This document shows, one piece after another, positions 1 through 64,000 of a stretch of 64,000 nt of DNA. The stretch lies in contig CM000155.2 of NCBI GenBank assembly GCA_000004695.1, positions 1,248,001 to 1,312,000 on the forward strand. Reading direction: 5' to 3'. A program made the translations under genes and the position numbers. Numbering within the stretch: position 1 is the stretch's first letter; the number at the start of each line of letters is the position of its first letter. Below the pieces are notes generated by a model, which saw nothing but the letters and a program-made list of their open reading frames with translations, had not been told where the DNA came from and made no database searches. The stretch is from Dictyostelium discoideum (taxonomy: Eukaryota).

Positions 1-649
1 TTCCCTCTTTTGTAAATGTGTTTCCATTTGACGAGTGTCATATATGGTTACATATTTATCTGCAGTGCCAATGACCAACATATTTGAAATTGGACTGACA
101 TCCATTGTGAATATTTTCGACTGTAAGTCGTGATTGGATATCTCCATCTTGTCACTACGTATATCCCATAGTTTCAATTGTTGATCCCAACCACCTGTAA
201 ACAATTGTTGTGTATCGCTATTATAAACCACTGATCTTACACCATCCTCATGACTACCTACCTCTTTTTCAACACCTGCTACTGGATCATAATGTTTTAC
301 ACTCCCAAAAACATCTCCTGAAAATACTTTATTCTTCTCTGGAAAACATCCATCCATCACTGGTCCTTTATGATTATATTGCCATTTTTGTACATTATTT
401 TGTGTATCATAACATCTAACTGTCTAAAATATTTATAATAAATCTAATTAATAAATAAATATAATTAAAAATAAAAATAATTAAAAATAATAATAATTAA
501 TAATTAATAATAATAATAATAAAAATACTTACACTATCCCATGATGTTACTAATAAATTTACAGAGTTTGGGCAAAAGTTTACTGATGAAATACCATCAG
601 AAGGTGGTAATCTTAATTCATAAAATGATGATGTTGGTTCGTTTGACAT
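1..649 (-). CDS. bub3: Mitotic checkpoint protein Bub3 (WD40 repeat), N-terminal part; gene continues beyond the left edge
   Basis: Minus-strand ATG at 649..647. Exon 1 is 649..533 (MSNEPTSSFYELRLPPSDGISSVNFCPNSVNLLVTSWDS). Intron 532..424 runs GTAAGT...TTTTAG. Exon 2 is 423..<1 (TVRCYDTQNNVQKWQYNHKGPVMDGCF...GGWDQQLKLWDIRSDKM...IGTADKYVTIYDTRQMETHLQKRE). The N-terminus and WD repeats follow the Bub3 pattern (SWD..VR.YD, GSWDQ.LKLWD, RNM..QKRE) rather than Rae1. The ORF is open to position 1. Confidence 0.78.
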
Positions 650-672
650 TTATATTCTTTCTAAACGTTTTG

Positions 673-704
<32 letters not shown>

Positions 705-1170
705 TTAAAAAAAAATGAAAATTTAAAAAAAAAAAAAAAAAGGAGGCAATTTTTTTATCTTTTTTTTATTTTTTATTTTTTATTTTATTTTTTTCAATAT
801 CTAAACAATTATCAAAACAATAAAATTTTATAAACAATTGTTTGAAATTAAAAATTTAAAATAGTTTACCTCATCCTGAGAATTCTTTCCTAAATTTGGT
901 TTATACTTTTATAAAAAATCTTTAAAATAAAAAAAAAATAAAAAAAATAAAAAAACAAAAATATAAAATTAAAAAATTAAGAAAAAGAATTGTTTTTTCA
1001 GTTTTCAAAGTAATTGTTTTCTAAGTCAAAATCTATTAAAAAAGGATATTTTTGAAAAAAAAGAAAAAAAAAAAATATGAGACTTTTGTGAAAATAGATA
1101 AAGGTAAAATAAAATTAATTTTATTTTTAAATTTTAAAAACAAATTATTTGTATTTTTTAATTTTTATTT

Positions 1171-1530
1171 TTATACAATAAATTCTTCAAAGGTAGCATC
1201 ATGGTGATGGTGGTGAGTAGTGTAAATTGAACCATGTTGATCAGCTGCAATATAATAATGGTTATGGCCTTTGATTGAAACCTTACCACCATGGTGTTCT
1301 AAATGGAAAAGTGAGTGTTCTCCATGGAAATGATGTGATATGTAAACATCGTTGTTGTCATTAATTGAAACATATTTATTGGCGTGAGTTCTTATGGCAA
1401 CTTTATGATGACCATGGTTTTCAACATGAAAGTGAGTGTGGTGATCATGATGGCCATGATGAGTCTTAACTTTGCAATCTTCTGCACTTAAAAAGTGGCC
1501 ATGATGTGATTTGAATGCTCTGTTACCCAT
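1171..1530 (-). CDS. hatB: Hisactophilin (histidine-rich, N-myristoylated, pH-sensing actin-binding beta-trefoil protein), hatA/hatB family paralog
   Basis: Single 119-codon ORF MGNRAFKSHHGHFLSAEDCKVKTHHGHHDHHTHFHVENHG...HHGGKVSIKGH...TFEEFIV with about 30 His. The N-terminal MGNRAFKSHHGHFLSAEDCKVKTHHGHHDHHTHFHVENHG and the HSLFHLEHHGGKVSIKGH core match hisactophilin as I remember it. The middle third differs from my memory of hisactophilin-1, so the paralog assignment (hatB) is a guess. Internal threefold pseudo-repeat is consistent with a beta-trefoil. Confidence 0.85.
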   Translation of the reverse strand: MGNRAFKSHHGHFLSAEDCKVKTHHGHHDHHTHFHVENHGHHKVAIRTHANKYVSINDNNDVYISHHFHGEHSLFHLEHHGGKVSIKGHNHYYIAADQHGSIYTTHHHHHDATFEEFIV

Positions 1531-1583
1531 TATATATATATATTTATATGTCTAGTTTGTTGAAATAAAAAATAATAATAAAA

Positions 1584-1616
<33 letters not shown>

Positions 1617-1670
1617 AAAAATTTATTTTTGGATTTTTTTTTTTTTATTACTGAAAAGGGGGTTTAAAAA

Positions 1671-1708
<38 letters not shown>

Positions 1709-1715
1709 TTAAAAT

Positions 1716-1746
<31 letters not shown>

Positions 1747-2520
1747 TATTTTTATTTTTATTTTTATTTTTATTTTTATTTTTATTTTTACACCAAAAAC
1801 TTATTTACAATTTTACAACCACACATTTAAAAATCATGATTTTTGTGTGGTTTGGGTAATATCTTAAAACTTTAAATGAAAAATGGTTCTTTTCACAAAA
1901 GACCAGAAACTTGTAAAGAGTTTAATTATTAATTTTAAATTATAAAAAAAAAAATTCAATTCATATAATAATATATTAAGAAATCAGGAAAAAAAAATAA
2001 AATAAAAAAAATTAGATATTAATTAATTTTTTTTATACATTTTATCTTATTACAGTTTTTTTTTTTTTTTATTAATAAATAACTTAGTATTGTTGTTGTT
2101 GTTGTTGTTGTTGTTATTGTTGGTGGTATTAGCTGATGTGGTTTGATGATACTAAAATATTTTCAACACCAAGTATTAAATCTTTTGAATTGATAATGGC
2201 AATATAATAAGAACTTTTGGCAGTGGCAGTGGCGATTGGCTACTATACTGGGAATCTTAAATGTTAAATCTTATCTTGAAATATGTGGTATACTAGTTTT
2301 TGGTACTTCTGTTGCTAATAAAAGTGAAATAATTGGAACCAAGGAAATTATCATCACCACATTAGAACCCATGAGTTCTATTGCCATAATCAACATCAAA
2401 ATCCACACAACATTGCAATTCTACTATAGACAACGGCCCTTATCAACATTATTGATTATACAATAGTTCTGGTTTGATTTTTTAACTTTAATTCAACCAG
2501 ACCTTATTATTTTATTAGCA

Positions 2521-2537
2521 GGAATCGAACATGCGAT
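2521..2537 (-). promoter_or_regulatory. External B box (exB) downstream of tRNA-Pro gene
   Basis: Minus-strand ATCGCATGTTCGATTCC contains the B-box core GTTCGATTCC, 25-40 nt beyond the tRNA 3' end. This is the position of the extra B box typical of Dictyostelium tRNA genes. The same 17-mer recurs downstream of the second tRNA-Pro copy at 51953..51969. Confidence 0.55.
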
Positions 2538-2561
2538 CTTTCAAAAATTGTTTTAAAAGAT

Positions 2562-2632
2562 GGGGAGATCCGAGAATCGAACTCAGGACGCTACCACCCA
2601 AAGGTAGCATTATACCACTTAACTAATCTCCC
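2562..2632 (-). tRNA. tRNA-Pro (anticodon UGG)
   Basis: Minus strand GGGAGATTAGTTAAGTGGTATAATGCTACCTTTGGGTGGTAGCGTCCTGAGTTCGATTCTCGGATCTCCCC. Acceptor stem GGGAGAT/ATCTCCC, A box TAGTTAAGTGG, anticodon stem CTACC/GGTAG with loop TTTGGGT (anticodon TGG), B box GGTTCGATTCC-like GAGTTCGATTCTC. 71 nt, no intron, discriminator C. Confidence 0.85.
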
Positions 2633-2980
2633 ATTTTGATGGAATTTGATCTTTTTTTGAAAAAAATATTGAAATTTTTATCAATAACTCAATATTTTCA
2701 AAAATTATAAAATAATAATTTTTTTATTTAAATGAACTTTCAAATTTTTTTGATTTTCTTAAAAATCCATAGAAATAGTAAAAAAGTGTAAAAAATGGAC
2801 TGATAATAAATTCTATATTTAATTTTTAAAAAAACGAAAATTAAAAATAAAAAAAGTTTTTTTATTTTTTTATTTTTTTTTTTACAGAAAACGAAAAAAA
2901 AAACCAATTCATTTTCCAATCATTTGAATTCTTAACAATAATAATAATATAATAATAAAAATAATAAATTCCTCAATGAT

Positions 2981-3624
2981 ATGAGTCACGCACGTAAACA
3001 TGTCACAAATCAATCATTAAATTCATCATTGAAACTTGAAAATGATCAAAACATAGTTAAAGTTATTGATATGAGAGGTGGGAATGTTGTAGAGGTTCAA
3101 TATCCAAATGGTTCAACAGTATTAGCAATCATACCATCAAAATTCAAAAATATATTATGGATTAAAAAAGGAAATTATGCTATCATTGATAAAGAGGATG
3201 AATCTTCTAAATCCTCTCAAGTAAAATGTTCAGTTGTACATATCCTTTCAAAAGAAAATGTTAAAGGTTTAGTAAAATCAAGAGATTGGTAAGTGTAAAA
3301 ATTAAAACTATATATATATATATATTATTTTTGGTTTGTTTAACCTAACTTTTTTTTTTTTTTTTATATATAAAATTTAGGCCAAAGGAATTTGATTTAG
3401 AAGATAAAAATCAAAGACAACAACCACAAAAACCACTCTTACTTACTGCTCCAACTTCAGATGATGAAGATGGTGGTTTATCAGATTTAGGTGTTAACCC
3501 AAATCGTAAGAAATTTGGTCGTGTTGATAGCGATGAAGAAGATCTTAGTGATGAAGAAGAAGAAGAAGAAGAAGAAGAAGAAGAAGAAGAAGAAGAAGAA
3601 GAAGAAGAAGAAGAAGATAATTAA
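2981..3624 (+). CDS. eif1ad: Probable RNA-binding protein EIF1AD (eIF1A-like S1 domain protein, Obelix-like), 2 exons
   Basis: Exon 1 is 2981..3288 (MSHARKHVTNQSL...IVKVIDMRGGNVVEVQYPNGSTVLAIIPSKFKNILWIKKGNYAIIDKED...SRDW, with W split tg|g). Intron 3289..3380 runs GTAAGT...TTTAG. Exon 2 is 3381..3624, encoding PKEFDLEDKNQRQQ... and an acidic (E)n tail, stop TAA. The S1-like core matches EIF1AD (KNIWIKRGDFLIVD in human) and the acidic C-terminus is typical. Confidence 0.72.
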
Positions 3625-3862
3625 TAATAATAATAATTTTAAAAAATAAAATAAACTAATTGTACATTTTACAAATAATATTAAAAAAAAAAAAAATTTT
3701 AATTTTTTTAATTTTTTTATTTATTTATTATTACTTATTTATTTATTTATTATTGATGGCCATTATTTATTTATTTATTTTATTTATTTATTTTTTATTT
3801 ATATATTTATATATTAATATATTTATTTATTTATTTATTTATAAAAACACAGGGATTTTGAT

Positions 3863-4028
3863 TTATTTTTTTAAATCGGCAAGTTCTTTTTGTAATTTGC
3901 TAATTTTATCTTCAATTTCCTTAATCTTGGCAGCTTTGGAATTGTTGGCTGATGATGATGCATTTGGAGTTGGTTGTGAGCCAGCTTTTTTGGTTTCTTC
4001 TTGTTTCTTCTTTTCAGCCTTTAATTAT

Positions 4029-4067
<39 letters not shown>

Positions 4068-4538
4068 AATAAATAAATAAAATGAAATAAAATGAAATAA
4101 AATAAATTGAAATAAAATAAAATAAAGAATTTAAAAAATAAAAAAATGTTAGTGAAAAATGAAATATTTTTTATTTTATTTATTTATTTATTTATTTATT
4201 TTTATTTATTTTTTTTTTATTTTATTTTATTTTATTTTATTTTATTTTATTTTATTTTATTTTATTTATTTTATTTTTATTTTTATTTTTTTTTTTTTTT
4301 TTTTTATATTTATTTTATTTTTTTTTTTTTATTTTTTTTATTTTTTATTAGATATTGCAAATGTGAAAATAATTACCATTCTCTTTAAATCATCTCTTTC
4401 TTTTTGTTTAACATATTGGCTTTCAAAAGCTTCTTCTCTTTCTTTGAATTCATCACCTCTGAAAGCAATGGATCTCTTTGGAGCTGCAATCATTGAAGCA
4501 CGAGTTAATTTTAAAAGTTTGCTGACACTGCTGGACAT
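3863..4538 (-). CDS. Mitochondrial F1-ATPase inhibitor protein (IF1/Inh1)-like small coiled-coil protein, 2 exons
   Basis: Exon 1 is 4538..4377 (MSSSVSKLLKLTRASMIAAPKRSIAFRGDEFKEREEAFESQYVKQKERDDLKRM). The N-terminus looks like a mitochondrial presequence. Donor GTAATT at 4376. Exon 2 is 4018..3863 (AEKKKQEETKK...KIKEIEDKISKLQKELADLKK*), acceptor TTAAAG. The FxKRE.A.E..+V.Q.E pattern and the C-terminal coiled coil resemble yeast Inh1 and IF1. The 358-nt intron is made of (ATTTT)n-like repeats and is long for this genome. Confidence 0.42.
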
Positions 4539-4926
4539 TATTTTTATTTGTTGAATTAATTAATTAATTAATTATTTTGGTTTGTATTAAAATTTTTTAA
4601 AATGAAAAATGATTTTTTTTTTTTTTTTCTTTTAATAAAAAAAAAAAAAAAAAAAAAAAATTTAAAAAAAAAAATGGGTGAAAATAAGACCAATAATTTG
4701 ACTTATTAAATTGATAAAAAAAATTGAAAAAAAATTGAAAAAAAAAAAAAATTAAATTTCCTTGAAATTCGAATAATAATCATTGCCTCATAATTTTATT
4801 TATAAAAAAATGATTGTTCATTGAAATTATAAACCAACATCATTTTTTATTGAAAATTTTTTAATTATTTTAAAACTACCACCAAATCACTATTTTTATT
4901 ATTTTCATATGAAAAATAATATTTTA

Positions 4927-4967
<41 letters not shown>

Positions 4968-5196
4968 ATAAATATTAGGAAAAATAAAATTAAAAATAAT
5001 TTTTCTTATTTTTGTTTATTATTTTTTCATTTTTCATTTTTTTTTCTTTTTCTAAAATAGAAACAATTATTTAATGTTCTTAATTAAAATGATATTTTAT
5101 TTTAAAAAGGTTTTATTTATTTATTTTATTTTATATTTATTTTAATTTTTTTATTTTTTTTTATTTTTTTACCACTATTATTAGTTTTGTTAATTT

Positions 5197-7449
5197 TTAA
5201 AATAATTTTTGTTTTTTCTTTAAAACCAATTTAATGGAATCTGAATTATCAAAAGATTTAATAATGGATGATAATCTTGCAGATTCGAATAAAACTGTAC
5301 CAGATTCTTTTGTAATACTCCAATCATTAGCATTCATTTCAGGATCAATTTCATTAATAAGTTTACATTTTAATTCAGAGACAGATTCATTTGTTGAAGA
5401 TTCAATTTCGAATGAAGTTAAAACGGTACCACTTGAATCAGTAACTACATCAATAGTTACATTGATAGTTTTACTTGGTTGTTCATTAAGCATTTGTGAT
5501 GGTGGTGGTGGTGTTGATGCTGATGAAGATGATGGTGATGGTGATTGAGTTGAAGTGGTAGAGGTTTGTTGTTGTTGTTGTTGAATTGGTGATCTAAAGA
5601 AAGCTGGTGAAGGTGAAGAAGTTGATGATGATTCAAAAAAAGGTTGATTTTTAATTGGAGTTTGATTAAAACTATTATTATTATCATTAATTGATAAATT
5701 TGAAATACCTTTAACTTTGTTCATTATATCTTTTTCATTTTTAACTTTACACAATTGAACTGCTTTGGTTAATAATCTAAGATATTGAACATCTTTAGAG
5801 ATATCTTTATGAGTTTCTTTTTCAGTGTAATTACTAATGATAAAGGTATTTGACTCTTGAACTGATAATTCGGCAACTTTATTTTTCATTACATCTTGAA
5901 GTTGATTCTTTGAGAGGGTATCAGAGAAAGTGATAGCCAATAAAGGTGTAATATTCATTTGGAGTACTTCTTTAATCTTCTTTTCAATTCTTTGCATTGA
6001 AGCGGGATTGGTGAAATTTCTAATGGAGACGACAAAGATGAAACAGTCGATACGATAACGGTCGTCTGGTTGCAAGATGGTGCATTCATCCTTTTTAGTA
6101 CCATGATGAATTCTACCCTCGGCCTTATGTCTCAATTGGACATCGGTATCGACGAAACCCCAAGAATCGGACCAAGCGATATCAATATCATGGAATGACT
6201 CTTGAACTGGATGAATGTAATGTTTTGCAGATAGGATCTCCTTGAGTGATGTATTGTTGATGCTGGTGGTGACATGAGTGCCCGATGTACGATTTGCATT
6301 GAAGTATTCTTCCAATTCGCCGACTGGGTTGAAAAGATTGACGAAACCATTCAAGCAGGTGCTTTTACCATTGCCAATCTCACCCTCGACACCAATGCAA
6401 CATCTATACTTTGATTTTAATTCACCTAAAAAGTAAGAGATATTCAAAGCTACGAAACCCTCATGAACATTGTCTCTATCATTGGCGAGTTCAATGTGGA
6501 AAATGATTTTTGAAGGGAAATTTTCAAATTGGGTCTTTTCCATTTGACCTTTTTTAAACTCCAATTTAATAGTCTCTTCATATGGTTCACCAAATACTAA
6601 ATTTTGTTTCAATTGAATGGTATAGCCAGAGTAGTACTTGTTTGATAAGAATTTAATCTTTGTACCTGATGGTACCGATGCTGTGTTACCATCTGGTTTA
6701 ATTACTACATCCAATAGTAAATCGTCCTTAATCGATTTGGTTTCATTTGTGTGTGGATAAACCTCAATATTGACTGGACAATTAATTGAATGTTCGTCAC
6801 TGGACGATGCGCCATTGGCAGCACCACCACCATTGGCAGCACCACCACCACCATTCATCAACAATCTAATGTCTTGGCTTGGATTCTTACCCAATGGGAT
6901 AACTTTTTGGTCTGGTAAAAGTGATTGCAAATCTTTTACAGCCTCATCGGATGATTTGTTTGCTAGGTTGCAGCCTGCCAAACCATAGATACTATTATTA
7001 TCCAAACTCAAGATATCAACTAAATCATCACTTGAATCATCAGTAGATTGACCCGAACTGATGATGATGATCTTTGACATTAAATCACTGGACCAATTGG
7101 ATTCGATATTATTGAAACACATTCTCATTGCTTCACCCAATTTTGCTTCTTCATTATCTTTAGAGAATTTAATTTCTTTTAAGCTATCTTTTAATTCATT
7201 TGGTTCCGAATCAAATTCAAAGATTGTATTAACACTATCACCATAGGTAATGATTTGAATTTGACACTCTCTATTAGCTTTTTGAAGTTGAGTAATAAAT
7301 GTCTTAATAATTACATTATACAATGACATTTTTGATGATGTTTCAATTAAAATTGAAAAATAAGTAACACCACTATCTGAATTAAAAACTGTTTTAATTT
7401 CAGTTTTAAGTGCATGTCTTTGATTATTATTTTGATTTTCTGTAAACAT
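5197..7449 (-). CDS. vWA domain - IRG/IIGP-like P-loop GTPase - C-terminal ubiquitin-like domain protein (750 aa, single exon)
   Basis: Uninterrupted 750-codon ORF. The N-terminal 180 aa are vWA-like (ITYGDSVNTIFEFDS...IIIISSGQSTDD). The central part has G1 GVEGEIGNGKST, G3 DSWG and a TKKD G4-like motif. The segment DCFIFVVSIRNF plus RIEKKIKEV resembles the DFFIIISATRF...KKEFYFVRTK block of immunity-related GTPases. The C-terminal 90 aa have a ubiquitin-like pattern (KTINVTIDVV...SIKLVLKKK). Domain calls are from pattern recognition only. Confidence 0.65.
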   Translation of the reverse strand: MFTENQNNNQRHALKTEIKTVFNSDSGVTYFSILIETSSKMSLYNVIIKTFITQLQKANRECQIQIITYGDSVNTIFEFDSEPNELKDSLKEIKFSKDNEEAKLGEAMRMCFNNIESNWSSDLMSKIIIISSGQSTDDSSDDLVDILSLDNNSIYGLAGCNLANKSSDEAVKDLQSLLPDQKVIPLGKNPSQDIRLLMNGGGGAANGGGAANGASSSDEHSINCPVNIEVYPHTNETKSIKDDLLLDVVIKPDGNTASVPSGTKIKFLSNKYYSGYTIQLKQNLVFGEPYEETIKLEFKKGQMEKTQFENFPSKIIFHIELANDRDNVHEGFVALNISYFLGELKSKYRCCIGVEGEIGNGKSTCLNGFVNLFNPVGELEEYFNANRTSGTHVTTSINNTSLKEILSAKHYIHPVQESFHDIDIAWSDSWGFVDTDVQLRHKAEGRIHHGTKKDECTILQPDDRYRIDCFIFVVSIRNFTNPASMQRIEKKIKEVLQMNITPLLAITFSDTLSKNQLQDVMKNKVAELSVQESNTFIISNYTEKETHKDISKDVQYLRLLTKAVQLCKVKNEKDIMNKVKGISNLSINDNNNSFNQTPIKNQPFFESSSTSSPSPAFFRSPIQQQQQQTSTTSTQSPSPSSSSASTPPPPSQMLNEQPSKTINVTIDVVTDSSGTVLTSFEIESSTNESVSELKCKLINEIDPEMNANDWSITKESGTVLFESARLSSIIKSFDNSDSIKLVLKKKQKLF

Positions 7450-7718
7450 TTTTATTTTATTTTTTTTTTTTTTTACAAGTTAGTATTTATTTTGTTTTAT
7501 TTATTTAATGATTTGATAAAAAAAAAAATAAATAAATAACACTATTTATACTTTTTTAAAAAAACTTTATGTTTAGAATTTTAAGCAATGAGTCCATTTT
7601 TAACTTAATTTAATAAAAAATTTGTTAATTAAAAAAAAAAAAAAAAAAAAAAAATGCTGAAAATTTTAAGGGCGACTTCATTTTTTTTTTTTTATTTTCT
7701 GTGCCTTAATTTTAAGTT

Positions 7719-7753
<35 letters not shown>

Positions 7754-8246
7754 CCACAAACAAAATAAAAAAATTGAAAATTTTTGTTTTTCTTTGAATA
7801 AATTAAACCTTTAAAAAAATCTTATTTTTTTTATATAATACAAGTTATATTTTTAAGTTGAGAATATATTGGTTGTTATTAAACAAATAATTAAGAATAA
7901 TAAAATTTTCACAAAGATATTTAAAATAAAATTATTTAAATTAATCCAAAAAATTCACTTAATTTCAAAAAAATAATAAAATTAAATTATCACAAATAAA
8001 AATAATATTGATTTTTTATTTTTTTTTTTTTTTTCTTAAGAAATTAAAAAACAATAAGTTAATTATTTTTTTATTTATTAATTTATTTCATTTTATTTGA
8101 AGATAATTTTTAATGTTTTAATACATAAATTGAATATATTTTCATAATAATTTTATTAAACACATAAATAGGTTAATTTAACTATAATTTATTATTATTA
8201 ATTTATTTTTTTGTTTTTTATTTTTTTTTTTTTTTAAATAAATAAT

Positions 8247-9020
8247 TTAATTTGATTTATCATTATTTTGATGATCTTGATTATTACTATTATTATTTTT
8301 ATTTTTATTATTATTTTTATTATTATTATTATCTTCATCTTCTTCATCATCAGTACTACCATCACTTTTATATTTTGATTTTTTATCATTTTTATTATTA
8401 ATATCATCATCTTTTTCATCATCATCTTCATCCATTTTTTCTTTTTCATCATCATTATCATCATCATCTTTTTCAAGTGTACCAGTTTGATCTAATGGTA
8501 ATGATTCATCGGCTACACATTTAGTACATAAACAATTGAATAGATAACCTTCCAATAATTTCTCCCTTCTCTTATTTAATGGACTAGTTGTATCTATATA
8601 AGAGATTGTTAATTCATCACCCTCTTTAACATTTTTTAATAATGTACATTCAACTTCTAAAGTATTATTGACTACCCAATAATTTACATTTGGATCACAA
8701 CTATGATTAAAGAATGAATTTCTAACATAAACACCACAACCTCTTGATTCACCTGATGATCCATCTCTTGGTCTACCTTGAATATAAAATGCATTACATC
8801 TAAATTTTTTCAAAAAAATAAAAAATAAAAAATAAAATTAATATATAAATTATAAATTTCTTAAGAAATTCTAAAATTAAATTATTCATACCTATTTCTT
8901 AATAATATATTTAATAAATCGAATTCATCTTCAATTTTACCAAGTTTTGCAGATAATTTTACAACATATTTACATATCCAGTACGAAAGACTTTCTTTTA
9001 AAGATTCATTATAATTTTCC

Positions 9021-9053
<33 letters not shown>

Positions 9054-9987
9054 TTAATATTATTAATTATAATAATTAATATTAATTATGTATATATACT
9101 TACACATTTGAAACTAATTCAGCATAATCATTATATCTTAAACCATTATCTTGGGGAATTAAAGATTGTGGATTTTTATATTGATTATAGGTATTTTGTT
9201 TTTTAATAGTTTCATCATTGATATCGATACCAGCAGTTTGAGTGATTGAATCTTCAAGCCATTTTCTAGAGAGAGTTCTAACGAGTAGTTTAATCTCTGA
9301 CATTAGAAAAGGTGAATACTCTTCAGTGTCCAACTCTTTAAAGATTTGACATTCAAAACGATGTTGACTATAATCTATACACCTACAATTGGCACTACAA
9401 TAACCAACACGTTGACAACCTTCACACATATAGAAATCAGTTGGTAAGATTTGTTGATTCAATGGTACTTCCAAAAAACAATGTTGACAAACTGAATCAC
9501 ATGTTGCATGATCGACTGCCCATGTGTATGGTAGATCACGTAATATCACTGTTTGTTCATCTAAATCTTTAGTTGCTACCAAATAACGTCCATTGATTGG
9601 ATGTGAGTAAACATGAATTGGCCATTCTGTATGCCATTGTTTATAATCAATTGGTGTAGTTGGTCTCTTTACAATTGTTGGTTTCTTTATTGATTTTTTA
9701 CTTTTTTTAATTTTACCTTTTGTTACGATTGGTGGTATTGTTTCTGTTGTTGTCTCTACTTCTTTTGTAACTGTTGCTGTTGATTGTGTTGGTGTTGGTG
9801 TTGGTTGTGGTGGTGGTGGTGTAGTTGATGCTTCTGTTGTTGTTGTTGTTGCTGCTGCTTTTGTTGTGACTGTAGCAGTTGATTGTGTTGGTGGTGTGGT
9901 TATTATTGGTGTGGTTGTTGAAGAATCTGATGTTGATGGTGATATTTTTATTGTGTTATTTGATGGTGATTCTATAACTCCATCCAT
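8247..9987 (-). CDS. SET and MYND domain-containing protein (SMYD-family lysine methyltransferase), 3 exons
   Basis: Exon 1 is 9987..9104: T/P-rich N-terminus, then a MYND zinc finger CQHCFLEVPLNQ...CEGCQRVGYCSANCRCIDYSQHRFEC embedded in a SET domain. Donor GTAAGT at 9103. Exon 2 is 9020..8892 (ENYNESLKESLSYWICKYVVKLSAKLGKIEDEFDLLNILLRN), donor GTATGA. Exon 3 is 8799..8247 (CNAFYIQGRPRDGSSGESRGCGVYVRNSFFNHSCDPNVNYWVV...ELTISYID...LFNCLCTKC), with SET C-terminal NHSCxPN and post-SET Cys, then an acidic and N-rich tail. Phases are consistent across both introns. Confidence 0.75.
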
Positions 9988-10239
9988 TTTATTATTTCTT
10001 TATATAAAATTTGTTTTTAAAATAAAAAAAAAACTGAAATTTTTTTTTTTATTTTTATTTTTTTTTTTTTTACTTACATTTTTTTTTTTTTTTTTTTTTT
10101 TTTTTTGGCTTACTTTGCCAAATTTTTATTTGAAAAAACCAAAAAATCTTTTTTTTTTTTTATAAATTTTTTTTTTTTTTTTTGGTGGGTAGTGAAAAAA
10201 AAGGGAAGATTTTATTTTTTAAAAATAAAATAAATTATA

Positions 10240-10829
10240 ATGAACATCAATAATAATAATAATGGAAGCGATAGTACCAACAATAATGGTAATAACAATA
10301 ATATAAATAATGACAATACCAATAATAATAATAATAATTTTCAAGAGACATCAGCATCAAATTTTATAAACAATCCAACATCAATGAGATTTGTATTGAG
10401 ATCAAAATCTCCATCATCTAAACAAAATGAATCAAGACCATATAGAATTGATCAAAATGAAATAGATGATAATAGTTATAATAATAATAATAATAACAAT
10501 AATAATAATAATAGTGGTATTAGTAATAGTAATAATAGTAGTAATAATGGTAATAATAGTAATATTGATAATAGTAGTAATAATAGACATCCAATTTTTA
10601 GTTTAGCCAACCAACAAACTACACCACAGCAACAACAAAAACAACAACAACAACAACAACAATCATACAATGAATCAGGAGAAGACTTTTTAAAATATAT
10701 TGATAATAAATTAGAACAACTTGAAAAAGAATCACAATTTCAAGCATCATTTAATTATAACTATAATAATAATAATTTAAATTTTAATTCACCCCCTAAA
10801 AATAATGGTAAACATATTAATTCAACACC

Positions 10830-10869
<40 letters not shown>

Positions 10870-11280
10870 AAACAACGACAACAAAATAGCAATAATAATA
10901 ATAATAATTATAATAACCAACAACAACAACAACAACAACAACAAGGACAAGGACAACCATTAAATTCAACAAGAAGATTACCATCTAATACTATGTATCA
11001 ATCACCAATAAAACCTAATGAAACTAATAATACTACAACATCATCACCAAATAATCATATAAAGACACCACTAAATCAACAACAAAGAAATCAAACAATA
11101 ATAGCTAATTTAAATTTTGTAAATGAATCAATTGGTAGGGAAATAGAGGAATTAGAAAGAGTTTTAAATTGGCATACAATAAATTCAACAAATGAAAGAG
11201 ATATTGCTTCAATAAAATATCAAATTCAATTAAAATATAATCAAATTCAAAAATTAAATGAAATTGGAAGTTTAATATAA
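10240..11280 (+). CDS. Asparagine/glutamine-rich hypothetical protein with C-terminal coiled coil (346 aa)
   Basis: Single ORF with a clean ATG context. Long poly-N and poly-Q tracts encoded by AAT/CAA. The C-terminus (ESIGREIEELERVLNWHTINSTNERDIASIKYQIQLKYNQIQKLNEIGSLI) is non-repetitive and predicted helical. No recognisable domain. Missed upstream exons are possible. Confidence 0.5.
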
Positions 11281-11385
11281 AATGAATAAAAAGAGAGAGA
11301 AAAGAAAAAAAAAAAAAAAAGAAAAAGGAAAAAATTATTTGTTTAAAAAAAAAAAAAAAAAAAAATATTCAATTTTATTTTATCT

Positions 11386-14431
<3,046 letters not shown>

Positions 14432-14860
14432 AATTAATTATTTTTATTTTATATTGTTTTTTTTATTAATTTATTTCTTTGATTATTATTTTTTTTTTTT
14501 TTTTGTTATTTGATTTTTTTTTTTTTTTTTTTTTTAATATTAAATTTATAGTTTAAAAATTATTGAATAATAATAAAAATAAAAAATCCTAAATGAAAGA
14601 ATAATAAAAATAAATAATGTTGGAGAGTAATTAAATTATTAAGTATAATATTATAATTAAAAAAAAAAAAAAAAAAAAAAATTTATTAGTATATATATAT
14701 TTTATTTTAATTAATTTTTTTTTATTTTTTTTTTTTATTGTGTTAAAATTTTATTTTTATTTTTTTTTTATTAATAAAACATATAAAAACAAATAATGAA
14801 TTTTAAAAGGTAATTATTTTTTATTAAAATTTTCACAACACCACATTTGGTAAAAAAAAA

Positions 14861-14891
<31 letters not shown>

Positions 14892-15404
14892 AAAAAAAAA
14901 ATTTTAATCCATTGTTTACCACACCCTATATTTCTTTTTAAAATAATACTTTTAAAATCAATATCCAAAATAAAATTAAAAAAAAGAGAAATAAACAAAA
15001 CCAACCCTTCAAATAATCGTATGCACCCCACTAACAAGAAAGTTTTTGATTATATTTGAAAAAAAAAAAAAAAATCTTTTAATAATTGGAAAAAAAAAAT
15101 AAAAACATTTAAAAATAAAAATAACCATATTTGTGGTTTTAATTTAAAAATACTAAAAATTCAAAATTGACTCTTTCGATTATGAAATTATTTCTTTTTT
15201 TGTCATATTGCATAAGAAATTACTTTTCTTTGGAACAATTCCAAAAAAAAAAAAATTAAAAATTAAAAATAAAAAAAAAAATAAAAAAAAAAAATAAAAA
15301 TAAAAAAAAATTAATTTTTTATGAATTTTTTTTTTTTTTCTTTCAATTTTTTTTTTTTTTATAAATAAAAATAATCCCACACGATCGTTTATTAAATAAT
15401 ATTA

Positions 15405-15440
<36 letters not shown>

Positions 15441-15545
15441 GTTATTATTAATACCATTATTTATCAAAATAATTTATTTGTTTTTTTTAATAAATTATTA
15501 TATACTACCGTATTTTTCTTTCTAAAATAATATATACATAACACC

Positions 15546-16448
15546 ATGGGTTGCGTTGTTTCAAAATCAGATGGTAAGATAATTAATATCAACGACAACA
15601 AAATAAATAAAGGAATAACAACAATAGTATTATATAAATAATCGGAAATATAGCTATTGATAAGTTTGGATTGACTTTTGTTTCACCTTGTCAGGATATT
15701 AACGACTAAAAGAAAGAAAAAAAAAAAATATTATACTTATATAATCAGTAATATAAAAATAAAAACCTAATTTTTCATTTTATTTTAATTTATTGTAGAT
15801 ATTAAAAATGAAAATGAATCTAGACAAAGAAATCAAGCCTCATCATCTCAACAACCATCATCATCTCAAACACCTTCAAAACAAATAGGTATTGCTGCTA
15901 AAGAGTAGTGTAACAAATAGATTTTTTAAAAATAATAATGATAATAATGATAATAATAATAAAGATAGCATATAGTGATCATAATTTCTAATTAGGTTTT
16001 TATTATTTATAGCAGCGAAGAACAACCACAAGAAGTTTCATATTCACAAATGAGAGAATTAGATAATGACTTTTTCAAGGATATTATTGACAGAACAGCA
16101 CAGTAAATATATTTTTTATTATTATTAAAAACACATTATATAGGTTTATTACTGTACTAATGGACTTTTTTTTTTTTTATATACATTTTGGAATTGATTT
16201 TACAATATATTAAAATAAAAAAAAATAGAAAATTCATTGATGTATCTATGGTTGGTCCAGATGGTAAAGATTCATTCCTCGATAGAGAAAAAGATTATAG
16301 CGCTCAAATTAAAGACTCAAAACTTTTAAAACCAACCTCATTAACTTCATTACCTCGTTTATCTCAACAATGTCAAATGTCAAATTTACAAAACCTTCTT
16401 TCACAACCAACTACTTTTGATAATGAATTGGTAATTATTATTATTATT

Positions 16449-16483
<35 letters not shown>

Positions 16484-16675
16484 GATAATATATAATCTAT
16501 AGTATATAAATATAAATATTTAAAGTAGGAATAATTAATATTAATGTTGTTGATTACAATTTAATTATATATATAGATGTCAAAATATACTTCTTCAATT
16601 TCAGAAAATTTAAATGGAATCCACATTAAGGAATGTGGCGAACTTGTTGTATTTTTTGGAAATTCTTTAAAATAA
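15546..16675 (+). CDS. lamtor1: Ragulator complex protein LAMTOR1 (p18) homolog, N-myristoylated/palmitoylated (MGC), 5 exons
   Basis: E1 15546..15573 (MGCVVSKSD, donor GTAAGA). E2 15799..15904 (acceptor TTGTAG). E3 16013..16102 (SEEQPQEVSYSQMRELDNDFFKDIIDRTAQ, donor GTAAAT). E4 16229..16430 (KFIDVSMVGPDGKDSFLDREKDYSAQIKDSKLLKPTSLTSLPRLSQQ...NEL, donor GTAATT). E5 16577..16675 (MSKYTSSISENLNGIHIKECGELVVFFGNSLK*). The NIIDVS, MDRARQYS, LPPLPSLTSQ and EELVVQFGIP blocks of human LAMTOR1 align with IDVS, LDREKDYS, LKPTSLTSLP and GELVVFFG here. Only an unusual GTAGTG donor (E2 end 15904) keeps the frame across E2/E3. The canonical GTATTG at 15889 does not. Confidence 0.6.
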
Positions 16676-17844
16676 ATCAAATCTTATAAATAAATAATAA
16701 AAAAAAAAAAAAAAAAAAAATAAAATAAAAAAAAAAATAATAAAAAAAAAAAAAAAAAAAGCAATATAATAAATATATGTAATATTTATTACTGGTAGTA
16801 TTTATAATAAAATAATATAAATTGTTTTTTTTTTTTCCTAATTTCATTGTCTTTTTTTTTTTTTTTGGTATAACACAATTAGGAGTAGTGGTTCTATTAT
16901 AGAATTATTTTTTTTTTTGAAATTCTAAAAATAAAAGCAATCTTACTATTATAAAAACATTACTCAACATTTTTATTATGAATTTAAAATCATTTAATTT
17001 CTTTTTTTTTTATTTTATTTTATTTGTAGTGGATTTAAATACAAAATAATTAAAAAAATAAATAATAAAATACATACTTATATGATAATTTGTTTTCTTT
17101 TTTTTTTTTTCAAAAAGTAGTTCTTATTATTTCATTTTTATTATACACTTTTTACTCTTTAATAATAATTTTTAAAAATACTACCATGAATCGGTTTAAA
17201 AAATAAAAGACAGTGGTTTTCAGTTTATATCCAATTCTTTTTTTTATAAAAAATTATTTATTATATAAGTAGAAATAGAGTTTTATTATTATTATTATTA
17301 TTACTTAAATATTTTCTTTTAAAAAACATAAAAATATATTTCGAAATTTATTTCATAATATAAAACATAAATTTTTTTTTTTACAAGCACATGAACCACA
17401 CATACACACACTAAATAAATATACTTTTTTTAAAACAATACATAAAATAATTTAAAAATATATATAAATATTTATATATATGGTTATAAAAATAATGTTT
17501 TGGCCTTTAAATGGAAAGGGTTGAACAATTATAATAAAATCAAATTACAATTTTTAACCCAAAAGAAATAATAATCAATCAAATAAAATAAACATAAAAA
17601 TCAATTATTTATTTGTTTGTTTCTCTTGTTATCTCAACAACCCACACAAATACACACACCCCCCATTCTCAAATTCTCACACATACCAAAACCCCACTCT
17701 CTTTTCTGTCTATTATTTTTTTTATTTAATTTACAAGATAATTTAATATTGTTTTATTTTGTTTTATTAAAATTGTATATAAATATTTATATCCTTATAT
17801 CAATATAATTATATGTTTAATTTTTAAAACTAAAGTATTTTTCT

Positions 17845-17891
<47 letters not shown>

Positions 17892-18024
17892 ATTTAATTA
17901 TTAATGTTTGGAAAAAGAAAAATAGGAATTAGTAATAATTTTTAACAATTCCTAAAAGTTAATTTTAATATTTTTTTATTGTATTAGTAAATATATATGT
18001 AATAATAATAATAATAATAATAAT

Positions 18025-18061
<37 letters not shown>

Positions 18062-18212
18062 TTTTTTTTTTTTTTTTTTTTTTTTCTAAACACATTCACG
18101 AAATCCTGTTTTAATAATAAATAAAAAAGATTAAAATAAAAATTAAAAAAAATCTATACAAAATAAATAAAAAATAAATAATTTTTTTTTTATTTTATTT
18201 TTATTTTAAAAA

Positions 18213-19590
18213 ATGAATCAAATAAATAAATTTATAAAAAATTTATATTTAATAATAATTACGATAATTTTAATAATAGTAATAAGTAACGATAATAATG
18301 GTTTATTTATAAATGGACAAAGTTTACCAGATGGATTTTGTCCACAACCTTTAATATATAGGAATTCAACAAATAGGAAAGCAGATATAGATAATGGATA
18401 TAATTTTGTTGGAGAGACCAATTGTTTACTTCCATGTCCATCACCATTATTTCCAAAATCACAATGGGAATCTTATTTTGAGATGTCATTAATTATGGGT
18501 TCGATATCAATGTTTGCATCATTATTTTTAATTATAACTTATAGTCCATTAATAAATAAAAAGCATACCCGTCATACTGTTGGTATTTTATGTATGTCAA
18601 TTGGAATATTTTTCGTAATGGTAAGTGATGGTCGTCAACTTTGGGATATAGAATCACCTGGTGAATACAAAAAATATTGCCCAGATACTGGAAGATATGC
18701 AAGGCAATCAGATACAAAATGTCTAACGACTGGTCTATTCTTCCAATTTGGTTGTGTCACCGCCATTGGATGGTGGTCAATTTTAGCAGTTGATTTATGG
18801 ATGACAATTGCTAAAAAAGTTCAAACAACAAAAAAACAACTTTTATATTATTTAATTGGAATTAATACAGTATCATTGATTTTAACATTTGGACCAGTGG
18901 TAAAGAATCAATATGGGTTTGGTAACGCCGCAATTGGGTGTTGGATGTTGGATTTAAAGTATCAATATGGTTTCTTTTGGATACCAGTTGGAATTTGTTT
19001 ATCGGTTGGTAGTGTTTTCATTGGATTAATATTTTGGGAAATTTATAAAATTAGTGATGCTGTAAAGAAACGTTACTTAAAGAAACATATTAAACCATTA
19101 TGTTTAATTGTTTTAATGTGTTTAGAATTCTTATATATGTTTATTTACTACTCCTATATAACAGCAAATCAACCTACCTACAATAAACATGTTGCCGAAT
19201 ATATCATGTGTTTAATAATCAATGCTGCCAATGTACCAGGTTCATACACTTGTCAATTGAAAACCGTTTCACCCACTGCTCAATTCCTTTTCTTAATTGC
19301 AATTCGTTTAATGGGTTTACAAGGTTTAATATTTTATGGTCTAACTGCTGCAACTAAAAAAGTTTGGGCAAATTCTTGGATTTATAAAGATTTATTAAAA
19401 TTATTTAAATTATTCACAACCAAACTTTATAATGATAGTAGTAGTGAAGAGGTTGAAAATAGTAATTATAGTAATAATAATAGTAATTACTATAGTAGTA
19501 ATGGTTATACCACCGGTGGTAGTGATAATGGTGTGGGTAGTGGTAGAAGTGATAAATTTACAAAATCCTCTTCAAATGGAGGTGCTCAAG

Positions 19591-19667
<77 letters not shown>

Positions 19668-19748
19668 TCTTCATCACTTGAAATTTCTGGTGTTGAATCA
19701 AATAATAGTACACCAAGAGTAAACTCTCCTGATAATTTACAACCTTAA
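18213..19748 (+). CDS. Frizzled/smoothened-like 7-transmembrane receptor without a full cysteine-rich domain (Fsl/Fsc family), single exon
   Basis: 511-aa ORF with an N-terminal signal/TM segment, a short Cys-containing ectodomain (CPQPL...CLLPCPSP), seven hydrophobic helices, and KTxxxW-region-like GLTAATKKVWANSW after TM7. The C-terminal tail is N/S-rich, with an (AAT)n run. Confidence 0.7.
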
Positions 19749-19881
19749 ATTTTGTAAATATATAAAATAATAATAGTAATAATAAAATAAAATAAAATTT
19801 AAATAAAATAAAATTTAAATAAAATATGTTTTTTTTTTATTTTTTTTTTATTTGTTTATTTATTTATTTATTTATTTAGTC

Positions 19882-20322
19882 TTATTCAGCTTTTTTATAA
19901 ATAAAAGCAGATAATTGTATAATTTTTTGTTTAATTTCATTTAAAACTTGATCGGTTGAGGACATATCAAAAGTTGAATAACGAGTCCAAAAGGTTACTT
20001 GAAATAAATAAGAATGATGACTGACACCAAATTCTTCACTAAAGTAAACATCGAAATTATCATTCATAAAATCGTGAAGTAACAATTCTCTATTTCTAAG
20101 GTTTGATATGAATGAATAAAATTCTTCGTTATCAGTGGATTTAAATTGAATGATTTCATATTGATTACCTTTTTCCGCTGCTTTTAATAAGATATCATAA
20201 CAATAGTTTTTTATCGTTTCTAACATTCCTCCACCTTCTTTTCTTGCTCTTTCTAATGATAAAATCTTTAATTTTTCACCTGATAATATATTATTATTAT
20301 TACAAAAACAAACTGAACTATT

Positions 20323-20353
<31 letters not shown>

Positions 20354-20940
20354 TTATTATTATTACAACCGCCGTCATAACTATTATTGTTATCATTATT
20401 TTTAAAATCTGTATTTATTTTTAATTGACTGATTGGGTTATAACTACAATTAAATACTCTCGGACTAATATTGGTTTTTGTTTCATTATTATTTACATTA
20501 TTATTTACATTATTATCGTTTTTGGTTTTATTTACATTTTCATTTTCATTTTTATTTTTATTATTATTTATTTTTACATTATTATTTATATTATTATTAC
20601 TGTTATTAAATGGACATTGTGTATTATGATGTGGTAATTGAAAATAATCCAATTCTTTAATAAACATTTTATAAGGTATTTGTCTTGGTAATTCCATTTC
20701 ACCAGTTCTGTATGCATTTAGAATATATTCAAACATTTCACTTGAACGGTCAAAGAAATATTCACCCTTTTCATTTGGTCTTAATAAATGTTTATTTCTA
20801 TCACTAAACATAATTTCAAGTAAGGAACCTTCATAGGATGATTGAAGAGTTGATCTATAGGTTTCGAATATCCTCCCTCCGACATTTAATATTATCCTTT
20901 CTTCAACTCCAAATTCAAAATCTTTCACTTTTTTATCCAT
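19882..20940 (-). CDS. BTB/POZ (T1-type, KCTD-like) domain protein, single exon
   Basis: 352-aa ORF. The N-terminal part (ERIILNVGGRIFETYRSTLQSSYEGSLLEIMFSDR...GEYFFDRSSEMFEYILNAYRTGEMELP) matches the K-channel tetramerisation-type BTB pattern (LNVGG..F.T...TL...D..G.YFIDR....F..IL.Y.R.G...LP). N-rich linker and a structured C-terminal domain follow. Confidence 0.7.
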
Positions 20941-21042
20941 ATGGTTTAACCTATATATATATATAAATATATATATTGGGGCTTTTTTATTATTATTTGT
21001 ATTTTTTATGAGATTTTCAAATTTTGAATTTTTTTTTTTTTA

Positions 21043-21091
<49 letters not shown>

Positions 21092-21572
21092 ATTCTTTTC
21101 TCTGAATTTTTTTTTTTTTATTTTTTTTTAATCCCAAATCGACCCAAATTTTCATTTTTTTCTTTTTTTTTTAATCAATTATTTAATTTTATTTATTTTT
21201 AATATGAATTTAGCATATAAAAATAGAGTTCTGAAAATACACAAAATGATATTAAATTTATAAAAAATGAATGTAATCATTCTTTCTTATAAAATTTTTT
21301 TTTTTTATTTGCCATTTTATTTTTATAATTTAATTATTTAAATAATTAAATGATCATTCATTTTTGAAATTGTTTTTTATTTTAAGGAAATATGAAAATT
21401 AGATTTTTTTTTTAAAAAAAAAACAAATAAAATAATCCAGATATAATTTTTTTTTTTTTTAAAAAAAAAAATAATAAACCAATGAATTATCTTTTTTTAA
21501 AAAAAAAAAAAATTAATTAAAGAAAAGAAGGTTTATTTAATTTATTTGATTTATTTAATTTATTTAATTTAT

Positions 21573-23111
<1,539 letters not shown>

Positions 23112-23612
23112 TTTATATTTGATTATTTTAAATATTATTTAATTTTTTTTTTTTTTTTTTATTTATTTAATTATTTATTTTTATTTATAAATATATTAAA
23201 AAATATATTGTTGTACTTAAGTTTTGTTATTTAAATACAATGAAAAAAAATAAACAATTTAAACTTTTTTTTTCTTTTTTTTTTCATTGTTATTAAAAAA
23301 ATTTTAATTTTTTTAATTATAAAACCCCTTCAAAAATTATTCATTACATCATTTTATAAAATTTTTAAAGAATTAATCTGTAAAAATAAAAAAATAAAAA
23401 AATAAAAAAATTTCATTATCTTAGTTTTTAAAGATTAAAAATCATATTACATAATTATTAATTCTTTTTGGAAATAAATATTAATCTGATTGATTAAATA
23501 ATAATTTAAAAAATTAAAAAAAAAAAATAAAAAAAATAAAAAAAAAAAATAAAATAAAAATAAAAAAAAAATAAAAAAAAAAAAAAAAATAAATGAAAAA
23601 ACGAAAGATTCG

Positions 23613-23653
<41 letters not shown>

Positions 23654-23732
23654 CAATATATTTTTAGATATATATATAAATTTTTTTTTTTTTTTTTTTC
23701 ATACAAAAAAAAGTCACATATAATATAATAAG

Positions 23733-24722
23733 ATGACAGTTGCAGATAAAAAGAAAACCACCACTACTTCTAAAAAAGTTGAAAAAACTATAAATCCATC
23801 TAAAAAAACTACAGAAAAAGAAAACCCAAAAAAGAAATCATCAGTATCAACTCCAATAGAAAATAAATTTAAAGTTGTTGGATTAGAAGAATTATTAAAT
23901 ACTCCAAATAAAAAATCTGAAGTAAAACAAATTAAATTTGATGAAAAAGGTGATAAATTAGTTAACCAAATTTTATCATTTTTTAAAATTCAAGGTATTA
24001 CAAATAGTATGTATACTTTTTTTAGTCGCACACTACACCCAAAAAATAATAAAAATAAAAAATTTTAAAAAAAACTAATTTTTTATTTCTATTTTTATTT
24101 CTATTTTTATTTTTAATAATAATAATAATAATAAAAAGTTAAATTAAATGAATATGAATTATTAGAAAAAGAAATTTCAAATAATAATAATAAAATCATT
24201 AAAAAGGTATCAAATAATTATACATTATTAAGTGAATTAATTAAAAAATTATTAAAAGAAGAATGCAAAGAAATTGAAGCAATTTCAATTTTATTAGTAA
24301 TTACACGTTCCATTTCATCATATAGTTTCCCAAATTTTGTAGAGACAATAATAAAGAAAGATAAGATTAAAATGGTACCAACAATTTGTAAATATTTTAC
24401 AGATTTAAGTAGTGATGATTTAGTATCATTAATTGAATACATCCTCACAAATCAAACATTCAATAAAATTAAAAAACAAATTGAAAAACAACCAACTCAA
24501 TCATTAACTCAACAATCATCAGCTACCGAAATCAATAATTCAATTGAATTGGATACTTTATTATCGTTACCTTTAAATCACGACTTTATGTTAACATCAC
24601 TTCGTTCACTCTCTATCGATTCAGTTTTATTACTTTTAAATTATTTATATTCTCGTATTTCTTTATTCTCATTAAGTGTTGAATTAAATTCTGAAGAAAA
24701 TAATAATAATAATAGTAGTAGC

Positions 24723-24763
<41 letters not shown>

Positions 24764-25001
24764 ATCAAATTTAACATTAAAACAAATTATTGATTGGATT
24801 TCTTTAATTTTCGATACACACTTCCAAGAATTAATTAAAAAGATTGAAAATATTAATCATTACTCCGGTCCAATTCGTTCATTACAAAATAATACAAAAT
24901 CATTCTTTTACACAAAATCATTTATTGACTTTTTAGAAAAATCTTCACTCACAAAATCAATTGAAAATAATGATTATTCAATTTATCATTATAAATTTTA
25001 A
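23733..25001 (+). CDS. Hypothetical protein with lysine-rich N-terminus, 2 exons
   Basis: E1 23733..23994 (MTVADKKKTTTTSKKVEK...KLVNQILSFFKIQ, donor GTATTA, phase 1). E2 24139..25001 (acceptor AAAAAG; KLNEYELLEKEIS...ICKYFTDLSSDDLVSLIEYILTNQTFNKIKKQ...HYKF*). Frame and phase are consistent. No domain recognised. Confidence 0.5.
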
Positions 25002-25014
25002 GATTATTAAAATT

Positions 25015-25056
<42 letters not shown>

Positions 25057-25205
25057 AAAAAAAACAAAAATCCTTTTTTAAAACAATAATTAAATAAAAA
25101 AAAAAAAAAAAAAAATTTTATATGCGTGATTGTTTTTTTATTTATTTATTTATTTATAGATTTTTTATTTTTATTTATTTATTTACATTTTTATATTTTA
25201 TTGAT

Positions 25206-25654
25206 TTAATTATATCTATCTTGTAAATCATTTATAATATTATTTGCAATGTTACTAATTTTATTTGAAATTGAGGTTAAATCAGATCTAGCATTGTATG
25301 CTAAATCTCTTGCTATATTAGAAGCACTTCTTTCACTAAATGATGGTGTTTCATCACGATCATAGTATTGTGCAGATGAAATTGATTTTGAATTTGTAAA
25401 TTTAGAAATACGTTGCTGTTTATCTGAATCCACTTTTTCTTTATCCTCTCCATAATAAGTTGATGATGATATTGATTTTGCATTTGTAAAATTCTTTCTA
25501 GCATAATCTGTTTCATTTTGATGTTGATAATTTTTATTTTCATTATTATTTCTAGGTGATTGATTATTTGGTGACCTATTATTATTATTATAGCTATTAT
25601 TGTTACTATTATTACTGTAGTTTTTATTATTATTATTATTATTATTATTGTAGC

Positions 25655-25694
<40 letters not shown>

Positions 25695-25802
25695 GTTATT
25701 GTTATTATTGTTATTACTATTATTACTATTATTATATTTTTGTGAATAAAGTGGTGATGATGAATCCTGTTTATTTGAAGTTTGATCAACTGAAAAATCC
25801 AT
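25206..25802 (-). CDS. Hypothetical N-rich protein with duplicated KxFTNxKSISSxxYY motif
   Basis: 198-aa ORF. Two copies of (K)NFTNAKSISSSTYYGEDKEK and (K)FTNSKSISSAQYYDRDE, followed by a predicted helical C-terminus (SNIARDLAYNARSDLTSISNKISNIANNIINDLQDRYN). Resembles stress-associated small hydrophilic proteins. No family assigned. Confidence 0.45.
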
Positions 25803-25907
25803 TGAGAATTTTGAGCTTGTATATAGTGATCTCCTATTATAAATTAAGATATAAGGATATTTATATATATTAGTACAAACAATTAATATTAAGGTTAGGG
25901 TTTAATT

Positions 25908-26798
25908 TTAATATACAAACAATTCAGGTGATAAATCAGATCTATTATTTGAATCACTTTCATCTTCATCATTTTCTATATATTCATTATTAAATTTAAA
26001 TGATGATCCACCTTTTTTCTTATTGTTTTTATAGTTATTATTATTATTATTATTGTTATTATTATCAAATTTCTCTTCTTTTTTATCTGGTAATGAATCC
26101 CAATCATCATCAAATGATTTCTGATCAATCTTTTTTGTTGCAACCTTTTTTGTAGAAGTTGATTTTGGTGGTGATGATGAAAAGAAACTATCAAAATCAT
26201 CACTATCATTTTTAGTAGTGGTGGTAGTAGTTGTTGTTGACTTTTGTTGAGAAGACACTTTTTTATCTGAAAAACTAGTAGTTGGTGATTGTTGTTGTTG
26301 TTGTTGTTGTTGTTGTTTTGATTGTAAAATACCACTACCACTACTACTACTTGAATTTGTAGAAAACATTGGTGAAGAGGTTGTTGTTGAAGGATTTGAA
26401 TTAATTGTTGAAATTGATAATGGTGATGGTGTTGTTGGCGCTTGAAGTGGTGTTGATGATGTTGAACTAAATGGTGAAATTTCTTTTAATCTTTTTTATA
26501 TTTTTAAACAATAAGTTATTATTGAATTTAATATGATATTTATATATTTGTATATTATACTTACGCTTTTTTAACTCTTGCATCTAAAATTTGTTTATAG
26601 TTTATACCAACTTGTGATTGATATTTTGATTCAGTATCTCTTATATCACCACCATGTTCTTGAAAGTATTGTTTTGCAACTTGGTTACCACCAAGCTCCA
26701 TATATTTCAATTGTGACATCTTCCAACGATCTAGTTTAATTGATCTTTTATTATGTTCATTATTATTTTAAATAAAAAATAATAAAAAATGAAAAAGT

Positions 26799-26830
<32 letters not shown>

Positions 26831-27067
26831 ATTAATTTTATTTTAAATAAAAAATAAATAAATAAATATATTTTTACCTTACAAAAGTAATATGAGTACC
26901 CATATTACGATGAATTGATGAACAGTCGAAACAAATAAAAACACCAAATGGAATTGAAGTCCATGTAGGACCTCTTGCACGACAATCAAAACATTCTTTA
27001 TTCTCTGTTTTATTTATAAATTTTGAAAAAAATTGGGTTGTTTCTTCAGCTGATAGTATTGGTTCCA

Positions 27068-27068
<1 letters not shown>
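25908..27068 (-). CDS. ADP-ribosylation factor GTPase-activating protein (ArfGAP zinc-finger domain), 3 exons
   Basis: E1 27068..26899 ([63 protein letters not shown], donor GTAAAA, phase 2). E2 26744..26565 ([33 protein letters not shown]...DARVKKA, donor GTAAGT). E3 26490..25908 (S/T/Q-rich tail ending ...SPELFVY*). The CxxC-x16-CxxC finger, HRxxG and FVRS are all present. Confidence 0.75.
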
Positions 27069-27098
<30 letters not shown>

Positions 27099-27798
27099 TA
27101 ATATAAGAAAATAATATAGTAATTTATTTTATATATATAAAGTGTGTAAAAAAAAAAAAAATGAATTAAGTGTATGTTTTTAGAAAAAAAATTAAATTAA
27201 TTAAAAACCATTTTTTAAGAGTAAAAATTTAATTAAATAAATAAATTTTTCAAATTTTAATTTTTTTTTTTTTTTTTTTTTATTTTTTTTATTTTTTTTT
27301 TTTTTATTATTCCCAACAATATCGTGTCAAATATTTTTGTTTATCCAAAAATGCCACATTGACTTTTGATTTTTAAAATTTAACTTAAATAAATTATTTT
27401 TAGATATTTCAACTAACAAATGTTTCGTTTATTTTTTATTTTTTATCATTATTAGTGTGATTTACTATTAATTATCTATTTTTATAATTTTGTTTTTTTA
27501 ATACAGTTGGTCACACCAGAATTACCAAACAAGCTTTGGTTGTTTGAAAAAAAAAATAATTAAAATAAAAAAAAAATAAAGAAAAATAAATTAATAAAAA
27601 TAGAAAAACTTTCTTTATTAATAAATATAAATTATAAAACAACTATTTATTATTTTTTTTGAAAAAAAAAAAAAAAAAAAAAAAAGAGAGGGAGAATAGG
27701 TAGATAATTGAGCACTAGTTATTAACAATAAAAAAAAAAAAAAATTATTTATTTAATTTTTTTAATTAGTTATTTGTTATTTGTTTTCAACATAAAAC

Positions 27799-28003
27799 TT
27801 ATTCCCAAGCGCCCCATTCATCATTTTCTTCATTATCTTCAGAAGAAGATCTTTTATCAATGACTTCCCAATCATTAAGTTCACCCATTGAACCAACTTT
27901 CCTTCTTAAATTTTGATTTTGTTGCATTTGCATTTGTATTTGTTGTTGTTGTATAAATCTATTTTGTTCTTCCAATGGATTGATATTTTTATTATTATTG
28001 TTA

Positions 28004-28077
<74 letters not shown>

Positions 28078-28508
28078 TACATTATTTACAGGTGTTTCAA
28101 TGATAGTTTCAGTAGCTTTGGGCGAAAGTGGGTGATTAATTCCTTCTGATATTTTTAAAGTTTGTTGAATCTCTTGTGTAACATTTTCTATTTTTTCATC
28201 TTTATTATCACCAACCAATTCTTTCTTATCCTCTCCCACTTTTTCTATGTTTTCATCTTTAATTTCATCAACATTCTTACTATTATTTTCATCTTTATTT
28301 TCATTTTCATCTTTAATTTCATTTTCATCTTTATTTTCATTATTATTTTCATTATTATTTTCATCATCATCATCCCAATTTACCTCATCTTCGTCATCTT
28401 GAGTATTTGATAACAATTTATGATATTGATTTTTTAATTCTCTATAGAAGTTATAAATATAATATAATATCAATATTAATATGTTTGAAAGAGAATTATG
28501 TGATATGG

Positions 28509-28540
<32 letters not shown>

Positions 28541-29083
28541 AACTTACTGATTAAAAAAGTATCTACACCAAAAATCAATTTCATTTACTTTGCTTGGTAC
28601 TAAATGATTGTAATAACTTCTTACCTTATTTACATTGTTATTGTTTGGGTTGGTGGTAGTGTTATTTATATTTGTAAGTAATGAAACTATTTTGGATTGA
28701 TTTTTTGAAATGACAAATGATTTCTTAAATTCATTGTATTTTGGATTTATTGGATCATTCAAGTAAAATTCAATTTCAGATTTTTCAAATTTATCACTAT
28801 TATTAATAGTGTCATTAAGAGAGAATGTTGGTGATGTTGTTGTTGTTGTTATTGTTGCTGTTGAGGTATTAGTTGTTGTTGTTGTTGTTGTTGTTCTCTT
28901 CTTATTTTTAGTTGTATTTGTTGTTATTGCGGATGGGATATAATCGAAAGAATCACCAATTAATGACGGTTGAAGTGAAAGATCATCATTATCTTCCTCA
29001 TCGTCGCTACTGTCATTGCTATCATTACCAACACCATTTTTAATATTGTTGTTGTTGTTATTATTATTATTATTATTATTATA

Positions 29084-29131
<48 letters not shown>

Positions 29132-29466
29132 GTTATTATTAATTTCAGAGGAATTTGCAGTTGGATATTCGGTAATAAAATTTGAAATACCACTTGAAAT
29201 TTTACTCTTTACTTTTGAAATATTTGAAAGAATTGGTGAACTAAATAAACCTATAACTGAATCATGCTTATCTTCCTCAACATCTGAACCATCTTCTACA
29301 ATTGTTATCTTTTTTTCATCATTGTTTTGTTGTTGTTGTTCGCTATTTATAGTTAAATTAGATCCAAATTCTTGGAAATCTTCTTTATAAACATTTATAA
29401 TATCCTCTGACTAAATAAAAAAATATAATTACATATAAAAAAAAAAAAAAAAAGTTAGCACACACT

Positions 29467-29506
<40 letters not shown>

Positions 29507-29536
29507 GAAACAGACTATAATGATAATAAAATTAAA

Positions 29537-29623
<87 letters not shown>

Positions 29624-29823
29624 TTGTAAAATGTAATTACCTTTTGTTTGACTGTATCAACTATGGATGAAAAAGATCCCCAAAATCCTGTGGAAAAGCT
29701 TGGGAGTGAAAAATCGCTATTGGTGGAATTATTGTTGCTGCTGTTATTATTATTGTTGTTGCTATTGTTATTGTCTTCAGTGTCTTTATTATTTGAAAAC
29801 ATGGATTCATAATGGAACTCCAT
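27799..29823 (-). CDS. BSD domain-containing protein (BSDC1-like), 3 exons
   Basis: E1 29823..29641 (MEFHYESMFSNNKDTED...SFSTGFWGSFSSIVDTVKQK, donor GTAATT). E2 29410..28548 (acceptor TTATTTAG; SEDIINVYKEDFQEFGS...KSEIEFYLNDPINPKYNEFKK...KVNEIDFWCRYFFN, donor GTAAGT, phase 2). E3 28441..27799 (QELKNQYHKLL... acidic D/E/N repeats ...GELNDWEVIDKRSSSEDNEENDEWGAWE*). The FW.RYF BSD signature and the WxxW N-terminus parallel human BSDC1. Intron 1 contains an (ATT)33 run. Confidence 0.62.
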
Positions 29824-30779
29824 TTTTTTACTTTTTTAATATTTTTTTTTTTTTTTATTCCTCTTTTTTTTTTTTTTTTTTTTTTTTCTTTGTTGCTAAA
29901 ATCTAAAATGGTTACTTAAAATTGGGATTTGAGAAAAAAAAATAAAAAAATAAAAAAAAAATAAAATTTTTCAATTAAATTTTAAACACACAACGTCCTT
30001 AAAAAAAAAAAAATAAAAAAAAAAAAATAAAAAATTCTTTTTGTTAATTTTTAAAATTTTATTTTTTTTTATTTTATTTTATTTTATTTTATTTTTTTTT
30101 AATTTTTTAACAAAATTTTACTATATTTATTTATTTATTTAATTTTTTTTTTTTTTTTTTTCCAATATAAAAAAGAAAAATAATAGCATATTTGATTTGA
30201 TTTGATTTGATTGTGTGTTCAATTAAAATAAAAATAAAAAAAATAAAAAAAAACAAATAAAAACAATAATAATAATAATAAAAAACAAATAAATAATAGA
30301 TAGTTATTTCACTAAAAAAAAAAAAAAATTAGTGGTGAAGATTTTATAACAAAATTAGCAATTGCTTAAAACTGGTTTGATAAATGTTTTCAATTATGAT
30401 CAAAGTGAATCGTCGTCATCATCACCATTATCATCTTCCATTTTTTTTAATATAAATTAAAAAAAAAAAAAAAAAAAAACAAAAAAAAAAACTATTTTTA
30501 AAAACTAAGTATATTAAAGATAGAATGAGAGTAAAACATTATTATAAAAAAAAAAATTGAAATTAGCTATTAACAATAAAGCATGTTTAAACATTCCTTA
30601 AAAAAAAAAAAAAAAAAAAAAATTCTTTTTTATTTTTTTTTTTTTTTTATCAAGATTTTACCATATTTATTTATTTAATTTTTTTTATATTCGATTTGAT
30701 TTGACTGTATTCAATTAAAATAAAAATAAAAAAAATAGAAATATAAAAACAAATAATAATGAATAAAAATAAAAATAAT

Positions 30780-30836
<57 letters not shown>

Positions 30837-30922
30837 TAATAATAATAATAAAAATATTGAAAAACAAATAAATAATATTAAATAAAAATAAATATTAAAA
30901 AAGTGATAGTAAATATTAAAAA

Positions 30923-31027
30923 TGGCTGGCCTCACTTTTAAGTTTAAATTTTTTTTTTTTTTGTTTTTCTTAATATTTATTTAATTAGAAAAACAGATAA
31001 AAATTTTAACACAAAAGAGGCCAGCCC
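30923..31027. repeat. GC-rich 10-11 bp inverted repeat (TGGCTGGCCTC ... GAGGCCAGCC) flanking an 83-nt AT-rich spacer
   Basis: Perfect 10-bp complementarity (GGCTGGCCTC/GAGGCCAGCC) in an otherwise more than 85% AT intergenic region. Could form a long-loop hairpin or be the termini of a small element or ncRNA. Confidence 0.5.
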
Positions 31028-31351
31028 TTTTTTAACGGCACAGAACATTCTCAATTATCCTATTATTACATGAAATATAAAATTTCTAAGAACTTAAGTT
31101 GAAAAATTTGAAAAAAAAAAAAAAAAAAAAAAAATTTTAATTTTTTTTTTATTTTTTTTAATTTCTTTTTTAAAATTTTAATATCAATTTTTTTTATATA
31201 TAGGAAAAAAAAAAAAAAAATAAAAAAATAAAAATATATACAACACTTTTAAAAAAAAAAAAAAAAAAAATTTATTTAGAAATATTAAATTAAATTAAAT
31301 TAAAATAAATTAAATTTTAAAAATTAATAATAATAAAATTATAATAATCAT

Positions 31352-33346
<1,995 letters not shown>

Positions 33347-34124
33347 ATAAATAAAAATAATAATACCCCCTCTTGTAGAAATGTAAATAGAATCCAACAA
33401 TAAAAAAAAATATGAAAAAAAAAAAAAATCAAAAAAAAAAACAAAATCAAAATCCAAATATATTTAAATCAATAAAATATCAATATACAACTTAAAAGGG
33501 TTGTGCATTGAGAAATTGGATGTGGTCGTTCGAGAGGAATTAAAAATTTTGTGGTCATATTGTATAGTACTAAATAATTAAAATGATTTAGATATTCAAT
33601 TCCAACATTATTTGGTTTCTCTTGCTTTTAATGCGTCTACATTCCAAGTTATCTTTTTTTTTCCACAAAATATTCCCAAACCCCCCTTTTTTTTTATTTT
33701 TTTTTAATTTATTTATTTATTTTGGTGAAATAGAAACAATTTTATTTTTTTTATTTTTTTTATTTTTTTATTATTAATTTATTTATTTATTTATTTATTT
33801 TAGTGAAATAGAATAATAAATGAAATTTATAGTAGGAAATGATAAATTTTATATTTAGGTACGTATTAAATTCAAAATAAAATAATAATAATAATAAACA
33901 AAAAGGGGTTTTTTCGATATTTTGATCCCAGTGGCCAAAATTCAAAAAAAAAAAAAAAAAATTGGAAAATTCCAAACGTGATAAAAAAATAAATAAAAAA
34001 ATAAATTTAAAATAAAAAAATATTTTATTACATATTTTAATACATTTTATTATTATTTTTTTAATTTTATTTCAAATAACTATAAATGAAATTGTTTAGG
34101 AAAACTATTTTTTTTAATTTATGT

Positions 34125-34169
<45 letters not shown>

Positions 34170-34461
34170 CAATTTTATATTATATTATATTTCAATAGAA
34201 TTATAAAAAAAGAGGAGAGACCCACGATTTTGAAAATAAAAAGTTTTGAATTGTGAGGAAATTTGTTTTAATAATTGGAAATAAATAAAAATAAAAATAA
34301 AAATAAAAATAAAAATAAAAATAAATAAAATATTAAAATTGAATTTAAAAAGTTTTATAACCATATCAAAGTTTATTTACTAAATTACTATATAAATATA
34401 TGATTTTGGTTATTTACACACATAATACCATATGGTCCTACTACATAAATATTAAACAATA

Positions 34462-37640
<3,179 letters not shown>

Positions 37641-37953
37641 TGGGGGAATAAAATTTTTTTTATATTATTATTTTGGGGAAATTTTTAAATTATTTTGATT
37701 ATTACCAATTTGGATTTTTTTTTGGATTTTGGGGGGGTTTTTTTTTTCCCCTTTTAAAAATGGAAAAATTTTTAAATTTTTTTTTCCCCCATTTTTTTTT
37801 TAAAAAAAAAAAAAATTTTTGGAATTTGGTTTTTTTTTTTGGAAAAAAACCCAAAAAGGAAAAAAGGAAAAAAAAAAAAAAAAAAAAGAAAACTGGTTAA
37901 ATTTGTTACTCTTTCTCTTTTTTTTTGAATTTTATTTTTTTTTTTTTGTTTTG

Positions 37954-37990
<37 letters not shown>

Positions 37991-38050
37991 CAATTACGAT
38001 CCAACTTTTATTTTTTTTTTAATCAATCTATACATTGGTTAAATGTTTAG

Positions 38051-38087
<37 letters not shown>

Positions 38088-38152
38088 GAAACAAAAAAAA
38101 TAAAAAAACTAAAAAAAAAATCCAATTCAGGAATGATATATCGAGAATTTTA

Positions 38153-38188
<36 letters not shown>

Positions 38189-38364
38189 TGTGACTTTTTT
38201 TTTTTTTTTTTTTTTATATTATTTTTATAATTATTATTTAAAGTTGATAAAAGAATTTAAAAATTCCTCGTTCTTGTGTTGGAAATAATGGTTAATAAAT
38301 GAATAATAACTTGGTTGATTGTGATGAGTGTGTGTCTTTTAAAAATTATATAAATTGAATTTAT

Positions 38365-38398
<34 letters not shown>

Positions 38399-38520
38399 TT
38401 AAAAAAAAAAAAAAAAAAAGGTGGCCTCGAGCAGAAGCTGCCCCCTTAAAAAAATTTTTAAAAAAAAAAAAAAAAAAATAAAAAAAAAAAAGTAATTATT
38501 TTTGTCATACGATATTGTAA

Positions 38521-38586
38521 GTTTTTTATTTTATTTAATTTTATTTTATTTTATTTTATTTTATTTTATTTTATTTTATTTTATTT
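38521..38586 (+). repeat. (TTTTA)n simple repeat
   Basis: About 13 tandem TTTTA units. A mirrored (AAAAT)12 array lies at 39471..39530. Confidence 0.9.
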
Positions 38587-39236
38587 TTTATTTTTTATTG
38601 TTTATTTATTTTTTTTATTTTCTTATTAATTGAATAAGAAAAAAAAAAAAAAAAAGGTTATCAAAAATAATTATCATAGTGGTTTTGTTTTTTTTTTTTT
38701 AAATTTTTTTTTATAAATGGGTTTTTTTTTTGGTTATTTTCACTATTTCCTCACTCCAATCCACACACACACTTTTGATGTGATAAATGGTTTTATTTTT
38801 TATTTTATTTTTTTTGTTGACAACACACAATGATATTATCAAATTTTGTAGGGGGTCCCACTTGTCCTTAAAATCAGTTTTTTTTTTTTTTTTCCTTACT
38901 TTAATTTTTTTCTTTTTTTTTTTTACAAAAATATTATCTTCCCTAATTTGCTTGGGTTTGTGTATGGTCAGAAAATCACTTATCAATATATATATGTGCC
39001 ACTTCATGAAAAATCGTTTTTTTTTTTTTTTTTTTTTCAATTTTAATTTTTTTTTTTTTTTTTAAAAATGTTTTTCTTTCCAATCATTCGCTTTAATTTT
39101 ATAGACAAGAGCATTATTTGAATTCAAAAAGTGTCAACTGAATTTTCGTTCAGAAACTATTTTTTTAAATTAATTAAAAGTATACCAACCTCTCAGCGTC
39201 ATTCATTTTATTATTTATTTTTATTTTTTAAATAAT

Positions 39237-39269
<33 letters not shown>

Positions 39270-39470
39270 ATTTCAAACATTGAGATTTCATTTATAATAA
39301 ATCAAAAAAAAAACTATTTTCATTTATTTATTTTTTTTTTTATTTATTTTTTTTAAAAAAAAAAAAGTATTAAGTTATAAAATAATACATGGCTTTAATG
39401 TATAGGATATTTAAAGATTAGATTTTATTAGGTTTCCATGGAAATATCAGAATTAATGATTTTAAATAAA

Positions 39471-39530
39471 ATAAAATAAAATAAAATAAAATAAAATAAA
39501 ATAAAATAAAATAAAATAAAATAAAATAAA
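39471..39530 (+). repeat. (AAAAT)n simple repeat
   Basis: 12 perfect AAAAT units. Confidence 0.9.
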
Positions 39531-40217
39531 AAAAAAAAAAATAACAAATAATAAATAAAAAGAAAAAGAAAAATAAATAAACAAATATAAAAAATGGTTT
39601 AAATAAATGTAAATTTCTTTTTTTTTTTTTATTTTTTTATTTTATTTTTTATTTATTTATTTTTTTTTTTTTTTTTATATTTATTTTTTTTATTTATTTA
39701 TTTATTTTTTTTTTTTATTATTTCTTCCATAATATCTTGGTATTTAAAGAAATAATGATTCTGCTACCTAAATTTTATAAAATTAAAATAAATTAATAAA
39801 AATTAAAAATAAATATAAATATATAAATTTAGATTAATAATTAAATAAATATAAATAAAATATTAAATAATATTAATGAAAAATTAAACATTAAAAAAAA
39901 AAATTAATTTATATTTATATTTTTTTATTTTTATAATTTTCATTCAGATCTTAATTTATCATTATTATAATAATCAAAGTTTTTTTTTTTTTTTTTTTTT
40001 TGACATTCTACAAGGGTGAGCGAGCGAGATAAAAAAAAAAAAAATAAAAAAAAAAAAATTAAAAAAAAATAAAAAAGTGAATTTGGTGTGTAAGTGTGGA
40101 TAAAAATAGAATATAAATTTGGAAAAAGAGGTAAATCTAAAATTTTCAATTAAATCCAAAATGTCCCAAATTTTGACCCACCCATTAATTATAATAACTT
40201 TTCAATATAAAAATGGG

Positions 40218-40261
<44 letters not shown>

Positions 40262-40436
40262 AAAAAAAATAAAATAATAAAAAATAAAGAAATAAATGAA
40301 TAAATAAATAAATAAAAAAATAAAAATAAAAAAATTTAAAATTTATATGCATCTCATATACATTACCATTACTTATATTTGTGTGTGCTTGTGTGTGTAA
40401 AAATACTATTAGTTTTTTTATTTTTTATAATTTATT

Positions 40437-40477
<41 letters not shown>

Positions 40478-40718
40478 TAATTTTAATTTATTTATTTTTT
40501 AATTTTTATTTTTTGAAGACACTCCACCCCGACCCACACATTACAAAACAACCACCACTCTAGCAAGCTTTAAAGTTGTATTTAGTAGCTATTTATAATA
40601 ATATTATAAAAACATTACAATTCCCCAAATATAAATAAAAAAAAAAAAAAGAAGGAAAATAAAAAAAAAAAAAAAAAAAAGGGATTTCCCTCCAATATTA
40701 ATATTTTTTTTAACATCA

Positions 40719-40752
<34 letters not shown>

Positions 40753-41253
40753 CTCATTATATTTCAATTTAAAATATATTTTGCAAACACTACACATAAA
40801 AATATAAACAATACAAAACAAAACAAACAAAACAATAATAATTTAATGGTTGAATCAATATTAACATTTAAAACAATACTTCCCGTATATTCAATTACTC
40901 CTTAAACCACCTTTAGTTTTTATTAATTTTATTAATTTCACCTATAAACAAAATAGTGTGCACACTCAAAAAGAAATTTTAAATAAAAATAATAAAAAAA
41001 TAAAAGAAATTAAATAGTAAAAAAAAAATAATCAACCCAATTAGAACTGGCAACTATATACTTGAATTGTTTTCATCAAATAAAGAATAAAAGAATCTCG
41101 GAAACGATTTCAATTAAAGTGAAGAAATAGGAATTTGTTTTTTTTTTTTTCAATAAACAGCAAGACAAAAAAAACAAAAAAAAAAACAAAAAAAAAAAGA
41201 AAAAAAAAAAAATAGATTTATCGTCTTTTTTTGGGAATAGAAAAAAAAAAAAA

Positions 41254-45574
<4,321 letters not shown>

Positions 45575-46522
45575 AAAAAAAGAATTTTTATTTTAAGTTT
45601 ATTTGTCTACCCATTGTAACAAAAACAGGTAAAAAAAAAAAAAAAAAAAAAAAAGTAAAAAAAAAAAAAAAGAAGTTGTAATCAATAATTTATAGTAATG
45701 TGATTTAATATAAAAAATAATAACAATAATAATAATAAATTGTTTTGGCTTAATAGCCAAAATTTTACGATATAATTAATAATAAAAACAATAATAAATA
45801 ATAAATAAATAATAATAATAATAAATAATAATAATACAAACATTTGGACTCATTCGACATCATTAGTTTGATTGAGATACAGTCCACACACTGATGTACC
45901 CTACCGTTTAAGAATGGTTAAAAAAAAAAAAAAAAAAAGGAAAAAAATTAAAATATTTTTGACCAAATTCCACTAAACTTGGTTGGGAATAATAAATATA
46001 AAAAAAACAAAAAACAAAAAAAAAATATATAACATTACAAACCAAAAGTGTCTTTTTATTTATTTTATTTTACCATTTAATTTATGAATAAAAAAAAAAT
46101 TTTAATTAAAAAATAAAAAAAAATAAAAATATTTATGATTAAAACCAGAATTTGATTTCAAAAAAATGATTGTCTGGTTATTTTTATTTTTTATAATTTT
46201 TATAATTTTTATTTTTAAAAGTTTTTATTTAACTTGATTAATTAAACCAGCCCATTGTTTAATTAAAGAATTTGTTTTTTGGATGTAAGGATTTATTTGA
46301 TTATTTTAACTTTCTTTTTATTTATTTTTTTATTTTTAATTCCATTTTTATATTTTTATTATTTTATTTTTTAAAATTAGTTTATTTGTATCGTTGTTAT
46401 TTTTTTTTTTTTTTTTTTAATTATTATTATAAATAATTTATAAAAATTATCACGATTAGTTATTTAAAACATGTAGATTATTAATTAAAAGAAAAAAAAA
46501 AAAAGTTGGTATTTTAACCACC

Positions 46523-46577
<55 letters not shown>

Positions 46578-46775
46578 TTTCTATTGAATTTTTGGGTGTT
46601 GTGTGTTTAAAAACACACTCATTCATGGACCAATATTATATTAATAAACAGTACAAACAATTTATATTACATTATCAATATTCTATTTAATTTAATTTTT
46701 ATTTTAAAATTTTATTATTTTTTTGTTTTATTTTTTTATATTTTTTTTTTTATTATTTCATTTTTATAAAAAGTA

Positions 46776-46921
46776 ATGAATTGGGATAGCAACAACAACA
46801 ACAACAAAAACAGTAATAATAATAATAATAATAGTAGTAGTAGTAGTTATAATATTAATAATAATTATAGTAGCTTTAATAATAGTAATAATAATAATAT
46901 AAATAATAATAATATAAATAC

Positions 46922-47017
<96 letters not shown>

Positions 47018-47875
47018 TAATAGCAGTAATAATTATCATTTAGCTCATATTAATGTTTATCAACAATATCCAATAAAACCATTACCTATATCATTTAATA
47101 GTTTTAATACAAATATGTTTCAACAACAGCAGCAACAACAACAACAACAACAGCAACTGCCACAACATCTTCCACCATTAGGTAGTAGTGGTAGTAGTAA
47201 TGGTGGACCTAATTTAATGGGATATGCTCAAATTCCACCAAACTATTTTAAACCTTTATCACCACCCTCATTCCATCCACCAACTTCACCACAATCATTT
47301 TTTAATAATAATACTAATAATAATAATAATAACAATAACAATAATAATAATAATATTAATATTAATATTAATAATAATAATAATAGTAACAATTATATTA
47401 ATGATAGTACTAATAGTAATAACTTAAATACAAGTAATGGAGCAATTAATACATCTAGTCATTTGTTTATAAATTCACCAAACCATCATAGTGATAACAG
47501 ATCATTCATTGAATCTAGGTCACCTGCTTCAATGAATGCATCACCAATTCATTTCAATGATCCAACTTTTAAAGTACCTGTACATTTACCATCATTATCA
47601 ATTACAAATTCACCATCTTTAAACTCTTCAATTGATAGTAGCTATAGATTAAACAACAACAACAACAATAATAATAATAATGGTAGTAATAATAGCTCTT
47701 TTAATTCAACTCCAACTAAATTTGAACAATTACAATTACAACTTCAACAACAACAATTACAACAACAATTACAACAACAACAACAATTACAACAACAACA
47801 ACAACAATTACAACAACAACAACAATTACAACAACAACAACAACAACAATTACAACAACAACAACAACAACAACT

Positions 47876-47907
<32 letters not shown>

Positions 47908-48111
47908 TACAACAGCAACAACAATTGCAACAGCAACAACAACAGCAATCAACATCTCATATCCATTTCTCAACTGCTCCTACACCAATAGTATCTCATC
48001 ATTATAATTTACAACAACCACTGCAACAATATCCACAAAATATTTATAGCCATACTAATATATTAAATCAAAACAATAACTCAAAGCCAATCAATACTAA
48101 TAGTAGTAGTA

Positions 48112-48179
<68 letters not shown>

Positions 48180-48401
48180 TGTAATTATAATAATAGCAAT
48201 AATAGTTATAATAATAATACTACTAATACTAATAATAACCCAAACAATAAAAGGAGCCAAACAAAGAATCAACAACAACAACAACCACAACCACAACAAC
48301 AACAACTTCAACAACAACAACCACAACAATCTGTAATTAATGTAAATAAAAAAACAACAAAAGTTTCAAAAACAAAAACATCAAATCAAAAATTAACTGT
48401 A

Positions 48402-48494
<93 letters not shown>

Positions 48495-49157
48495 ATTCAG
48501 CAACAACAACAACAACAATCAAATGATATTAAACTTTTGTTAAAAAATAGTATATATAGTAGTAGAAATGATTTAAAGGAATTATTAAGTCAACCAACAG
48601 AATATACAGATTCAGAATATCCAGAGATAGTTGGTAAATATAGGATATTGGAAAAGATTGGACAAGGTACATTTAGTGGTGTTTATAAATCAGTTTGTAT
48701 CGATGGTCCAAATATTGGTTTAATTGTAGCATTGAAACGTGTTGCACCAACTTCATCACCTGCAAGAATTTTAAATGAAATTCATAGTCTATTAAGAGTT
48801 GGTGGTCATTATAATGTTTCAGCATTATTTGGTGCATTAAGATACAAAGATCAAGTGACTTTGATTCTACCTTTCTTTGAGCACGATTCTTTTAAAGATT
48901 ACTTTTTTCAAATGTCAAATGAAAATATTAAACATTATCTATACGCTCTATTCGATTCCTTACGTCATATTCATCAAAATAATATTTGCCATCGTGATGT
49001 AAAACCAACAAACTTTTTATATTCTATAAAAAATAATTCTTTTCTTTTAATTGATTTTGGTTTGGCTCAAGAAATGCCAAATTCAAATTCAAATTCAAAT
49101 TCAAATTCAAATTCAAATTCAAATTCAAATTCAAATTCAAATTCAAATTCAAATTCA

Positions 49158-49189
<32 letters not shown>

Positions 49190-49281
49190 CAATAATAATT
49201 TTAATGGAAATAATAGCAATAATGATTTCAATAATTTTATAAATATGAATAATAGTAATAGTAATAATAATAATAATAATA

Positions 49282-49338
<57 letters not shown>

Positions 49339-50066
49339 GTAATAATAATAATAATAGTAATAATAGCCAAGAAGAAATAATATTACCATCAACTAACGAA
49401 AATGGTACAACAACTTCAAATGCTTCATCAACTTCAAATACTACTTCATCATCATCATCCTCTTCAAATAAATCAAAAAATTTAAGAAATGATCCAAAGT
49501 AAAGTATTGATATTTAATTTTTTGAAAAAAAAAAAAAAAAAGTTAAATTAATATTGATTATTTTATTTTATTATTATTATTTTTTAATTTTTTTTTAATA
49601 AAGACCACAACCAGCACCAAGAGCAGGTACAAGAGGATTTAGAGCACCAGAAGTATTATTAAAATATAATAAACAAACTACAGCAATTGATATTTGGTCA
49701 GTTGGTGTAATTTTATTATGTATGATCTCTGGTAGATATCCATTTTTCATTTCTCCTGATGATATGACAAGTCTAGCAGAGATAGTTTCAATCATTGGTA
49801 CAAAGAAAATCGTTGATATCGCTCATCTTTTAGAGAAGAAAATTTCAATCTCTCATTCAATACCTCCAACACCTTGGAGAGATCTATCTAGAAGACTAAG
49901 AAGTGAATCAAGTTGTGATAAACAAGATGTCCCTGTAGAGTTGTATGATTTATTAGAACGTTGTTTAGATCCTAATCCATTAACTAGAATTACTGCTTCT
50001 GAAGCTTTACTTCACCCTTTTTTAGTTGTTAATAATAATAGTAATAATAATAATAATAATAGTTAA
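46776..50066 (+). CDS. cdc7: Cell division control protein 7 (Cdc7/Hsk1-type) serine/threonine kinase with large N-terminal N/Q-rich region and kinase inserts, 2 exons
   Basis: E1 46776..49498: a long N/Q/S-rich N-terminus, then YRILEKIGQGTFSGVYKSVCIDGPNIGLIVALKRVAPTSSPARILNEIHSLLRVGGHYNV...HRDVKPTNFLYSIKNNSFLLIDFGLAQ and a kinase insert rich in NS repeats. Donor GTAAAG, phase 2. E2 49604..50066 (acceptor TAATAAAG; KPQPAPRAGTRGFRAPEVLLKYNKQTTAIDIWSVGVILLCMISGRYPFFISPDDMTSLAEIVSIIGTKK...LLHPFL...*). The ALK+..PTS.P.RI..E, LIDFGLAQ and RAGT.GFRAPEVL...NQTTAIDMWS blocks are Cdc7 signatures. Confidence 0.8.
49079..49158 (+). repeat. (AATTCA)13 hexanucleotide repeat inside the cdc7 kinase-insert coding region (encodes (NS)n)
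   Basis: 13 perfect tandem AATTCA units, in frame. Confidence 0.9.
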
Positions 50067-50253
50067 TGATAATAAAAATAATACTAATAAAATTAATGTA
50101 TAAATATTATTAAGTTGGAGGGTAATTAATATTACTTTGTTTTTACAATATATTTCCAGATTTTAAATCATAAAAATCGATCCATAGTTATATGATATCC
50201 GAAAAATAAATAGGTAAACACCAGCTAATTCAAAATCGGAAGAATTTTATCCG

Positions 50254-50286
<33 letters not shown>

Positions 50287-50598
50287 CTGATTAATCTTAG
50301 TTTATCCATTATATTTTAATAATGAATTATAATTTTTGAAATGTAAAGAATTCATTCCTTTTTTTAGTTTGAATTTTCTAATAAAGAATTTAATTTTAAA
50401 ATGTAGTGCAGTTATTATTACTATTATCAATTTTTAAAAAAGATATCCAGTTTTTAAAAATGTTAGTATTTAAAATTAAATAATAAGATTAGTAATTGAA
50501 TTTAAATTATTTGTTCCAGGAAATCATTCGGATCTTTTGAATGAGTTAATTTTAAATGTTTTGCTTTTTTTATATATTCTAGAGTAGCTTGTACGATT

Positions 50599-50603
<5 letters not shown>

Positions 50604-50637
<34 letters not shown>

Positions 50638-51300
50638 TGGATTAACAAGATTGATATATGTCCATCTGTGTTAATACGAGTTTTTATTTAATATTTATTT
50701 ATAGGCTTATCATTTAAGCTGAAGGGTTATTTTAATCATATGAATTGATCAAAAGATATAATATTTGGGAGAGATGATTCTGGAATACAATAGTAATTAG
50801 CTGTTGTTTTTCTTAGCTTGATCGTTGAGGTGAGAAGGATCTTAGGATCTTTGAAATTATTATGGTCTTTTGCTGATAAGTTTTTCAGATCTTTTGCTTT
50901 TTTGATGTATTCTAGAGTGGCCAATTTGTGCCATTTCTTTAGAAGGGAGCTGTATGATAGTGATTCATTTGTTAAAGGATCTTCACTGTATATTTGATTG
51001 CAAATCCAAATCCAAATGTTGTGGAGGATAAGGGCCATTAGGTTTTTATATGCGAATGATCTGGTTAGATCATAGTCTATTGCTTTATAGTTCCATTCGA
51101 AGTATTCTTTGTGGAATCTGTGGTTGGCGTAATCTGCATTCACTTCTTGATCTTTTTTGGCTGTCGGTGATAATTTTGGAGTTATTCTATTAATGAAATT
51201 GTTATTTTGCCTAATTCTTGTATGGTGCCAGTTTTTACCTTTGCCTGTGGTAATATAGATGAAATTTTTGAGTTTATTTATTTTTATAAATTGTTTTGTT
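50604..51300 (-). mobile_element. TRE-type (tRNA gene-targeted) non-LTR retrotransposon, 3' portion, copy 1; probably TRE3 family given location downstream of a tRNA gene
   Basis: Poly-T(29) at 50604..50632 is the oligo(A) tail on the minus strand. About 100 nt of 3' UTR follows. A minus-strand ORF is open from the N gap at 51300 down to stop 50736 (...GKGKNWHHTRIRQNNNFINRITPKLSPTAKKDQEVNADYANHRFHKEYFEWNYKAIDYDLTRSFAYKNLMALILHNIWIWICNQIYSEDPLT...SFDQFI*), i.e. an ORF2 C-terminus. The element is cut off by the assembly gap. Positions 50640..50990 are more than 98% identical to 51495..51815. Confidence 0.6.
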
Positions 51301-51400
51301 NNNNNNNNNNNNNNNNNNNNNNNNNNNNNNNNNNNNNNNNNNNNNNNNNNNNNNNNNNNNNNNNNNNNNNNNNNNNNNNNNNNNNNNNNNNNNNNNNNNN
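51301..51400. other. Assembly gap (100 N)
   Basis: Run of exactly 100 N between two copies of the same repeat family. Typical unknown-size scaffold gap caused by repeat collapse. Confidence 0.97.
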
Positions 51401-51453
51401 GATTGGTTAAAATTGACCGAGATTAAGGATAGAAAAGGATGAATTACTTTTCA

Positions 51454-51466
51454 CGTGTATTTTTTT
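51454..51466 (+). repeat. Target-site duplication (left copy) TTTTCACGTGTAT of TRE copy 2
   Basis: The 13-mer TTTTCACGTGTAT sits immediately before the poly-T tail at 51467. It is repeated at 51878..51890 at the other end of the element. Confidence 0.5.
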
Positions 51467-51877
51467 TTTTTTTTTTTTAATATTAGATTAACAAGATTGA
51501 TATATGTCCATCTGTGTTAATACGAGTTTTATTTAATATTTATTTAAAGGCTTATCATTTAAGCTGAAGGGTTATTTTAATCATATGAATTGATCAAAAG
51601 ATATAATATTTGGGAGAGATGATTCTGGAATACAATAGTAATTAGCTGTTGTTTTTCTTAGCTTGATCGTTGAGGTGAGAAGGATCTTAGGATCTTTGAA
51701 ATTATTATGGTCTTTTGCTGATAAGTTTTTCAGATCTTTTGCTTTTTTGATGTATTCTAGAGTGGCCAATTTGTGCCATTTCTTTAGAAGGGAGCTGTAT
51801 GATAGTGATTCATCTGTTAAAGGATCACGATCTACAGATCTAACTTACCAAATCGCCGATTTAATAGGATTTTTCAC
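51467..51877 (-). mobile_element. 5'-truncated TRE3-type non-LTR retrotransposon copy 2 (poly(A) tail, 3' UTR, last about 60 codons of ORF2)
   Basis: Poly-T(15) at 51467..51481 is the minus-strand oligo(A). Positions 51495..51815 are near-identical to copy 1. The ORF fragment is MATLEYIKKAKDLKNLSAKDHNNFKDPKILLTSTIKLRKTTANYYCIPESSLPNIISFDQFI*. The upper 60 nt (51816..51877) are not shared with copy 1. Flanked by a 13-bp direct repeat. Its near end lies about 105 nt downstream of tRNA-Pro 3' end (51996), the classic TRE3 integration distance. Confidence 0.55.
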
Positions 51878-51890
51878 GTGTATCTTGTAT
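51878..51890 (+). repeat. Target-site duplication (right copy) TTTTCACGTGTAT
   Basis: Exact repeat of 51454..51466. Confidence 0.5.
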
Positions 51891-51952
51891 CCTCTTGATC
51901 GCGGTGCGGTTTTCGACTATTAAACTTTTAATATACTATTAAACATTCAATG

Positions 51953-51969
51953 GGAATCGAACATGCGAT
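51953..51969 (-). promoter_or_regulatory. External B box (exB) downstream of second tRNA-Pro gene
   Basis: GGAATCGAACATGCGAT, identical to 2521..2537, about 27 nt beyond the tRNA 3' end. Confidence 0.55.
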
Positions 51970-51995
51970 ATATTAAAATTTCTTATAAAACGTAT

Positions 51996-52066
51996 GGGGA
52001 GATCCGAGAATCGAACTCAGGACGCTACCACCCAAAGGTAGCATTATACCACTTAACTAATCTCCC
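51996..52066 (-). tRNA. tRNA-Pro (anticodon UGG), second identical copy
   Basis: 71/71 identical to the copy at 2562..2632. Same A box, B box and anticodon loop TTTGGGT. The immediate 5' flank (CTCCCATTTTGATG..TTGATCTTTTTTTGA) is also shared. Confidence 0.85.
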
Positions 52067-52189
52067 ATTTTGATGTTATTGATCTTTTTTTGATCAAAAT
52101 AATCCTTCTCAACAAATCCCCATTTAATGTTTGAAAACAATATCCCAATTAATTTTCCTTTTTTTTAATGAAATTGAAGTTTTATTGAA

Positions 52190-52216
52190 AAATTATACCA
52201 CTTAAATAACCTCCCT
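52190..52216 (-). pseudogene. tRNA 5'-fragment remnant (degenerate copy of the tRNA-Pro 5' end) about 125 nt upstream of the tRNA gene
   Basis: Plus-strand ATTATACCACTTAAATAACCTCCC versus the tRNA gene ATTATACCACTTAACTAATCTCCC (21/24). The nearby short repeats ATTGAAGTTTTAT and GATCGAAGTTTTAT suggest duplication footprints from past element insertions and excisions. Confidence 0.4.
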
Positions 52217-52464
52217 TTTCAATTAGATCGAAGTTTTATCCCAAAAAATCCAAGCTCGTCGAATCCGACAAAAAAAAAAAAAACTATTTCTATTTAGACA
52301 TAAAAAACCAATTTAATTCAATTATCCTTTAATTATAATAATTAAGAAAATAATAAAATACAGATATTGAATTTTTTTTAATAAATATGTTTCTTATTTT
52401 ATTTAAAATTATTTTTTTTTTTTTAAAAAAAAAAAATATAAGCTATTATTATTATTAATATTAT

Positions 52465-53476
52465 TTAATTAATTTCTGGGGTTTTAATTGGATTGAAGAG
52501 AGTATTTTTACCGAACCAACGACCTTTTAACATACCTTCCCAATAAGCGGTTGGGAAAACGTACTTTTTTAAGAACATTGGGAAGTAAGATTCTTTTGAT
52601 TGATCGAATGGAAGGGATTCGTCAACTTCAAAGCCATATTTGAATTCAGCCAAAATGATTTTACTATAAGAGGTAGTGATTGGACAAGAGGTATAACCAT
52701 CATATTTATGGTTCAAAGGTAAACCTAATTTATGATTGATTAAATTACCAACCAATATTGGAGCTTGAGAGGTGATAGCAGCGGCAGTCTTTGAAGTTGG
52801 TAAATTTGAAGTGTCACCCAAAGAGAAGACATTATCATATTTTACATGTTGAAGGGTTCCTTTGTCGACATTGACGAAACCGGTGGCTGGATCAGCAAGT
52901 GGGGAATTCTTAATGACAGAGTGTGGACCCATTGGTGGCACAACATGAATCATATCGTATTTAACGGTTTTATTGCCTTGTGGAGTTTCAAAAACTGCTT
53001 CTTTACTATCACCTTTGATCTCTACTAAATTGTGTGCAAAATTTTGATTTACACCTCTTTCTTTAGCCATTTTATCCAAAACCTCAGAGTATTTCTTCAC
53101 TGGGAACATTGAGGCACCGGCACTGTTGAAATCTAATCTAACCTTATCACGAATACCATGTTTTCTTAAATAGTCGTCACATAACCAAAGGATCTTTTGT
53201 GGTGCGCCACCACATTTAACACCAGTGGTTGGTACTGTAAAGATTGCAACATTACCTGGTTTCAATGATTTAATAAATTCAAATGTCTTTTCACATGAAT
53301 CATATGAATAATTTGATGTTACACCATTCTTTCCTAAATTCTCTTTTAATCCTTTAACTCTATCCCAATATAATTCTAAACCAGTTGATACAACTAAATA
53401 ATCATAATCAATTTCTTTACCATCTTTTGTTAAAACAATATTTTCCTAAAAAAAAAATAAAATAAACATATTAATA

Positions 53477-53525
<49 letters not shown>

Positions 53526-53905
53526 ACTTCTGGTTTAAAAACAGTTACAGAATCTTTAACCCAAGTTGCACCTTTTGGAATGAAATCTTTTTCATCTTTT
53601 TCAGAGTCTTTTCTTGAAAAGATACCACCACCAACTAAAGTCCATAATGGTTGATAGTAATGTTTTTCACTTGGTTCAACGATAACGATATCACCTTTGT
53701 TTTTGAATTTATGTTCTAATTGAGAGGCCACTGAAAGACCACCTGCACCACCACCAACAATAACAATCTTTGTAACATTTTTTAATTTTCTTTTTTCTTT
53801 TTCACTTCCAAGTTGTGATGCTGAAACTACACCATTTGGTAATTTATCTGAACTTGATGTTACTGCTGGGGCAACTGCCAAAGCATACATAATACTTTTA
53901 AACAT
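52465..53905 (-). CDS. sqrdl: Sulfide:quinone oxidoreductase, mitochondrial (SQR/SQOR; FAD-dependent pyridine nucleotide-disulfide oxidoreductase), 2 exons
   Basis: E1 53905..53528 (MFKSIMYALAVAPAVTSSSDKLPN...KIVIVGGGAGGLSVASQL...IVIVEPSEKHYYQPLWTLVGGG...TVFKPE, donor GTAAGT). E2 53445..52465 (acceptor TTTTAG; ENIVLTKDGKEIDYDYLVVSTGLEL...NVAIFTVPTTGVKCGGAPQKILWLCDDYLRKHG...HVVPPMGPH...GDTSNLPTSKTAAAITSQAPILV...YDGYTSCPITTSYSKIILAEFKYG...FDQSKESYFP...*). Near-collinear with human SQOR, including the FTFPNTPVKCAGAPQKI, LPTSKTAAAV and YDGYTSCPLVTGY blocks. The KKKK...YNY tail on the six-frame ORF 53471..53905 is intron read-through. Confidence 0.88.
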
Positions 53906-53915
53906 TTTTAAATTA

Positions 53916-53961
<46 letters not shown>

Positions 53962-54636
53962 AAATATAAAAATGATTTATTAGATATATAATTTATTTGA
54001 AAAAATAATAAATTAAAAAAAAAAAAAAAATAAAAAAAAAAAAAACGTTTAAATAGTTTTTTTTTTTAATAAAAAAACAGAAAAAAATTAAAATTTTAAA
54101 ATGCCGTGACTACATGGAATAAAATCATTGTTCTATAAGATTATTACCTTTTTAATATAAAGCTATAGATAAAATTTTTTCAATATTTTCATAAATTTTT
54201 TAATTTAAAAAAAAAAAAAAAATTAAAAAAAATTAAAAAAATAAAAAAAAATAAAAAAAAAAAAATCAATTTAGAAAATTAATTGAAAACTCAAAATTTT
54301 TGGTCAAATTACATTAATGTTATCTCAAATCAAACAAAAATAAAAAAAAACACTTCTTTTTTTTTTTGTGACTTACTATTTTTTAAAACACACCCATTCT
54401 ATAGAACATGGAATAGTCGTTTTTTTTTTTTTTTTTTATTTTGGCATTGTCTTTCTGTTTTGGCAACATATTACTGTTTTTTTTTTTTTTTCAAAAAATT
54501 TTATGTTTTTTTTTTTATTTTTTATTTTTTATTTTTTATTTTTATTTTTTTATTTTTTATTTTTTTATTTTTTTATTTTTTTTATTTTTATCTTCTTATT
54601 TTTCATTTTTTTTTTTTTTTTTTTTTCTTTCTATTT

Positions 54637-58509
<3,873 letters not shown>

Positions 58510-58675
58510 TTTTATATATCTCTATATCTATATTTAGATATAGTTATAAAAATAGATTTATTTTTTTATTTTTTTATTTTTTATATATGTGAACGTAAAA
58601 AAAAAAAAAAAAAAAAATATTACAACAGTATGGAAATATTTAAAAATAAAATATTATAATCACACCTAAAAATGG

Positions 58676-58720
<45 letters not shown>

Positions 58721-59361
58721 ATAAAAAAAAAAAAAAAAAAATTTTGGTTTTTGCAAAATATCTGCCACAAGGAATTGTTTTTTTTTTTTTTTAATTTTTT
58801 ATTAATAAAAAACTCAATCGATCGATATTTTGTGTAGTTTCATTATTGTTTTTTTTTTTTTTTTAAATAATTAATTTTATAGTCAAAAAAAAAAAACATA
58901 ATTAAATCAATTGAAGATCGTAAATTAATTATATGTGTCAAACAGTTGGCTAATTATTTTTTTTCTTTAAAAAAAAAAAAAAAAACAATGAAAAAAAAAA
59001 TAGCGAGCTTGGTTCGTTAGCTTTCGGATATGTTCGATTTTTTTTTTTTTTTTATTTTTTATTTTTTTTTATTTTTTTTTTTATTTTTTTTTTTTAAAAA
59101 CAACGACATGATCATGTTATAGAAGTGTAAAAAAAAAAAAATTGTAAAAAAAAAAAAAAATAAAATAAAATAAAAATAAAATAAAATAAAATAAAATAAA
59201 AAAAAAATAAAACATGAGGAAAATGACATCTTATTGTAAAAAAAAAAAATATCTTTTTTTTCATTTTGATTAAATGTCTTTGTTTAAAAAATAATATAAA
59301 ATAATAATAATTGAATAATTGAAAAAAAAAAAAAAAATTAATTATTTAATTTTTAGAAATA

Positions 59362-60597
<1,236 letters not shown>

Positions 60598-60685
60598 AAA
60601 AAAAAAAAAAAAAAAAACCCTATTCAATTTTTGTAAATAAAACGCGATAAAGATAACCAACCAAAATAATAATAATAATAATAAC

Positions 60686-60794
<109 letters not shown>

Positions 60795-60879
60795 GGATAA
60801 TTATATTAATTAATCATAAACTATATTTAACTTTTTTTTTTATTTTTTTTTTTTATTTTTTTTTTTTTAATTAAAAAAT

Positions 60880-61130
60880 TTAAAAACCAAAAAATTTTTT
60901 TCCAATGGGAAAATTTTTTAAATCAACTTGTTTTTCAATAAAGGGTTTGGCGGTTTTTTTTAAGGAACCGCCTTACCATAAATAATTTTAAAAATAAGTG
61001 GTTAAAGAATTTTTATTTAACCCGAAAGGGGTGGTTAAAAAATTCATAAATTGGGCATAAGCCCAAGTTTTTGGGGATTTTAAAAAAAAAACATTTATTT
61101 ATAAAAAAAAAAAGGTTTTTAATTTTTTTT
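60880..61130. other. Anomalous low-quality-like sequence block
   Basis: GGGTTTGGCGGTTTTTTTAAGGAACCGCCTTACC, GGGGTGGTTAAAAAATTC, GGGCATAAGCCCAAGTTTTTGGGGATTTT. The composition and homopolymer-doublet style match the 37.55-37.9 kb block and are unlike the surrounding genome. Probably degraded read ends. It lies where the last exon of the GOLGA7-like gene would be expected. Confidence 0.45.
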
Positions 61131-61135
61131 GTTTT

Positions 61136-61157
61136 TTAAAATAAGTTTAAATTTAGG

Positions 61158-61206
<49 letters not shown>

Positions 61207-61757
61207 TTAAAATAATAATACTTACAGAATATTCAACACCTAATCTAGAATATGGAGATTTATTTAAAGAAAATTCGATTCCTTTACTTAAGTAAGGTTC
61301 ACTTGAATTTAATTGGAATAGAATTGTTTTAATTCTTTTTGTAATTTTCTTATAAAATCTTTGATAGATTATTTTATCTACTACATAACATCCAACAGAA
61401 ATTGGAATTCCAATAACTATCATACTTAAGATATCACCTGATACTGAAATTACCTTTTTTTTAAAAATTAAAAAAAAATAAAAAAAAAAGTGAAAATATT
61501 AATTATTTATTTTTTAAAAAATAATAATTAATATATTTATTTATAAATTATACACTTACTCTTAATGTAGATGTTTTCTTTGATCTTATACAGTTTAAAT
61601 TTATATTTTTAATTATTGAATCATATTCATCTGGAGGTATAACACTTCTTAATTCTGGTGGAAAATTTCTTGAGAAACCTTTAAAAGTGCATTTTGTATA
61701 TGGTTTATAGATGGTTTTTTCACCCTTTATTATATGTGATGTTCTTTCATTTTCCAT
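61136..61757 (-). CDS. Golgin A7 / Erf4-like protein (palmitoyltransferase complex subunit family), at least 2 exons; 3' end uncertain
   Basis: E1 61757..61560 (MENERTSHIIKGEKTIYKPYTKCTFKGFSRNFPPELRSVIPPDEYDSIIKNINLNCIRSKKTSTLR, donor GTAAGT). E2 61453..61226 (VISVSGDILSMIVIGIPISVGCYVVDKIIYQRFYKKITKRIKTILFQLNSSEPYLSKGIEFSLNKSPYSRLGVEYS). Either donor GTAAGT at 61225 is used, with the next exon lost in the anomalous block, or read-through ends as ...VSIIILKL(F)15LNLNLF* at 61136. Parallels human GOLGA7 ([44 protein letters not shown]...[42 protein letters not shown]). Confidence 0.5.
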
Positions 61758-61806
61758 TTTAATAAAAAAAAAAAAAATATTTATATATATATATATATAT
61801 AATAAT

Positions 61807-61837
<31 letters not shown>

Positions 61838-62233
61838 GTTCTATTTGTTTATGAGAATTGAAAGGAATTTTTAAAATGTAAAATAAAATCAAATTTATAG
61901 GAAAAAAAAAAAAGTGTAAAAACAAAAAACCAAATCACATCCTCTTTTCAAAACTTTTTTTTTTTTTTTTTTTTTTGTAAGATCTATTACTTTTTTAGTT
62001 TAAATTAAATTTCTTTTTTTTTTTAAAAAAATAAAACAATTCATTTTTTTTTTTTTAAATTTTTTATTTTAAATTTTTTTTTTTTTTATTTTTTTTTTTT
62101 TTTACTATTTTTAGAAATCTTATTTTACTTTTATTTTTTTATTTTATATTTTTTTACCCTTGTCCCTTTAATTTTTTTATTTTATATTTTTTTTTTTTTC
62201 CTATTTTTTATCCTTGTCCCTTAGTATTAAAAT

Positions 62234-62264
<31 letters not shown>

Positions 62265-62823
62265 TAGAAATCCTATATTACTGTAATTTATTTTGTTTGT
62301 ATTATTTTTTTTTTTTTTTTTTTTTTTCTATTTGCAATTTGTTTTTCTTTTTCTTTTTTTTTTTTTCTTTATTTTTTTTATTCCCTTTTCATGTCTTTTT
62401 TTTTTTTTTTCGAAATTTTTATTAAAGTTAAATAAAAAAAAAAAAAAAACAATGAACCATCCTGGGTTTTTATAAATAAAAAAAAAAGTTAATTTTTTTT
62501 TTTAATCAATCACTGGATTTCCCAAAATTTTTAAAATTTTTATATCGGTTTTATTTTTTTTTTTTTTTTTCTTTTTTATTTTATTTTTATTTTTTTTTTT
62601 TTTTTTTTTTGAAATTTAAAAACCCATTTTTTTTTTTTTTTTTTTTTTTTTTTCCAAAAAAAAAAATAATAATAAAAATAATAATAAAAATACTTTTTTA
62701 AAAAAAATTAAAAAAAAAATAGTCTTTTTTAGGGTAAGTAATATTAAAATTATAAAATTTAAATTTAATAATATTATCATTGAAACCTTATTAATTTAAA
62801 AATAAATATTACTATCGGAACCA

Positions 62824-62854
<31 letters not shown>

Positions 62855-63035
62855 TTTTTCAATTTAAAAATCTTTTTTTTAACAATTTTTTCAATTTTTT
62901 TTTTTTATTTTTTTTATTTCAATTTCGCACACAAATTTTTTTTTTTTTTTTTCTTTTGTCCTCATTTTACACACACAAACATACAGCATAAATAGTTTTT
63001 TTTTATTTTTTTTTTTTTACCCTTAACAATTAATT

Positions 63036-63074
<39 letters not shown>

Positions 63075-63187
63075 AAATAATTAAATAATTAACAATTAAT
63101 AAAAAAAAAATAATAAAATAATAGTAAAATTAAAAAATTAAAAAATAACAGTAATTCAGTAAAATATAAAAAAACAAAAAAACCAAA

Positions 63188-64000
63188 ATGAGTGACGATG
63201 AAGATTGGGACGCTGATTTTAGCGATTCTAGTTCATCACAACAAACTAACATGACTTCTTCCCTACAAAGAAAATTAACTATTGGAAATCTTTCAAAAAA
63301 GAAATCCAAATTAGATTTAATGGAGGGGGTCACTAATAATAGTACTACAACTAATAACAACAATAATAATAATAATAATAGTACTGCAACTAATAATAGT
63401 AATAATAATAATAATAATAACAAATTAACATTAAATCCATCATTAAAACCAACAACAGCAACAGCAACAGCAACAGCAACTACACCACCAAATAAATCAC
63501 CAACTATTGCAGCTGTGAAACCAACAACCACCACTACTACAACCACTACTAAAGCAACAGCAACAGCAGCAGTAGCAGCACTAAAACCAATACAAAAATT
63601 TACAGAAGAAGATGATGATGATGATTGGGATAATGAATTAGAGTCACCATCAAAAGGTATATTGCAAAATAGAAAAGAATCAGTTGCAGATGATTGGGAT
63701 GCAGATTTTGGAGAGAGTAGTACAAGTGGTATAGGATCACCAATACAACCACAAATGAAAATTTTAGGTATTAAAGCAGATCCAACAACAAAAACCGAAT
63801 GGGATGATGATTTTGTTTTCAATGATAGTTCAGAATCTGAAAATAAATCAATATTAACTCCAGCTGTAAATATCTTATCAAGAGCTCGTTCAGGTAATCC
63901 AAATATTCAAAATAATTCTGAAAATAAAATATCTCATACAATTACTGAATTATTATCTTTAATATCTTGTATGTATTTTTTTATTTGTAATAAAATAAAA
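63188..64000 (+). CDS. Acidic protein with repeated W-D-x-D-F / DDDWD motifs and T/A/N-rich linkers; N-terminal part, continues beyond right edge
   Basis: ATG at 63188. The frame stays open to the end of the window: MSDDEDWDADFSDSSSSQQTNMTSSLQRKL...TEEDDDDDWDNELESPSKGILQNRKESVADDWDADFGESSTSGIGSPIQPQMKILGIKADPTTKTEWDDDFVFNDSSESENKSILTPAVNILSRARSG... A GTATAT at 63657 could be a donor but the frame is open either way. Not in the supplied ORF table because no stop lies within the window. The antisense six-frame ORF 63130..63822 is an artefact of this gene. Confidence 0.45.
   Translation, partial: MSDDEDWDADFSDSSSSQQTNMTSSLQRKLTIGNLSKKKSKLDLMEGVTNNSTTTNNNNNNNNNSTATNNSNNNNNNNKLTLNPSLKPTTATATATATTPPNKSPTIAAVKPTTTTTTTTTKATATAAVAALKPIQKFTEEDDDDDWDNELESPSKGILQNRKESVADDWDADFGESSTSGIGSPIQPQMKILGIKADPTTKTEWDDDFVFNDSSESENKSILTPAVNILSRARSGNPNIQNNSENKISHTITELLSLISCMYFFICNKIK

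Follow-up and report, generated by a model that had tools for sequence, protein, structure and literature searches.

At a proline tRNA gene of Dictyostelium discoideum, within the 64-kb window analysed here (the window is the whole stretch of DNA), a fragment of a mobile element is flanked on both sides by the same 13 bases. This raises the question of what the fragment is, how it came to lie next to the tRNA gene, and whether the 13 bases are the host sequence present before integration, as a preliminary description of this DNA had assumed. The window is AT-rich, and its protein matches all come from D. discoideum or near relatives. The neighbouring gene in the window is that for sulfide:quinone oxidoreductase, DDB_G0292250 in strain AX4.

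The tRNA-Pro gene and the 410-bp insert

The tRNA gene, the insert (copy A) and the two copies of the 13-bp repeat, which is treated below as a target-site duplication (TSD), are found in the following order along the tRNA strand.

51996–52066, minus strand: tRNA-Pro(UGG), the targeting landmark (ARAGORN)
51987–51990, minus strand: TTTT RNA polymerase III terminator, 6 nt past the tRNA 3′ end (direct sequence reading)
51953–51962, minus strand: external B box GTTCGATTCC, 34–43 nt past tRNA-Pro (direct sequence reading)
51871–51883, minus strand: tRNA-proximal copy of the TSD
51826–51870, plus strand: inverted piece at the 5′ end of copy A, corresponding to sense 5′UTR nt ~116–159 (BLAST, alignment)
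51479–51826, minus strand: direct 3′ part of copy A, consisting of the end of ORF2 and the 3′UTR
51461–51478, minus strand: A18 tail of copy A, directly adjoining the distal 13-mer
51448–51460, minus strand: tRNA-distal copy of the TSD

The tRNA-Pro(UGG) sequence is duplicated identically at positions 2562–2632 of the window and is unchanged at the orthologous loci L004–L008. The external B box lies 54 nt from the internal B box (52007–52016) and is kept at tRNA-Pro in strains L006, L007 and L008. The proximal 13-mer begins 112 nt from the tRNA 3′ end, the first base of copy A is at 125 nt, and copy A has the orientation of tRNA-Pro. TRE3 elements integrate 40–150 bp downstream of a tRNA gene in the same transcriptional orientation (PMC5911963), and the earlier view that the geometry is typical of TRE3 therefore holds in its side, its orientation and its distance. 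The figure of about 105 nt first given for that distance has to be replaced by 112 nt for the repeat and 125 nt for the insert. The insert had also been placed just past the external B box; it is indeed beyond the B box, but the proximal 13-mer begins 69 nt further on, so that the wording is loose.

The direct part of copy A represents the last 347 nt of the element and contains the last 81 codons of ORF2 (51584–51826), the stop codon (51581–51583) and a 102-nt 3′UTR. It shows 99.4% identity to copy B and 98.9% to copy C, two further copies at this locus. Colinear identity with copies B and C ends at 51826, where the inverted piece, antisense relative to the remainder of copy A, takes over. 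BLAST gives 93% identity over 44 nt between this piece and L005 positions 8525–8567, and the piece diverges over its last 9 nt. The earlier identification of a TRE3-type fragment of about 410 bp, made up of the ORF2 end, the 3′UTR and an oligo(A) tail, agrees with the family properties given below and with a length of exactly 410 bp. Its description as a plain 5′ truncation does not hold: as judged from the alignments, copy A is more than that, since its 5′-most 45 nt are an inverted segment of the 5′UTR.

Assignment to TRE3

The element shows the TRE3 properties of structure, coding content and position. The hallmarks of non-LTR retrotransposons are present: an oligo(A) end and a TSD are seen both in copy A (A18, 13 bp) and in copy B (a short run of A, GTTTAATAGT), and LTRs are absent. 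The 5′ truncation is variable, with differing internal starts in copy C and in copies from L001, L003 and L010. Open reading frames and domains were checked on copy B, a full-length element with 99.4% identity to copy A over the sequence common to both. Copy B is 5,224 nt long, with a 169-nt 5′UTR and an ORF1 of 417 aa; its ORF2 is in the −1 frame and starts at a TAATG overlap of the ORF1 stop with the ORF2 ATG. ORF2 matches RVT_1 at residues 524–771 (E = 6e-34) and the whole Exo_endo_phos profile at residues 8–253 (E = 1e-3; the 19.3 bits are below the Pfam cut-off of 24.5). A CCHC motif, CPLCKEDMSKDPYGHLFFSC, is read by eye near the C-terminus of P0001. TRE3 elements are described as having APE-RT-ZF domains, TRE3-A with a −1 frameshift (PMC5911963).

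Membership in TRE3 is set by position downstream of a tRNA gene, and such elements are present at 61% of the tRNA genes in the genome (PMC5006619). Independent copies at other tRNA genes show 98–99% identity and are always in the tRNA orientation. The starts after the tRNA 3′ end are 55, 81, 85, ~114, ~124 and 125 nt (six tRNA genes), all in the tRNA orientation.

L001: copy start 55 nt after tRNA-Leu
L003: copy start ~114 nt after an intron-containing tRNA with a GTA anticodon
L010: copy start ~124 nt after tRNA-Ala
L009: copy start 85 nt after a tRNA that is cut off at the L009 start
Window/L011: copy starts after tRNA-Pro, copy B at 81 nt and copy A at 125 nt

A related subfamily with ~67% protein identity and a YADD reverse transcriptase is found downstream of tRNA-Lys. 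Upstream of the tRNA-Ala of L010 there is, in addition, another element in head-to-head arrangement, which is the TRE5 geometry. Against the two comparators available, the copy B ORF2 is only slightly nearer to a tRNA-downstream element from a different species (L004, 33.6% identity) than to the TRE5-like, tRNA-upstream element of L010 (30.5%).

No TRE name occurs among the protein matches, as all Dictyostelium entries are titled ‘hypothetical protein’. The family name TRE3 is accordingly given from the defining properties of the element rather than from a reference alignment. The subfamily is probably TRE3-A; the evidence is circumstantial and consists of length and abundance. With the 3′ end of the other copies, copy B has a canonical-equivalent length of 5,228 nt. 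The published consensus lengths are 5,229 bp for TRE3-A, 5,279 bp for TRE3-B and 4,734 bp for TRE3-C, with TRE3-D partial, and TRE3-A is the most numerous (PMC5006619, Table 1). Of the three identity groups into which the protein matches fall, that with at least 94% identity contains the most gene models.

The likeness to TRE3-A (formerly Tdd-3) thus extends to the oligo(A) end, the TSDs, the 5′ truncation, and two open reading frames of which ORF2, in the −1 frame, carries endonuclease, reverse transcriptase and CCHC motifs, as well as to the full-length equivalent and to the standing of the subgroup as the most abundant among the matches. The difference is that copy A is situated inside the 5′UTR of another TRE3, not beside it, and carries an inverted 5′UTR piece. 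TRE5-A (DRE), a related member of the L1 clade in this genome, also targets tRNA genes and has its ORF2 domains in the same order; TRE5 insertions, however, lie ~50 bp upstream of the tRNA gene and run opposite to it (PMC5911963), whereas the family of copies A and B is always found downstream and in the orientation of the tRNA. Skipper-2 (DGLT-P) is likewise found downstream of tRNA genes in dictyostelids (PMC5006619), but it belongs to the LTR elements and has an integrase and a chromodomain, while the tRNA-Pro insert has no LTRs and an oligo(A) end. Copy A is an ordinary, non-functional fragment of a well-described retrotransposon family.

The 13-bp repeat and the layers of the locus

The 13-mer TTTTCACGTGTAT has two exact matches in the 64-kb window, the two positions listed above, and no further match in the window with one mismatch allowed. 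The expectation by chance is 0.13, and two or more matches were obtained in 1 of 100 shuffles. The 13-mers are separated by exactly 410 bp (51461–51870) and adjoin the A18 tail at one side and the 5′ junction at the other. The 13-mer behaves as a true TSD, and the earlier claim that it flanks both ends of the fragment as such is confirmed by these two exact copies adjoining the insert. The arrangement proposed earlier is real, but the true repeats lie 6–7 nt to the left of the coordinates that it implied. Removal of 51467..51890 (424 nt), which had been suggested as a way to restore the empty site, fails; a frame of 423 nt is needed, e.g. 51461..51883.

What was present at the site before copy A is partly hidden in the reference by an assembly gap. 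The orthologous locus was retrieved by means of the protein of the neighbouring gene from a gapless D. discoideum assembly, GCA_054883475.1 (loci L005 and L011). Identity to the window is 100% against 53300–51401 on the tRNA side and 99.5% against 51300–49000 on the far side. Window position 51401 corresponds to L011 position 12500, and window position 51300 to L011 position 18426. The further layers of the locus are as follows.

51916–51925, minus strand: upstream TSD of copy B, GTTTAATAGT; the downstream copy is inside the gap, at L011 17634–17643
51871–51914, minus strand: first 44 nt of the copy B 5′UTR, severed from the remainder by copy A and matching the L009 5′ ends
51401–51447, minus strand: continuation of the copy B 5′UTR, nt 45–91, running into the gap, with 100% identity to L005/L011
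51301–51400: assembly gap of 100 N, in reality 5,925 bp, in which copy B continues through ORF1 and ORF2 to its 3′ end and the 5′ portion of copy C follows
50601–51300, minus strand: 3′ 700 nt of copy C, including an A32 tail (50601–50632)
50254–50600, minus strand: oldest layer, a divergent TRE3-like 3′-end fragment with its own oligo(A) (P0003 match at 50520–50588)

On the tRNA strand the array thus reads tRNA-Pro, TTTT, external B box, AT-rich spacer, 44 nt of 5′UTR, and copy A between the 13-mers, followed by the remainder of copy B, GTTTAATAGT, copy C, the old fragment and a kinase gene. The tRNA-Pro locus is a stack of four TRE3-type insertions, all in the same orientation. Copy B has its 5′ end 81 nt from tRNA-Pro. 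Its TSD is ambiguous, as the 10-mer GTTTAATAGT recurs 19 nt further upstream in the spacer; the TSD could alternatively be 19 bp with one mismatch, together with 11 filler nucleotides. Copy C is 5′-truncated, has a total length of ~1.46 kb and belongs to the same family as copies A and B. The segment 50601–51300 was also considered as the 3′ end of the full-length copy B, and this was rejected on the gapless locus, where a separate copy C of 1.46 kb is found. A tblastn search of the window with ORF1, ORF2 and the C-termini of the other subfamily showed no TRE copies elsewhere in it.

The 5′ end of the element family has the form GAAAA(AA)CCG(C/T)ACCGCGATCAAGAGG, and the 13-mer occupies nt 32–44. 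On the tRNA strand the proximal copy reads ATACACGTGAAAA, which is nt 32–44 of the copy B 5′UTR, and the same sequence is present once, and contiguous, in two other full-length copies, both in L009. When copy A and one repeat are removed in silico, the result is a contiguous 5′UTR containing the 41-nt sequence GATCAAGAGGATACAAGATACACGTGAAAAGTAATTCATCC; nt 45–91 of the copy B 5′UTR then run on as they do in the L009 5′UTRs. The 41-nt sequence is also found in an independent L009 copy, the 5′UTR stretch being contiguous in two L009 copies. The arrangement at tRNA-Pro is identical in the independent gapless assembly of the same lineage (L005/L011, 100% over 1,900 nt), which shows that copy A and its repeats are not an assembly artefact.

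By this alignment evidence the 13-bp TSD is TRE3 5′UTR sequence and not host DNA. Since the 13-mer represents nt 32–44 of an element 5′UTR, the duplication records the pre-integration sequence of another TRE3, and the earlier proposal that it gives the pre-integration sequence of the host fails on the contiguity of the 13-mer and its flanks in the two L009 copies. The preliminary description had held that a 13-mer belonging to the element itself would speak against an integration of this kind. In one sense the 13-mer does belong to the element, as it is 5′UTR; the 5′UTR is that of the resident TRE3.

Comparison with other strains, also suggested earlier, is informative in part. In strains L006, L007 and L008 all three copies (A, B and C) are missing, and the sequence that flanks copy A is missing too, because it belongs to copy B. 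Among the strains compared, none has copy B without copy A, and hence there is no direct empty site. The absence of the three copies from these strains, together with mutual identities of 98.9–99.4%, indicates that copies A, B and C are young. The old fragment is also present in the strains without them and, being common to divergent strains, is probably the earliest insertion.

Origin of the insert and spacing at the tRNA gene

The anatomy of copy A, its TSD, its nesting in a TRE3 5′UTR, the domains of the family and the geometry downstream of a tRNA gene are direct observations. With them in hand, it is very probable that 51461–51870 is a dead 410-bp TRE3 copy, most likely TRE3-A, that was inserted by target-primed reverse transcription into the 5′UTR of copy B at tRNA-Pro. 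A full-length copy B would already have been resident at the site, starting 81 nt past the tRNA. Copy A would have followed, integrating by target-primed reverse transcription in the orientation of tRNA-Pro(UGG), presumably through recognition of the transcription complex bound at the tRNA gene. Staggered cuts starting 112 nt downstream of the tRNA 3′ end would give the 13-bp TSD, and the entry of copy A into the copy B 5′UTR would duplicate nt 32–44 of the latter. The order of events appears to be the old fragment first, copy C adjoining it, copy B upstream of copy C with the TSD GTTTAATAGT, and copy A last. The newest insertion would thus be nearest to the tRNA, the order outward being copy A (inside copy B), copy B, copy C and the old fragment. 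A parallel is found in L009, where a copy ending in oligo(A) has been inserted behind a 36-nt 5′UTR stub, and the repeat ACAAGATAC then leads into the remainder of the resident 5′UTR. The nested TSD of L009 begins 113 nt from the tRNA, and the 5′ end of the resident is at 85 nt.

The locus may be read in other ways. Copies A and B could stand in tandem without a TSD, copy A being an internally deleted or rearranged element with its own 5′ end and copy B an element truncated at nt 32, in which case the 13-mer is merely 5′UTR sequence in which both elements overlap. In favour of this, tandem arrangement is typical of TREs (PMC5391098), the 13-mer belongs to the element, internally deleted family members such as P0010 and P0020 exist, and an L009 copy starts at ~nt 27 directly after the oligo(A) of another copy. 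However, copy A is then left without a TSD of its own, as the flanks ...TTTAATAGTC and ATACACG... mismatch, while nesting provides TSDs for both copy A (13/13) and copy B (GTTTAATAGT) and the two 5′UTR halves rejoin into an intact 5′UTR. The L009 case does not help the tandem either, because the 36-nt stub has no tail and is not an element alone, and its repeat recurs after the oligo(A). We consider such a tandem improbable. Still less probability, very little indeed, is left for a simple 5′-truncated TRE3 in unique host DNA with the 13-mer as host pre-integration sequence. Such an insertion would account for the oligo(A) tail, the TSD and the spacing from the tRNA, but both flanks of copy A are TRE3 5′UTR and are missing from strains without copy B, the L009 copies carry the 13-mer within their own 5′UTRs, and the 5′-most 45 nt of copy A are not colinear with ORF2.

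The inverted piece, and perhaps all of copy A, could also have been made after integration by DNA rearrangement between TRE3s (ectopic recombination, gene conversion or fold-back repair), the 45 nt being copied from the copy B 5′UTR 83 nt downstream. The locus is rich in near-identical repeats, the source of the inverted piece in copy B sits only 83 nt beyond the distal TSD, and the piece shares with copy B a variant C in AGATCTAAC, where the L009 copies have A. On the other hand, copy B has a private G (ACGATGTAC) at a position where the inverted piece, like the L009 copies, has C, and the last 9 nt of the piece diverge. An exact TSD adjoining an oligo(A) is moreover the signature of target-primed reverse transcription and is unpredicted by recombination. 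Rearrangement is therefore held to be highly improbable as the source.

Under nested insertion, the inverted piece most likely originated by twin priming, in which the second target strand would prime on the 5′UTR of the donor RNA while the first cDNA covers only the 3′ end. In LINE-1 elements, twin priming leaves the 5′ part inverted and adjoining the upstream TSD. The layout of copy A is of this kind: the segment beside its upstream TSD is inverted, the 3′ segment behind it is direct and bears the tail, as in LINE-1 inversions with their poly(A), and the inverted segment derives from RNA 5′ of the direct one. L1 inversions usually join two segments that almost adjoin in the RNA. In copy A, in contrast, ~4.7 kb are missing between the inverted part, of only 45 nt, and the direct part, the microhomology at the junction is a single G (1 nt), and no complement of the priming end GAAAA is found at the expected site in the RNA; these three points argue against twin priming. 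No report of twin priming in Dictyostelium TREs was found in the literature. The variant pattern does not decide between twin priming and copying from the copy B 5′UTR.

The inverted piece has a further consequence for secondary structure. Folding of a read-through transcript gives a stem of ~44 bp with −115 kcal/mol, against −67 kcal/mol for shuffles (z = −9). The long stem is a direct result of pairing of the inverted 5′UTR piece with the 5′UTR of copy B and is not in itself a sign of function. A small-RNA pathway has been reported to act on TRE3-A (PMC6161686), and in this model the stem formed by copies A and B could feed it.

The nested insertions at tRNA-Pro and L009 are both shallow, ~30–45 nt deep. 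At these two unrelated tRNA genes the second arrivals cut 112 and 113 nt past the tRNA 3′ end, which is 31 and 28 nt inside the resident 5′UTRs, the residents having their 5′ ends at 81 and 85 nt. A rule of position counted from the tRNA gene would produce shallow nesting of this kind at both loci, and the near-equal spacing suggests that the distance may be measured precisely from the tRNA gene. That TRE3-A measures its integration point from the tRNA gene whatever DNA is there, taken together with the ideas on self-limitation and on the hairpin, is a speculative proposal that we regard as unlikely.

For annotation, two consequences follow. The 13-bp duplication is unfit for use as the host ‘empty site’ sequence, and the gap of 100 N conceals 5.9 kb of retrotransposon, so that the reference by itself gives an incomplete picture of the locus. 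Copy A is one more TRE3 at a tRNA gene; this is ordinary biology, and its importance is mostly for annotation. The leads of note are the recurring position of the second insertion at ~112 nt and the possible twin priming. Were the spacing to hold generally, every further arrival would cut the resident element off from the first ~30–45 nt of its 5′UTR, and the TRE3-A family could be self-limiting at occupied tRNA genes.

The assembly gap and the ends of the resident element

The 100-N gap at window positions 51301-51400 corresponds to 5,925 bp in the gapless assembly of the same lineage (GCA_054883475.1). It hides nearly all of one full-length TRE3, ORF1 and ORF2 included (copy B), together with the 5′ half of another TRE3 copy, 1.46 kb in length.

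At the gapless locus (L011 11957-11985 and 17634-17652), the spacer upstream of copy B holds two occurrences of GTTTAATAGT, offset by 19 nt, and a single one follows the tail of copy B. Because the sequence is doubled in the spacer and single after the tail, the target-site duplication (TSD) of copy B can be read in two ways: as 10 bp, or as 19 bp with a single mismatch together with 11 filler nucleotides. Copy B (L011 17620-17633) stops 9 nt before the 3′ end that other copies have, and its A tail is only about 6 nt long (...CAATCTTGTTAAAAAAA).

TRE elements at other tRNA genes

Another tRNA gene (L009 130-3090) provides a second case in which an inserted TRE3 copy sits within the 5′UTR of a resident full-length TRE3. 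The repeat of this nested insertion, ACAAGATAC, begins 113 nt past the tRNA 3′ end, compared with 112 nt in the window.

At a further locus (L010 1400-7600), a single tRNA-Ala gene is flanked upstream by a TRE5-like element, head-to-head with the tRNA and carrying an ORF1 of 462 aa and an ORF2 of 1188 aa, and by a TRE3 fragment about 124 nt downstream. In L003 (9905-9970), an intron-containing tRNA has a TRE3 fragment beyond its external B box, with a 25-nt direct repeat (ATTATTAAAGCTCATCAATAATAA) in the interval between the two.

tRNA-Pro loci in the window and in other strains

The window contains a second tRNA-Pro(UGG) gene:

2562-2632, minus strand, tRNA-Pro(UGG), sequence-identical to the first, with its own external B box

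A stretch of about 450 nt starts about 55 nt downstream of it (region 2056-2632, minus strand), flanked at either end by TAATAAG and closed by A16 at about 2056-2071. This A16-ended stretch may be another truncated retroelement; it matched none of the TRE3 ORFs used in the analysis.

Upstream of the intact tRNA-Pro gene, degenerate copies of the tRNA-Pro 5′ half and its upstream leader are repeated:

Window 52192-52237, one copy
L006 7690-7880 (another strain), several copies

Downstream of tRNA-Pro, the orthologous loci of other strains carry short and divergent TRE3-like 3′ ends, in sets that differ by strain:

L006 8000-8470, TRE3-like 3′ ends
L007 10655-11170, TRE3-like 3′ ends, one segment inverted
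L008 11655-12010, TRE3-like 3′ ends

The tRNA-Pro site has received repeated, independent insertions.
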